64,000 bases of DNA from Promethearchaeota archaeon (GTDB lineage: Archaea > Asgardarchaeota > Lokiarchaeia > Sigyniarchaeales > SOKP01): positions 32,001-96,000 of the forward strand of contig JBHLOY010000003.1 in assembly GCA_048939995.1 (NCBI GenBank), written 5' to 3'. How positions within the stretch are numbered: position 1 is the first letter of the stretch; every line of letters begins with the position of its first letter. The notes under the pieces are model-generated. The model was not told where the DNA came from. It saw only the letters and a list, made by a program, of their open reading frames with translations, and made no database searches. A program made the position numbers and the translations under genes. This document shows positions 1 to 64,000 of the stretch, one piece after another.

Positions 1-304
1 CTTAGCAGGCTATGACGTTGACTTTTTTATAATCATTTTGGCTCAAATTATTACATTCTTTACTAAAACTATCCCAATTACGCCAGGGGGTTGGGGTTTT
101 TCTGAGATAATTGGTACCGCAATTATAACTTTATTTTATCCTATTTATCTCCCTATTAATAATGAGATATTATCTCTCTTTGTATTAGATCACTTTTTAA
201 GAATATTTTATGTTTTTATATATGGGGGAATCTCTACTGTCGCAATTAATTTTAAATTCAAAGAAGTAAGCGTTGATCAAATCGCTAGAAATTCAAATAG
301 CTAA
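1..304 (+). CDS. Lysylphosphatidylglycerol synthase TM / flippase-like (UPF0104) membrane protein, 5'-truncated by window edge
   Basis: Frame open from window start (LAGYDVDFFIIILAQ...); IPITPGGWGFSE matches the family P-x-T-P-G-G-x-G-x-x-E motif; hydrophobic; next to GT2 gene. Confidence 0.75.
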   Translation, partial: LAGYDVDFFIIILAQIITFFTKTIPITPGGWGFSEIIGTAIITLFYPIYLPINNEILSLFVLDHFLRIFYVFIYGGISTVAINFKFKEVSVDQIARNSNS

Positions 305-1018
305 TTATAAGTATTGTAATCTCAATTTGAATAAGTTCAAAAATATAAATAGTGGATCTAGAACTTTAATTTTTGAACCTTCTTCATGTTTCCATTCTAT
401 TGGTAATTCATGAATTATATATTTATGTTTCCTCGCTTTATATAGAAGTTCTACATCAAATTCCCATCTAAATGATTTGAGACTCTTGAAAAGATCTATA
501 GCAACCTCCTTTTTAAAGCCTTTAAAGCCGCAAAGTAAATCATTTATCTTTATTCTAAATAGTAGATTTGAATACACATTGAAAATTTTACTTAATAATC
601 TCCTACTAAAAGGTTGAGGGATGGTAACTTTAGAAGATTTTTGAATTCGAGAACCCACAATTATATCAGAATTATATTTTTGGAATGATTTTAGTAAATT
701 TTGTATTTCAGATGGTGGTGTAGAACCATCAGCATCCATAAAAAGAATAAACTTTCCTCGAGCTTTTAATACTCCCTGTTGAATAGCATACCCTTTCCCC
801 ATATTTTTTCTATAACTTATAAGTTTTAAATCTGATTGAACTTTTTGAAGATTTTGGACGATCTTTTCAGTCTTATCATTGGATCCATCATTAATAATAA
901 CTATTTCGAAATTCTTTAGATTTAACCTCGAGAAGCTAATTAAATTCTTTAAAAAATACGAGATTCTTTTCTCTTCATTATAAGCGGGGATTAATATACT
1001 AATTACTATTTCTTCCAT
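305..1018 (-). CDS. Dolichyl-phosphate glycosyltransferase (GT2, Alg5/DPG-synthase-like)
   Basis: IPAYNEE, NDGSxD, NMGKGYA, FMDADG, DLLCGFK, WEFDVELL motifs. Confidence 0.88.
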   Translation of the reverse strand: MEEIVISILIPAYNEEKRISYFLKNLISFSRLNLKNFEIVIINDGSNDKTEKIVQNLQKVQSDLKLISYRKNMGKGYAIQQGVLKARGKFILFMDADGSTPPSEIQNLLKSFQKYNSDIIVGSRIQKSSKVTIPQPFSRRLLSKIFNVYSNLLFRIKINDLLCGFKGFKKEVAIDLFKSLKSFRWEFDVELLYKARKHKYIIHELPIEWKHEEGSKIKVLDPLFIFLNLFKLRLQYL

Positions 1019-1162
1019 AAATTTCCTTTTTTAATTCAATTCATTATTTTATAATTACCTTTGAATATAGTATTCTATTCTTCAGAAAATTTTAATTTAA
1101 TTGATCTTTAAAGTTCTTATTATTTCACTTATTTTAAGGATAACAGATGGAAGTAGTAATAT

Positions 1163-2248
1163 ATGTTATTAAAAGATCAAGAAGGTTTATGGAAAGTTAG
1201 GAATTATCGCAGATTAGGGCTTATATTAGTTTCTATTGGTATTATCATAAGAATCATTATGCTCATATATTACTATGTGGTTCATTTAGATCCTACATTC
1301 CCCTGGGGAGATATATTGATAAATTACCATACAACGGACTCTATGTTTACTGGTGAGTGGATTTGGGCTCCAACAGAATTAGAATATCCCCCATTAACTT
1401 TAGTTTTGCTTTTATTTTTAAAAATAATCTCGTTTGATATATTTGAATTATTTGTATTTTATGCATTTCTTTTCGAGTTAGGGACATCTCTTTTATTTTA
1501 TTATGTTCTTAAGAAATTCAATATTTCGAATGCATTATTTGTATTAGGTGTTTTTTTAGTAAACCCATTTGTCTTTTTGAATAATGTATTCAGTCCTTTT
1601 AATTGTGGTTATCATATTACTGATAGCATATTCTATTTGTTTCTTATTTTAGCTTTATATTTATATCCAAAAGAAGATAAGAGACTATTTTATTTATTTT
1701 CGGGATTAACAATGTGCGCAAAATGGTTTACTTTACCGGCAGCACTATATTTCTTTTTCAAATTTCTTTTGAATAAAGATTGGAAACAAATTAAAAACCT
1801 ATTGATCTACTTAGGGGTACCTATTCTAGTTTTATTAGTTTCTCCGTTGTTATATTTGCCAAATTATATTGATCTTTATATCAGTTGGATCTCAAGCTCG
1901 AAAACAGCACTCCCGTACCAACCGCCTGAATATGTAAAATTAATCATATTTGGGGGAATTTTCTTGATTTATTTAATATTAAGACTACGAAAGGCCGATT
2001 TACTTGAGATCACATTCTTTTCAGTCATCGTCATGTTTTCTATAATGTTTTGGAGAAGGCCATATGTGAGATATTTAACTCCACTAGTTCTATATGGTCA
2101 TTTAAAGACAAATGAAAACATTATGACAATTGATCTTAATTTAAAGATAACACGTGTTCACTTTAGGATAGGAAATCATCTTTTTACTTATATTTTATCA
2201 GGTTTGGGATGCATTGTGGCAATTGCGATAATAATTTTCGTGTTTTAA
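1163..2248 (+). CDS. GT-C fold polytopic membrane glycosyltransferase (GT87/PIG-M-like)
   Basis: Many TM helices; Asp in first loop (WGD), EYPPL motif, NPF, K-x-x-x-x-P after a helix; divergent from the Dol-P-sugar synthase. Confidence 0.6.
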   Translation: MLLKDQEGLWKVRNYRRLGLILVSIGIIIRIIMLIYYYVVHLDPTFPWGDILINYHTTDSMFTGEWIWAPTELEYPPLTLVLLLFLKIISFDIFELFVFYAFLFELGTSLLFYYVLKKFNISNALFVLGVFLVNPFVFLNNVFSPFNCGYHITDSIFYLFLILALYLYPKEDKRLFYLFSGLTMCAKWFTLPAALYFFFKFLLNKDWKQIKNLLIYLGVPILVLLVSPLLYLPNYIDLYISWISSSKTALPYQPPEYVKLIIFGGIFLIYLILRLRKADLLEITFFSVIVMFSIMFWRRPYVRYLTPLVLYGHLKTNENIMTIDLNLKITRVHFRIGNHLFTYILSGLGCIVAIAIIIFVF

Positions 2249-3492
2249 AATGATTTTTCAGCTATCTGAGTACTACAAGGAAAAACTGCTACTTTAGGGG
2301 AATTTCCATACTTTCTTTCTAATTCTTCTATCAAATTATTCCATTCATTGAATAGTTTAACAGATTCAGGGAAAAAATGATTTTTATCAAATTCATTTAC
2401 GTTTGGTGAAAATAAATACACTCTTCTTTTCTTTATAAATGATTTCCATACTACACTATCTCTTAAATTCTTATATAGTTTGGATCCTGTTTCAGCTAAA
2501 AGACTATGGTATCCTCTTCCCTCGTATGAAGATGTCATAATGATAATTGCACCATAGCGATCGAGGATTTTATTGGGAGCGGTCATCAAAAAATTGAAGG
2601 CTTTATATTGAGCTTGACTAAGCTCAGAATCTTCTGGAAATGAATTAAAGAAACAAATCTGATTATCTAAAGTAACCTTTGTTGAATAAAATTGTTTTCC
2701 AAATTCCATTGCTCTTCTGTGAGCATCTTTAAAATGACCTGAAAACAATTTAGCGATTTTTCCTTCTTCATTCAAGATTGCATTAATAGAAAAATCTAAA
2801 CCTATTTTTTCTACAGCTTCTTCTATATCTCTTCGTATATCTGTCATTCTTCCGATGCCAGCACCTATTCCTCTCATTCCAGCAGAGTGATTTGCTTCTA
2901 ATGTGCGAATGCCACATACTCCTGGCAATATCATCTTTGCTCCACCTCCAAAACCAGCTAACCCATGGGGTATCACACCTCCTATGGAAATCTTCAAATC
3001 TGCCTTAAGATATATCGAATTAACATCAATGGGGGTACCCTTACTAGATTCTCCTATATAGGTTAAATTCTCATAAGGATGATGATTTTCAATTCTCATG
3101 GTATCAATAATTCCCTTTCCAAGCTTTAAGGTAAAGTCTTGTCTATTCATTGGTCGATGAGCGCCAATAGCAGCGATAATAGTAATTTTCGCTTTCCTTA
3201 TCCCTCCTTCTTCAATTTCTTCAAGTACATATGGTAAAATTCTTGATATTTGCGTAGTTCTGGTCATATCATCAATTACTATTACAGCATTCTTCTTTTC
3301 CCTTGCCAAGTCTAACAATTTAGAAGTACCAATTGGATTTAAGATAGAGTATTTTATATCATCATCAGATAATTCTAAATCTTGAGCTCCATTCATTCTA
3401 CAAGTTACTACATCCCAAGAACCTGGAAACCTTAAATCGAGAGAATTTGGTTCGCACCAAGCAGCCCAGGGTATTTTTACTATTTTAGACAT
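2245..3492 (-). CDS. LarA-family nickel-pincer racemase/epimerase
   Basis: DDMTR, AIGAHR, NHH, PHGLAGFGGGAK motifs. Confidence 0.85.
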   Translation of the reverse strand: MSKIVKIPWAAWCEPNSLDLRFPGSWDVVTCRMNGAQDLELSDDDIKYSILNPIGTSKLLDLAREKKNAVIVIDDMTRTTQISRILPYVLEEIEEGGIRKAKITIIAAIGAHRPMNRQDFTLKLGKGIIDTMRIENHHPYENLTYIGESSKGTPIDVNSIYLKADLKISIGGVIPHGLAGFGGGAKMILPGVCGIRTLEANHSAGMRGIGAGIGRMTDIRRDIEEAVEKIGLDFSINAILNEEGKIAKLFSGHFKDAHRRAMEFGKQFYSTKVTLDNQICFFNSFPEDSELSQAQYKAFNFLMTAPNKILDRYGAIIIMTSSYEGRGYHSLLAETGSKLYKNLRDSVVWKSFIKKRRVYLFSPNVNEFDKNHFFPESVKLFNEWNNLIEELERKYGNSPKVAVFPCSTQIAEKSF

Positions 3493-3601
3493 AATATCTT
3501 CCCTAATTATATGGCTTAAAGGAAATTTTTGTTTAATAATTAATAAAAAATTATAAAATTATTAAAGTAATTTCAAATTTCAGAACCACACAACGAACAA
3601 T

Positions 3602-4060
3602 ATGAATGAACCAAATAATAGAAGAATTTCAAAGGATTCATATTTCATGAAAATTGCTGAAGTTGTTTCTCTAAGATCAACCTGCATAAAAAGAAAAGTT
3701 GGAGCTGTGTTAGTAAAAGATTCACATATTCTTTCTACTGGATATAATGGGGCTCCTTCTGGTTTCAAACATTGTACACCCGAAATATGCGTAAGAAAAA
3801 ACTTAAAGAGCGGAGAAAAGCCAGAATTATGTCGGGGAGTGCATGCGGAAATTAATTGTATAATACAGGCAGCCATTCATGGGACCTCCATTAAAGGCAA
3901 TACCAGCTTATATACTACTACATTTCCCTGTATGGATTGCCTAAAGCTAATTATTAATGCTGGTATCAAAAAATTAATCTATAAAGAAGGTTATAATATG
4001 GAAAACAAAATTAAAGAGACTCTTCTAAAAGAGTCCTCATTGCATATCATGCAAGTTTGA
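3602..4060 (+). CDS. dCMP deaminase (ComEB family)
   Basis: RSTC..VGA, GYNG, HAE and PCxxC zinc motif. Confidence 0.92.
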   Translation: MNEPNNRRISKDSYFMKIAEVVSLRSTCIKRKVGAVLVKDSHILSTGYNGAPSGFKHCTPEICVRKNLKSGEKPELCRGVHAEINCIIQAAIHGTSIKGNTSLYTTTFPCMDCLKLIINAGIKKLIYKEGYNMENKIKETLLKESSLHIMQV

Positions 4061-4149
4061 CCTTTATATTTTTTTCTATAAAAATGTAGAAAAAATAGCG
4101 TAAAATCTTTTAATATACTTTAATGATTACCTAGTAATTATTATTTAAG

Positions 4150-5586
4150 ATGAAGAATCTAGTGGGTGACAAGGAAAACTTAGTTGTAATGAAATTTGGT
4201 GGTTCTTGTATAAGAACAAAAGAATCATTTGATCAAATTCTCAAAATTATAGAATCTCACAAAGAGAAATATAAGTTGATAATCACTACCTCTGCTGTAA
4301 ATGGAATTACAAATAAATTGATCCAGTTTTATGAAAAATCATGTTTAGAGGATAAGGAGTGTGCTAGAATACTTAAAGAAGTTTATAATTTACATTACAA
4401 TCTTTTAAATCAAGTAGTCATCAATAAGACCCCAGAATATACAGATACTTTAAGATTTATCCAAAAAAATATTGAAGAACTTACCCAGTTGGGCAAAGTT
4501 ATACGTTTAATTAGACCTAGTTTAGATATCCAAGATTTAATATATTCCTATGGGGAAAGATTAAGCACTTTTATTTTATGTGAATATTTAAAATCTAATA
4601 ATATCAATGCAATTTATGTTTCTTCCGATGATATAATTCTAACAGATGATAATTTCGGAAATGCTTTACCATTATTGGAAGAAACCGAAAAGCTTGTCGA
4701 AAAGAAGCTTATCCCTCTTATAGAGGAAAAAAAGTTTACTGTCATTTGTATAACTGGATATTATGGAGCCACATTTGATAAAAAGATTACAACTTTAGGT
4801 AGAGGGGGTACTGATCTCACTGCTGCGGTGCTAGCATACTCATTGAGAAATAATTACAATTGTAAGGTTATTTATTGGAAAGACGTTAAAGGTCTTTTAA
4901 ATGCTGATCCAAAAATAACTAAAAAAGCTGCTTTATTAAAAACTCTTTCTTATAATGAAGCGAAAGAATTAGCATTTTTTGGTTCTGAAATTTTACATCC
5001 AATATCTTTAGATGTGAATGAAAAAGGTAATGTCCTTTCTGAAATAAGATATTTTGAAGAACCTGATTCAGAAGAATTTACAACACTTACAAAGGAACTT
5101 ATTAAAGATGCTAAAATCGTAAAAGCAATAACTTCCATCCATAAACTATCCATGGTGACTCTCGAAAGTGATACTATGGTTCCCTTGCCAGGAACTGTCT
5201 CAAAATTGTTTTCTCTTTTAGGTGATAATAAAATCAATCTAGTATTTATTTCTCAAAGTTCATCTGAGAATAATATTACTTTTGGAATTAATTTTGCCGA
5301 TTCTCAAAAAGTTAATTCTTTGCTTAGATATTCTGAATTTTTTGGTAAAAAATGGTTTAAAATTAAAGTGGATAATGAGATTTCTTTAGTTGCTATTATA
5401 GGAATTGGTTTATTAGAAACTCCTGGTATTGCAGGTAAAGTTTTTACTCAATTAGGAGATAATGGAATCAATATAAAAGCTATTGCCCAAGGCTCATCAG
5501 AGTTGAGCTTTACGGCTATTATAGACAGAGAAAATTGCATTAAAGCAATAAATGTATTATATGATGCATTTATTAATCAAACATAG
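4150..5586 (+). CDS. lysC: Aspartate kinase with two C-terminal ACT domains
   Basis: VMKFGG, GERLS, TTLGRGGTD, DVxG..ADP, ACT motifs ISQSSSE and IAQGSSE. Confidence 0.9.
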   Translation: MKNLVGDKENLVVMKFGGSCIRTKESFDQILKIIESHKEKYKLIITTSAVNGITNKLIQFYEKSCLEDKECARILKEVYNLHYNLLNQVVINKTPEYTDTLRFIQKNIEELTQLGKVIRLIRPSLDIQDLIYSYGERLSTFILCEYLKSNNINAIYVSSDDIILTDDNFGNALPLLEETEKLVEKKLIPLIEEKKFTVICITGYYGATFDKKITTLGRGGTDLTAAVLAYSLRNNYNCKVIYWKDVKGLLNADPKITKKAALLKTLSYNEAKELAFFGSEILHPISLDVNEKGNVLSEIRYFEEPDSEEFTTLTKELIKDAKIVKAITSIHKLSMVTLESDTMVPLPGTVSKLFSLLGDNKINLVFISQSSSENNITFGINFADSQKVNSLLRYSEFFGKKWFKIKVDNEISLVAIIGIGLLETPGIAGKVFTQLGDNGINIKAIAQGSSELSFTAIIDRENCIKAINVLYDAFINQT

Positions 5587-5591
5587 CTTTC

Positions 5592-6827
5592 TTAAAAGAA
5601 ATTATTAAATTTTGTTCTTGCCAAGGATCTTCTATTCCTTTTTCTCTCATTACTTGACAATTTATTCAATAATGCATCATTACATATCTTTTTACCAATG
5701 ACTACTTTAGGATTATTAGCCCAATTCACTTCCAATAAAAGGCATGTATAATATACACAAGTTTGAATAAATGCAATTAATTGACCAATATTATAAGCAT
5801 TAGGAATTTCTAATGAAATTTTAGCAGTTGGTACAACTTGTTCTATTAATGCTTGAAATGTGGCATCTGCTTGATAATTTATTACTGTTTGCGCTGTTTG
5901 GCCATCAATATAATCGAGAGAAGAGTCTAAATTTATATCAACTAAATCATTTTTTACAGTCCAAATTAATGGTAAGACGATACCTTTCATTCCACCAAGT
6001 AGGTATTCTAATACTGAATGCTGGCATAGAGGTGCTGATTGGTAAGCCCCCATTAATCCTTTATCATCTTTTCCTGTGCTTTCTGATACTTCTTGGACAA
6101 AAAGGCCAACTGAACCTTCAAGATTAACAGAATATGGCATAGAAAATATCACTCGATATCCTTTTTGATATAAATTATAAAAAAAAGCAGCCAATTTAAC
6201 AGCAAAATTTCCATCATTTTTCAGGATAATCTTATAGATTGTATCTAAACCTCTTATGAATTGATCTATATTAATATCTGCTAAATATGCAGGCACAATT
6301 GCAACATTAGATATGGAAGCCGCAAATCTTCCAGGTAGATCAGGGACATCAAGAATCAAACAATCCAATTCTCTCAAAATTTTATTCATAGTTCCCATTG
6401 AAGAAAGTCCTAAGAATTTATATCCTCTTTTTGTAAATGTACCAATAGTAGAATTTACATCAATAGTTTCTCCAGCTCTAGAAATGGGGATCACAATTGA
6501 GTTTTCAGGTTTAGTGGCTTCCAAACAGGCTTTTAATTCTACTGCTCGAGAGCTTGTAATTGGATAAATTTTTTTTTTTGCGAGATGTTTTAATGCCATT
6601 AAGGTTTGAATAGAGCCACCCGTACCCAAAACAATTATATTTTGAATTGATTCAGTTTTAAGGTGGTCTATCATTTCTTTCATCTTATTTATTTCAATGT
6701 AAGATTTGGTGTCAAAAAAGAAAGGCGGATCCCACTTTTCTTTTCTCATATTGATCAAATTAATCGAATCTTCTATTTGATCACTACTAACTTCTGGATA
6801 ATACTCTATTTCGAATTCTTTACTCAT
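5592..6827 (-). CDS. pgi: Glucose-6-phosphate isomerase (SIS/PGI family)
   Basis: GTGGS, SRAGET, GRF, QxxSESxGK, QHS, NxPxVxxGK motifs. Confidence 0.75.
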   Translation of the reverse strand: MSKEFEIEYYPEVSSDQIEDSINLINMRKEKWDPPFFFDTKSYIEINKMKEMIDHLKTESIQNIIVLGTGGSIQTLMALKHLAKKKIYPITSSRAVELKACLEATKPENSIVIPISRAGETIDVNSTIGTFTKRGYKFLGLSSMGTMNKILRELDCLILDVPDLPGRFAASISNVAIVPAYLADINIDQFIRGLDTIYKIILKNDGNFAVKLAAFFYNLYQKGYRVIFSMPYSVNLEGSVGLFVQEVSESTGKDDKGLMGAYQSAPLCQHSVLEYLLGGMKGIVLPLIWTVKNDLVDINLDSSLDYIDGQTAQTVINYQADATFQALIEQVVPTAKISLEIPNAYNIGQLIAFIQTCVYYTCLLLEVNWANNPKVVIGKKICNDALLNKLSSNERKRNRRSLARTKFNNFF

Positions 6828-6962
6828 TTTAAATCACATAAATTAATTTAAAAATTGATAAATTTGAACTCTATTTTATTTAAAATATTTTTCCTCGTAT
6901 TTATACCATAAATAATTTCAATATTTAAATTACACTAAATTTTTTATCTTATGTGAATATTT

Positions 6963-8210
6963 ATGGCAAAAGCTACTGAAATGAAAAGAATAAATAATAA
7001 CGAGAATGGAGAAGCTTATTATTGTACCGAATGTAAACGAAACCACACTAAAGGAAAGATTTATAAAGAGCATCTTGAGTTTGCTCGAAATACTGAAAAG
7101 GAAGAAGATATTAATAAATTTGATAATTTAGAACTGAATGAAGATGCTTATATTGATGAAGAGGATATAGAAGAAGATTTAGAGCTTGAAGAAGAAGTTG
7201 ATGATATAGAAAATGAGGGAGAGGATGATGCAGATTTCGAACAAGATATTCTTAATAAAGATGCACAGACTTGCGTTGAAGCTGTCAAAAAACTCCCTGG
7301 AGTGGGAGACGCTACATTAAAAAAACTTATTAAAGCGGGTTTTAATAGCCTTGAATCAATAGCATATACACCTCCCAGCATTATCCAAGAAGAATCTGGA
7401 TTGGGAGAAAAAACTACTACTAAATTGATTAAATCATCTATGGAGCAGCTTGGAATAGGATTTAAATCTGCTGAAGTCATCTGGGAACGTAGAAAGAATA
7501 TTGCAAAGATTTCAACAGGAAGTCAAGAACTTGATGATTTATTCGGAGGTGGAATAGAAACTGCGTGTGTTATAGAATTTTTTGGGGAATTCAGAACTGG
7601 TAAGACTCAAATTATGCATCAGTTATGTGTCAATGTTCAGCTACCGCGAGAGAAAGGAGGACTTGAAGGAAGAGCTTTATACGTTGATACAGAAGGCACA
7701 TTTAGACCAGAAAGAATAATTCAAATGGCTGAAGCTCTTGATCTTGACCATAACAATGTGTTAAAAAATATCATTTTTGGAAGAGCATATAATTCAGATC
7801 ATCAAATCCTTTTAATTAAAGAGGCAGCAAATCTGATTAAAGAGAAAAATATAAAATTAATAATTGTTGACTCATTAATCGGTCACTTTAGAAGTGAGTA
7901 TATTGGGAGAGGCACTTTAGCTAATCGTCAACAATTGATTAATTCTCATTTGCATGATTTATTAAGGTTAGCAGATATTCATCCGGAGCTTGGAATTGTT
8001 GTTACAAATCAAGTACAAGCAAAACCAGATGTATTTTATGGAAATCCTATCCAAGCCGCAGGAGGTAATGTAGTGGCTCATGGATCCACAATTAGAGTCT
8101 ATTTGAGGAAAGGAAAAGGAGAACAGAGAATAGCTAAAGTAGTTGATGCCCCTCATCTGCCAGAAGGAGAAGCTGTCTTTAGTATTACAGAAAATGGGAT
8201 AACAGATTAA
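6963..8210 (+). CDS. radA: DNA repair/recombination protein RadA with zinc-finger plus acidic N-terminal extension
   Basis: HhH (LPGVG), FxxA polymerisation motif (GFKSA), Walker [19 protein letters not shown], Walker B LIIVDS, TNQV. Confidence 0.96.
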
Positions 8211-8265
8211 AATCTAATTACAAAATTTTTTAAAAAAATTAAGGAAATTAATTATAATAAAATTT

Positions 8266-11200
8266 TTATTTTAATTTTTCATATTCATTTGCTTTATTGG
8301 TTAATCTTTTAACTTCTTTTGTCATATTAGTGTCTCCTAACTTGAAAATTTCAGAAGCAAGTTTAGATGCGTATTTGTATTTTTGAGCGACTTCTTGATA
8401 GTTTTTCTTTTTGATAAATAATTTAGCTTCATTTTCTAATTCTTTCTTTTTTGCTGTTAATTCTACGATTCTGGTTTTTCGAACGATCTCTTCTAGTTTA
8501 ATAAACTCTTTAGATAACTCCCAGTTTGATGCGATCATTGCAGCTTCTTGATATAACTCTATAGCTTTTTGATAATTCTTTTTGCTCTTTGCTTTATTAG
8601 CTCGATTGAACAATTCTTTTGTTCCATTTCTTGCCTGTTTTTTGCTGGCAATTTCAATAGTCCCAACTTTCGACATAATAGGAGCAGAGACTATTTTTTG
8701 CTTTTCAGTTATGCTAGAAAGATAAGCTTCTCTTTCGGCAGGACCCATCTGTGCTAAATTATTTACTAAACTTTGTCTCTCTTCAGAGGAAAGAGTAGTT
8801 AATTGTGAGATTCTTTGATTAATTAAATTAATTTCTTGTTGTGAAATTGGTTGTACTTCTAGACTAGAAATTTCAATAGGTACTAGCATCTTTTTATCCC
8901 TTAGTTCTTTAACACCCATAAAAATTTCCGCTGTGTCTTTATTTGTTTTTTCAGAAGCCTCTTTCAATAATGTCGCTACAAAAAAGAATTGTCTTTCTGT
9001 TTCTTCGCAACAAGAGTGAGCTATTTTTAATACCTCTCTTGAATGAGGATTTTTTAGATCTTTAACACCTGAATAATCATATGTGATTTGATGAGGCAAA
9101 ATTATAGAAGTACTTAGGATATCATCTACAATTTGGCCAGCGTTCCTAAAATGCATTAGTTGACCTCTCCAGCTTGGTAAAACATCTGCATATGTCTTTT
9201 CAAAGGCATCTATAAATTGTTTTAAGTTTCTTCGCAAAATTAATGATGCCTTTTTAGACAACACAAGCGCAACTCGTATATATTGACCATCCGCTAATAG
9301 TAACATTTTGTCTCCATAAGAAATTTCATTCAAAGCTTCCTGGGCGACCATTTCTTTTCCAAATGAGGATACTGCAGTTAAGAATCCTCCTATCAGCTCG
9401 GGATCAATTTGCTCTGATCCATAGGATTTAAAGAAAATACATGTACCAGTTTCTTTATATAAAACTACAATGTGTTCAAGATTTATCGCATCATCAAAAA
9501 CAGTTTTAACTTCTGATAGAATCCGTGCTTTTTCTCTCTTTCTTGGAGTAACAATCCCCTTATATACAGCAACAGATCCAGCTATACCCACTAAAATAAC
9601 AGCTCCGATTATGATATAGGGTAGAAAATCTGTAATACCCGGAGGAGGTATTATGACGATATCTGAAATTTCAACAGAATATTCTTGATGATAATATCCA
9701 CTAGTCAATAGTATTGTTAAATTCAGTGTGCGAGTATCTATATTAGTAAGTATTATAAACGACCTTTCTCCTGTACTATTCGTTGTATATGGCCCCAGTG
9801 GGGTACCTGCAATATTATTATAATAGGGGGTTACCGTAAGAGATGAATTAACGATTGGCAACCATACAGTGCCATTAAAATATTCGGCTTTTATTACAAT
9901 CTCAAACTGGCGGCCTGCATCTACGCTTGTGGGTCTAAATAATGTTAAATTTGCCTGAAACTTGCCTTTAACTGTTAAATAATATGTGAAAGTTACATTC
10001 TCATAGTTAAGTTTACTCATAGTGATATTTATAGCATAATTCCCTATTGTTAAAGCAGGATTTGAAGTAGTAAGAGATCCTTGATGATTTTGAGTTACAA
10101 TTTGAAATGAACTAGCAATTAATCCTCTTGTTCCAGTGTTTAAATTTCTATAACGAACTATGTATGAATCTCCTAATGTAGAAACTAAATGATCATTATT
10201 TTCAGTATCTGTTACATTAAATTCTATAATTGTATTACTTCCTTCAAATATTGTAAAATTATATCCCGGACCTGTAGGATCTAAAATTCCACCTGGATCT
10301 GAATATGATTTGAAATTTATCAGTGAAAAGTTTCCTCTAATATAAAAAGTAAGATAAGATATGTCATAATCGTAATTTGGGAATTTTGAGGCATTAACTT
10401 GTAAAGTATACCAACCAGCGTTTCTATTTGCTAAACTAATGTTCAGAATATACCATCCATCATTTAGTGGATTAATTAGATTCCACCCAGGAGTCCAAAT
10501 GCTCCCAGTAGCGTTATTCCTTACAATTATATCACTTGAAATAAGATTTTGAATACCTTGATCATTTGTGGTATCATTGAAGTAAAATTGAAATGTTTGA
10601 TTTAATCCTGAGTTCCGTGGTATATTAGGGATCCACGAAGTACTCTCAATACGAGTAGTGATTATTTGAACATTCACTCTTAATTGGATTATTTGGGTCT
10701 CATTCCCAATTGAATAAATCTCAAATGTAAAGAAGTATGGGGAACCAGCTACATTGACATTATCAGTATCTAAGTGCATAGTATAACCTCCTCCACCCTC
10801 ATTTTTAAGAAACGAATCAAAACCATATGAACTCCCCACTACAGACCAAGACGCTTCTGTTATTGGATTAGTTAAAGTATCGGCATAATTAAATGTATAA
10901 GAAACGTTTTGGCCGCGTATAACATCCCCTAAGTCAGCAGAATTACCCGGTGTAATAATTGTAGTAATTTGGCGATGAAACATGAAGGAAGTTGTTAAAT
11001 TAACGTAGAATTGCTTACTTGCTCTAATAGGAATCGTGATATATCCAAACTTAGTGAAATCTGGGTCATCAACATAAATAGTTATATTATATATACCACT
11101 TCCTAAATATGCAACATTTTTGGATTTGTACGTACCATTTAAACTATACTCTATGGTTGCGTCAGAAAGACCCTCAGGTTTAATAATATCTCTATATTGA

Positions 11201-12969
11201 ATAGATATCTCAAAAGATTCCCCTGATTTATAAATCCGACCACCTGGGGGATCAAGAACAGTAAATTCAGTATCAGCAACAATTGTAAAAAAGTAATCTA
11301 AGAATCCTGCAGCAGTATTATTATTCCAAATCATTTGAGCTTTAAATACACCATAATCCCTTGCATCTACAGAAATATCCCACGTAGAAACTGAAAATAC
11401 TGTATTTGGTGCTCCAGTTGAGATATCAAGGACATTTGTATGATTCATCTCACGTAGTATAGGGCTATAAACACTTATATTTAGTACTCCATTTGAGATA
11501 ACTTCACTAAATGTGCCTCGGAATTCTACATTGTTTGAAAAATTAACTATTTGTCTTTGAATACCGCTTACATATGTATTTATTGAAGAGAGCAAATTTG
11601 TAGAATTTGCCAACAAATACCAATTACTCCCATTTCCTGCATTCAGGACTTGAACATAGCGATAACCGTTTTTGGTGAAATCCTTATTAATATCCGCACT
11701 TAACCATTCAGACGTATCATTAAATACTTTTATTGAATTTGAAAGCCATGTTTTAGGAATAGTAAAATTAATAGTATTGAAATCTGTAACTCGTGAGTCA
11801 AAATAATTTAATCCTCCTACTACAGAAACATTCCATTGAACATTATCACTACTACTTAGAATCTTAAATATAGAATTAGCTTTTAAATCTATCTTGGTAA
11901 AATTAATTTCTACTCGTATTATGTCGCATGAAACCTCCCACCAATCAGCTGTAACTTCAAAATCTATATTTCCATCAGCGCTACTAAATTTTTGAGTTGA
12001 AGAGTAAAATCCTTGATTACCTATACCGAGATTGTTAACCAATGTTCCGTTAACTTTTAGATTAATCTCAGTAGGTCTTGGTGTGTTATCATTAAGACCA
12101 ACAATTACCTGACTGGAAATGTCTCTGGCTAATGCTTGCCAACCTGCCCCAGAATCACGATAAACTAAATAATTATCAGTAGTTGTTCCAGTCTGATAAT
12201 GATAATATCCTCTTGCAAAATTAAAATTTGTATTTTGATAAAAGTAAATGAAAAATGTATTGTTATACGTATTTGCAGCATCTAAGACTTTATTTAAAGT
12301 AAAATTATACCATTGTCCAGTATGTTCATCAGGGACAGATTGAGTTATATCAATTAATCCAGTATTAGTATGGGGCTCAATTCTTGAATCAATTGAATCG
12401 TATGTTGCATTAAATATAAGAATCTTAATATCAACACTTCCTCCAGAACCCCCTGATTCAGAGAGATATATTGAAAAATTCTGAATTATACAAGTATTTC
12501 TTATTGTGAATGAGTATGCGAATAAATCTGTTGAGATTTGATCACTAGAAGATGTAGCTAATTCTAAATTAAGTGTTTTATTGGGAGCATTAATATTATT
12601 AATGGAAATATTCACAAAGGATGTTTCATATCCAGCAAATAAAGGAAATGGTTCTGTGAAACTGTTTGAAACGTCTAAATTACTGAATTGTTTTGTTGCT
12701 GTATCAATTAGAGATTGATGCAACGTTATATTTATTTGTTCCCCAATTCCATTGAAATCTTGTGGTTCAGCTGATCTCGGTAGTGGTTCGTCAAATTTTT
12801 CATCATCTCCTAAAACTTCACTTTTTACATTATTGTTGTATCCATTCCTATTTAAACCTGTTATTAGAAAATGATTTCCAATAGTTGAAGTAATCGCTCC
12901 AAAAGTCAAAAGAAGAAGGGCTAAAATTCTTTTTGTTTTATAAAAATTAGACTTTCTCATGTTTATCAA
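8266..12969 (-). CDS. Large single-pass cell-surface glycoprotein: signal peptide, ~1100-aa beta-rich ectodomain, one TM helix, cytoplasmic longin-like domain and helical-repeat tail
   Basis: Basic then hydrophobic N-terminus; many N-x-S/T sequons; TM FLPYIIIGAVILVGIAGSVAVY followed by basic RKREK; IDPELIGGFLTAVSSF longin-like motif; TPR/MIT-like C-terminal helices. Confidence 0.75.
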   Translation of the reverse strand: MINMRKSNFYKTKRILALLLLTFGAITSTIGNHFLITGLNRNGYNNNVKSEVLGDDEKFDEPLPRSAEPQDFNGIGEQINITLHQSLIDTATKQFSNLDVSNSFTEPFPLFAGYETSFVNISINNINAPNKTLNLELATSSSDQISTDLFAYSFTIRNTCIIQNFSIYLSESGGSGGSVDIKILIFNATYDSIDSRIEPHTNTGLIDITQSVPDEHTGQWYNFTLNKVLDAANTYNNTFFIYFYQNTNFNFARGYYHYQTGTTTDNYLVYRDSGAGWQALARDISSQVIVGLNDNTPRPTEINLKVNGTLVNNLGIGNQGFYSSTQKFSSADGNIDFEVTADWWEVSCDIIRVEINFTKIDLKANSIFKILSSSDNVQWNVSVVGGLNYFDSRVTDFNTINFTIPKTWLSNSIKVFNDTSEWLSADINKDFTKNGYRYVQVLNAGNGSNWYLLANSTNLLSSINTYVSGIQRQIVNFSNNVEFRGTFSEVISNGVLNISVYSPILREMNHTNVLDISTGAPNTVFSVSTWDISVDARDYGVFKAQMIWNNNTAAGFLDYFFTIVADTEFTVLDPPGGRIYKSGESFEISIQYRDIIKPEGLSDATIEYSLNGTYKSKNVAYLGSGIYNITIYVDDPDFTKFGYITIPIRASKQFYVNLTTSFMFHRQITTIITPGNSADLGDVIRGQNVSYTFNYADTLTNPITEASWSVVGSSYGFDSFLKNEGGGGYTMHLDTDNVNVAGSPYFFTFEIYSIGNETQIIQLRVNVQIITTRIESTSWIPNIPRNSGLNQTFQFYFNDTTNDQGIQNLISSDIIVRNNATGSIWTPGWNLINPLNDGWYILNISLANRNAGWYTLQVNASKFPNYDYDISYLTFYIRGNFSLINFKSYSDPGGILDPTGPGYNFTIFEGSNTIIEFNVTDTENNDHLVSTLGDSYIVRYRNLNTGTRGLIASSFQIVTQNHQGSLTTSNPALTIGNYAINITMSKLNYENVTFTYYLTVKGKFQANLTLFRPTSVDAGRQFEIVIKAEYFNGTVWLPIVNSSLTVTPYYNNIAGTPLGPYTTNSTGERSFIILTNIDTRTLNLTILLTSGYYHQEYSVEISDIVIIPPPGITDFLPYIIIGAVILVGIAGSVAVYKGIVTPRKREKARILSEVKTVFDDAINLEHIVVLYKETGTCIFFKSYGSEQIDPELIGGFLTAVSSFGKEMVAQEALNEISYGDKMLLLADGQYIRVALVLSKKASLILRRNLKQFIDAFEKTYADVLPSWRGQLMHFRNAGQIVDDILSTSIILPHQITYDYSGVKDLKNPHSREVLKIAHSCCEETERQFFFVATLLKEASEKTNKDTAEIFMGVKELRDKKMLVPIEISSLEVQPISQQEINLINQRISQLTTLSSEERQSLVNNLAQMGPAEREAYLSSITEKQKIVSAPIMSKVGTIEIASKKQARNGTKELFNRANKAKSKKNYQKAIELYQEAAMIASNWELSKEFIKLEEIVRKTRIVELTAKKKELENEAKLFIKKKNYQEVAQKYKYASKLASEIFKLGDTNMTKEVKRLTNKANEYEKLK

Positions 12970-13135
12970 ATGTTAATTTCTAATTTTATAATTTTGCATT
13001 AAGTACTTAAAAATAATAATCTTGAAATATCAATTTATATTTTCTTATTTTCCCCTTTTTGCTTTTGTAATATTACAAAATTATTTGATCTAGATTATGT
13101 TCATTAAAAATAAGAATTATTTAAAAAAATAGAAA

Positions 13136-13834
13136 CTATTCTTTATTTTCTGGTTTTTTTAGGATGATTCTAGCATCTACGCAAACTAAACCTTTATTGT
13201 AGATAAAAACAGGATTTAAGTCCATTTCATTTATGTCTTCATATTTTGTGACAAGTTCCGATATCTTCAGTAGAGTTTCGACAATGGCATTCAAATCTGC
13301 TTTTGGTTTACCGCGATATCCATCTAAAAGTGGAAATCCCTTGATTTCATGTATCATTTCTTTTGCATCATATTCAGTTATAGGAGCAATACGAAAACTC
13401 ACATCCTCTAAAAGCTCAACTAATATCCCCCCTACTCCAAACATGACATATGGACCAAATTGAGCATCTGTTCCCATTCCTATTATTAATTCAGTAATGG
13501 GTTCATTTGCCATCTTCTGAACAGAGATTAGTTTTTGTTTTTGGGAAGGAATATTCATTAATTCATCAAAAGATTTCTTAAGTTCTGCCTCATTTTTAAT
13601 ATTGAGTTTTACAGCTCCTGTGTCAGATTTATGAATAATGTCTTCTGCCATCAACTTCAAAACAACAGGAAAGCCTATCTCTTCAGCAGCAGAAATAGTT
13701 TCCTTTTCTGAAGATGTTAAACGTTGCTCAGGTATTGCAATTCCCAGTTCTTTTAACAACTCTTTAGATTCAAATTCCGTAAGAGCAGTTTGATTAACTT
13801 GGAGTTTGTTATTTAAAAACTCTTGAATGTTCAT
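13136..13834 (-). CDS. Acetate/acyl-CoA ligase (ADP-forming) beta subunit, ATP-grasp
   Basis: GFPVVLK, HKSDxGxV, ELIIG, FGPxVMFGxGG, EMDLNP, VDAR. Confidence 0.92.
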   Translation of the reverse strand: MNIQEFLNNKLQVNQTALTEFESKELLKELGIAIPEQRLTSSEKETISAAEEIGFPVVLKLMAEDIIHKSDTGAVKLNIKNEAELKKSFDELMNIPSQKQKLISVQKMANEPITELIIGMGTDAQFGPYVMFGVGGILVELLEDVSFRIAPITEYDAKEMIHEIKGFPLLDGYRGKPKADLNAIVETLLKISELVTKYEDINEMDLNPVFIYNKGLVCVDARIILKKPENKE

Positions 13835-13968
13835 TAAAATTATCTCTTCAATAATTAGGAATATAGAAGTTTAATGTGAATTAAAATTTTAAAAACAATA
13901 TAAAATTAATGAAAAGAATTAAAAAAAAGTAATTTATTATATTTTTAATTAAAAGTAAATCCAGAACT

Positions 13969-15057
13969 ATGTCCAAAGAAGAAAATATAAGAATTCTACT
14001 AAAGAATTTTGTTGAAACTCAAATTGACTTACAAGTTGCATTTTTATATTCAAATCAAGGTCTTTTAATATCTAAATATAGTAATATAGAAAAAGAGGTA
14101 AATAATGAAAAAGATTTTGATGAAATTTATGGAGCGTTAACTGTTCTGGTCGAGAGACTTTTAAGCAAAATATCCTCCGAGTATAAAGTAGCACATTATG
14201 GAAGTGGATCATTTGAAACCCCAGATCATAGAATTGTATATCTAGAAGCCGGTCCTAATGCTATACTATTATTAGTCTGTAATTTTATGATAGATTTAAA
14301 AAAATTATTTCCAATTGCTTATCTTGTGGCTGAAAAAATCGCTCAATTACTAGAAGATAGTTTTGATTCCAGATATAATACCTTAACAATTCCTGATTTA
14401 AAACTCAATGAAAATCTTTCAGTAGGTTTAGATATTTTTGCCAAAGAAGAATCCAATGAGGTAATAAACGGAGTTAAAACGATTCATAGAATAAAAAAGG
14501 AGGGTAAAATAGAACAAAATTTTAAACTTATAGTATTAGGTTCTTATGCTGTTGGAAAAACAACATTAGTTAACACATTTTTAAAAAAAGGACAAATAAT
14601 TGATTATCGCCCTACAATTGGACTTAATATTACTTCGCAGAAATATTATGTACAAGGATTCAAAGATGATGTGATTTCATTTTTAATATTTGATCTTGCT
14701 GGTCAAGATTACTTTAAAAGAGTTAGGCACGAATATTATAGGGCTGCTAATTGTGTTTTTGTAGTTTATGATGTTACTTGTAGGAGTTCATTTGAAGAAG
14801 CTATCAATTTTTGGTATGAAGATGCTCGAGTAGAATTAGGAGATACTCCATTTGTACTTATTGGAAATAAAATAGATTTAGCCGACAAACGAGAAGTCTC
14901 AGAAGAAGAAGGTTTAGATAAAGCTCAGGAACTTAAATGTTCTTTTATTGAGACATCAGCATTATATAATATTAATGTTCAAGATACCTTTAAATTAGTA
15001 GGAATTGGACTTCTTTTTAAACGGTTAGAAAAGGATGAATTATCTCATCAAAATTAG
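13969..15057 (+). CDS. Roadblock/LC7-like domain fused to Rab-like small GTPase
   Basis: N-terminal AFLYSNQGLLI...GPNAILLLV Roadblock pattern; G1 GSYAVGKT, G2 YRPTIG, G3 FDLAGQ, G4 GNKID, G5 ETSA. Confidence 0.85.
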   Translation: MSKEENIRILLKNFVETQIDLQVAFLYSNQGLLISKYSNIEKEVNNEKDFDEIYGALTVLVERLLSKISSEYKVAHYGSGSFETPDHRIVYLEAGPNAILLLVCNFMIDLKKLFPIAYLVAEKIAQLLEDSFDSRYNTLTIPDLKLNENLSVGLDIFAKEESNEVINGVKTIHRIKKEGKIEQNFKLIVLGSYAVGKTTLVNTFLKKGQIIDYRPTIGLNITSQKYYVQGFKDDVISFLIFDLAGQDYFKRVRHEYYRAANCVFVVYDVTCRSSFEEAINFWYEDARVELGDTPFVLIGNKIDLADKREVSEEEGLDKAQELKCSFIETSALYNINVQDTFKLVGIGLLFKRLEKDELSHQN

Positions 15058-15086
15058 AAAAATAAAGAAAAGTTAATAAAACTGTG

Positions 15087-17945
15087 TTATTTTTTCCAAG
15101 CTTTTATTCCTTTTTTCTTTCTTAGTCTCCATTTACGAAGTTCATCTACGACAAATACACTAAATGCTCCAAGAAATAAAGCAATCCAATAGAAAGGATG
15201 AAAAAGCGGAACGACATGAAATGCTAATCCAATGGGGGTATAGAGAATTAATAATTGTAATCCAAGAGATAGTCCAGTAGCCCAAAATAGATGCTTGTTT
15301 GGAAAGAGGTAGAATGGCTTTATATTTGAGGTACATGAATAGACAAAAATTAATTCACAAATAACAAGATTTGTAAATAAGATTGTTTGAGCTAAGGCAA
15401 CTGCATATTCTTCGGCGCTTAGAACTTGTCCAAAGATTGTAATTCCATCGGTTAATGCAAGATCTACTCCACCATAAGTCCACGCAGGGATCAACCATCC
15501 CCATAATACTAAGTATAATGTGATATCTGTTATTGAAGTATAAATACCAAGAAGGAGTACTGGCCCTTTAATTTCTGGAAGCAAAGTAAAACCCTTACGT
15601 GGCTTTTCTTTCATGACATCTGGATCTGTCGGAGTAAGTCCAAGTACCATAGCGGGAATCCCATCTGTGGCTATATTGAGCCACAGAATCTGTATTGGAA
15701 CGACAGGTATTGCCAAAAATACGAGTGGGAAAACCTTCATTACAATATAAGCTGCTAGAATTAAGAATATTTCATCAAAATTAGTGCTTAACATATAACG
15801 GAAAAATCCTTTTGTAGTTTCAAAAATACCCCGCCCCTCTTCAATGGCATTTACTATAGTAGCATAATTATCATCTATTAGTATCATATCAGAAGCTTCC
15901 TGTGTAACCTCTGTTCCTTTAAGCCCCATAGCTACACCTACATGAGCACCTTTAACCGCCGGTGCATCGTTTACACCATCTCCAGTCATAGAAACTATTA
16001 GACCCAAATCTTTTAATCTTCTTAATATCCTTAATTTATGGGCAGAAGTGACCCTTGCGAAAATATCTACAGTTTTAACTTTCTCTAGTAGTTCTTCATC
16101 GCCCATTTCCTCTAAATCAGTTCCAGTTATGGCTTCCTCTGTATCAGTTAATCCTATTTGTTGAGCAATTGCAATTGCAGTAATTTTATGATCACCAGTA
16201 ATCATAATAGTTCGTATTCCTGCCATTCTAGCTTCTTGTATTGAATCCTTTACTTCATCCCGTGCAGGATCTATAATTCCCACTAAACCAAGATAAATAT
16301 AATCTTGTTCTAAATCCTCTTCCTTATACTCTTCGCTTATTGGTTTATAGGCTACACCCAATACTCTCAAAGCATTCTTAGCAAATTCTTCATTTTTTTC
16401 TAAAATCATCTCTTTGACCTCTGCAATTGGTTTTATTCCTCCGTTATAGACCCCATGGCTAGCATTTTTTAATAAAACGTCTGGAGCACCTTTAATCAAC
16501 GAATAAAGCTTATTATTCATCCGTACTGCCACTGACATCATTTTTCTATCTGAATTAAAGGGTATCTCATCGATTTTCTCAGCATTAGATTCTAGGTTCA
16601 TTTTCATAGCTAAAATTTTCATAGAAATCTCAGTAGGATCTCCAACTACATCTGTATTTTTCGTCCCATCTTTTCTGAGAGAAACATTAGAGTTATTACA
16701 AAACATACAAACTTCTAAGAATCTGCGTAAACTTTCACTCAATTCTACTTTTTTATTTTCATTATCAACTATTTCTCCCTCTAGAGTATAACCAACGCCC
16801 TCTACAGAATAAATTTGACCTCCAACAAAGATTTTTACTACCGTCATTTCATTTTTGGTTAAAGTTCCTGTCTTATCTGAACAGATTACATTTACTCTGC
16901 CTAAAGTTTCTACAGCAGTGAGTTTTCTAACTAATGCATTTCGATCTGCCATCTTTCTCATCCCAATACTCATGACTACGGTAATAACAACTATAAGACC
17001 TTCAGGTACAGCAGATACTGCTAGACTAATTGCGATCTCAAATGCTTCAATAATTTCATTAATTTCAGCTTCTCCAAATGCAAATCCTTCTGTAGCAAGG
17101 ATAATTATTAATTCAGTCACAAACACAGCTAAACAGATGACGATAATTATTATTCCTAAGAGCTTTCCAAATCTGTTGACCTCTTGTTGGAAAGGACTAA
17201 GTTCAATCTCTTCTTCTTGTAAACTTTCAGCAATTTTTCCTATTTCAGTTTGCATTCCAGTTCCAATAACAATACCTTCTCCATTTCCCCTTGTAATTAT
17301 AGTATTCATGTACCCAAGGTTGGTTCTATCAGCAAGAATCATTTTCTTTTCGACAGGATCTATTTGTTTTTTAACTGGTTTTGATTCACCTGTTAATATT
17401 GCCTCATCTACATATAGAGAAAATTCCTTATATATGCGAATATCAGCAGGAAATTTATCTCCTTCTTCTACTAATACAATATCTCCAGGAACTAAATTTT
17501 CAACGTCAATCTCCATAACTCTACCATTTCTTCTTACTTTAGCGATATGTGGCGCTAATTTCTTCAAACTTTCAAGAGCTCTTTCGGCTTGAAATTCTTG
17601 ATAGAACCCAAGTATTGCATTCACAATTAGTATCGCAGCAATTACGATTGCATCAGTATATTCTGATGACCAAGGTTCACCACTTGTAGACGCTTCATAT
17701 ATACCTATAATGACTGAAACGATAATTGCAAAAAATAATAGATAGATTAAGAAATCCTTAAACTGACTGATAAAAATTTGCCAAGCAGTCTTTCCTTTCT
17801 CTTTAATCAGTTCATTTCTACCATAGACTTCAAGTCTTTTCTGAGCTTCAATTTCATTTAAACCCTTTTCGATGGACGTTCGTACTACTTGCTCAGTCTC
17901 TTCAGTACTAATGGCGTGTGGGTTAAAATCCTTTAGTTCAAGCAT
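15087..17945 (-). CDS. P-type ATPase, type IIA (Ca2+-transporting, SERCA-like)
   Basis: TGES, PEGL, CSDKTGTLT, KGAPD, MITGD, TGDGVNDAPA. Confidence 0.95.
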   Translation of the reverse strand: MLELKDFNPHAISTEETEQVVRTSIEKGLNEIEAQKRLEVYGRNELIKEKGKTAWQIFISQFKDFLIYLLFFAIIVSVIIGIYEASTSGEPWSSEYTDAIVIAAILIVNAILGFYQEFQAERALESLKKLAPHIAKVRRNGRVMEIDVENLVPGDIVLVEEGDKFPADIRIYKEFSLYVDEAILTGESKPVKKQIDPVEKKMILADRTNLGYMNTIITRGNGEGIVIGTGMQTEIGKIAESLQEEEIELSPFQQEVNRFGKLLGIIIIVICLAVFVTELIIILATEGFAFGEAEINEIIEAFEIAISLAVSAVPEGLIVVITVVMSIGMRKMADRNALVRKLTAVETLGRVNVICSDKTGTLTKNEMTVVKIFVGGQIYSVEGVGYTLEGEIVDNENKKVELSESLRRFLEVCMFCNNSNVSLRKDGTKNTDVVGDPTEISMKILAMKMNLESNAEKIDEIPFNSDRKMMSVAVRMNNKLYSLIKGAPDVLLKNASHGVYNGGIKPIAEVKEMILEKNEEFAKNALRVLGVAYKPISEEYKEEDLEQDYIYLGLVGIIDPARDEVKDSIQEARMAGIRTIMITGDHKITAIAIAQQIGLTDTEEAITGTDLEEMGDEELLEKVKTVDIFARVTSAHKLRILRRLKDLGLIVSMTGDGVNDAPAVKGAHVGVAMGLKGTEVTQEASDMILIDDNYATIVNAIEEGRGIFETTKGFFRYMLSTNFDEIFLILAAYIVMKVFPLVFLAIPVVPIQILWLNIATDGIPAMVLGLTPTDPDVMKEKPRKGFTLLPEIKGPVLLLGIYTSITDITLYLVLWGWLIPAWTYGGVDLALTDGITIFGQVLSAEEYAVALAQTILFTNLVICELIFVYSCTSNIKPFYLFPNKHLFWATGLSLGLQLLILYTPIGLAFHVVPLFHPFYWIALFLGAFSVFVVDELRKWRLRKKKGIKAWKK

Positions 17946-18114
17946 TTTAAAATCATTTTTTATATTTTTTAGAAAGTAATATTAGATTATAAAATAAATA
18001 TTCTCAAAAAACTTTAGTTTTTCATTTATAACTTATAAAATTGAATACCTAAAAAAGTATTCTGTGGGATTGATGATGGATAATTCTATAACGAATATAT
18101 TCAAATTTGAATGC

Positions 18115-18741
18115 TTAGTTTTTAATTTTTTGTACTAACTCAGATATTCTTTTTCCTAAATCTTTCGCAATTACACCAGCCAGCTCATCAGTTTCACCTT
18201 TAGCTAAGAATTCTTTTAAATTATATTTTTGTAAGCTTGAGATAGGGATATTTCCCTCAATTACGGGAGAACCTAAAGTGTTACCCACTACAATCATACC
18301 CTGGATAAGAGCAAAGTTAATTAAATCTGAAATTACCCCTTCTCCTCCATTCCTTAGACCAGTAGACGCTAACGGTGCAAATATTACATCCTTTAAAAGA
18401 TAATTCTTCATTTTCCATGGTCGTGATCTATCAATTAACACTTTTATTTGAGAACTAACTGAACCAAAATAATTTGGTGCTGCGATTAACAGGGCTACTG
18501 ATCCTAAAATTTTTTCTTCTAGCTTTATCATATCATCTTTTTCTGAAAGTGGACAGTCATTAGGTGGTCTTAAACATTGATCGCATCCATTGCAAGGGGT
18601 TATTTCATAATCCGATATTTGAATTTTTTCAATTTGAAAATTATAAGGGGTTGAATTAATACCATCTATAGCTTGGTCAATTAAAAAATTACAACTTTTA
18701 TTTTTACGTGGTGATCCTACTATAAGGCAAAGTTTATCCAT
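18115..18741 (-). CDS. Iron-sulfur flavoprotein / multimeric flavodoxin
   Basis: GSPR FMN loop, CxxCxxC..C cluster motif, APNYFG. Confidence 0.88.
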   Translation of the reverse strand: MDKLCLIVGSPRKNKSCNFLIDQAIDGINSTPYNFQIEKIQISDYEITPCNGCDQCLRPPNDCPLSEKDDMIKLEEKILGSVALLIAAPNYFGSVSSQIKVLIDRSRPWKMKNYLLKDVIFAPLASTGLRNGGEGVISDLINFALIQGMIVVGNTLGSPVIEGNIPISSLQKYNLKEFLAKGETDELAGVIAKDLGKRISELVQKIKN

Positions 18742-18808
18742 TTTTGCTCTCCTCTTTTAGTATCTTTAGAATTATGTGAGTGTAAAATGAGAATTAAAAT
18801 ATATATTT

Positions 18809-18826
18809 AATGTGGAATATCACATT
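18809..18826. promoter_or_regulatory. Inverted repeat AATGTG-N6-CACATT, candidate operator in divergent intergenic region
   Basis: Perfect 6-bp arms between the divergent flavoprotein and PCI-like genes, next to a TATA-like ATATATTTAA. Confidence 0.4.
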
Positions 18827-18889
18827 TAAATTTGTAATTGCCTTAATTAAATTTAATAAGAATATATAACATCTTTCTTGTAAAGATAC

Positions 18890-19624
18890 ATGAGCTTTAA
18901 AGATAAGCTTAAAGAATTTAAACATAAAAATGATTTAACAGAAGAACTACAAGAATATAAATCAATGATTTCAAAGAAGACTGAACATAGCGAGTTTAAA
19001 TATGCTTTAAATAAGGTTGAATCTGCTATAACTTTAATCAAAGAAAATCAACAAATTATCAATCTGGATGCAGAACTTTCGGAATTTTACAATCTGCGAG
19101 AAAATATTATAATTGAAATAGAAAAACATCAAAAATTTTATCAAAGGCGTTATCAAAATTTATTAAAAGAAACCCTGACAGAGTATAATCTGGAGAATTT
19201 TTTAAAATTATTAGCAATGTTAAAAGATGAAGTTGATGAAAATATAAATAACTACAATCTATATGAATTATCTGATAAAATTGACCGATGTTTCGTATTT
19301 TTAAAGAGGTTGTATACTATTATTAGTTCTTATAAGATTTTGAATTATAGAGGTGCTTCAAGTAAGATATTGGAATTTGTTAGATTGATTAAAAACGAAA
19401 ATTATCCCAATATTAAGGCATTAATTTTTCTTATTTATCAAAATTTACTTAATCAGCAAATCTATACTTTTGCAAAAAAATATCCAAAAATATCCATCAC
19501 AGAATTATCTGAAAGATTAGCAATTAACCAAGAAAGTCTAACTGACGTCTTAGATATAATAATGAAAAATCCTGATTGTCCAATTAAAAAGTATAATACT
19601 TATACTCAGGAAGTTATTTTCTGA
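18890..19624 (+). CDS. Helical protein with C-terminal PCI-like winged helix
   Basis: All-alpha N-terminal part; C-terminal YPKISITELSERLAI...LDII...KYNTYTQEVIF resembles a PCI winged-helix end. Confidence 0.55.
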   Translation: MSFKDKLKEFKHKNDLTEELQEYKSMISKKTEHSEFKYALNKVESAITLIKENQQIINLDAELSEFYNLRENIIIEIEKHQKFYQRRYQNLLKETLTEYNLENFLKLLAMLKDEVDENINNYNLYELSDKIDRCFVFLKRLYTIISSYKILNYRGASSKILEFVRLIKNENYPNIKALIFLIYQNLLNQQIYTFAKKYPKISITELSERLAINQESLTDVLDIIMKNPDCPIKKYNTYTQEVIF

Positions 19625-19625
19625 T

Positions 19626-20540
19626 TTATAAACCGCGATAAAATTCAGGTCTAAGTATTTTGGGATGAGTTAACCCATAATTTATTGTATTTAAGATATT
19701 TTCTTTCTCTCTCTCTAAGATGCCCTTTATTGGCAAGAAATTACTTGCGTGGTTACTCCTAAACACACAATTTGCATTTTTATTCTGAAATTTGATGTTT
19801 TTTATGAATAATTTTAATTCTTCGAGGATCTCAGTAGAATTCATTTCTTTAAATTGGCCTTTACTTTTCTTGTCGTATATAACAGTTCCGGGAGGAATCA
19901 TAAGGGTTAGGAATGCTATATACCATATCCTATCATCTGATGGGCAGATTCTGTTTACCAAATCAGCAGAATCAACTGCATGTCCCTTTGAAATCCTAGG
20001 ATTGCCTGAACCTCCAAGTCCATTAATAAATGTTGCGGATAATGTAATATTCGCATCCATTAGTTTTTGTGATGCTTTAATATAATCTTCTTTGGTTGCA
20101 TGCTTATTAATCTCCTCTAATAAGAGATCATATCCTGATTCAAAACCTACATAAGCAATTTTTAAACCCGCATCAGATAATAACTTTAGTTGAGCATTAG
20201 ACTTTTTTAGAATATCTTGCGCATGAGCATATACTCCTATTCTTTCTAAATTTGGAAAAGCTTCCATTGCATATCTAGTAAGCTCTAATAGTTTCTCTGT
20301 TGGCGTAACCATTGCATTTCCATCTAAATAAAAAATTTTACGAATGAAAGATCCATATTGTTTCTTTGCAATATCCAAGTCTTTCTTGACATCTTCCACT
20401 TTTCTAACTTTAAAATCTTTCCGCAAATTTGAGACACAGAAATCACAGCGATATGTGCATCCCTCTGTTAGTTGAATTAATAAGGAATTAGCTTCACTAG
20501 GTGGCCGAAAAACAGGTTGACAGTAATATATCTTTTCCAT
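19626..20540 (-). CDS. Radical SAM protein
   Basis: RPPSEAxS, CTYRCDFC (CxxxCxxC), GFESG, SNHASN. Confidence 0.9.
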   Translation of the reverse strand: MEKIYYCQPVFRPPSEANSLLIQLTEGCTYRCDFCVSNLRKDFKVRKVEDVKKDLDIAKKQYGSFIRKIFYLDGNAMVTPTEKLLELTRYAMEAFPNLERIGVYAHAQDILKKSNAQLKLLSDAGLKIAYVGFESGYDLLLEEINKHATKEDYIKASQKLMDANITLSATFINGLGGSGNPRISKGHAVDSADLVNRICPSDDRIWYIAFLTLMIPPGTVIYDKKSKGQFKEMNSTEILEELKLFIKNIKFQNKNANCVFRSNHASNFLPIKGILEREKENILNTINYGLTHPKILRPEFYRGL

Positions 20541-20552
20541 ATTATCTCTAAT

Positions 20553-21245
20553 TTAGTCTTTATCTTCCTCATCACCCTCTTGTGGTCTCTTAGAGCATGA
20601 AGTAAGATGTCTTCCTAATCTTACAAACTCCTTACCACAATAAGGACATACTTTTTTATCCTTTCCCTCTTCGTCCTCAATTTTTGATTCTTTAGTTTTC
20701 ACTCTTTTTTTCTTTTTTTTACGAGGTAACACATCTTCGATACTAACGTCTTCGGGAGCAAATTCACAAGATGGAATATGTGCTCTTAAATCATCAAAAA
20801 TCTCTCCACAGAAGGGACATTCCAAATCCCCAAATTCTTGAGAAACACTTACTTCATCTTTTCCAACTTTTCTCTTTTCAAATTTTACGGGCTCCTCCTC
20901 TTCCTCTTCTTCAAATTCATCAATAGATAAATCAATTTCATCCTCTCCGGTTAATTCTTTGTATTCAAAATCTTCTAATTCTATTTTTTTCTCTAGAATC
21001 TTTTTTTCTGCACTCTTTCTACTTTCTTCATAAATTTCTTGTATCTTTCTATTAGACTTAGCGGGTTCATAAATTGTGCATACTTGACATATATATGCTC
21101 TTCTACCGAGGACTAAATCTCTTGTAGGACAAAAACATAAAGGTTGAAGGCTATTAGAGATATTACCTATTGATTCTAAGTGTTTACAAACAATTTTTCG
21201 AGAATATTTTATTTTTTGCTTTCGACGTGGTATAATAATCACCAA
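20553..21245 (-). CDS. Multi-zinc-finger protein (Cys/His-rich N-terminal domain, acidic linker, two C2HC fingers)
   Basis: CPFCGEIFDDLRAHIPSC and CPYCGKEFVRLGRHLTSC (both Cx2Cx9Hx3C); poly-Glu tract; basic PRKKKKKRVK. Confidence 0.75.
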   Translation of the reverse strand: MVIIIPRRKQKIKYSRKIVCKHLESIGNISNSLQPLCFCPTRDLVLGRRAYICQVCTIYEPAKSNRKIQEIYEESRKSAEKKILEKKIELEDFEYKELTGEDEIDLSIDEFEEEEEEEPVKFEKRKVGKDEVSVSQEFGDLECPFCGEIFDDLRAHIPSCEFAPEDVSIEDVLPRKKKKKRVKTKESKIEDEEGKDKKVCPYCGKEFVRLGRHLTSCSKRPQEGDEEDKD

Positions 21246-21322
21246 AAGAAGTAATTAAAATAATTAAGCTTAAAATTTATTTTTTTTCTTTTAAAAAAGG
21301 CGAAATTATCTTAAAGATATAA

Positions 21323-22849
21323 TTAAAAGTTATAATTTATGGATTTAAGGTCATTTATTACTTTCTCTCTTATCTTACTATGTTCTACATATGGTAAAAG
21401 CTCATCAACTAAATCTCTCAATTCAATTATCTTCTCAGTGAGTAATTCAGGTTTACTCCAGAGAGATTTTCTTAAAGGATGGCTTTGAATTAATGCTTTA
21501 TTAAAATTTTCTATAGCCTCTTTATAGAAAAGACAAGAACTATCATAATTTTTAAGTCTTGTTTGATATATTGTAGCAATCTTATTATAACTCATACCTG
21601 CTCCTGCATAATCTTTCTCCTTTTCAAAATAGATAGCAGAATTTTCAATTTTTTTTAGAGCATCTTTTAGAATCTCCCGATCACCAGTTTTTAAGGAGAG
21701 ATATCCTATTATGTAGCTTGCAACGCCTAAATAAAACCTATTATCATGCTTTTCCGAAAAATCATATAATTCCTCTGCAAAATCTCTCGCTAAAACTAAA
21801 TGGTTGTTTGAAATACATAATTTCGTGACATTTCTTAATAAATCTAAAACGCGATCAATATCACTCAATTTCTTATATTCCACAATACCTTGGCGATACT
21901 TTTCAACTCCAGTAAATGTATCTTTATGCTGGAAAGCCTTATTACCTTCATATATCAAAAGTTCAGCTTGCTCTTTAGATTCACTCGAATAAGAATTACC
22001 TTCTTGATGTGAGGTATCATAAAATAGGTTCTTAAAACCAAAGGATAAATCTTCTTCAATTGGGATCTCAACTAAGTCCTTAGGTTCTGTTTTAATGTCA
22101 ATTTCAGACATATAATTTTGGTCATCTAAATCTTGAGTATCTTTGTAGTCTGACCTTAATTTAAACTCCTCTCTATAAGCTGATTGTAAAGGTTTACCAG
22201 AAGAAACTAAAGCAGATAGCTCTGATAAAACATTTGCAAAGAAATACTTATTTAAGCCTTTGACCATATAGTCAACCTTTTGATAATTATTTTCAAATTC
22301 TGGAACATTTGGGTCCATATTCACATCTGTCAATCTATATATTTCAAATCCAGTATCGTATTTAGTAAGAATGTTATCACCAATAGTTTCTTCTTTTTTT
22401 TTTCCTAACAAAGTATGATCAAAGACTAGTCCAATTGCATCATTGTATTTTGCTTGAAATCCTAATTGGTTTATAAGATCTACGTAGGAAAAAAATAAGG
22501 ATAATCCTGGATGAGAATGGAACCAACCTACAATAAATTGTCCCTCTCCTTCCATATCTAGTTGCTGCTGTATCTCATCAATGAATATATAATGTCGTTC
22601 ATCTAGGCTTACATCAGTATCATGTCCAAAAGTGAGAGCATGAGCTTTTTCTACGTAAACAAAATCATTATCAGAATAACCTGTTAAAATCCCATAAATT
22701 TCTTTCCAATCTTTAGGTGGGATTGCTTGATTTGCATACCTGCTAGCGTATAATATTATTGTTTTATAGGCTTCTGCTTTAATAATTACAGGTTTACTAA
22801 TTATTTCTTCTAACCCTTCTTTATTTTCCCTTTCAAACTCTTCTGACAT
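21323..22849 (-). CDS. JAMM/MPN+ metallo-isopeptidase (Rpn11/CSN5-like) fused to C-terminal TPR/alpha-SNAP-like repeats
   Basis: EIYGIL catalytic Glu; IVGWFHSHPGLSLFFSYVD gives an intact HxH-x7-S-x2-D; GLVFD; helical repeats in C-terminal half. Confidence 0.88.
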   Translation of the reverse strand: MSEEFERENKEGLEEIISKPVIIKAEAYKTIILYASRYANQAIPPKDWKEIYGILTGYSDNDFVYVEKAHALTFGHDTDVSLDERHYIFIDEIQQQLDMEGEGQFIVGWFHSHPGLSLFFSYVDLINQLGFQAKYNDAIGLVFDHTLLGKKKEETIGDNILTKYDTGFEIYRLTDVNMDPNVPEFENNYQKVDYMVKGLNKYFFANVLSELSALVSSGKPLQSAYREEFKLRSDYKDTQDLDDQNYMSEIDIKTEPKDLVEIPIEEDLSFGFKNLFYDTSHQEGNSYSSESKEQAELLIYEGNKAFQHKDTFTGVEKYRQGIVEYKKLSDIDRVLDLLRNVTKLCISNNHLVLARDFAEELYDFSEKHDNRFYLGVASYIIGYLSLKTGDREILKDALKKIENSAIYFEKEKDYAGAGMSYNKIATIYQTRLKNYDSSCLFYKEAIENFNKALIQSHPLRKSLWSKPELLTEKIIELRDLVDELLPYVEHSKIREKVINDLKSINYNF

Positions 22850-22942
22850 TTTAAAATTATAAATCCTTAATTAAAGCAGATAAAAATTTCTTTAAATATT
22901 AAATAAATTATATGCTAATAAATTCAATTCTTTTTTATTATA

Positions 22943-23461
22943 TTAGAATTCATTATGTTTGGCCTTTTCTGCCAGATCAAGTACTTTTTTTGCAAACTCT
23001 AAGTTAGGTATTATCTCTAATGCCTTTCTCAAGGCTTCTATCGCATTTTCATATAGCTTTTTATTATAATACGCTGAACCTAAATTAGTCCAAGTACACT
23101 CATCCTTAGGATTCAGTTTTACAGCAATTTTACATGCATTAATTGCTTCATCAAAATTTTCCATATCAATATAAATAGAGCTGAGTTCTGACCATGAGAC
23201 TGCTAAAAGGGGATTTAGCTCTATAGCTCGCTTTAAAGCAACTATAGCGTTTTCATAATCTTCAAGGTCATAATAGAGATATCCTAAATTATGCCAATTA
23301 ATTGCTTCATTCGGATCGAGTTCTAAACATTTATTATATGCTTCAATAGCTTTATTGATATTATTAACTTGAATATATAAAAAACCGAGTTGCATCCAAA
23401 GATTTGAATCCAAAGGATTAATTTCTATTTTTCTTTTTAAATCTTCGATTTTATCTAGCAT
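22943..23461 (-). CDS. Tetratricopeptide repeat protein
   Basis: Four canonical 34-aa TPRs (WxNLG...A...AIELNP). Confidence 0.92.
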   Translation of the reverse strand: MLDKIEDLKRKIEINPLDSNLWMQLGFLYIQVNNINKAIEAYNKCLELDPNEAINWHNLGYLYYDLEDYENAIVALKRAIELNPLLAVSWSELSSIYIDMENFDEAINACKIAVKLNPKDECTWTNLGSAYYNKKLYENAIEALRKALEIIPNLEFAKKVLDLAEKAKHNEF

Positions 23462-23471
23462 TCTTTCTTTC

Positions 23472-24029
23472 CTAGTTTTCCGAAATTGATTTTATGAAAC
23501 GATTTTTAATTTCTTTTGGAAGCAACGGAATATTATGCACTTTAGCATTTCCTGGTTCAGCTTTAATCAAAATAAAATGGCATCCTTCACCCAAACTGGT
23601 TAGAATTTCTTTAATATCCTCAATTTTTATAATTTTAGTTATGGATTTAAAACCAGCCCCTTCTGCAATGATCTCCAATCTAGTTTCCTTACCAGTATAG
23701 GTCATTTGATCACCTGTAGAACCATAAGATGCATTATCAATTACAATTAAAGTTAAATTGGTTGGATTTGCATTTGCAATTGTACTTAAACTGCCAAGAT
23801 TCATTAGCAATGAACCATCTCCTTCTATGCACCAGATCTTTTTCGCTGGTTGAGAAAGTGCTAATCCAAGAGCGATAGAAGATGCTAAACCCATTGAACC
23901 CATCATATAGAAATTTTTGTTTCGATCTTTAAGATGATATAACTCTTTAGAGGGAATACCTATATTACATATCACATATTCCTCTTTCAATAAATTAACA
24001 ATAACTTTTAATACATCGAACCTTCTCAT
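23472..24029 (-). CDS. comE: Sulfopyruvate decarboxylase beta subunit (TPP-binding)
   Basis: NIGIPSKEL, FYMMGSMG, GDGSLLMN, DNxxYGSTG; ATGA overlap with comD. Confidence 0.85.
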   Translation of the reverse strand: MRRFDVLKVIVNLLKEEYVICNIGIPSKELYHLKDRNKNFYMMGSMGLASSIALGLALSQPAKKIWCIEGDGSLLMNLGSLSTIANANPTNLTLIVIDNASYGSTGDQMTYTGKETRLEIIAEGAGFKSITKIIKIEDIKEILTSLGEGCHFILIKAEPGNAKVHNIPLLPKEIKNRFIKSISEN

Positions 24030-24526
24030 CTAGAATCTCTCCATAAAGATTTTTGTAGAAGAACACCTACAGAATGGCTACTTTTTTTACAATATACAAT
24101 TGCTTTTTTAAATTTAGAAATCTCCTTATAAGATTTTATGGACCAAGTTTTTATCCCTATTAACTTCAGCAATTTTTCAGTAATATATCCCATTGGCATC
24201 TGTGCTATGATTTCTTCATCTTTTCCTCCTCTCTGACTGATTAAAAAAATTATAGGAATTTCATAAAGTCCTAACAAAGATTTAATAGCATTAACTGAAT
24301 TTCCTATTCCTGAATTCTGTATTAATATTATAGGGAATCCTCCACCTAAATAAGCACCAGCCGCTATCCCAATTCCTTCTTCTTCACGTGTTAAAGGAAT
24401 ATGTAAAATCTCATTCTTTTCATTAATTAAATTTAAGAGATCTTTCAATAAAATACAAGGTACTGAAAGGATTATATCAATTCCTGAATGCTTTATAATT
24501 TCATATAGTTTTTTATCTACTTTCAT
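24026..24526 (-). CDS. comD: Sulfopyruvate decarboxylase alpha subunit
   Basis: SVPC, LTREEEG, QNSGIGN, RG..E..AQxPMG. Confidence 0.85.
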   Translation of the reverse strand: MKVDKKLYEIIKHSGIDIILSVPCILLKDLLNLINEKNEILHIPLTREEEGIGIAAGAYLGGGFPIILIQNSGIGNSVNAIKSLLGLYEIPIIFLISQRGGKDEEIIAQMPMGYITEKLLKLIGIKTWSIKSYKEISKFKKAIVYCKKSSHSVGVLLQKSLWRDSR

Positions 24527-24551
24527 AAGATTAACTTTATTTAAAAATTTG

Positions 24552-25769
24552 TTAAATTATACCCTCTCTTTTGAAAGATTTAATATCATCAGCAGTATAG
24601 TCTAAACTTTTTAATATTTCCACGGTATCTTGCCCTATTTTTGGAGCTAAGCTTCTTATTACCAAAGGAGTACGCGAATATTTGATCGGGGAGGCAATAT
24701 TTTGAATTTTTCCAAATTTTGGATGATCAAGTTCGACTATCATTTTCCTTTCTTCTATTTGGGGATCAATACAGGCTTCACTAAAAGTTTTGACTGGCAT
24801 AACACAAGTATCTCTCTTAATAAAAATCTCCATCCACTCCGCTTGTGTTTTCTTTAAAAACTCCTTTTTAATTTCTTCAAAAGCTTCTTCTCTTTCGGCA
24901 TCCAGAGCATTCCCTTTATGAATTAAATCATCTCTACCAATAGCTTTACAAATTTCACGCCAAAATTTAATTTCAATAGCACCAATAGATAAATAACGAT
25001 CATCTTTAGTTTTAAAAACTGAATAGAACGGAAAATCCCCATGTAATGGGTTTTTCGGTTGAATATTACTATCATTTAAATATTTTGAAAATTCAAAAGC
25101 TGCTGCCATTGGCATAAAAGAAAAGACGCAATCAGTCATTGAAACATCAATATATTGTCCTTTTTTACCTAAATTTTTTTCCCTTTCGATCACAGCCCCT
25201 AAAATACTAATTACTGACACTAATCCACCTCCTATATCCGCAGCTTGTATTCCTGGCACTATAGGTCTCCTTTCCTGATCTTCTTTACCAAAGAGCTCAC
25301 GCTCCTTATTTAAATCTAAAATTCCACATAAACCAATATAATTTAGATCATGACCCGCGACTTGCTCATAGGGACCATATTGACCGTACCCAGTTAATGA
25401 ACAATAGATAATAGATGGGTTTATCTCAGATACAGTCTTATAATCAATCTTTAATTTTTTAGTTACTTTTGGACGGAAAGTTTCTAAAATGATATCTGCC
25501 TTGTGAACTAATTTATAAAAAATATTTATTGCACCTTCCTTTTTCAGATTAAGGGAAATTGACCTTTTATTCCTCATTAAAATTGAATTAAAAGCGCTTT
25601 CCCTATACCGACCTTTCTGAAAAAAGGGAGGAGGACTTCCATATGGAAATCTAGGGTCATTGATATGAATTACTTCAGCACCCAGATCTGCTAATATCAT
25701 GGAGCAGTAAGGTCCAGGAAGCAAGCGACTTAAATCTAATACTACAATGTTGTCTAAAGGCAAAACCAT
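24552..25769 (-). CDS. Family III CoA-transferase (CaiB/BaiF, AMACR-like)
   Basis: DLSRLLPGP, LADLGAEV, RNKRS, FRP, SLTGYGQxGP, GHDLNY, AADIGGG. Confidence 0.92.
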   Translation of the reverse strand: MVLPLDNIVVLDLSRLLPGPYCSMILADLGAEVIHINDPRFPYGSPPPFFQKGRYRESAFNSILMRNKRSISLNLKKEGAINIFYKLVHKADIILETFRPKVTKKLKIDYKTVSEINPSIIYCSLTGYGQYGPYEQVAGHDLNYIGLCGILDLNKERELFGKEDQERRPIVPGIQAADIGGGLVSVISILGAVIEREKNLGKKGQYIDVSMTDCVFSFMPMAAAFEFSKYLNDSNIQPKNPLHGDFPFYSVFKTKDDRYLSIGAIEIKFWREICKAIGRDDLIHKGNALDAEREEAFEEIKKEFLKKTQAEWMEIFIKRDTCVMPVKTFSEACIDPQIEERKMIVELDHPKFGKIQNIASPIKYSRTPLVIRSLAPKIGQDTVEILKSLDYTADDIKSFKREGII

Positions 25770-25824
25770 AATAAAGATAAATGGTAAATTATTAAAAAAG
25801 ACTTATCAAATTTTAAAAAAGAAA

Positions 25825-26337
25825 TTAAATAAAAATAATTTCTGCTTCAAGTTTGCTTGTATTAATTAAAGCAAATGAACCTTTTCCTGTTAAGTAACCG
25901 CAAACTTCTCCAGGGTTGACTACTAAAACATCATTATCATATCTCTTATTCACAATTGAATGTGTATGACCAGATAAAACGATATCAAAATTTCCTGATT
26001 TCGCTAAGGCTTCAATGGTCTCAGGCTTTGGCATATGTGAAGCAAACACTTTCTTTCCATCAAATTCCTTAATTAATTCATGTCCATTTTCTGCAAATTT
26101 ACAGATTTCACCAAGATTCTTTTTTAAAAAGACATGATCACCATCATTATTCCCAAAAACTCCAAAAAAATGTTCTTTTATATCTTGATTTAAGTTATTA
26201 AACCATTTACGCGTAAAAGGAGAACAATAATCTCCACAATGAATTAAAACATCTACTTTTCTTTCATTTATAATTGAGACTGCCTTCATAATATTAGTTT
26301 GATGATCATGGGTATCTGAAATTATTGCTAATTTCAA
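25825..26337 (-). CDS. YfcE/MJ0936-family metallophosphoesterase
   Basis: SDTH, HCGD, GNND, GHTH, NPG; GAGGTG ribosome-binding site upstream of TTG start. Confidence 0.9.
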   Translation of the reverse strand: MKLAIISDTHDHQTNIMKAVSIINERKVDVLIHCGDYCSPFTRKWFNNLNQDIKEHFFGVFGNNDGDHVFLKKNLGEICKFAENGHELIKEFDGKKVFASHMPKPETIEALAKSGNFDIVLSGHTHSIVNKRYDNDVLVVNPGEVCGYLTGKGSFALINTSKLEAEIIFI

Positions 26338-26475
26338 TGCGGTAACACCTCGATTTGATTTATTTGAATGAATTATTTATTATAATAAAAACAATAAAAA
26401 AATTGTTTGGGTAAAAAATTATATTGTAAGAGTAAATATATTTATAGCATAAGATATGAAAAAGTTGTGCTTTTA

Positions 26476-27552
26476 ATGATTGAAGAATTCCTTAATAAAG
26501 AAAAATTGGCTATCGATATTGAATTGGATAAATATTTCAACCATCTTGACGAAATTGAAAATGAAATCCTCTTGAAAGATTTCATTTCGCAGTTAAAGGA
26601 ATTTATTGTTAATAAAAAAGCTAAAAGGTTGCATCCGATATTACTAATCGCTAGTTTTACAGGAATTATAAATCCTATTTATTTGAATGAACAATTAGAT
26701 CAACTTAGGAAAGTTTCCTTGGCAATGGAATTATTGCATAGTGGACATTTAATCCATGATGATCTTATCGATGAAGAGGAAGAGCGAAGATCCAAACCAA
26801 CCTTCTATTTCCAACTAAAAAGAGAATTAGAAAGAATATATAAGAACCTTGATTTTGGGCATAAAGATGAGCTTATAAAAATGTATGGAAGAGATATGAG
26901 TATATTAGGTGGAACTCATGGATATCTACTTGGACTTGATGTCATTAAAAATTCAAAATTTCCTAATAATTTGAAGTTACTTGCAATTAATGAGTATACT
27001 GAAGCAATGGATTTTTTAATCAAGGGCCATATACTCGAAGAGTACATGCACTATCATAATTTAACAATGACTTTAGAACAATATCTTAATATCGCTGAAA
27101 TGCAAAGAGCAAGGTTATTCGAAAAATCGGCAAAAATAGGAGCAATATTAGCTAAAGGGAACTTACATTATCAAATACAACCCTTAAGCGAAGCTCTCTT
27201 GAGAATAGGGCAAGCCTATGCAATTCGAGATGATATTCTAGATGTGAATAAGGACATAAGAAGTAAAATAAAAAAAAATTTTGTATATATTTTAGCAATT
27301 CAGAATTCAGATGAGAACCAATCTAAACAATTGAATGAAATCTATCATAAGGGTAGTTTATCAAAGGAGGATGTAAAAATAGTAGAAAGATTGTTTGCTG
27401 AAACAAATTCTGTTATTACTGCTGAACATTTTTCGAAAAATTTAGTCTCACAAGCAAAAAATTTTTTGAAAGATATTTATCCCGACTTAAACAAACAACA
27501 AAAATTGTTCTTCAATGAATTCGCAGATTATATTTATATGAGGGAATTTTAA
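26476..27552 (+). CDS. Divergent trans-isoprenyl diphosphate synthase family protein (start probably ATG 26476; ORF open from 26407)
   Basis: ELLH..LIHDDLID..RRxKPT first Asp-rich motif; IRDDILD second motif. Confidence 0.8.
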   Translation: MIEEFLNKEKLAIDIELDKYFNHLDEIENEILLKDFISQLKEFIVNKKAKRLHPILLIASFTGIINPIYLNEQLDQLRKVSLAMELLHSGHLIHDDLIDEEEERRSKPTFYFQLKRELERIYKNLDFGHKDELIKMYGRDMSILGGTHGYLLGLDVIKNSKFPNNLKLLAINEYTEAMDFLIKGHILEEYMHYHNLTMTLEQYLNIAEMQRARLFEKSAKIGAILAKGNLHYQIQPLSEALLRIGQAYAIRDDILDVNKDIRSKIKKNFVYILAIQNSDENQSKQLNEIYHKGSLSKEDVKIVERLFAETNSVITAEHFSKNLVSQAKNFLKDIYPDLNKQQKLFFNEFADYIYMREF

Positions 27553-27566
27553 AAATATTTTATACT

Positions 27567-28178
27567 TTAAAACACCACAAAACTAGAATTTTGCATTTTA
27601 AGCATTAAATTACTTAATTTTTTAAATACTTCTACAACATTATAGTTTTCTAAGGATGACGTTTTATAGAACCCATCTATTTTTTTTTCCGCAACAAAAT
27701 TATTTATCAAAGTGTCGTCAACTATCTCTTCTTGTGGAGTGTTTTCAACTAAATCAAATTTACTACCAACTAGAATTTTTGGAATTTGAGATCCATTAGC
27801 ATGTTCTTTCAATTGATTATACCAAAATTCCATTTGGGTGAATGAATTCTTATTTACCAAATTAAACACTAAAAGCGCTCCATTAGCGCCTCCTAAAAAT
27901 TTTGGAATTAAGGGTTTAAATCTGTCTTGACCTCCAAAATCAAAAATCGAATTAACTATATAATTTTCTCTTGAATTATCAATTCGGTCTTGATGATTAA
28001 TCTTCAAATTTATCGAATGAAAATTTATCCCAATAGTCATTGACGTGTCAAAATTGAATGAGTTAAAACAAAACCTATTGAATAAGCAAGTCTTTCCAAC
28101 AGAAGGTCCTCCAATTATCACCGTTTTGAAGTTAAAGATCACACTTTTTTCTTGTTCTTGAATTCTCATATAATTCAA
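27567..28178 (-). CDS. Rab-like small GTPase
   Basis: GGPSVGKT, MTIG, FDFGGQDRF, GSKFD, KTSS. Confidence 0.9.
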   Translation of the reverse strand: MNYMRIQEQEKSVIFNFKTVIIGGPSVGKTCLFNRFCFNSFNFDTSMTIGINFHSINLKINHQDRIDNSRENYIVNSIFDFGGQDRFKPLIPKFLGGANGALLVFNLVNKNSFTQMEFWYNQLKEHANGSQIPKILVGSKFDLVENTPQEEIVDDTLINNFVAEKKIDGFYKTSSLENYNVVEVFKKLSNLMLKMQNSSFVVF

Positions 28179-28298
28179 ATCTTTATTTTTCCCTTAAAGA
28201 ATTAAATTTTACCTCTAAAAAAAAATTAATTAAATTTCTTTTTCATTATAACACTTAATTCCTAATATTAAGATTCCTTATTAATTAATGATTAAAAA

Positions 28299-29225
28299 AT
28301 GGAAGACATAGAGCTAAAAGCAGTTCCTCCAGAATATATCGTTATTAGACCTCCAGTGGAAGGAGCAGCCTCTTCAATATTAATCCCTGTAACTGGTGGA
28401 TGTTCATGGAACCGCTGCGCCTTCTGTGCAACTTATAAAGGAATGTATGGAATTACTCAAAAATATACTATACGTCCACTCGAAGATGTATTGCAAGATA
28501 TCGATTACTATGCAGAGCATCACTATCATGGATTTCCTGTATTTTTAGCGGGAGGAAATCCAACTTCTGCCCCTACCGATTATCTAGTTAAAATTATAAA
28601 ATATATTAGATTGAAAATTAAAAATGTTCGAAGAGTAAGTTGCTATGCTAAAGCATTAGATATATTAAGAAAGTCAGATGATGAGCTTAAAGAATTAGCA
28701 CAAGCAGGTTTAGACATTGTTTATATGGGATTAGAAAGTGGAAGTAGTATTATATTAAAAAAGATGAAAAAGGGAACTAACTCTGATTCAATGATTGAAG
28801 CAGGAAGGCGTGTCTTAAAAGCGGGAATAAAACTTAGTTTATATGTAATTCTCGGATTAGGTGGAAAAAAACTTTCAAAAGAACATGTTGAAGGAACAGC
28901 TAAAGTTTTGACAGAAATTAATCCAACAATATTTAGATTTCGAACTCTTAATATTGTTCCATATTCAGATCTTTTTAAAGAGTATAATAATGGTGAATTT
29001 GAGTTATTGACTCCTGTGGAAAATCTCATTGAAGAAAGAGATATAATTGCAAAATTGGGGGATAATGTAACTTCTGAAGTGTATAATGATCATTTCGTAA
29101 ATTATTGCGATTTTGAGTCTCAAAATATAAAGGAAGATCGAGAATTATTCATTGAAGCTCTTAATGCATTAATTGATAATCCTCGAATTCAAGCATTACC
29201 GAGAGTAAATTTTACGAGATTATAA
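28299..29225 (+). CDS. Radical SAM protein (paralog of 19626..20540)
   Basis: RPPVEGA, CSWNRCAFC, GLESG. Confidence 0.9.
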   Translation: MEDIELKAVPPEYIVIRPPVEGAASSILIPVTGGCSWNRCAFCATYKGMYGITQKYTIRPLEDVLQDIDYYAEHHYHGFPVFLAGGNPTSAPTDYLVKIIKYIRLKIKNVRRVSCYAKALDILRKSDDELKELAQAGLDIVYMGLESGSSIILKKMKKGTNSDSMIEAGRRVLKAGIKLSLYVILGLGGKKLSKEHVEGTAKVLTEINPTIFRFRTLNIVPYSDLFKEYNNGEFELLTPVENLIEERDIIAKLGDNVTSEVYNDHFVNYCDFESQNIKEDRELFIEALNALIDNPRIQALPRVNFTRL

Positions 29226-29385
29226 GTCTTCTTTATCAAGGTATTGAAAGTATCATTTACAAAAACTATATATTTTTCATATTATAAATTGATAAAATTT
29301 TATAATAGGTAGCTTCTTTATTAATAATATTTACATCTTAAATCAAATTAAATTGATTCTTTAAAATCTTTCAGAGAGATGAAAA

Positions 29386-30852
29386 ATGTCAGATTACTAC
29401 CGAAAAAAAGTCCATTATGAAGAAGTTATAGCAACTTTTGATGATATCCTTATTCAGCCAGGTTATACAAATTTTGAACCACATGAAACTAATATATCTT
29501 CTAAACTAGGTTCATATCAGTTTAATGTCCCGATTATGTCAGCAGCCATGGACACTGTTACAGAGGAGATTATGGCTATTAGAATGGCTTTATTAGGAGG
29601 ATTAGGCGTCCTTCATCGTAATTGTTCGTATGAAAAGCAATTACAAATGGTCCGTATTGTTAAAAGAGCTAGATCTTTTATAATTGATGATGTGGCAACC
29701 ATAGATCCTAATGATCCTATGACTAAAGCAAAATTTATAATGGATAATTATAATATCAGTGGACTTGTTGTAGCTAATGAGGAAAAAAAAGTATGTGGTA
29801 TTTTAACAAAAAGGGATCTACCATTTTTAGACTCAGATGTTAAAAAGGGCAAAGTTAAAGATTATATGTCCAAAAATGTAATATCTATACCACCTGGAGC
29901 TTCTAGGGAAGAGGCTTTGAATATGCTTTTTAAACATAGAATAGAAAAACTTCCTGTAATTGAAAATGGTTATCTTAAAGGATTAATTACTAAAAAAGAC
30001 TTAGCTCCAGAGTTTCCATTGGCTTCTATGGATAAGGAAGGTCATTTAATCTGCGCCTTAGCTTTATCTCCAAAATTTCCTGAATCAATACAAGCTCAGA
30101 AGATGTTAAAAGAGATTGATAAGTATGTTGACATTTTCTTCATTGATGTGGCAGATTATTATAAAGTTACAGATATTGATGGAACCAAAAGATTAATGGA
30201 TTTATTAGAATCTGATTTCGTTTTGGGTAATATTGGAACTTATGAAGCAGCTGAGCATATTATCACTAAATGTGATTTTGATGAAGAAAGACTTATTGGA
30301 TTAAAAGTAGGAATGGGGTCGGGATCAATTTGCACAACCTCGATTCAGACGGGTGTTGGTGCTCCCACTTTATATGCAACGGCTCAAGTAGCAGATGCAG
30401 TTAATGATTACAAACTTGGACTTTCAGTAATCGCAGATGGTGGCTTTAAAAATCCAGGGGATATCCCTAAAGCATTCTCAGTTGGTGCAGATCTAATAAT
30501 GTCTGGACATTTCTTTGCAGGTTGTACAGAAAGCCCTGGTTATGTAGATACTATTCAAGGGCAGAAAGTAAAAGTGTATAGAGGAATGGGAAGCAAGGAA
30601 GCTAGAACCTCTGGTTTTATTTCTGATCGTTACATAGAAGGTTCAAGAGTACTTGCTGAAGGGATATCGGCATACATACCCTATGTTGGAGATCTAGATG
30701 GTGTTATTTTATCATTAAAGGAAGGACTGACTAATGGAATGGTATATGCTGGAGCAAAAACGATCCATGATTTAAAAAAAGTTAAGATTGGTATAGTTAC
30801 TCCCTTTGGACAACAAGAAGTAAAGACACACGATCTAATTGGTAAATATTAA
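29386..30852 (+). CDS. guaB: IMP dehydrogenase with CBS pair
   Basis: TFDD, SAAMDTVTE, catalytic GSGSICTT, ADGG, YRGMGS. Confidence 0.93.
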   Translation: MSDYYRKKVHYEEVIATFDDILIQPGYTNFEPHETNISSKLGSYQFNVPIMSAAMDTVTEEIMAIRMALLGGLGVLHRNCSYEKQLQMVRIVKRARSFIIDDVATIDPNDPMTKAKFIMDNYNISGLVVANEEKKVCGILTKRDLPFLDSDVKKGKVKDYMSKNVISIPPGASREEALNMLFKHRIEKLPVIENGYLKGLITKKDLAPEFPLASMDKEGHLICALALSPKFPESIQAQKMLKEIDKYVDIFFIDVADYYKVTDIDGTKRLMDLLESDFVLGNIGTYEAAEHIITKCDFDEERLIGLKVGMGSGSICTTSIQTGVGAPTLYATAQVADAVNDYKLGLSVIADGGFKNPGDIPKAFSVGADLIMSGHFFAGCTESPGYVDTIQGQKVKVYRGMGSKEARTSGFISDRYIEGSRVLAEGISAYIPYVGDLDGVILSLKEGLTNGMVYAGAKTIHDLKKVKIGIVTPFGQQEVKTHDLIGKY

Positions 30853-30969
30853 TTATCACTTCTCAAGTAAAATTTTAGAATTCTTTAATATTTTCTTTAT
30901 TGTCTATATAGATATAATTTAACTTATTCGCATAATTTACTCAAATAATATAAGCAAAAATGATCTATT

Positions 30970-32574
30970 ATGAAAAAGATTGAAAGGGCAATCATAAGCG
31001 TTTTTGATAAAAAAGAATTGGTTCCATTTGTAAAAGCCTTAGTCAATGAGTTTAAGGTTGAAATTTTGTCAACAGGAGGCACGGGGGAATTGTTGGAAAA
31101 AAATAGAATTAAATATAAGAAAATATCAGACTATACAAAAAGTCCAGAGATGTTCGATGGAAGAGTTAAAACACTTCACCCGAAAATCGAAGGTGGTATT
31201 CTATATCGTAGAGATTTCCAAAAGGATATTGAAGATGCTTTTAAATATGATATAAAGCCGATTGATATGGTTGTTTGTAATCTATATCAATTTAAAGAAG
31301 CAATAGAAAAACCTGGAATAAAACTTGAGGATGCCTTAGAATTGATAGATATTGGAGGACCAACAATGATTCGTGCCGCTGCAAAAAATTTTCCAGATGT
31401 AATAGTTGTTCCTAGTCCAGAATACTACTCAGACATCATTGAAGAACTTAGAAGAAATAAAGGTGCAATAACTGAACAAACAAGGTTAACATTAGCGCAA
31501 GATGTTTTTACCATTATGGCAGATTACAATGCTGCTATTGCTAATTACCTTCAAAAGTATTATAATCCTAATGCATTATTACCTGATACATTAATCAAAA
31601 TTTATGAGAAATTTCAAGATTGTAGATATGGGGAAAATTATGATCAAGCTGCTGGTTATTATAAAGATTTATCCACTAAATATGGATTATACGACCTCAA
31701 ACAACTTGGAGGAAAACAAATTTCTTTCAATAATTATTTGGATATTGATTCTTGTATTCAAATGCTTCTTGACTTTGATAAAAGCGATTATGTTACTACC
31801 ATTCTTAAACATACTTCTCCGAATGGAGTTGCAATTGATAGAAAGGATTTAATGAAATCAGTAAAAATGGCTTACAGTTGCGACCCTCTTTCTGCGTTTG
31901 GAGGAATCTGGGGCGTAAATAAGAAATTTACTAAAGATGTAGCAGATTTTATCATAAATAAAGAAAAGGTCTTCATAGAAGTTTTACTAGCTCCAAAATA
32001 TGATCCAGAAGCATTAAAAATACTGAAACAGAAAAAGAACATGATAATTCTTGAGTTTGGGGACCTTCTTAATAAAAGGGACATCATTTATAAACAACTT
32101 GAGATACGGTCAACTCTAGGAGGTGCTGTTATTCAAGAATATGACCATAAGCCTTTAATTAAGGAATGGAAAGTTGTGAGTAAAAGAAATATAAATGAAG
32201 TTGAAAAGGAGGCTTTAATTTTTGCGTATAGAGTATCTAAATGGGCTAAATCGAATTCAGCATGTTTTGCTCAACTTTATGATGAAGGAATTTATACGAT
32301 CGGTATTGGTGCTGGACAACAATCACGAGTTCATGTAGTAAGACTTGCTGCACAAAAAGCAGTAGAGTTTGGTCATAAGAATAAGCTAAGGGAATCATTT
32401 ATGGGGACAGACTCGTTTTTTCCATTTCCAGACGGATTAGAAGCTGCTGTAAACGCCGGTGCTAAAGCTATAATTAACCCAGGTGGTTCAATTAGAGATG
32501 CAGAAGTAATTCAAAGAGCAGATGAACTAGATTGCGCTTTAGTTTTCTGTGGTAAAAGAGTGTTTCGACATTAA
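30970..32574 (+). CDS. purH: Bifunctional AICAR transformylase/IMP cyclohydrolase
   Basis: ISVFDK, STGGT, GRVKTLHP, IDIGGP, RYGEN, SAFGG, GAGQQSR, PGGSIRD, RVFRH. Confidence 0.96.
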   Translation: MKKIERAIISVFDKKELVPFVKALVNEFKVEILSTGGTGELLEKNRIKYKKISDYTKSPEMFDGRVKTLHPKIEGGILYRRDFQKDIEDAFKYDIKPIDMVVCNLYQFKEAIEKPGIKLEDALELIDIGGPTMIRAAAKNFPDVIVVPSPEYYSDIIEELRRNKGAITEQTRLTLAQDVFTIMADYNAAIANYLQKYYNPNALLPDTLIKIYEKFQDCRYGENYDQAAGYYKDLSTKYGLYDLKQLGGKQISFNNYLDIDSCIQMLLDFDKSDYVTTILKHTSPNGVAIDRKDLMKSVKMAYSCDPLSAFGGIWGVNKKFTKDVADFIINKEKVFIEVLLAPKYDPEALKILKQKKNMIILEFGDLLNKRDIIYKQLEIRSTLGGAVIQEYDHKPLIKEWKVVSKRNINEVEKEALIFAYRVSKWAKSNSACFAQLYDEGIYTIGIGAGQQSRVHVVRLAAQKAVEFGHKNKLRESFMGTDSFFPFPDGLEAAVNAGAKAIINPGGSIRDAEVIQRADELDCALVFCGKRVFRH

Positions 32575-32737
32575 AAACTTGATGAAAAAGAATGCAATTC
32601 TGAATAAAATAGTTCCAAATCTTTAAGCGATCTTGTTTTTTTATAATTTCTAGTTAGAAGAAAAAAACTTTATAAACATCTGAGTATATCTAAATATACG
32701 ACTTATTAAATAACAAATATTCCTAAGCGAAGATTTT

Positions 32738-33019
32738 ATGGACTTTTTCTTGAAAAACTTAAGGGAAACTCTTCATGCTATTAATAAATTAATCGATAAT
32801 AATGTGAATATTGTAAATACTAAAAGAATAAGAAGATGTAACAATATTAAGTCATCTAATCGCTCTAAAATTAACTTTATATGGCGTTCATTAAACTATC
32901 TCGAAAAAGAAGGCATATTAGAGATTAATGGTTCTTATAGTCCGAAAACATATAAAATTGTAAGCGAAAAAATAAATATCGATAAGTTAATGACTCAAAT
33001 TGAGAAACAAAGATTCTAG
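32738..33019 (+). CDS. Small basic hypothetical protein, probably winged-helix DNA-binding
   Basis: WRSLNYLEKEGILE...PKTYKI helix-plus-wing pattern. Confidence 0.55.
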   Translation: MDFFLKNLRETLHAINKLIDNNVNIVNTKRIRRCNNIKSSNRSKINFIWRSLNYLEKEGILEINGSYSPKTYKIVSEKINIDKLMTQIEKQRF

Positions 33020-33023
33020 GAGT

Positions 33024-35756
33024 TTAGATTAAGTTTAATTGATTTAGTAAATCATTTAATTTTTGTTTATTTTCATGATTGTCTGGATCTTTTATTAGTC
33101 TTTTTTGATAAAAAATAACATTACCATATTTTAATTCAATATTATTAAATCTTTTAACCCATGACATAAATTGGTCTAAATAATCTTGTACTTCGGGATC
33201 ATTTTCAAATAATTTGATTTCTTCTCTTTTTTGACTTGCTGCAATCATACGCTTATATTTTTTCAAATTATATCCTTGCTTTTTTAATAATTGAATATTA
33301 GCTCTACGTATAAAAGCTTCTATACCGCTTCTCCACCTAACATATTGCTCATTAATTCTATCAATTGTCTCTTGAACCATCTTTATTTCTTGTGGAAATA
33401 TGGTAGTTTTATTTTTAGTCAGAATCTTCTTAATGACTTGAAATTCGGTACTAAAAAAGCTAATATAATTGCTTATCATTTTCGCAAATTCATCTAATAC
33501 AATATTATAATCTTGTTCGAATAGAACTTCAAAACTAGAAAATGTAAGATTTTTTTTATCGAATGTTCCCTTTATTTTCCTTGTGTTGAGTAAATCCTCT
33601 GTAATTAAACATAGTAATTCAATTTCTTTTTCCATTAGTTCTTTCCCATAAAAAAGGTCCTGAAAAGAAAAACTATAGCTATTTTGAAATATTAGTTTTT
33701 CAATTCCTTTTTGGGTGTAAAATCTTACTTTTTCACCATCATCATAAAAAATTCCTTTAATTTTTTCACTATCCTGCAATTCAGTTAGTAATTCTTTAGT
33801 CAAACTCGATGTAGTATCTATATCTTCTAGAGAAATATAATCTTGTGATATTGCTTTATCTATTAAAACATTTCTTAATTCCTTTTCTGCGTCTTTTATC
33901 TTATTTTCATTAAAAATTAAAGTATCTCCTCTTTTTAAATATCTTAGATCTAATGAGTGTAGAAATTCAAAAAAAGCAGTTTCACTCATTCCAGTTTTAT
34001 CGAGATATTCTCTAATAATTAGCTGTTCTTGCTGTTTTATTTCATCTCCAATAAGGCGAAGGTTTTCATCAATTTTATTTAAAATAAGATCTTCATGAAT
34101 ATTTAATTCTTTTGATAATTCTGCTATTTTAAATTTCCTAATGTCAAGATCATTGATTTGATTTATTTTATCTATCTTCTCATTTACATATTTTGAGTAA
34201 TAAAATCTCTCTCTATCATTATTAAATATCCCGCTTCTGGAATCAACGATCTTATCCAAAACATCAACTAATAAAACTTTGCCAATATTCAACCTGCCAG
34301 ATATTATTGGGATAGAAAAATAACCTAAAATTTTAGAATCTTCAATTTCCTTTTCGATTTTTAAAAATCCTAGATTAGTTAGTAGCATTGTTCCCTTGCG
34401 GTAGTTTGTTAGATAATCTTTAGGAAGATTTTTTATTAACTTAATAAAGCTTTTATTGGTTAAGATCTCACGATAAGGTCTCAAATCAACGGTATTATCT
34501 TTTGCTGCTTTAGAATTGATCTCTTGTGTAATAGTTTTTAATGAATAATATGCTGTTGCATCCTTTCCTAATAAAAATTGTTTCTTGCCCGAGAAAGAAA
34601 TATCTTTAACAATTTTCTTTATTAAGGTACTTGGTAAATAATCAAATTTATTAATATATAGGATTCCGTTATCCTTTATTTGCTTTTCAAACTCAGCTCT
34701 CAAATAATTATATGGATAAAAATAACCTAAATCTGAAAAATAGCCCTTGATAACTTTTAATTTAATCAATGATTTCATAACTAGATTTAATTCAGAATCT
34801 GATTCAATAATATATAAAAAATCATTAATTGATTGACTTGAAACTCTTCTATTTTGCTCAAAAAAATCAATCAATTTTGATTTCTCAAGTTCATAAAAAA
34901 AAGTTCCATTACGTTTCTCACTTTTGATATAAAAATATACTTCTTCGTCTTTAAATTTGGATTTCTTTATATTTTCTATAAAATCCTTTAATCCAATTTT
35001 ATGTTTCTCACTTAATTCTTTAATATTATATTTTTTTAAGATTATTTGAGAATTAACTATTTCAAAGATTTTATCAAAATCCTTTCCTTCATAATTTAGG
35101 GTTCTTAGAGGATCATAAAGTATCTTACATACTGCTATTAATTGATTATAAAGATTAGGGTGCATCTTTTCTCCTAACTTTGAAAATATCCTTATAAATA
35201 TTTGTTTAAAGCAAAAAAGTTCATTAAAGTGAAAATCCTTACAATTACTTAGAAAAACTAATAAAGAATAAAGATTATCATTATTTTCTTCAATTGAAAG
35301 AGCATTTAAGATATCTTCTTTATAATCACATAGTACTTGGGGTTGTTTTTTTATAATCTCTTGGAGAAAATAATGAACATTATCCCTTACATCTGAATTT
35401 TTCTCAATCAAAGCTTTGGTGAAATGCGATATACTCTTTTTGATGTACTTGGAATCATTTAGCATTCCAAATCCTAATATAATTATTGAATTCAACATTA
35501 ATTCTGGTGAACTTAAAAACTCATGGATTTTTTCTAACAAATCATCAGAAATATAATTAAAATTATTTTCTGCTAAGACACTTAAAATATAGGTTATTAA
35601 AATCCTATTATCTTCTTGTTCTAAGAGAACATTTAAATCTTTTATGATTTTATGAACTTTTTCAACCTTATTTTTATTCAAATACTTATTTAGTTTCCCA
35701 ACAATATTTTCTAGAATTTCATTTCCCTTAAAATCCTCCAAATTAAACATAATCAT
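33024..35756 (-). CDS. HEAT/ARM-repeat protein followed by tandem winged-helix (PCI-like) repeats
   Basis: HEAT-like N-terminus (DVRDNVHYFLQEI); repeated L..xIKGxF motifs (VIKGYFSDLG, KIKGIFYDDG, KIKGTFDKK). Confidence 0.6.
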   Translation of the reverse strand: MIMFNLEDFKGNEILENIVGKLNKYLNKNKVEKVHKIIKDLNVLLEQEDNRILITYILSVLAENNFNYISDDLLEKIHEFLSSPELMLNSIIILGFGMLNDSKYIKKSISHFTKALIEKNSDVRDNVHYFLQEIIKKQPQVLCDYKEDILNALSIEENNDNLYSLLVFLSNCKDFHFNELFCFKQIFIRIFSKLGEKMHPNLYNQLIAVCKILYDPLRTLNYEGKDFDKIFEIVNSQIILKKYNIKELSEKHKIGLKDFIENIKKSKFKDEEVYFYIKSEKRNGTFFYELEKSKLIDFFEQNRRVSSQSINDFLYIIESDSELNLVMKSLIKLKVIKGYFSDLGYFYPYNYLRAEFEKQIKDNGILYINKFDYLPSTLIKKIVKDISFSGKKQFLLGKDATAYYSLKTITQEINSKAAKDNTVDLRPYREILTNKSFIKLIKNLPKDYLTNYRKGTMLLTNLGFLKIEKEIEDSKILGYFSIPIISGRLNIGKVLLVDVLDKIVDSRSGIFNNDRERFYYSKYVNEKIDKINQINDLDIRKFKIAELSKELNIHEDLILNKIDENLRLIGDEIKQQEQLIIREYLDKTGMSETAFFEFLHSLDLRYLKRGDTLIFNENKIKDAEKELRNVLIDKAISQDYISLEDIDTTSSLTKELLTELQDSEKIKGIFYDDGEKVRFYTQKGIEKLIFQNSYSFSFQDLFYGKELMEKEIELLCLITEDLLNTRKIKGTFDKKNLTFSSFEVLFEQDYNIVLDEFAKMISNYISFFSTEFQVIKKILTKNKTTIFPQEIKMVQETIDRINEQYVRWRSGIEAFIRRANIQLLKKQGYNLKKYKRMIAASQKREEIKLFENDPEVQDYLDQFMSWVKRFNNIELKYGNVIFYQKRLIKDPDNHENKQKLNDLLNQLNLI

Positions 35757-35769
35757 TTTAGTTTAATTT

Positions 35770-36495
35770 TTAGTCTAATATGAATTTTTTGATTGGTTCA
35801 AATTCCAAAAGAGATTCAATATTTTGGAGGATAACAGTTGGATTGGATTCTTCTAAATCCTTTTTAGTTCCATGTCCGCTTAATAATGCAATGCTCCTTA
35901 TATTAGCATTCTTAGCAGTTTCGATATCACTCGGTAGATCTCCCACAAAATATACATTATTTTTTATGATTTCACATTTATAGATGGTTTTAATTTGATT
36001 TAATGCTAACAAGATTGGATATGGATTTGGTTTTCTATAAGAAGAGTTGTCTCGGGAGATGTAAACAGTAAAAAAGTTATCTAAATTTAAAATTGTTCTA
36101 AAAAAATTCAACCGAGCCTTGCTTGTATTCGATACTATTCCCATTGGAATTCTGTTTATTTTCAATTTTTTTAAAGCATTCTCTAAATTTGGCTTCAATG
36201 TTTCATATCTTTCATATAGGGGATAAGTACGCTTAAACTTCAAGAAAAAAAGAATTCTTCGCCACCTACTAGGAATATATCTCTTATAGACTTTATAAGC
36301 GCGAATTAAGGCTTTAATCCTGTTTTTTGAATCAGCTTCTTCAAATAAACGGGCAAAATCTATTAATCTCAAATCCTTAACATTCCTAAATTTATAGAAT
36401 TTATTCTTTAATAATTTTAACGCGGTATATTCAAGAGCTTTCTGAGTGATTATAACACCATCAAAATCGAATAGCAAAATAGGTGGATTTAGCAT
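35770..36495 (-). CDS. HAD-superfamily hydrolase (phosphoglycolate phosphatase-like)
   Basis: FDFDG, VSN, KPNP, VGDxxxD. Confidence 0.9.
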   Translation of the reverse strand: MLNPPILLFDFDGVIITQKALEYTALKLLKNKFYKFRNVKDLRLIDFARLFEEADSKNRIKALIRAYKVYKRYIPSRWRRILFFLKFKRTYPLYERYETLKPNLENALKKLKINRIPMGIVSNTSKARLNFFRTILNLDNFFTVYISRDNSSYRKPNPYPILLALNQIKTIYKCEIIKNNVYFVGDLPSDIETAKNANIRSIALLSGHGTKKDLEESNPTVILQNIESLLEFEPIKKFILD

Positions 36496-36683
36496 ATGTA
36501 CTACTCAAAATTTAATTTAATTCTTAAATCTAATGGAATATAATTATTTAATTTTAATATTAAGCTTTCCTAAATGTTATATTATTCTGTGTATAAGAAG
36601 GTTTTTTAAATAGCATTTCTATATATATTGTTAATAACTCGTTTATTTATTAAAAAAAATATAAAGATTGCTAGAAAAAGTAA

Positions 36684-37355
36684 GTGATAATTATGTCTGA
36701 AAATAAAGTAAAATCTGTGTCTGAAGTTAAACTACGATCTTATCCAAAGGTTATATTCTTTTATCCACTGCTCATTGTAAGTTTTATTTTATGGCTTTTG
36801 CAATTCTTTTTTACAGAACCGGTAGCTTGGTTTGGTAATATATGGATGATTGTCTTCTTTGTTAATTTATTTATAACCGCTTTTGATTTTTCGTCTACTA
36901 AATTTTTCCTTCTCCTTCTTGCTGTCGTAATTGTTGTGCTAGTAATAATATTTTTAATCCCAGGTGGGATTGTACCTGCTGCAACATTTGATTTTAATTT
37001 GAGATTAACTGCAGAGTTTTATTTTGTAGCCATGATCGTGTTGATTTTTATTTTAGGATTGGTCCTTATTAGCGCTCAATTTGATTACTGGAAGATTGAA
37101 AGAAATGAAATTTACCACAAAAAAGGTATCTTCACTTCAGCAGAAAGAATTCCAACTAAAAGCTTAAGAATTAAAAAGGACATTCCAGATGTTTTCGAAT
37201 TCTTCGTCTTAAGAGCCGGTTCTATTACACTTATGCCAGGACACGGTGATGTAATCCCTTTAACTACAGTTTTAAATGTAAATAAGAAAGCAGAACAAAT
37301 TGATTGGCTGTTAAGTCATATTAGTATGGAACCTGATGAGTTAGATGGTCAGTAA
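36684..37355 (+). CDS. Four-TM membrane protein with C-terminal bacterial PH-like domain
   Basis: Four hydrophobic helices, then YWKIERNEIYHKKGIF...GSITL. Confidence 0.55.
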   Translation: MIIMSENKVKSVSEVKLRSYPKVIFFYPLLIVSFILWLLQFFFTEPVAWFGNIWMIVFFVNLFITAFDFSSTKFFLLLLAVVIVVLVIIFLIPGGIVPAATFDFNLRLTAEFYFVAMIVLIFILGLVLISAQFDYWKIERNEIYHKKGIFTSAERIPTKSLRIKKDIPDVFEFFVLRAGSITLMPGHGDVIPLTTVLNVNKKAEQIDWLLSHISMEPDELDGQ

Positions 37356-37430
37356 ATTATATCAAGTAGATAAATAAACTTTATTTTTTATTTTTTTTAA
37401 ATTACCCTTTTTTCATTTCATCCTAGCAAA

Positions 37431-38183
37431 TCAAAAGTAATTTCCAATTGATTTTACCATTCGATAAGAATAAGCGATTTGTTGGTTCCCTTGATCGCTT
37501 ATTCCCATGTGACCCGGAAGTAGGTATTTTACATCCAAATTGCTTACGAATTTTATTGATTCAGTTAAAGTTTTTAATGATCCTCCAGGAAAATCATAAC
37601 GACCAAAACTTCCCCCCGTAAATACTAAATCTCCGGGAATTAAGATTTTTTTATCAGGTTCATATAATGACATTGATCCTATAGAGTGACCTGGAGTATG
37701 AAATATCTGAAAACTAAATTCATTATTGACTTTGATTACGTTACTACTACTTAAATCTTCCACTTTTAAAGGAATAATGTTAACACCAAACATACTAGGT
37801 GTTATTCCAAGACTACCCGGGAAAATACTCGATTCATCTCCTTCTTGCAATATTTTAGCGGTTTTGCCGTATGCATAAATATCTGGTGGATTTTCTTTTA
37901 ATAAATTTATCAGTGGATAAACGCCAAGAACATGATCAACATGTTCATGAGAAATGTAGACTTTTGTTATATTATTAAACTTTAAATTAAAATCTTTCAT
38001 GCCTTCTATTAAACCGTTTAAAGATATACCGTTTCCCGCATCAAAAAGTGCCAAATCATTAGAATCATTATCTTTAATTATATATTGATTACAATCCAGC
38101 ATTAAATTTTCACTAAAATAATATAAATTTGTAGTTACTTCTTGGCCTCTTTTCTTTGAACCTTTAATTTCCGGAAAAAACAT
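37431..38183 (-). CDS. Metallo-beta-lactamase-fold hydrolase
   Basis: SHEHVDH, TPGHS, GD, PGH. Confidence 0.92.
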   Translation of the reverse strand: MFFPEIKGSKKRGQEVTTNLYYFSENLMLDCNQYIIKDNDSNDLALFDAGNGISLNGLIEGMKDFNLKFNNITKVYISHEHVDHVLGVYPLINLLKENPPDIYAYGKTAKILQEGDESSIFPGSLGITPSMFGVNIIPLKVEDLSSSNVIKVNNEFSFQIFHTPGHSIGSMSLYEPDKKILIPGDLVFTGGSFGRYDFPGGSLKTLTESIKFVSNLDVKYLLPGHMGISDQGNQQIAYSYRMVKSIGNYF

Positions 38184-38288
38184 AATTAAAACCTTAGAGT
38201 TTACAAAAATAAAGGCTATTATATTTTAATGTTTTTCTATTCAAAAATATAAAAAATAATTAATTCCAAAAAAAATAATCTATATATT

Positions 38289-38699
38289 ATGAAAGCACAA
38301 CCACCAGATGATAATAATTTTGAAACATTAAAACATAAAATTGGATTTGGTATTAAATTTTGGTTAGAGTTTCAAAATAATAAACGAAAGAATATTCTAG
38401 GCTCGGGGTGGGCAAAATTACTAGATAGTATAAATGTAACTCAAGAACAAGAACCTAAGTCTTTAACAATAGCAGCAAAAGAATGTGGCTATTCCTATAA
38501 ATATGCTTGGAATATATTAAAAAGGATTGAAAGAAGAACAGGTATGGCCCCCGTATTAACAGGAAAAGGAGGTGCTGGTGGTGGAGGGTATGTAATATTA
38601 AATAATTGGGGTAAATATTTGCTAAAAACTTATAAAAATTTGTTATACGAGTTGCAAGAGGTTGAAAAAAAGCTTGAAAAATCCTTTAAAATAACATAA
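38289..38699 (+). CDS. ModE-type winged-helix transcriptional regulator (no TOBE domain)
   Basis: SL..AAKxxGxSYxxAW, GGxGGG wing. Confidence 0.85.
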   Translation: MKAQPPDDNNFETLKHKIGFGIKFWLEFQNNKRKNILGSGWAKLLDSINVTQEQEPKSLTIAAKECGYSYKYAWNILKRIERRTGMAPVLTGKGGAGGGGYVILNNWGKYLLKTYKNLLYELQEVEKKLEKSFKIT

Positions 38700-38803
38700 T
38701 ATTTAGATTTAATTAAATTTTAATTCTATTAAATAATATTAATTTTAAGAGCATCAATATTATTACTGATTTTAAATCAATGAGTATTTAATAGGGAGAT
38801 TAT

Positions 38804-39229
38804 TTGGAAGATAAAGTTCAGAAATTCAATGAAATTAAAGTATCTGATTTTATGATAAAAGAACCTATTTTTATTACTCCTAATGAGAAAGCCAGTACTA
38901 CTGAACTTCTAATGTTAAGAAAAAATGTAGGCAGCCTTCCTGTTGTTAACAATTCTACAGATAAAAGAGTAATTGGAATTATTACTCAGAGAGATATTAG
39001 ATTAGCACGATTTGCTATGAATTTAGAATCTCCTAATACAAGAGTTAGAGATTTAATGACACCTGATCCAATTGTTGCTAAAGTAACAGATTCGTTAGTT
39101 GAAGTTTTAGAAAAATTAGTAAAAAATAACATCGAACGTTTGCCAGTTATAAATGAGAATCAAAATTTAGTAGGCTATATTACAAAACAATCTATTATCG
39201 AAACAATATATAAACATCTTAATTTGTAG
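38804..39229 (+). CDS. Stand-alone CBS-pair protein
   Basis: LPVV...GIITQRD and LPVI...GYIT repeats. Confidence 0.9.
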   Translation: MEDKVQKFNEIKVSDFMIKEPIFITPNEKASTTELLMLRKNVGSLPVVNNSTDKRVIGIITQRDIRLARFAMNLESPNTRVRDLMTPDPIVAKVTDSLVEVLEKLVKNNIERLPVINENQNLVGYITKQSIIETIYKHLNL

Positions 39230-39361
39230 TAATACTTCTTGAATCATAATTAATTATAAGATATCACCTTAAAAAAAAACACATACATATTTTTATTACA
39301 ATCAATACTTTATGTTTATAGATATTATAGTTCATATAAATCAAAATTAAATTGAGATAAC

Positions 39362-40888
39362 ATGGCATTACCTCTATCGGGAACACCGATAATTCTTGAT
39401 ATAGGATCAGCTTATACAAAGGTTGGATTTGCTGGAGAACCCAGTCCTAGGTTTGTTTTTCCCACAATAACCGGCACAGAAAAGTATAAAGCCGTAATGG
39501 TTGATGTAAGTGCGAGGAACATATATGTGGGAAATGATGCTGCAAAAATGAGGGGTGTTTTAAAGATAAAACGTCCGATAGAGAGGGGAGCAATAATGGA
39601 TTGGAATGATTATTACGAAATTCTAAATTATTGTTTTTATTCTCTTCTAAGAATACCTGATCTTTCTCAATACCCTGTTTTATATACTGAACCTCCATTT
39701 CTACAGAAGGAAACCAAAGAATATATCGCACAAGTTCTATTTGAAACACATCGTGTACAAAAATTAATTATGGTTCCCACACCCATTTTATCTATATTTA
39801 GCGTGGGATTAACAACTGGTTTAGTAGTTGAAGGTGGAGATGGCATAACTTGGGTTTGTCCAATAATTAATGGACAAATCATTGATCAGACAGTGCAAAA
39901 ATTAACCTTAGCAGGTACAGATGTTAACCAGTATCTGAAAAACCTATTAATGCGAGAAGGGATTCATATCGAATCCAGTGCAGTTGATGAAATTGTTAAG
40001 GATATAAAAGAACGTAATTGTTACTTTGTTTTAGATCCAAAAAATCCCCCAAAAAAGGATGAAAAGTTTAAGACTGTCATGCCAGATGGCTCTACCCTAA
40101 GTGTTCCACATTATATCTTTCATGAAGCACCTGAGGTATTATTTCAACCAAGCCTAATAGGATATCCGATTAATAATATTCCTCAAGCTATTATAACTAG
40201 TCTTAAAGGAATTGATAAATATTATTGGAGTGAGTTATTATCTCATCTTGTCTTATCAGGCGGTAATCTATCTTATTCTGGTTTTGAGGAAAGATTAGGC
40301 CTTGAATTATCAAGTTTAATTCCCCAGTTGGGAAAGATTCCTAAACCAAAACAGGAAAAATCTACAACTAAAGGAAAGGCTCTATTAAAATCTGTTGAGG
40401 GAATGAAGAAAAAGCAAGATACTTGTCCACATTGTGGTACAATTGTAGATTTATCTGATGATAAAGAAATATGCCCCTCATGTGGAGGCAGAGTCGTTTT
40501 ACCAGAACTTACAATTAGTTTAAATAATTCAAATAAAAAAGCACCTCTTATTGCGGGGAAACTCTTTTGTCCTCACTGTGAAAATAGCATTACCGATTTA
40601 TCCTCAATATTTTGCCCTTATTGTGGAAAAAGTGTTGAAACTCTTGATACTAAAGGAGGTTCAAAAAAAACAATTGATTCACCACCTCCTGCTAAGGAAT
40701 TTGCTGGTTTCTATGACCCATCTGAAGAGATATTAAGTTTCTTTGTACCTGACAACCTTATGTATGCAATTTTCAACGGTGCAGCGATTCTAGGAACACT
40801 CCAGTCTTTTCTGAGATTGTTTATTACTCAAGAGCAATTTCTTTCCAATAAAGATCTTTTATATAAAGATATAAGTGAAATTTTTTAG
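39362..40888 (+). CDS. Actin-related protein (Asgard Arp) with inserted double zinc ribbon
   Basis: DIGSAYTKVGFAG, PRFVFP, PVLYTEPP, TTGLVVEGGDG, LAGxD, IKE, PDG, APEVLFQP, VLSGG; insert carries four CxxC. Confidence 0.93.
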   Translation: MALPLSGTPIILDIGSAYTKVGFAGEPSPRFVFPTITGTEKYKAVMVDVSARNIYVGNDAAKMRGVLKIKRPIERGAIMDWNDYYEILNYCFYSLLRIPDLSQYPVLYTEPPFLQKETKEYIAQVLFETHRVQKLIMVPTPILSIFSVGLTTGLVVEGGDGITWVCPIINGQIIDQTVQKLTLAGTDVNQYLKNLLMREGIHIESSAVDEIVKDIKERNCYFVLDPKNPPKKDEKFKTVMPDGSTLSVPHYIFHEAPEVLFQPSLIGYPINNIPQAIITSLKGIDKYYWSELLSHLVLSGGNLSYSGFEERLGLELSSLIPQLGKIPKPKQEKSTTKGKALLKSVEGMKKKQDTCPHCGTIVDLSDDKEICPSCGGRVVLPELTISLNNSNKKAPLIAGKLFCPHCENSITDLSSIFCPYCGKSVETLDTKGGSKKTIDSPPPAKEFAGFYDPSEEILSFFVPDNLMYAIFNGAAILGTLQSFLRLFITQEQFLSNKDLLYKDISEIF

Positions 40889-41011
40889 CTTTCCAATTTT
40901 TTAATTTTATCCTAAAATTATAACTTATATCTTATAATATCGTTAATTTTTAATTCCAAGCTATATTAAAAAAATTAAAATCTATTTTAGTCCATATTGA
41001 GGTTTTATTAG

Positions 41012-42112
41012 TTGAGAAGTAAATTACGGAGCTTGGCAGTAATAACTGTGATTTTTTCATTATTCTTAATAATGCTTCCAACGGTTTCAGCAAAAACTAG
41101 AGAGAGTTATTTAGTTGATTTTTTATATCAAAATTATGATGAAAACAATAATTTTGGTAATACTTTTGAGGATACCTTCTTTGCCTTAGAGATAATCGAT
41201 TATTATAATTTATATTCCATTCCTGTATTATTTGGTACTGAAGACAAAATTGATAAAGCTACATTTATTGATCATTTAGAATCTAAAGTAGAAGAAATGT
41301 TTGATGATGACGATGTTAACCTCTACGATTTATCTAATATCTTAGCTTCACTAAATATCTTAAACGGAATAGCATCATTAGACTCAAACTATAAACTCAA
41401 AATTTATAGATATATTAACCAAACTGTACAAACATACGGTGGATTCTCGATTACAAATTCATCTACAGCAGTGAATCTAATCTCAACATTTATTGTATAT
41501 AATATCTATACATTGATAGGTGAACCTATAGTTAATCAATCACGCCATATAAACTGGATTCTTTCTTGTAATAATACTGATGGTGGTTATGGAGGTAATC
41601 AGACTTTACCCTCAACAATCTTGACAACGTATTATGCAATATATTTAATCAATGAATTTTCTTCTCTTCTCGTTAACGAGACCGCAACTTCAAATTATTT
41701 AGTCTCATTCTTTAGTAGTGATTCAAATGATCAAGTTAATTATGGAGGTTATTTTCCCAGTCAAATAGCAGATAACACTTTATTGAGTAGCACTTATTAT
41801 TGCGTTAATGCGATAAATTTAATTGATGCATCGGAATTAAATCCTAGTTTAACAATAAGTTGGATATTAGCACGTCAAAATATTCAAGATGGTGGATTTA
41901 TAGATGATCCAACAGCTCAAGGCCAAGGGGATTCCTCAATTGCAGCATCTTATAATGCGTTTAAAGTATTACAAGTGTTAAATGCATTAAATTATCTCAA
42001 CCAAGATGTCTTCATGGTCGAGTTTAACTATATTGTTTTAATTGTATTATTATCAGTAATAGGAATAATAGTTATAATTATTGTATTTGTTTGGAAAAAA
42101 AGAAAAATTTAA
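41012..42112 (+). CDS. Secreted, C-terminally anchored prenyltransferase/squalene-oxidase-repeat protein
   Basis: Signal peptide ending VSA; repeats WILSCNNTDGGYG and WILARQNIQDGGF; C-terminal TM plus KKRK. Confidence 0.78.
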   Translation: MRSKLRSLAVITVIFSLFLIMLPTVSAKTRESYLVDFLYQNYDENNNFGNTFEDTFFALEIIDYYNLYSIPVLFGTEDKIDKATFIDHLESKVEEMFDDDDVNLYDLSNILASLNILNGIASLDSNYKLKIYRYINQTVQTYGGFSITNSSTAVNLISTFIVYNIYTLIGEPIVNQSRHINWILSCNNTDGGYGGNQTLPSTILTTYYAIYLINEFSSLLVNETATSNYLVSFFSSDSNDQVNYGGYFPSQIADNTLLSSTYYCVNAINLIDASELNPSLTISWILARQNIQDGGFIDDPTAQGQGDSSIAASYNAFKVLQVLNALNYLNQDVFMVEFNYIVLIVLLSVIGIIVIIIVFVWKKRKI

Positions 42113-42232
42113 TCCTTCCATTATTTTTAATAATCATCTAATAATACTTAATTAAATCTTTAGTTTACACTCTTTATATAAAATATATAATTTTTTTTTT
42201 ATTTTTATTTGAATTACTTAAATTGATTAACT

Positions 42233-43090
42233 ATGGAAAAAATTCTTGACGGTAAAAAGTTAGCAGAAAAACTCAATTCTGATTTGAAATCAAAAATATT
42301 AAATATATATACTGAAACAGGAATTAAGCCAAAATTGGCAGCTATTTTAGTAGGTGAAGATCCAGCTTCTGAAATCTATGTAAATATGAAGCGAAGAAAA
42401 TGCGAACAAGTTGGTATCGAATCAATATTAATAAAGCTAGATAGACAAATTTCAAAAGAAAGAATATTTAGCGAAATAGATAAATTGAATAATGATGAAA
42501 CTATCCATGGGATTCTTTTACAAATACCTTTACCTGAAAAGTTCAAAGAGATTAAATCAAAAATCTTAGAAAGGATTTCTCCCCTTAAAGATGTGGATGG
42601 TTTTAATCCTATTAATAAGGGGATGCTTTTTGATTATGAAGAAGAATTAGCACCATGTACCCCAAAAGGTATTATTGCTTTACTTGAATATTATAATATC
42701 ACAATACAAGGTAAAGATATAGTAATCGTAAATCGTTCTAATCTTGTTGGAAAACCTCTTATTTTTATGCTTCTTAAACGGAATGCAACTGTTACGATAT
42801 GTCATACTTCTACTAAAAGCATTGAAAACCATATGCAAAGAGCAGATATATTAGTAGTAGCTGTAGGAAAACCTAAATTTATCACAAAGGATAAGGTAAA
42901 AGAAGGTGTTATTATTATCGACGTGGGACAGAATAGAGTTCAAGGGAAGTTGTATGGTGATGTTGATTTTGAAGATGTATATGAAAAATGTGGTGCAATA
43001 ACACCAACGCCAGGAGGAATTGGACCTTTAACTGTTGCTTTCTTACTTCAAAATACTTTTATTGCTTATAAAAAACAATTAAAAATTTAA
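42233..43090 (+). CDS. folD: Methylenetetrahydrofolate dehydrogenase/cyclohydrolase
   Basis: ILDGK, YxxxK, GILLQxPLP, KDVDG, PCTP, RSNLVGKP, TPxPGGxGP. Confidence 0.96.
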   Translation: MEKILDGKKLAEKLNSDLKSKILNIYTETGIKPKLAAILVGEDPASEIYVNMKRRKCEQVGIESILIKLDRQISKERIFSEIDKLNNDETIHGILLQIPLPEKFKEIKSKILERISPLKDVDGFNPINKGMLFDYEEELAPCTPKGIIALLEYYNITIQGKDIVIVNRSNLVGKPLIFMLLKRNATVTICHTSTKSIENHMQRADILVVAVGKPKFITKDKVKEGVIIIDVGQNRVQGKLYGDVDFEDVYEKCGAITPTPGGIGPLTVAFLLQNTFIAYKKQLKI

Positions 43091-43181
43091 AAAAGTAACA
43101 CTTTAAAAGAAATAAATAGATTTATTATTAATATAAGACATATAGAGGATTATCAGTAAAAATTAAATAGCTCTTAAAAAG

Positions 43182-43634
43182 ATGGCAGTTCTCGAGTGCG
43201 GAATAAATTTAGGAATGAGAAATTTGATCGAGATTCGCTATTATTCTTCCTCAGATAATTTACTAGATCCAAATTTGAGAGCAGGATTTCTTTCCGCCCT
43301 TGAGTCTTTTACTAGTGAAGTTTTTGGAGATGATATTAATGTTGTCTCATTAGCTTCATTCAAACTTGTATGTTATTGCGATTTAATTGCTTTACCTAAT
43401 GATACATTAAACAAGCAACCATTATTATCGTATGCAATTATCGAAAAAGAAACAGATACAGAACTTATAAAGAAATTCTTAAAGAAAATAAATTCCCATT
43501 TCCTGAATAGATATTCTCTTAATGACATTTTTTCAAAGAAAGAAAACTATTTCGCAAAATTTATAGATCGAATTAATGAAATTCTTGGAGATCTAAGATT
43601 AAAAACGGAAGATCGATTTAGATCGATTTTTTAA
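43182..43634 (+). CDS. Stand-alone longin-like domain protein
   Basis: LDPNLRAGFLSALESF motif shared with the cytoplasmic domain of the 8266..12969 protein; beta-beta-alpha-beta-beta-beta-alpha-alpha pattern, 150 aa. Confidence 0.65.
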   Translation: MAVLECGINLGMRNLIEIRYYSSSDNLLDPNLRAGFLSALESFTSEVFGDDINVVSLASFKLVCYCDLIALPNDTLNKQPLLSYAIIEKETDTELIKKFLKKINSHFLNRYSLNDIFSKKENYFAKFIDRINEILGDLRLKTEDRFRSIF

Positions 43635-43689
43635 AAAAATTGGCTACTTATCATTGAAATAACCGAAAATTTTCAGGTGTTATAGGTTT

Positions 43690-44892
43690 ATGAGTTCAAA
43701 TATAGGTCCAGAAGCACAGGCAGCTTATCAAAAATATCTAGATGCTACCTCTTTAGAGGAAAAAATCAAAAAATTGGAGGAATTTATTTCTTTAGTACCA
43801 AAACATAAAGCCACTGAAAAGATCGTAGCGTTGAATCGATCCCGCCTTGCAAAGTTAAAAAGAGAGCAAGAAGAACAAAGAATTAGACAAAAAACGACAG
43901 CTAAAGTAATAAGCCCATTTTCCATTAAAAAAGAGACGATTCAAATAATCTTGATAAGTGACTATTATACTCCTGGTGCGGGTAAAACTTCACTATTGAA
44001 TTTTTTAACGGGAGCAGCAGAAGAGAAAATAGGGAAATTTACTGCATTACCCGAAATTGGTATCTATGAATATGATAAAATACGATATCAAATAGTCGAT
44101 ATGCCTTCGATAATGGAAGGTGCTTCTAATGGAATTGGCAATGGTAAAGAAATACTTTCTCAATTAAGATCATGTGATTTAATATGTTTTTGTATTGACT
44201 TATCTCGCGAATATGATTCTCAGATAAAATTATTATTAAGTGAGTTAAATAATGCAAATATTCGTTTAAATTTACCTCCACCACCAGTTACAATAGAAAA
44301 AACAGGTTCAAATAAAATACAAATATTCTTTCTTACTCCAGATGCAAAAGAATCTGATGAATTTCTCGAATTAACCGAAAGGATAAAGGAAATTGTCGCT
44401 GCTAGTGGTATTAGAAATGCTATAGTAAAAGTTTCTGGTGAGATAACGCTAGATCAAGTAGTCGATGCATTAAATCCGTCTGTTTCATATAAGAAAGCTA
44501 TAATTATCGGGACAAAGGGTGATTTACCTGGCACAAAAGAACAATTTGAAAAATTGAAGAAATCATATTTAGATAAATTTCCAGCAATAATTGGATCTAG
44601 CATACCTAAAAAAGAATTCCCAGATAATTTTGGAGAAATTATATTAAATATTCTTGGTAAAATCAAAATTTATACGATGAATAAAGGAGAAGTTGCTGAA
44701 AAGCCATTAGTGGTAGATTCAGAGCCAAATATGCCTAAAATTAGAGATATTGCATTAAGAATACATAAACGCTTCTATGATAAATTTGATCATGCTGTTG
44801 TAATTAGAGAATCAGAACGTCAAAAAAGAAAGAAAGTTGGGTTAGATTATGAACTAAAAAATAATGATATTGTAGAGTTATTTACTAAGTAG
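43690..44892 (+). CDS. DRG/OBG-family GTPase with C-terminal TGS domain (degenerate G-boxes)
   Basis: PKHKATE N-terminal DRG motif, GAGKTS, EGAxxGxGxG, TKGD, TGS (IH...VGLDYEL..DIVE). Confidence 0.85.
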   Translation: MSSNIGPEAQAAYQKYLDATSLEEKIKKLEEFISLVPKHKATEKIVALNRSRLAKLKREQEEQRIRQKTTAKVISPFSIKKETIQIILISDYYTPGAGKTSLLNFLTGAAEEKIGKFTALPEIGIYEYDKIRYQIVDMPSIMEGASNGIGNGKEILSQLRSCDLICFCIDLSREYDSQIKLLLSELNNANIRLNLPPPPVTIEKTGSNKIQIFFLTPDAKESDEFLELTERIKEIVAASGIRNAIVKVSGEITLDQVVDALNPSVSYKKAIIIGTKGDLPGTKEQFEKLKKSYLDKFPAIIGSSIPKKEFPDNFGEIILNILGKIKIYTMNKGEVAEKPLVVDSEPNMPKIRDIALRIHKRFYDKFDHAVVIRESERQKRKKVGLDYELKNNDIVELFTK

Positions 44893-47563
44893 GAGAAGGA
44901 TTCCGTATTTTTTCTATAATATTAGGTATTTCTTTTATTTGATCCTCATATAATAAATCAAGTTTAGGAATTCCATTTAAAATATTCAAGATACTCTCAA
45001 ATGAATAGATTAAATTTTCTAAATAATCTACTATATCACCTTTAAATATTAAAATTTTATACTCCTCTTCAAAAATTCTGCTGATCTCTTCAACTGAGAG
45101 ATTATCATCAATTCTAAAGGATAATAACATTCGCTCTAAATTTTTTCTCCCGCAATCACAATAAGGATTATCCTTACAGCCACAATTAAAGATTTCATTT
45201 ACCCATTTTGTAATAAAGTCAATGAATTCATTTGAGAATTTTTTTCTTTTTTTTACATAATCTGCATCCATTAATGATAAGACACTTGAACTGAAGAAAT
45301 TATTACTAAAATATCTCATATTAATATTTTTTGATAAATCTGATACAACTTTTTTTGATAAGTAGACATTCTTTAATGGTTTTAATTCGAGCACGATATT
45401 TATGATGCTCTCAGCCTTTAGTTTTAAAACATCAATAATTTCTAAACTCTTTTCAACCGTTAAAAATGATTTGGAAATTGCCTGTCCTAATTGAGTAGTA
45501 GAATAAATTGAATTATAATCTAATATAATTAATTTCAATTTCATTAACTTTTTTAGTAGTAATTCAACTTCATAATCTGAATTAATTAAGTATTTATTAA
45601 ATTCATAGATACTATTTTTTGGAGTTCCCTCGTTAAACATTGAAATAAACCCAAGTAATTCTGTCATTGATTTATCTTCATTTGGCTCTAATTCAAAGTC
45701 TTTTATCTTCCCATTTAATAGTTTGATAGCTATATTCTCTTCAGTAATTTTCATTTTAGGAACATAAATCTTTTCAGGTTCTACAAGAAGATATGCATAA
45801 CCGATATCATGTTTCCCTAATCTTCCTGCTCGGCCTAACATCTGTTCAAATTCTGCCACCGTCAAAACTTTAATTCCCATTGCTAAAGATTCAAATATTA
45901 CTTGCTTTGCAGGGAAATCTACTCCTGCAGCTAGTGCAGCAGTAGCTACAACAGCTGAAATTTTCTGATCTTGGAAATCCATTTCAATTAACTTTCTTTC
46001 TTCACTAGTTAATCCTGAATGGTAAGCTCTTGTTTTGATCCCCTTTTTATCTAGGAATGTGGCTAGCGACTCACACTTTTTCCGAGAATTAGTAAAAACT
46101 ATAGATTGCCCTCTAAATCCATAACTAGATCTCTCGGAAAATGCAGATTGAACCAGTTTTATTATGAATTTATGCTTTAGGGTTTCATTTAAGCACAAAA
46201 TTAAGTGGCGTTCAATAGGGACAGGTCTATTATTATATTTAATTAATGTTCCATTTAGCTTTTTGGCTAAAAGTTCTGGAGCTCCAATTGTAGCGCTTAA
46301 ATATAAAAATTGCACATCCTTACAAATCACTTTCAACCTTGCTATTAATCCATCTAATAGATATCCTCTATCCAAATCGGTTAATACTTGAATCTCATCA
46401 ATTATTATTGTACCTATATCCCCCAATAAACCTTTATTTCCACTCCTTAACAAAAAATCTATAGCTTCATAAGTTGCAATAATAATATCGGCATCAACTA
46501 ATTCCTCTAAATTAAGAGTCTCTGTTTTATCTAATAATGATTCTCCAATTTTTTTTATTACCTTCAAACTTAAGGCTTTATATTTTATCTCGAATTCTTC
46601 TGTTCTTACATTTGCTAAAGCTACAATTGGAACTAAATATAACATTTTAAGCTTTTTTGTTAATACTTTTGAAATTCCAGCAATTTCACCAATTAAAGTC
46701 TTGCCAGAAGATGTAGGTGCCATAACTATTTGATTTTTATTATCACTTAACAGCCCTTGTTCAATTGAGATAGCTTGAATTGGCAGTAATCTGTAAATTC
46801 CCTGTGCTTTTAATATTTCAATTAACTTCATTGGTATAGAGACATTATCAAAATGATAATTTAAGTATTTTTTATTCAGAGAAGGACTTTTTTCAATATC
46901 GTACAAAGTAGTCTCTTTATTTTTGACTGGATTAAAATCTAGTTTAAAAGAATTTAGGACTTTATCAATGTTTTTAAATTTTAAAATCATATGATTAAAA
47001 AAATTTTTTAGCTTTGGATTAACTTTCTCGGTTGAAATTAACCCAATAAGTCTTGCTTGACCTAAAACAAGTTCTAAAGCACAATCAGAGCATACAATTT
47101 GATTTTGGCTTGATTTAATTTGCTGATTTTTATTTAGGATATTAAATTCTTTCCTATCTAAACAAGTTCTACAAAATGTTAAATTAATTATTTTATCATT
47201 ATTAACTTGGAAACTATTTAACATTTTTCGAATTTCTCGATAATATTTTGGATCAGTTTGACTTGAGAACGCTACAAATTGATTTTTCTCAGATTTTAGA
47301 AACTTTTTGAAAACTTTTGGATCAATAGGTTCTTTATCGCCGCCCTTTTGTATCTTCAAGAAAGATAGTGGACGAAACTTGTTTTTAAAATCTAAACCAA
47401 AAAGTAGTATACCTCTAAAAAAAGGCTTTCTAACATAAGTGATTGAGTGAGTCTTCTTGTTGAAAGATTTTAAATAAAAAAAGTTAATATTAAAACAGTT
47501 CTCTTTCTTACTTTCCAGATTTTTATCTAACACAATAAAGAACTTTCTATTGATAACACTCAA
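44885..47563 (-). CDS. Archaeal superfamily II DEAD/DEAH helicase (COG1202-type)
   Basis: LLPIQ, PTSSGKT, DEIQ, LSAT, YHSGL, AAGVDFPA, QMLGRAGR, C-terminal CxCxxxPYCxC. Confidence 0.9.
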   Translation of the reverse strand: MSVINRKFFIVLDKNLESKKENCFNINFFYLKSFNKKTHSITYVRKPFFRGILLFGLDFKNKFRPLSFLKIQKGGDKEPIDPKVFKKFLKSEKNQFVAFSSQTDPKYYREIRKMLNSFQVNNDKIINLTFCRTCLDRKEFNILNKNQQIKSSQNQIVCSDCALELVLGQARLIGLISTEKVNPKLKNFFNHMILKFKNIDKVLNSFKLDFNPVKNKETTLYDIEKSPSLNKKYLNYHFDNVSIPMKLIEILKAQGIYRLLPIQAISIEQGLLSDNKNQIVMAPTSSGKTLIGEIAGISKVLTKKLKMLYLVPIVALANVRTEEFEIKYKALSLKVIKKIGESLLDKTETLNLEELVDADIIIATYEAIDFLLRSGNKGLLGDIGTIIIDEIQVLTDLDRGYLLDGLIARLKVICKDVQFLYLSATIGAPELLAKKLNGTLIKYNNRPVPIERHLILCLNETLKHKFIIKLVQSAFSERSSYGFRGQSIVFTNSRKKCESLATFLDKKGIKTRAYHSGLTSEERKLIEMDFQDQKISAVVATAALAAGVDFPAKQVIFESLAMGIKVLTVAEFEQMLGRAGRLGKHDIGYAYLLVEPEKIYVPKMKITEENIAIKLLNGKIKDFELEPNEDKSMTELLGFISMFNEGTPKNSIYEFNKYLINSDYEVELLLKKLMKLKLIILDYNSIYSTTQLGQAISKSFLTVEKSLEIIDVLKLKAESIINIVLELKPLKNVYLSKKVVSDLSKNINMRYFSNNFFSSSVLSLMDADYVKKRKKFSNEFIDFITKWVNEIFNCGCKDNPYCDCGRKNLERMLLSFRIDDNLSVEEISRIFEEEYKILIFKGDIVDYLENLIYSFESILNILNGIPKLDLLYEDQIKEIPNIIEKIRNPSPT

Positions 47564-47657
47564 TAAAGTCTCACTTATAATTTAATTTCAATAAGAAAAA
47601 ATGAAAATAATTAAATCAATTTTTCTGATAAATTTGTGTTAAAAAGTAAATTAAGGA

Positions 47658-47819
47658 TTAGAAGCCAAATATTTGCTTAATTTTATCATAAACTTCTTTA
47701 ATTTGTCTTAGTTTAGTTTCATCTCCTTGATTCAAAAAGTGCTCAATCCACTGAGCAAGACCATTAGATTCAATCCATTGTTTAAAATATTCAACAGCTT
47801 GGCGATCTTCAGAGGACAT
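47658..47819 (-). CDS. Small 53-aa helical protein not in the ORF track (MSSEDRQAVEYFKQWIESNGLAQWIEHFLNQGDETKLRQIKEVYDKIKQIFGF)
   Basis: ATG to TAA ORF translated by hand; coding-like composition within AT-rich spacer; co-oriented upstream of the helicase. Confidence 0.65.
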   Translation of the reverse strand: MSSEDRQAVEYFKQWIESNGLAQWIEHFLNQGDETKLRQIKEVYDKIKQIFGF

Positions 47820-47939
47820 TTTTTTTTACTTTTTTTAATTCTATATAAAATTATAAATTATTCTATTTTATATTTTTATAATTTTATTTTAGTTAATTAA
47901 AATTAATGTAAAACATAAAAAAGCAAAGTTGAAAATCTA

Positions 47940-48899
47940 ATGCCAGATGTAAAGATCAAAACTCCTAATTTGGATGATATATTTGAGAAATGGAAACAAA
48001 GTGCTGTAAGGAAAGATCGAAAAAGAATGGAAAAACAATTTGGTACAAAAGGTGCTGTGTTTTCTTTAGATGCCATATCTGCTGCCGAATATGTTAAAGA
48101 TACAATGAAGGAGGCTGCAATTTATTTTGCAGTTAAAATGACTCTTGGAGCTGCGCCAAAAGGAAAAGAAGAACATATCCTATTAGCTCCTAAATTACCC
48201 AGAGAATATTTTTATTCATTTAAGGGATCAGAAAAGGTTAATAAGGATAATTGGAAGGGAGATGAATTGGTACCTATGTATGAATCGATTCAACCGATAT
48301 CATGTAAAAATTGCGGAGGAAAGGGATATATTGATGGCAAATGTAAAAATTGTAATGGTAGTGGTAAAATCGAAGAAAATATTGTTGTTTTTATCGGGGA
48401 AGAGCAAAAGAAAGAAAAGAAACCCTTCTCCTATTCATGTGTTGCGTGTTATGGTACGGGAAATCGAAGGGAGCCTTGTAAAGAGTGTGGTGGGCATAAA
48501 AGTTTATATAAGTATGAGATTCTCCCTGTTCCTTTTAAAACAGTAGTTACTGGGATTCCAATACTTCATAGTAGTGCCCAAACTAAATATGAAAAAGAAA
48601 TGGGAGAGGATCTTCATAAAATGCTTGAAGATGTAGAAGGAATTAAGTTCAGTGAATTCAAAGAACTAGAGTCGAAATCAGAAGCTTCATTGGGGTATTG
48701 GAATAAAAATATAAAAAAAACAATTAACTCAGCAGGCAATGATTATAAAACTTATCAAAAAGATAAAGATACACAAATTACTACCCAGATTTATCTTTTT
48801 CCTCTTATCCAAATGTTCTGCGAGACTAAAAAAGGAAAAAAGTTCGAGATCTATAGTTTAGGCTCAGCAAATAAATTTATGATTTACTCAAACTTCTAA
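47940..48899 (+). CDS. DnaJ-type CxxCxGxG zinc-finger protein without J domain, SSUH2-like
   Basis: CKNCGGKG, CKNCNGSG, CVACYGTG, CKECGG; no HPD motif; beta-rich C-terminus. Confidence 0.7.
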   Translation: MPDVKIKTPNLDDIFEKWKQSAVRKDRKRMEKQFGTKGAVFSLDAISAAEYVKDTMKEAAIYFAVKMTLGAAPKGKEEHILLAPKLPREYFYSFKGSEKVNKDNWKGDELVPMYESIQPISCKNCGGKGYIDGKCKNCNGSGKIEENIVVFIGEEQKKEKKPFSYSCVACYGTGNRREPCKECGGHKSLYKYEILPVPFKTVVTGIPILHSSAQTKYEKEMGEDLHKMLEDVEGIKFSEFKELESKSEASLGYWNKNIKKTINSAGNDYKTYQKDKDTQITTQIYLFPLIQMFCETKKGKKFEIYSLGSANKFMIYSNF

Positions 48900-48931
48900 T
48901 TCTTAATTCTTTTATATTTTTATGATAAATA

Positions 48932-51526
48932 CTACTCAATTATATCATAACGATATATTAATTTGATAAAAATTTTTAATAACCAAAATAGTTTTTTTGG
49001 TGTTCTTGAAACCCAGTAATTAAAGGTTGCGACAAAATCGTTTTCCTTTGAGTGCAGACCCTCTTGAAAACTGGGATAATTCAATCCCCCCGTTATTTTT
49101 GGGGGTTTACCTAAACTTTTGACATTTCGCCAGCTATCTTCCAGATTCCGTCTCCCTAACCATGATTTATCACTTTTTAATATAATTAAATCTCCGGATA
49201 CAGTTTTGATCTCACCATAAATGTTAATTAATCCAAGACCCCCAATATAGTCTGTATTTTCTACCATGATAATGTTTTCTCCTCTTTGTAAGAAGCTTTT
49301 TATATCAAAGATTTGAATATTATTTTCTAAGGTAACGAAGTTAAGAGAATGCCTTGTAATTGCATAACCAAGAAATTGATTATTTATATATATATTAGCA
49401 AATGTTCCTACAATTACTTGAATGTAAGCCTCACTTACAATATCTTCAACTTCTATAACTCTTTTATAACATGTTTTATGCACATTATGTATTTGTTTAG
49501 AATCATAATATATCGACTCACTTGGAATATTTGGGTTTATCCAAGTATCGTTATTCTTTATTTCAAAAACCTTATCTCTGTAAAATCTCAATAGCCAAAG
49601 ATAACGTTGTTTTATAGCATGAAATCCATCTTCTTTGGCACATTCAAGCCAAAGGGTTTGATATTCTTCTAAAATTTTATTTAGATTCGTTATTAAGTCA
49701 TTTATCTCTTCAATTCTTTCATTTTTTAATTTTAATTTGACTTTAATCGGGGAAAAGTCAATAAATTTTTTGGAATTCAGTCTTTTCTGACAATAGAATC
49801 TTAGATGTTTTGCTATAAAGGCAAGATTTCTTATATTTATTTTATTTTTAATAACTTTTTGTTCTAAATTTCTACAAGTGTCGATAATTGTATCTAAATT
49901 CTTAATAAGATTGTCATATTTCGTGGTTTTAATATTACGTTTATACATTGAACTTTTTTTATTGTAGGGATGGCTAAAGAAGTGATTATAATAAGAAGAT
50001 GCACGAGTGTGGAGTTTATTACTATCTTGAATTGTTCTTAAAGAGCCAAAAACCATTTCTAACTCAGGATCAATCAGACCAAAAAAATGTAGGAATAAAC
50101 CTCTCCAAAATTTAAGTTTATCAACATTTTTCTCGGGATTCCAGCCAACTTCTGCAGAAAAAATAAATCCATATATTCTATTTTCCCGTATTTCTTTATT
50201 CTTATAATCACCCCAACTTGAAGTAACTTCTCCTATAATTTTTCTATTATATCCGTAATTGATTAAATTAATAACATTTTTTTCTGATTTTGTAAATGAG
50301 GGTAATAATCTGTTATAATCCATAATAGAGGGGCTTACAATAATGGGATAACCATAGTTCTTAACATGATCTAAGGTAGGGTGCTTTTCTTTTGTATTAT
50401 ATTTCCAATACATAATAATCATGTCCTTCGGTAGCTCTTGTAGCACTTTTTTATGTCTATAAAGAATATCATGATAGATTATGATCTTTTTATATCCATG
50501 TTTCTTAGCAATCTCATAGATCTTCTTATAATGTTTAAGATAAGCATCTTCAATTCCTATTTCTTTGATATAGTTATGTGAAGCAGATTTGCCAATATCT
50601 GTACTTTCATCAGCTCCTATATGAAAGTACTCAGATTTAAAAACTTCACGTATTTCTTTAATCATAACATCTAATAATTGATAGATCCCTTTATTAGAGA
50701 TATTTAAGCTATTAGAGCCGGGAAATTCTGCATAATCCCAGTAATCTTTACGATTCAAAATATTGTCCCAATGTCCAGAAGTCTGAAAAATGGGAATGAG
50801 CTCAATAAAATGTTTTCTCGCGAATTCAAATAAATCCGCTATCTCTTCCTTAACATAAGCTCCTCTTCCCTCTGAAATGTCTGAATAGCTTTTAAATTTA
50901 AACATATCTTGTATATAAGCCAAATAATAATGGTTGATTTTAAAATGACTTAACTCTTCTATGAATTTTTTTAAATTTTCAATTGTCGCTGCTTGACCCC
51001 TTGAAATATCATCAGACACTCCTCTTATTTCTAATAATGGAAAATCAATTATCAATATATCATTTAGTGACCATTTGTCAGGTGTAGAATTAATTAATTG
51101 GAGCAAAGTTTGAATTCCATAATAAATTCCATTTGGAGTATCTGCTTCAATAATTACTTTATTTTCCTTGGATAATAAGATATAACCCTGCTTTATTTTA
51201 AGCTCATTATTCATAATGCTATCAATATTGGAACTAGGAAAAGCTTCGATACATTCCTTAATAATTTCTCCTTTGTTGACTAAAACTTCTATGCTTCTAT
51301 ATTTCTTAATTTGGATATCAATATTATTCTTAAAAATTCTTATTTTATTTTCGAATTGCTCTACAATAAAATCAAATTCATCCGATAGATCAGTTGAGAT
51401 GGTCATATGATTTGTAAAATTGAATAAATAATCACTTTTTATCTTGAAGTATTGAGCATTAGGAACAAGATATAATTCATTAGAAATTTTACTTTTTTTG
51501 ATCAAATTTTCTAAGCAGAAAAACAT
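48932..51526 (-). CDS. GH20 beta-N-acetylhexosaminidase with C-terminal beta-sandwich domain
   Basis: GH20b domain ([10 protein letters not shown]), DFP..RGxxxDISR, GH, catalytic HIGADE; no signal peptide. Confidence 0.88.
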
Positions 51527-51612
51527 ATTGCTAAATCATTTAATAAACTAAAAAAATTTATTTAATACCGTTATCGTATCATAAGATTTATAAAGAAATG
51601 AAAAATATCTAG

Positions 51613-51644
51613 GTTTGAACTTATATAAGTTTAAACTTATATAA
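51613..51644. promoter_or_regulatory. Perfect 24-bp palindrome (51621-51644) within a 16-bp tandem repeat, containing two TTATATAA boxes; divergent promoter/operator
   Basis: TTATATAAGTTTAAACTTATATAA is self-complementary; GTTTGAACTTATATAA then GTTTAAACTTATATAA in tandem; lies between divergent GH20 and ECF genes. Confidence 0.6.
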
Positions 51645-51676
51645 AAATTGAATATAAAATTTGAAAGTGATGATAA

Positions 51677-52306
51677 GTGAATAGCCAAGTTGTAGCACCA
51701 GAAAAGAAATTTGAAGCAAAATATAAAACATTTAGAGGTTATGTTTTGTATACTAATTCATTGAGCGTTGCCATAGCAGCAATATTTTCTGCTTTTACTT
51801 GTGGCTTAACACTCCTATTTCCACTCCTTTTTCCACAAGGATTTATTAATATAGGTGATCTAGCGGTAATGATAACTGCAGTGCTTTTTGGTCCAATTAT
51901 TGGATTTACAGCAGGAGGTATTGGTCCTATGCTAGCAGATTTCATATTAGGATATCCCCAAACTGCTCTCTTCACATTAATAATAAAAGCTTGCGAAGGT
52001 TTTGTAGTAGGATTTATTTCTAACCCAAGAAAACATTACAAAAAAATTAATTATCAAGACATAGTTGGATTAATAATTGGAGGCTTGATAATGGTTTTTG
52101 GATACTTTTTTGTTGAATTATATATTTTTAGAGATCCTGGATGGGCATTTGGAGAATTACCTCTAAATTTTGGAGTTCAATTTGGTGTAGGAGTTATCGG
52201 GACAATAATTTTTATAATATCTTCTCGTAAGAACATTATAATTAACTTCCCTCATGTATTTGAAAAAATTTTTATTTTAGAATCTTTAGAAACCATATCA
52301 AAATAA
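51677..52306 (+). CDS. ECF transporter substrate-specific S component
   Basis: GFINIGD, LFGP..G...GIGxxLAD..GY..A.FTLIIK..EG. Confidence 0.88.
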   Translation: MNSQVVAPEKKFEAKYKTFRGYVLYTNSLSVAIAAIFSAFTCGLTLLFPLLFPQGFINIGDLAVMITAVLFGPIIGFTAGGIGPMLADFILGYPQTALFTLIIKACEGFVVGFISNPRKHYKKINYQDIVGLIIGGLIMVFGYFFVELYIFRDPGWAFGELPLNFGVQFGVGVIGTIIFIISSRKNIIINFPHVFEKIFILESLETISK

Positions 52307-53728
52307 ATTAATTAGAGTCTCTAGAGCTTCTAATACTTTTTTTCCATTATCGTTTATCCTATAATATACATTCTTTCCACTTTTTTCTCTATAGATTAAC
52401 TGTTTTTCCTCTAATTCTTTCAGATGTTGATAAACTGCCGCTACACTGATAGATCCCAACATATCCTTTATTTTTGTACCATAGATTCCTTTATTACCAG
52501 CCAACGAAATTTGAGTTAAAATTTTTAGTTTAGTACTCAATAAACTGCCCATTCCTGCGGTTTTAGTTCTAGATGAGAGTGCATCTAATACATAAGGAGC
52601 CTTTAATCCACTTCCTGTTATAATACAAACTATCTTTTCATTAGCATCAAACAATCCCTGTTGATTTAAGGTCTGCAAGGCAGCTAAAGTTAAAGCTGAT
52701 GAGGGTTCAGCAAAAATTCCCTCGTTTCTAATCAATTCATCAATTGAATTTAAGATTAAATTCTCAGGAATAGCTATTGAAGAGCCCTTACTTTCTTTTA
52801 TACATCTAATTGCTAAGTCTTTAAAAATAGGTTTTTTCACAAGAATGCCTAATGCAAGTGATTTTAAGGTATCTCCTCCTCCGCTTTCTTCGGTACTTCG
52901 CTTAAAAAAACCGTCTACTATCGGAGATGATATTTGAGATTGCACTCCTATCAACTTGGGGACTTCTTGGATAATATTTGATTCTCTAAGCTCATTATAG
53001 CTTTTCCACAAACTAACTAATAACTCACCACTTCCCATTGGGATTATCATCCAATCTGGAACTCCTAATTTTTGATAAATCTCAAATCCAATAGTTTTTT
53101 GAGCTTCAATGGTGAGAGGATTATATTCACTTGTACATTGGTAATGTTCATTGTATTTTTTATCTAAAGCCAATTCAAGTGCATCATCAATGAGATCACC
53201 ATTAATGATTATTTCGGAATTATATGCAATCATTTGGGCTTTTTTCCCTATATCAATTTCACTTGGTATAATGTTTACACATTTCATGCCCTCTAAGGAA
53301 GCATATGCTGCAATCGAAGCACCTTGATTTCCATTCGAAGCGCACACTACCTTATTATATTCCCAACTTCTTGCGTGGGATATTAACAATGCAGCAGATC
53401 TATCTTTAAATGAGTTTGTGGGATTTTGAGTTTCATCCTTGAAATATAAATTTTTAAGTCCTAAAATTTCTCCTATTCGTTCTGATTCTTTACACGGGGT
53501 TCCCCCTTCTCTTTTATCTAAAGTTACAATAAATTCTTTTTCAATCTGTGGAAAAGAGAAATAGAAGTCCCAAAACGTACTGAAAGGCTTATTAAAATTA
53601 TATTTATAATTTTGAATTTTTGGCATAAACCATAATAAGCTTCCACATTGAGGACATTTATGATTAATTGAATTAAGTTCATATTTTTCTTCACAATCAC
53701 TGCAAGTTAAAATTATATGCTTCTTAAT
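52298..53728 (-). CDS. thrC: Threonine synthase (PLP) with N-terminal zinc ribbon and C-terminal winged-helix HTH; start extended from 53626 to a probable ATT at 53728
   Basis: EGGTP, NPTNSFKDR, ASxGN, PxGxG, EPSSA, TGSGLK; in-frame upstream CSDC...CPQC; C-terminal VYQHLKELEEKQLI...YYRI. Confidence 0.85.
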   Translation of the reverse strand: MKKHIILTCSDCEEKYELNSINHKCPQCGSLLWFMPKIQNYKYNFNKPFSTFWDFYFSFPQIEKEFIVTLDKREGGTPCKESERIGEILGLKNLYFKDETQNPTNSFKDRSAALLISHARSWEYNKVVCASNGNQGASIAAYASLEGMKCVNIIPSEIDIGKKAQMIAYNSEIIINGDLIDDALELALDKKYNEHYQCTSEYNPLTIEAQKTIGFEIYQKLGVPDWMIIPMGSGELLVSLWKSYNELRESNIIQEVPKLIGVQSQISSPIVDGFFKRSTEESGGGDTLKSLALGILVKKPIFKDLAIRCIKESKGSSIAIPENLILNSIDELIRNEGIFAEPSSALTLAALQTLNQQGLFDANEKIVCIITGSGLKAPYVLDALSSRTKTAGMGSLLSTKLKILTQISLAGNKGIYGTKIKDMLGSISVAAVYQHLKELEEKQLIYREKSGKNVYYRINDNGKKVLEALETLINLF

Positions 53729-53773
53729 TGTAAACTACCCTCTATTTTCCAATAAATCAAAAAACTATATTTA

Positions 53774-54265
53774 TTACCTTTTTAAAATCTCATTAGTTGC
53801 ATATGCAGCAATTATTTTACCAAAAAATAAATGATGACTTGCCATACTACCTGATTTGCATGAATGTACTATTCTGCATTCATAATTTAATATACAATCT
53901 TTAATTGTCGGAACTTTGGTTTTACTTCCTTCAATTATTTCTAATCCTGCTTTTTTGAACTTATCAACATTCCTACCAGAATAGGAACCCGTGATATTAA
54001 TCGCATTTTCAATTTTATCGGATGGGATATTCACAGTAAATTCATTTAATCCCTCGGTTAATAACTTAAAAGTATATCGTGATGGAGATACAGCTACAGT
54101 TATAACTGGAATTCCCCATAACTCTCCAATAGTCTTCCATAATAACGCCATGACATTAGGAATTCCTTCTTTATCCATGGCTACAAGAAGAGCAGCCTTT
54201 GACATGAATTCATTTATATATTCATATGGTGTAACTTCAATCCGATTTGATATCATTATGATCAC
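53774..54265 (-). CDS. Flavin reductase-like FMN-binding protein
   Basis: PNVM, RYT, FTVN, SGRxxDKF, YEC, H..FFGKI. Confidence 0.88.
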   Translation of the reverse strand: MIIMISNRIEVTPYEYINEFMSKAALLVAMDKEGIPNVMALLWKTIGELWGIPVITVAVSPSRYTFKLLTEGLNEFTVNIPSDKIENAINITGSYSGRNVDKFKKAGLEIIEGSKTKVPTIKDCILNYECRIVHSCKSGSMASHHLFFGKIIAAYATNEILKR

Positions 54266-54274
54266 TATAGTTCA

Positions 54275-54514
54275 TTAAGGCTCAAAAGTTTCATCATGTA
54301 TTAATTTATCGATCGCATCCAAACAAGCTTCTTCCCAATCATCCTCTGGGTTTACATTTTTGCAACAATCAGGACACCAGTCATCTGGATAGCCTGAATC
54401 CCAATCACCCTCTTCTAAATCTCCATTTAACATACTTCCACAATAAAAGCAAACCCCTTCATCATACCTGTCTAAAATTTCCGAAATTAGTTTTATCTTC
54501 TTCTTAGAATTCAT
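54275..54514 (-). CDS. Small acidic Cys-rich (putative zinc-binding) hypothetical protein
   Basis: CFYC and CPDCC motifs; sits in a co-oriented gene run. Confidence 0.65.
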   Translation of the reverse strand: MNSKKKIKLISEILDRYDEGVCFYCGSMLNGDLEEGDWDSGYPDDWCPDCCKNVNPEDDWEEACLDAIDKLIHDETFEP

Positions 54515-54568
54515 CTTAATTTTATCATTAATTATTTTATTAGATTAATAAAAAGGAGGAATTATAAA

Positions 54569-55603
54569 TTAGTTAATCAATTTATTCGTTTCCTTTAATA
54601 ATTTCTCAGTTTTTTTCACAATGTTTTCCATTATACTTTTTACATTATCTATGGAATGAATTAGTCCTATACTTTGACCTAAAAGAACTGCTCCTTCTTT
54701 AATATCGCCATCATAAACCATTTCATAATGTTTTTGATCTTCTAAAGCTTTCTCTGGGGTTAATTCAGCTTCTAGAGCTAATTTTTCCTCTTTATTAGAT
54801 ACTGGTTTATGTGAGAGAGCATATTCATTTCGCCACAATCTAATTGGACCAAGAACACCAAGACAATATTCTGTATCGCTTGCTTTTGCGGGAGGAATAA
54901 CACTTTTATAATTATTATGAAATTCCGACTCTTTTGATGCAATAAAGCGTGATCCCATTGCTATCGCTCCAGCACCCATCGCTAAAGCTCCAGCTAGTCC
55001 CTCACCTGTAGCAAAACCCCCACATGCTATAAGTGGTGTTTCTGGATATTTCTCACTAATTTGTTGTAGTAATACTAATGTACTTACCCTTTCATAAGAT
55101 TGGTGTCCGCCTCCTTCCCAACCAGTAGCAACAATTCCATCCACCTCTGCTGAGATGCATTTATCTGCAAGCCATAATGCAGGAGCTACATGAAAATGTT
55201 TTATTTGAGAACCGCTATCTTTTAGTTTTTGAAATGCATTATTATGGATCATTTTTGGAGTTCCAGCACTAGTCACTACATATACACATTGTTCTCTTAA
55301 CTTTTGATTGTCTCTAATAAACCTTGGAATTACTCGACATAATGTCGCTGCATCAAGTTGTAGTCTAGCGGTTCTAATATTAAATCCAAAAGGTTTATCT
55401 GTATGCTCAATTACATACTCCATATTTTGCTTCATTTCCTGGACACTACTTTTCCCAAAGAGATTTGTGTGACTTAAAACGCCTAACCCTCCTGCTTCTG
55501 AAACTGCGACTGTTAGTTCAGTTGTATAAAAAGGACCCATAGGCGCAGCAACAATTGGATACTTAATTCCAAACATTTTAGTTATGTCTGTTTCTATTAC
55601 CAC
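54569..55603 (-). CDS. Nitronate monooxygenase / FabK-like flavoenzyme
   Basis: PIVAAPM, AVSEAGGLG, EGGGH, IACGG, MGSRF. Confidence 0.88.
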   Translation of the reverse strand: MVIETDITKMFGIKYPIVAAPMGPFYTTELTVAVSEAGGLGVLSHTNLFGKSSVQEMKQNMEYVIEHTDKPFGFNIRTARLQLDAATLCRVIPRFIRDNQKLREQCVYVVTSAGTPKMIHNNAFQKLKDSGSQIKHFHVAPALWLADKCISAEVDGIVATGWEGGGHQSYERVSTLVLLQQISEKYPETPLIACGGFATGEGLAGALAMGAGAIAMGSRFIASKESEFHNNYKSVIPPAKASDTEYCLGVLGPIRLWRNEYALSHKPVSNKEEKLALEAELTPEKALEDQKHYEMVYDGDIKEGAVLLGQSIGLIHSIDNVKSIMENIVKKTEKLLKETNKLIN

Positions 55604-56074
55604 TTTTCTTACCTAATTTTCCTGTTTAATATTTATTAAATTATTAAATGTATTAGAATTTAAATTTTTAATAGATTAGGTAATGTAAATAGAAATTTTA
55701 CTTATTAAAAGAAATTTAGTATACTATTAATATATAAAATAATTGATTGCATAAGTATATATTATTAATAATTAGACCAATTTCGCTCTTGATATTCTTC
55801 TATTCGTACCAGTCCCACCTTTTCCTATCCTGGGGGGTGTAATTACTCATATTCTCTTTATTCTACTATTCGGAGTTATAACACTATGCATCAGACAATT
55901 AATTATGGTATTATCAAAATTTTTTAAAAATAATATATCGCTTTATGCTTTGGTTATGTTCCCATTCATTATCTTCTTTATAATGTTTTTTTTTAGAATC
56001 ATCTAACATCAAATTTAATACAATCTCAACTTAATTCTTAATAACTTTCTAATATTTAATTTTAATGAGCTCTC

Positions 56075-57031
56075 ATGTACCCAGATATAATATGTTTAGG
56101 AGAATTATTAGTTGAAATTATGCGGCAACAAGTTGATATTCCTCACAGTGAAATAGGGAAGATCTATAATGGACCATACCCAAGTGGAGCTCCGGCGATT
56201 TTTATTGACTCTGTTGCTCGAATGTCGAAACCGTTCAACCTTTCAACTGGAATTTTTGGGGTCGTAGGAAATGATGAGTTCGGGGAGTGTATTATTAACA
56301 AAATTAAAACTGATGGAGTGGATATTTCAAAGGTAAGAATTTTAGATAATTATACGACGGGAATTGCATTTAATCAATATAACTCTGATGGTTCACGAAA
56401 ATTTATTTTTGCATCTGGAGCAGCAGGTAAAATCTATCCGGAAGCGATTAATGAAAAGTACTTCTCAAATGTAAAAGCTCTGCATATTACTGGTAGTGCT
56501 CTCTCTATTAGTAAAAGTTCACAAGAATCGTGTTATAAAGCGATTGAAATTGCCAAAAGAAAGAATCCTAATGTTACAATTTCATTTGATCCTAATTTGC
56601 GTTCCGAAATGCTAGATTTAGAAAAGATTTTAGAATTGAGCAAACTTGTATTGAAAAATACATTTATTTTGTTACCGAGTGGAGAAGAGGCAGAAATGTT
56701 AGCAGGAGTTGATGATGCTGTTAATGCATGCATTAGTTTATTGGATCATGGTCCTAAAGTTATAGTATTAAAACTAGGAAAAAAAGGATGTATTATATTC
56801 ACTGACAAGAATAAGAAGGGAATAGAAGTGCCTGGTTTTGAGGTAAAAGAGATTGATCCCACTGGGGCTGGTGATTCGTTCGGGGGAGCTTTCATTGTGG
56901 GATATCTTGCTGGGTGGAGTTTTGCTAAAATAGGAAGATTTGCTAACGCTGTTGGTGCTCTTAAAGTTCAGCATTTTGGTCCTATGCCAGACACTACATA
57001 TGAAGATGTTGAGATGTTTATGAAGCGTTAG
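56075..57031 (+). CDS. PfkB-family carbohydrate kinase
   Basis: PSGAP, VGxDxFG, FDPNLR, DPTGAGDSF. Confidence 0.92.
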   Translation: MYPDIICLGELLVEIMRQQVDIPHSEIGKIYNGPYPSGAPAIFIDSVARMSKPFNLSTGIFGVVGNDEFGECIINKIKTDGVDISKVRILDNYTTGIAFNQYNSDGSRKFIFASGAAGKIYPEAINEKYFSNVKALHITGSALSISKSSQESCYKAIEIAKRKNPNVTISFDPNLRSEMLDLEKILELSKLVLKNTFILLPSGEEAEMLAGVDDAVNACISLLDHGPKVIVLKLGKKGCIIFTDKNKKGIEVPGFEVKEIDPTGAGDSFGGAFIVGYLAGWSFAKIGRFANAVGALKVQHFGPMPDTTYEDVEMFMKR

Positions 57032-59024
57032 ATCGTTTTAAATGTAAAGAAAGAACTCTAGCATTTACAATTTGATTATCTCTTACAGAGTAAATTCTAA
57101 AACCAGGTGGTTTATATTTATACAAAGCAGATATTGGACCAATTGCTTGAACTTGAAATACAAATGGTTTATTAACATCGAACCATATATTTAAATCGGA
57201 CTGATCTTTAAAAGTTTCAAACTTCTTACGATAGGTTGATGTATACACTTCACAAGGAACTTCAATATATATTGGCAAAAACCAAAAACCAAAATTTATA
57301 AGTTCAGTTTCTTGAGCTTCTTTTAACCTGTATTCTTTCAGAGTATGGGAGTGTCCACATAAAATTAGATCCACTTTTCTTCTAACTACTTTATCAGAAC
57401 CAGTAACTATTCTCAATAATGTTGCCCAGTTATACATTATTGTTTCATATTTCAAATTTAAAACAGTATCCAACCTTCCGGTATTATTTATTTTTTTCAA
57501 ATTATTTTCATGGAAATCGGACCATTCTAGTTTTCTTTTTTTAATTCCAAACTTTTTCTTATATTTCCTCTTTTTAAAAGAACTTAAATTAGGAGATATA
57601 GGAGGAGTATGCATTACAATAATAATTTTTTGATCATGAGATAATTTTATGTATGCTCTAAGTAAATCTACTTGTTCATCCTTTATTCCTTTAGTACTGG
57701 GACCCCCTTTTAATAAATCGTGAAGATCAGCAATCGAATCTTGTCCTGTATCAAGGAAAATGAAATTGTAATTGTCTCCAATTTTTAAATTATAGTTAAG
57801 ATTTGGATTAAAATATCTGAAATAATCTTTTATGTATTTATCTCGAGATTTAAGAGCTGTAAAGTAATTAAAAAATTTTGTATCATAATAACCTTTAATA
57901 TCAGAATTTGTTAGGCCAAAAATTTTATGAATCTGACCGAATCTTAAACCATAATGCTCCTTTCGATAATCATGATTTCCTACTAATGTAAAAATAGGTA
58001 CTAAAATCTCTTTTTTATTCACAAATTCCAGATCTATCCCCAAATAAGGTGGTTTATCTAAACCACGATTTAAACCTAGTAATATATCGAATAAAACATG
58101 AAAGTTGTTAGCATATTGATAATTTCCCTTTGCAATTTTTAAATAATCTATTAAATCTCCTGTCATCAAAATAAAATCTAACTGATTTCTTCTTGCTCGT
58201 TCATTTACGAAATTTATAAACAATCTTAAATTGTAATTAAAGTTATATTTAGCATATCTTAAATCCTCATATTTATCTTTGTGAAAGTCATCTCTGTATT
58301 CAAATTCTCTATTTAAGACAAAATCATCTATCTTTTTAAGCCTTCTTTTATTCTTTTCATAATATTTCATTTGAGCTCTTACTTTTTCTTTAATAAAGTG
58401 TAAAATGAAATCATTTCTCCTTGCTATATGAAAATCTGACGCGTGAATGAACTCAAAATTATCCCAGTCCTTATCATAAATTGCGAGACTATGGAAATTT
58501 ATCTTATTATCACTCCGATTAGGAATATCATGCACTAAATCGAATAATAAATATTCTCTGTCATATTCATTTAATAAATTTTGAATTTTTTTGATAATAG
58601 GGATTTCAATTTTAAATTTAATTTGATATAATTCTTTTCTTATTCCATATAGATCATCTAAGTGCAATGCTGAATTAAAAATATCCCATATAATACAACT
58701 CTGGAACTCGAGAACAGCCTGTTCTCTAAAATCAAGTTTTTCTACTTTTGAAATTTCAATTGGAGTGATAGGATATAAATCACCCCTTCTTTGCTGAAAT
58801 TCTCCTTCATCTTTTAAAATGGGTTGAACAAATATGTTTAAATGAAAATATTCTAATATTCTTTTAACTGAATGGGAACTTTTGCTAACAATTAAAGCTT
58901 CAAAGGTAATTTGTTTATTATATTCTTTGAATTCATCTCTAAAATCCTTTAAGTTAAGGAGTATTGGTTGCCCTAAGTTTGGTTTTATAATTAGTGGAAA
59001 GCTTCCCTCGGTTGGATCTAACAT
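57018..59024 (-). CDS. Large calcineurin-like metallophosphoesterase
   Basis: SDFH, TGDLID, GNHD, MH, GHSH motifs. Confidence 0.85.
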   Translation of the reverse strand: MLDPTEGSFPLIIKPNLGQPILLNLKDFRDEFKEYNKQITFEALIVSKSSHSVKRILEYFHLNIFVQPILKDEGEFQQRRGDLYPITPIEISKVEKLDFREQAVLEFQSCIIWDIFNSALHLDDLYGIRKELYQIKFKIEIPIIKKIQNLLNEYDREYLLFDLVHDIPNRSDNKINFHSLAIYDKDWDNFEFIHASDFHIARRNDFILHFIKEKVRAQMKYYEKNKRRLKKIDDFVLNREFEYRDDFHKDKYEDLRYAKYNFNYNLRLFINFVNERARRNQLDFILMTGDLIDYLKIAKGNYQYANNFHVLFDILLGLNRGLDKPPYLGIDLEFVNKKEILVPIFTLVGNHDYRKEHYGLRFGQIHKIFGLTNSDIKGYYDTKFFNYFTALKSRDKYIKDYFRYFNPNLNYNLKIGDNYNFIFLDTGQDSIADLHDLLKGGPSTKGIKDEQVDLLRAYIKLSHDQKIIIVMHTPPISPNLSSFKKRKYKKKFGIKKRKLEWSDFHENNLKKINNTGRLDTVLNLKYETIMYNWATLLRIVTGSDKVVRRKVDLILCGHSHTLKEYRLKEAQETELINFGFWFLPIYIEVPCEVYTSTYRKKFETFKDQSDLNIWFDVNKPFVFQVQAIGPISALYKYKPPGFRIYSVRDNQIVNARVLSLHLKRSNAS

Positions 59025-59393
59025 TTCTGAAGTAGCTCAAATTTAAATTGTCATACTTTATAATAATTATTTGATTTTTGTTAATAATTAAGTTTTTCAA
59101 TATTTTTAGATAATCAAGAAATTTCTCTTATCAATTTCATATATAAACTTATCTATCTAGTTCTTTATTTTCTAACTAAAAAATTAAATATGGTTAAATT
59201 TTAAATAGATAAAAATTGTATATCTTATAAGCATCTCAAAATGGATGTATAAAATGAAATATTATTTAATCAAAAATCTATTTGATGAAATAGAAATTAA
59301 TTTTTCATATTTAAATAAGTATTAAATTTTAAATTACGAATCCTACTTTTATTTTATATCAAGTATAAAAGCTAATAATCAAAATTTTGCACA

Positions 59394-60899
59394 ATGACGG
59401 ATGAACTGAGAGAAGAGGATAGGGAAAGTAAGTCAGATAGTAAGTCAGATAGTAAGTCTGAGAAAGATGATGATCGCGTAGATAAAGAGTTTCTAAGCAA
59501 AGCAAAAGAATCAAGAGATTTAATAGATAAAAAGTTAAGAAGCTTTGAAAATAGTATTGAAGATATTTCTGATACAATTAAAAATGGTGAAACTGAAGAG
59601 GAACAGAAGGAAAAAGAAGAAATTCCAAGTGAGGAATTAAGTGAAGAAATTGAGAAAGAAATATTAAAACTTGAAAATTTAAAAAAGAAGGTTGATGATA
59701 AAGAGGAATATCTAGCTGCTCTCGAAGAAACTATAAAAGATTTAACAGAACGATACAATAGAAAAAATGAAGAAATGCAGAATCTCGAAGAAAGACTGAA
59801 AATTACTCAAGAAAGTAAAGAAACTCTTGAAGAAGAATATAAAGAACTGATAAAGAATAATGAACAGTTAGTTAAAACCTATGAAACGCGTCAAGTTGAT
59901 TTAATAGTACTAACCGATAGTGTGAAGGAAAAAGTTACAACTCAAGATGAATTGAGAACCAAAATTGCTAAATTTAACCAAGAGATTCAAGAAAAAGAAG
60001 AAAATATTGAAAAGTTAAAAGAAGAATCAGAGGCTTTGGAAAAGAAAATTAAAAGCTTAACAGCAGAAAATGAGACTCTAAAGGTTTCAATTGGAAAGAA
60101 TAGATTTGAACTAGATCATACTAATAAAGAAATTGAAGCAAAAGAAGAGGAAAAGAAACTGTTATCAGAACAACTAGAGAAAAAAGAACAAAGAATAAAA
60201 ACAATTGAACAACAAATCGAAGATTATAAACAAGGTTTTCCTGAGATGGAGAAACAAAGACAAACATATGAAGAACTATTAGCTAAATATAAAGTTCAAT
60301 TAACTGAAAAGCAACAACAATTAATCGAAACTGAATCTAGAATTCAAGATTTGACAGAATCTTTAACTTCTTATGATGAACAGATATCAAAAAAAGAGAA
60401 TTTAATAGAAGCTAATCAAAAAAGGTTAGACGACCTAAAAAAGGATATAGATAGCACAAATATGGAATATATTGAAAGAGAAGAAAGATTGCATTCACTT
60501 ACTGAAAAATTAGAATTTATGCAAGCTGAACATGACAAATTAAGCAAAGCAAAAGAAGTAATAGAAAAAAGCACAAATGAATCTAAAGCACTACTTCAAA
60601 AGCTAAAGATAGAATTAGATAATCAGGAAGAAGAAATAAGAGACAAAGAAAGTAGAATTCATAGATTGGAGACTCTTTCATTTATATATAGACTCTCAAA
60701 ATTCTTTGGAGGAATATTGATTGGAGTGGGTATATTTTTTATTATTCTTGTAATAGGGGATGCATTTAACTTCATTAATTTTGGAGATATTGAAATTATA
60801 AATCTTGGAGCTTTAAGTTTAGGGGTAGTAGGCCTATTACTGTTAATAAGTGCTTTATTTTTAATTATTTCTGGTATATTTCATCTAGAAAAATCCTAA
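59394..60899 (+). CDS. Long coiled-coil protein with C-terminal two-helix membrane anchor
   Basis: ~400 aa of E/K/Q-rich heptads; two hydrophobic helices at the C-terminus; no Walker motifs. Confidence 0.75.
   Translation: MTDELREEDRESKSDSKSDSKSEKDDDRVDKEFLSKAKESRDLIDKKLRSFENSIEDISDTIKNGETEEEQKEKEEIPSEELSEEIEKEILKLENLKKKVDDKEEYLAALEETIKDLTERYNRKNEEMQNLEERLKITQESKETLEEEYKELIKNNEQLVKTYETRQVDLIVLTDSVKEKVTTQDELRTKIAKFNQEIQEKEENIEKLKEESEALEKKIKSLTAENETLKVSIGKNRFELDHTNKEIEAKEEEKKLLSEQLEKKEQRIKTIEQQIEDYKQGFPEMEKQRQTYEELLAKYKVQLTEKQQQLIETESRIQDLTESLTSYDEQISKKENLIEANQKRLDDLKKDIDSTNMEYIEREERLHSLTEKLEFMQAEHDKLSKAKEVIEKSTNESKALLQKLKIELDNQEEEIRDKESRIHRLETLSFIYRLSKFFGGILIGVGIFFIILVIGDAFNFINFGDIEIINLGALSLGVVGLLLLISALFLIISGIFHLEKS
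59427..59462 (+). repeat. 12-bp coding tandem repeat x3 (AGTAAGTCAGAT; SKSD/SKSE)
   Basis: Two exact copies plus one degenerate copy, seen directly. Confidence 0.85.
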
Positions 60900-60947
60900 A
60901 AGACTAAGTTTTTCATAACCTCAAATAACTATATTTGTTGAATAGAA

Positions 60948-62813
60948 TTGAGTGAAACTAAAAAGGAAATCACGTTACCGAAAAGAACACTTAGCTTATC
61001 TCAGGCCATTATTTATGGAGTTGGATGTGGGATTGGAGGGTCAATATTCGTCCTTCTAGGTGTTGGAATTGAGAGTGCTGGTCCTGGAATATTATTAAGT
61101 TTGATTTTAGGAGGAATTCTTATTTTTTTTACTGCCCTTAATTATGCAGAATTATCTACAAGTTTACCAATAGCTGGTGGAGCATATAATTTTACTAAAG
61201 AAGGATTAGGAGGGTTCCTAGCTTTCATTATTGGTTTCTTTTTATGGATAGCTAATACTGCAGCTTGTTCTTTTTCAGCACAAACATTTGCTTTAGTTAT
61301 AAATGAAATTTTTAAAGAAAATAATGTAATATTGACAACGCCCTTCATAATTCTTGTAGGTATTTTACCAGTATTATTAACAAGTTTAGTTATATTTAAA
61401 ACCCAGAAAATTGCTATAAGAGTTTTATTAATATTTACAATAATTCTTATTGGAATGTTCGGATTCTTTGTAATTTCAGCTTTAATATTACCAGCATTTC
61501 AAATATCAAACGGTTACTCTGGTTTCATATTTTCAGACACTAGTTTTTTCGGTATAATCTCAGCATTTTCACTGTTATTTATTTTATACACAACAATAAC
61601 TTCTAACTTAGCCTTTTTGAATGCGGATTTAAAAAATCCTTCAAAAAATATTCCAAAAACATACATATATGCAATTTTGATAACAATCGGCATATATCTG
61701 TCAATTACATTAGCGGCACTCATTAATGTGGAAGTGACTGATTTAAGTGGAACGCCAGTTTTATTAGCAGATATTTTAAAAAGTATATTAGGACCATTTG
61801 GATATTATTTTATGGCTACGGCAGCTTTAATTTCCACACTTATAGCTATTAATGCTGCTTTAGGATCAGCAGTTAGTGTTATAACAGCATTAGCACGGGA
61901 TCGATATATTCCCAAAAAAGTTAAAGCAATAAAAAAAAGAACAGATATGCCTGCTTTGGCTTTAACAATTACTGCTTTCTTAGCAATCGTTTTTACTATT
62001 TTTGCTGGAATAGGACTAACCGCGGAAACTACAAATCTTATCTACTTTATCGCTCTAGCCTCCATTAATTATGCTGCATTTAAATTAAGACGAAAAAGGA
62101 AAGAACTAGATCGCCCTTTTAAGGCTCCATTCTTTCCTTATCTTCCAATTCTGCTATTTATTTGCTTTCTGACTTTTTCAGTAATATTTGGAATTATATT
62201 TTCAATTGGGGCTCTTATCTTAGGAATTACTATTTCAGTAATAGGAGTATCATACTATTTGATAACAATAGCCGATAAACCATCAATTTCTTTAACATTA
62301 TCAGGCATCAAGTTTTTTGTAGTTATTGGTGTCGGATTTATAATATGGATGATAAACAATTTTTCAGTTTTAAATTCAATTACTATCTTTATCAACCGTC
62401 TTTTAATAGGAATATCTGTTTTTACTATTAGTACCATAATTTTCGATCTTTTTCCACTTCGTGTGGTTATTTATTATTTTATTAAAAAAGTAGATAAACA
62501 AAAGGTAGCAATAAGGTTTGGGGATGCTCAAATTATCGAATTAGGAAAAAAACGATTAAGGATTATACATTTAATAAATATAGTAATAATTTTCTTTCAA
62601 TTTGTTTCAGTTGTTTTGATTTTTTCTATTGTTTATCTATTGACAAATAATATAATAGTTATTGAAGAGATAAATCTTGGCACTACGATTATAACTCCAG
62701 AAGCAGCAACTTTTTTCTTTACCTCAGTTTTAATATTTTTTGGGATTATTCTCTCCTTTAGTGGCTCTGTATTATGGTATAGAAATAGAGAAATGAAAGA
62801 ACTAGGAATTTAA
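60948..62813 (+). CDS. APC-family amino acid permease with extra C-terminal TM segment
   Basis: GxGIGGSIF, YAEL..P.AGG.Y, KNPxKNIP, ARD, RPFKAP. Confidence 0.88.
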   Translation: MSETKKEITLPKRTLSLSQAIIYGVGCGIGGSIFVLLGVGIESAGPGILLSLILGGILIFFTALNYAELSTSLPIAGGAYNFTKEGLGGFLAFIIGFFLWIANTAACSFSAQTFALVINEIFKENNVILTTPFIILVGILPVLLTSLVIFKTQKIAIRVLLIFTIILIGMFGFFVISALILPAFQISNGYSGFIFSDTSFFGIISAFSLLFILYTTITSNLAFLNADLKNPSKNIPKTYIYAILITIGIYLSITLAALINVEVTDLSGTPVLLADILKSILGPFGYYFMATAALISTLIAINAALGSAVSVITALARDRYIPKKVKAIKKRTDMPALALTITAFLAIVFTIFAGIGLTAETTNLIYFIALASINYAAFKLRRKRKELDRPFKAPFFPYLPILLFICFLTFSVIFGIIFSIGALILGITISVIGVSYYLITIADKPSISLTLSGIKFFVVIGVGFIIWMINNFSVLNSITIFINRLLIGISVFTISTIIFDLFPLRVVIYYFIKKVDKQKVAIRFGDAQIIELGKKRLRIIHLINIVIIFFQFVSVVLIFSIVYLLTNNIIVIEEINLGTTIITPEAATFFFTSVLIFFGIILSFSGSVLWYRNREMKELGI

Positions 62814-63548
62814 ATGGATATTCCTAAAATTAATTTACATATTCATTCATCTTATTCTGATGGAACAAATAATATTAGTGAAATAATAAAAAAAGCAATT
62901 AGTTATAACTTAAACTATGTAGCTGTTACAGATCATTTCACAAATTCATGGAAAGCAAAAATAATAGTCCATTTAAATTCCAAAGATAAAATTGCTAATT
63001 ATTTAGAAGATATCACTAAACGTCAACAATATTTAAATCAGAATAAAATTAACTTAAAACTTTTTAAAGGCATAGAAATTGACATTAGTAGTTCACAAAA
63101 TTATATATTAAGCTTAATTAATCCTTATAAATTTGATATAATTCTTTTCGAATATCTCGAAAATCCTGAAGGAATCGCTTTTATTAAAAATATTGTTAAA
63201 AATTGGAGGATCAAATATAAGCCTTACAGAGCTTTTCCCATTCTGGGTTTAGCTCATTTGGATCCCTCCTTCTTTATTTATAGTGCTCTAGCTGTCTTAA
63301 TAAATTTTTTAAAAGAATATAATATTTATTTTGAATTCAATTCAAGCTATTCTCAATATTATTCTGTAAAATATAAAGACTTTTTCATTAAATTAGCTAA
63401 AGAAAAATTATTAATTGGGATTGGATGTGATTCTCATGATTTAAAAAGTTTAAATAACATCGAAGAACCACTTAAAGTAATACAAGAATATGGGCTTCTA
63501 GATAATTTAATTACACTTATTAATATCCTTAAATCTAAACCATATTGA
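62814..63548 (+). CDS. PHP-domain phosphoesterase
   Basis: HIHSSYSDG, VTDH, GIE, LAH, DSH. Confidence 0.88.
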   Translation: MDIPKINLHIHSSYSDGTNNISEIIKKAISYNLNYVAVTDHFTNSWKAKIIVHLNSKDKIANYLEDITKRQQYLNQNKINLKLFKGIEIDISSSQNYILSLINPYKFDIILFEYLENPEGIAFIKNIVKNWRIKYKPYRAFPILGLAHLDPSFFIYSALAVLINFLKEYNIYFEFNSSYSQYYSVKYKDFFIKLAKEKLLIGIGCDSHDLKSLNNIEEPLKVIQEYGLLDNLITLINILKSKPY

Positions 63549-63731
63549 ATTAAAAAAAATCATATTTAATTTTGTTGTTATATTCTATATAATGTCTAAA
63601 AGCTTTCTCAAAAATTTAAAACTTTAAAAAAAATTTAAAACTTTAGGAGTTAGTATAACCAATTAGATAATGAAACTTAAAATGTTCTAAAAATGAGAAT
63701 ATCTTTTTAATAGCATTTCTTTAGTTTAGCT

Positions 63732-64000
63732 ATGGATTTAAATGAGAAGATTGATCTGGCTGCAAAATGGATTGCAGAATCAAAACGACTAGTTGTATTC
63801 ACTGGAGCAGGAATTTCGACAGATTCAGGATTGCCAGACTATCGTGGACCTGATGGTGTATGGACTAGGCGAGATAAAGGTTTGCCTCCCCCAAAAAGTC
63901 CACCGTGGGATAAAGTTAAGCCAAACTCGAATCATTACCTCATCGTAGAATTATTAGAGTTAGGAAAATTAGATTTTCTTATATCCCAAAACGTCGATGG
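63732..64000 (+). CDS. Sir2-family NAD+-dependent deacylase, SIRT6/7 (class IV)-like; 3'-truncated, not in the ORF track
   Basis: Manual translation MDLNEKIDLAAKWIAESKRLVVFTGAGISTDSGLPDYRGPDGVWTRRDKG...LISQNVDG. Confidence 0.92.
   Translation, partial: MDLNEKIDLAAKWIAESKRLVVFTGAGISTDSGLPDYRGPDGVWTRRDKGLPPPKSPPWDKVKPNSNHYLIVELLELGKLDFLISQNVD

Follow-up and report, generated by a model that had tools for sequence, protein, structure and literature searches.

What does an actin-like protein do when its sequence is interrupted by two zinc ribbons, in a genome that also encodes Lokiactin? The question is raised by one gene in the window (the whole 64,000-nt stretch of DNA analyzed here, to which positions refer unless another locus or contig is named). 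The gene occupies 39362..40888 on the + strand, as defined by ORF, Pfam, alignment and fold model. Its 508-aa product is here called ZR-ARP, an actin-related protein with a zinc-ribbon insert.

The first-pass annotation had read a clear actin fold in this ORF and had proposed structure prediction as a check, and both the sequence comparisons and the model agreed with it. Pfam Actin matched residues 8-324 (E 4e-65), HMMER aligned the protein with actins at residues 4-323 and again at 458-494, leaving the insert as the gap between, and the top PDB match was the Asgard actin 9wc4 (E 2e-72; aligned over 4-323 and 461-494). The AlphaFold model (pLDDT 74.8) was matched to actin over its full length by Foldseek, with TM 0.83-0.88 by target length. 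The actin core, delimited by the Pfam match and the alignments, comprises residues 1-324 (39362..40333, +; actin 1 to ~324), and the alignments resume with the C-terminal actin part (40727..40885, +; actin ~327-375). The phosphate-1, phosphate-2 and adenosine motifs together with this fold place ZR-ARP in the actin/ARP branch of the actin superfamily. A MAFFT placement of the insert start on actin 328-350 was rejected, as HMMER, the model and conservation all put that segment at residues 458-494. A scan for sigma-70 promoters and terminators, using a model unsuited to archaea, gave no excess over shuffles.

The insert had been annotated at ~40330-40730, and the model and alignments located it at 40334..40726 (+). 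It comprises 131 aa (residues 325-455) in the actin 322-326 loop, a loop of the barbed face, and its linkers were modelled with low confidence. Both annotated ribbons were found: CPHC/CPSC (C355, C358, C371, C374; 40424..40483, +), which is present in every member examined, and CPHC/CPYC (C403, C406, C418, C421; 40568..40624, +), which is missing in the genus of L. ossiferum and in family f32. All eight cysteines were invariant among 121 close homologs of ~508 aa, and in shuffled inserts even one ribbon pattern arose in just 0.4% of trials. DZR and zinc-ribbon models of Pfam matched residues 355-425 with 33.8, 32.2 and 27.9 bits against cut-offs of 27, 27.3 and 25 (PF13240, PF13248 and PF12773), which assigns them to the prokaryotic zinc ribbons. 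The ribbons have the pattern of prokaryotic zinc_ribbon_2/3 and DZR and are of the generic prokaryotic type, but unlike free prokaryotic ribbons they sit within an actin fold. When the insert was modelled alone, two ribbons formed at pLDDT ~75 with their relative position unfixed (pTM 0.26); they are predicted to be separate modules on flexible tethers rather than a single compact domain. In the full model, strands were predicted at both ends of the insert (327-329 and 447-450), in stretches that are conserved, and these may make a stalk.

An assembly artefact, or absence of the insert from orthologs, had been foreseen as an objection, and neither stands. Contigs of other runs crossed both insert junctions without joints, and the insert was present in 31/31 diverse aligned members, with a length of 96-209 aa and one or two ribbons. 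A profile search detected ZR-ARP in 143 of the 154 genomes of the source order of Lokiarchaeia, including all four families, and in 0/7 genomes of other Lokiarchaeia orders; one extra match (4e-81) was at the level of Lokiactin. The top matches in the remaining classes that were sampled were actins of ordinary length and ZR-ARP was not found there, and the searches revealed no other actin with a zinc-ribbon insert outside the source order. A related-locus search returned, besides unrelated bacterial ribbons, two orthologs, one of them from H. repetitus FW102. Shorter forms were for the most part fragments from short contigs or entries labelled partial, and a stand-alone insert family was not found among them. 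ZR-ARP is a genuine Lokiarchaeia-specific actin-related protein, and a literature search, largely outside subscription papers, found no description of its architecture or of its insert. Its detection in one order alone makes a lineage invention likelier than an ancestor of a eukaryotic system.

The ribbons had been proposed to bind ubiquitin or nucleic acid, among other partners, and so to couple actin to those systems. C4 ribbons of similar size do occur in such proteins, and ribbon 1 weakly resembles Nop10 (E 0.009 in a PDB search). The ubiquitin-binding finger NZF carries Thr-Phe after the second Cys and a 10-residue spacer. In the ZR-ARP ribbons this Thr-Phe is absent (G-x or K-K stands there), the spacers are 12 and 11 residues, and no NZF-type Pfam model matched. 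Searches of the PDB with the insert, by fold and by sequence, returned nothing at E 0.001. The Lys/Pro-rich linkers noted earlier are indeed seen in the window protein (K+P 0.40/0.18/0.26 vs 0.12 in the core), but those of other families are acidic; since the insert is basic in some orthologs and strongly acidic in others, it is unlike a conserved nucleic-acid binder. The C-x2-C-x11/12-C-x2-C-G pattern was found in 22 proteins of the source genome, 10 of them with predicted membrane helices, and at least 21 proteins besides ZR-ARP have like ribbons. No ribbon partner was found, and a specific ubiquitin or nucleic-acid link was not borne out. Such a link is the least probable of the readings considered here.

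The nucleotide site combines conserved binding residues with altered catalytic ones. D11, G13, K18, G156, G158, D184, E214, G301 and G302 were invariant in the ZR-ARP alignment, K213 was nearly so, and D154 was mostly E; as the pocket is kept, ZR-ARP likely binds ATP. The replacements Q137 to T and H161 to W, which had been claimed from manual alignment, were recovered as T140 (39779..39781, +) and W164 (39851..39853, +), and the sensor H73 is replaced by R75 (39584..39586, +; R in 31/31). Q137 and H161 were invariant in 29 Asgard actins, whereas position 137 was S, T or A and never Q in the 31 ZR-ARPs. Position 161 is W in the source family and T, S, N, F or Y outside it, with H in 2/31, including L. 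ossiferum. In a published actin study, Q137 and H161 place the attacking water. With Thr at position 137, yeast Arp4 binds ATP without hydrolysing it (PMC3510490). The loss of Q137 and the non-hydrolysing Arp4 with Thr at this position suggest that hydrolysis is impaired in ZR-ARP.

The two longitudinal faces of ZR-ARP have diverged very differently. In F-actin, subdomains 2 and 4 bind subdomain 3 of the neighbour on the pointed-end side, through the pairs R39-D286, K61-E167, R62-D288 and D244-R290, while M44 occupies the Y143/Y169 pocket and the 243-245 loop contacts 322-325 (PMC12674126, PMC7247010, 10.1101/309534). On the donor side, subdomain 2 with the D-loop (residues 40-66; 39479..39559, +), placed by alignment, keeps the pointed-face contacts K39, Y40, M44 and R62 in actin numbering. 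K39, R62 and D244 were kept in 31/31 members and M44 in 29/31. The acceptors on the barbed face were mostly lost: D288 remained in 2/31, R290 in 1/31, E167 in 3/31, Y143 in 1/31, Y/F169 in 0/31 and D286 in 19/31. In the window protein the W-loop is degenerate (39866..39877, +), with I169, N170 and Q172 for actin Y166, E167 and Y169, and so is the 286-290 segment (40214..40228, +), with Y287 and W289 for D288 and R290.

At contacts named in the literature, the match to Asgard or eukaryotic actin was 0.61 for the donor face vs 0.19 for the acceptor face (Mann-Whitney p 0.005, an optimistic value because part of the alignment had been viewed before the faces were chosen and because adjacent positions are not independent of each other). 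At positions conserved in at least 90% of 29 Asgard actins, ZR-ARP matched at 0.92 on the pointed face and 0.22 on the barbed face, against a background of 0.53, and so lacks the two intact faces of conventional actin. A wider contact set, not limited to positions named in those papers, gave 0.56 vs 0.26, seen in both sub-groups, and 0.27 for lateral contacts. Eukaryotic actin, Arp1-like proteins and the second Loki ARP, used as controls, were without such a bias. As judged from these residues, ZR-ARP retains the pointed face of actin and has lost its barbed-face and lateral contacts, and it probably does not polymerise by itself. Sequence gives good support to the initial proposal of an Arp that does not polymerise or is slow to hydrolyse ATP, as Q137 is missing in 31/31 and the F-actin salt bridges have lost their acceptor sides as well. 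We consider it likely that ZR-ARP is both non-catalytic and non-polymerising.

These observations may reflect a role at filament ends. Our main reading, to which we give a probability of about 40%, is that ZR-ARP would be a scarce, ATP-binding, hydrolysis-impaired and non-self-polymerising chain terminator of Lokiactin barbed ends, whose ribbons recruit a partner. It would add like a monomer to the barbed end through the D-loop and the 243-245 loop, and, once docked, would present no site to the next subunit, so that growth stops. The outward-facing insert, with its ribbon or ribbons on flexible tethers, would then bring in a partner protein to position or stabilise the capped end. The first-pass annotation had suggested that the protein caps, nucleates or tethers filaments; of these, barbed-end capping fits the surface pattern best, whereas Arp2/3-like nucleation fits poorly because it requires an intact barbed face. 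As the lateral contacts are degenerate, one longitudinal contact may be too weak for capping. The kept residues K39, Y40, P243 and D244 are also kept in the other ARP and may be structural, and subdomain 2 is poorly modelled in ZR-ARP (pLDDT <50).

ZR-ARP could instead form a specialised slow-turnover filament of its own, with re-wired contacts and zinc-ribbon decoration. The D-loop is of full length and the 243-245 loop is kept, the substitutes on the barbed face are fairly conserved (W289 25/31, F146 29/31), and Q137A actin was still able to polymerise in a published actin study. This reading is highly unlikely: R62 and D244 are without counter-charges within ZR-ARP, an insert of 96-209 aa lies beside the 322-325 contact, and lateral contacts are degenerate and abundance is low.

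Abundance was taken from L. ossiferum. One of its three "ARP" homologues, UYP44711.1, was transcribed several-fold below Lokiactin (PMC9834061). Both published qPCR primers match the ZR-ARP ortholog in the L. ossiferum genome (G303) exactly, which identifies UYP44711.1 as this ortholog. PMC9834061 was the sole paper found that names UYP44711.1, and its accessible parts deal with tree position and transcript level alone, leaving the insert, ribbons and residue changes unmentioned. The L. ossiferum protein has one ribbon and keeps H161, whereas the window protein has two ribbons and W. Its two downstream neighbours have masses of 31.95 and 41.90 kDa vs 31.93 and 41.88 for GNAMCCOK_01003 and GNAMCCOK_01004; since these masses agree and the offset of 0.02 is the same as that of Lokiactin, we infer that the ortholog is GNAMCCOK_01005. 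In the proteome, GNAMCCOK_01005 was detected in 16/16 columns with an average of 16.1, vs 21.7 for Lokiactin (10.1101/2025.11.30.690169). If these are log2 values that can be compared from one protein to another, the ortholog would be about 50-fold scarcer than Lokiactin, and this low abundance suits an end-binding regulator.

Co-IP with Lokiactin (Supplementary Table 2 of 10.1101/2025.11.30.690169, sorted by ratio) enriched five gelsolins and one profilin. GNAMCCOK_01005 was absent among the rows listed, which run from a ratio of +10 to -1.06, with 841 rows further down. Its absence from the enriched rows listed counts against stable Lokiactin binding, although the low abundance weakens this point. 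GNAMCCOK_04250 (20.6 kDa), GNAMCCOK_04085 (56.4 kDa) and others, which are outside the proteins named in that paper, showed enrichment equal to that of Lokiactin.

The co-IP result leaves some room for a monomeric scaffold in the manner of Arp4/Arp8, acting off Lokiactin filaments, which would use its pointed face to bind a different protein, perhaps the second ARP in a self-limiting heterodimer. Like ZR-ARP, Arp4 has Thr at 137, Arp8 has Arg at 73, and both carry large inserts and are non-polymerising (PMC3510490). With its non-catalytic residue 137 and kept ATP pocket, ZR-ARP shares the combination typical of these proteins, and by analogy it would be most like an Arp4-type ATP-bound scaffold in its working. 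The likeness is at residue level: zinc ribbons are undescribed in nuclear Arp4/Arp8, and the Arp8 inserts lie mainly at the D-loop and hydrophobic plug, covering the pointed end, whereas the pointed face of ZR-ARP is intact. The D-loop of ZR-ARP also closely matches that of Lokiactin, which argues against a scaffold away from the filament.

The heterodimer variant depends on the other actin paralogs. Four actin-family genes were found in the source genome, namely Lokiactin, ZR-ARP and two further ARPs. Trees were built with the insert removed, by a quick method, and included actin and Arp1-like proteins as eukaryotic rows, with Arp2/3 and Arp4-10 absent. This phylogeny, also proposed beforehand, separated ZR-ARPs from Lokiactin. 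They formed one clade (SH-aLRT 100) with a long stem, outside Lokiactins and eukaryotic actin/Arp1. Their sister was unsettled under the mixture model and was the second Loki ARP under LG+G4, a join that is possibly long-branch attraction. A union with Lokiarchaeial Lokiactin was rejected (p-AU 0.0016 under LG+G4, where long-branch effects are possible). The second ARP, of the UYP44126.1 type, retains barbed-face residues complementary to those of ZR-ARP, with Y143, D286 and R290 in 17/17 and D288 in 16/17, and is without M44 and R62. At E 1e-100, five ZR-ARP-carrying genomes of f31/f32 gave no match to it, although these genomes are incomplete. With the possible long-branch artefact and these five genomes without a match on one side, and the complementary residues and missing co-IP enrichment on the other, we regard the scaffold, alone or as a heterodimer, as possible but doubtful.

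Several further observations were made on the paralogs. A clean mirror-image face pattern in the second ARP was considered and rejected, as it was not significant overall. The second ARP is encoded at L002:1480-2595 (-), on contig C6 of genome G000. A proline-rich protein of 165 aa, encoded two genes upstream (L002:3486-3983, -) and without Pfam or NCBIfam match, has a C-terminal tail that is WH2- or VASP-like by eye. The two are a possible nucleator and activator pair. The third and most divergent ARP (L004:1483-3405; G000 C28:213953-219107) lies in a four-gene block that also occurs in L. ossiferum and includes a 249-aa protein without Pfam match and a protein of ~860 aa. In f31/f32, more divergent actin paralogs of 376-392 aa (L169, L172, L173, L175) show ~26-31% identity to ZR-ARP.

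The genes around ZR-ARP suggested another function. In two families, a ModE-like regulator (38289..38699, +) is the neighbour upstream of ZR-ARP at most loci. The next gene (41012..42112, +) encodes a protein with a signal peptide, an alpha-alpha toroid and a C-terminal membrane anchor, and is followed by FolD (42233..43090, +), kept in the block in 19/21 loci. The toroid ortholog GNAMCCOK_01004 had a value of 21.5, near the 21.7 of Lokiactin and among the most abundant L. ossiferum proteins (10.1101/2025.11.30.690169), and is a candidate major surface protein. ZR-ARP might be a membrane tether between the actin skeleton and this cell-surface protein. The toroid gene follows ZR-ARP in 27/28 loci across four families, and similar ribbons are often attached to membrane proteins in the source genome. 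Between families, however, gene pairs remain together anyway in 31% of cases when adjacent (35/113) and in 44% when co-directional (28/64), and FolD and the ModE-like gene share the block. The toroid protein has a predicted cytoplasmic tail of just 4-6 residues, is ~40-fold above ZR-ARP in L. ossiferum and was unenriched with Lokiactin (ratio -0.02). Because of this background, the abundance gap and the lack of enrichment, the neighbour is a weak lead, and a tether of this kind is distinctly unlikely.

Other genes were also seen near ZR-ARP. A protein of 910 aa whose HEAT-like (Cnd1) match is weak (33024-35756, -) and a 93-aa ORF (32738-33019, +) were nearby in 10/21 loci. A DEAD-box helicase with DUF5814 (44885-47563, -) and a protein weakly matching a DnaJ-type zinc finger (47940-48899, +) were nearby even in L. 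ossiferum.

Compared with known systems, ZR-ARP shares the fold, D-loop pattern and nucleotide pocket with Lokiactin and actin (PF00022; PDB 9wc4 "HC1 actin") and is 37% identical to the Lokiactin of the source genome. It differs from Lokiactin in the replaced Q137, H161 and H73, the lost barbed contacts, the 131-aa insert and its own clade. Arp2 and Arp3 keep Q137/H161 and a working barbed face (PMC9894260), and ZR-ARP is without either. On these sequence features, ZR-ARP is not Lokiactin and does not resemble Arp2/3. ARPC4 and p34-Arc models (PF05856, PF04045) had no match in four genomes, where the positive controls were also unmatched. The insert of Arp2 in the actin 322-326 loop, stated in the first-pass annotation, was confirmed; this insert (residues 322-332) binds ARPC5 (PMC9894260) and may serve as a precedent for partner binding by the insert of ZR-ARP.

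ZR-ARP is near-universal in one order of Lokiarchaeia, and its ortholog is expressed as protein in cultured L. ossiferum; its detection in one order alone limits its importance. Published Asgard actin regulation consists of profilins and gelsolins, and ZR-ARP concerns the paralogs beyond Lokiactin. From the one-sided conservation of its surface follows a directional prediction, namely that it binds barbed ends and blocks growth, which is testable by standard actin assays. A wider and rather unlikely scheme is that Lokiarchaeia built a filament-end machinery from half-functional actin paralogs. ZR-ARP would end barbed ends and the second ARP, which keeps mainly the barbed face, would act with it in bounding Lokiactin filaments or in forming a mini-filament of defined length, and the ribbons would connect the barbed end with a partner. 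In this scheme ZR-ARP would be a barbed-end capper derived from actin itself, evolved apart from capping protein and gelsolin. If the directional prediction is true, archaea would control filament ends through sub-functionalised actin copies, in parallel to the eukaryotic ARPs.
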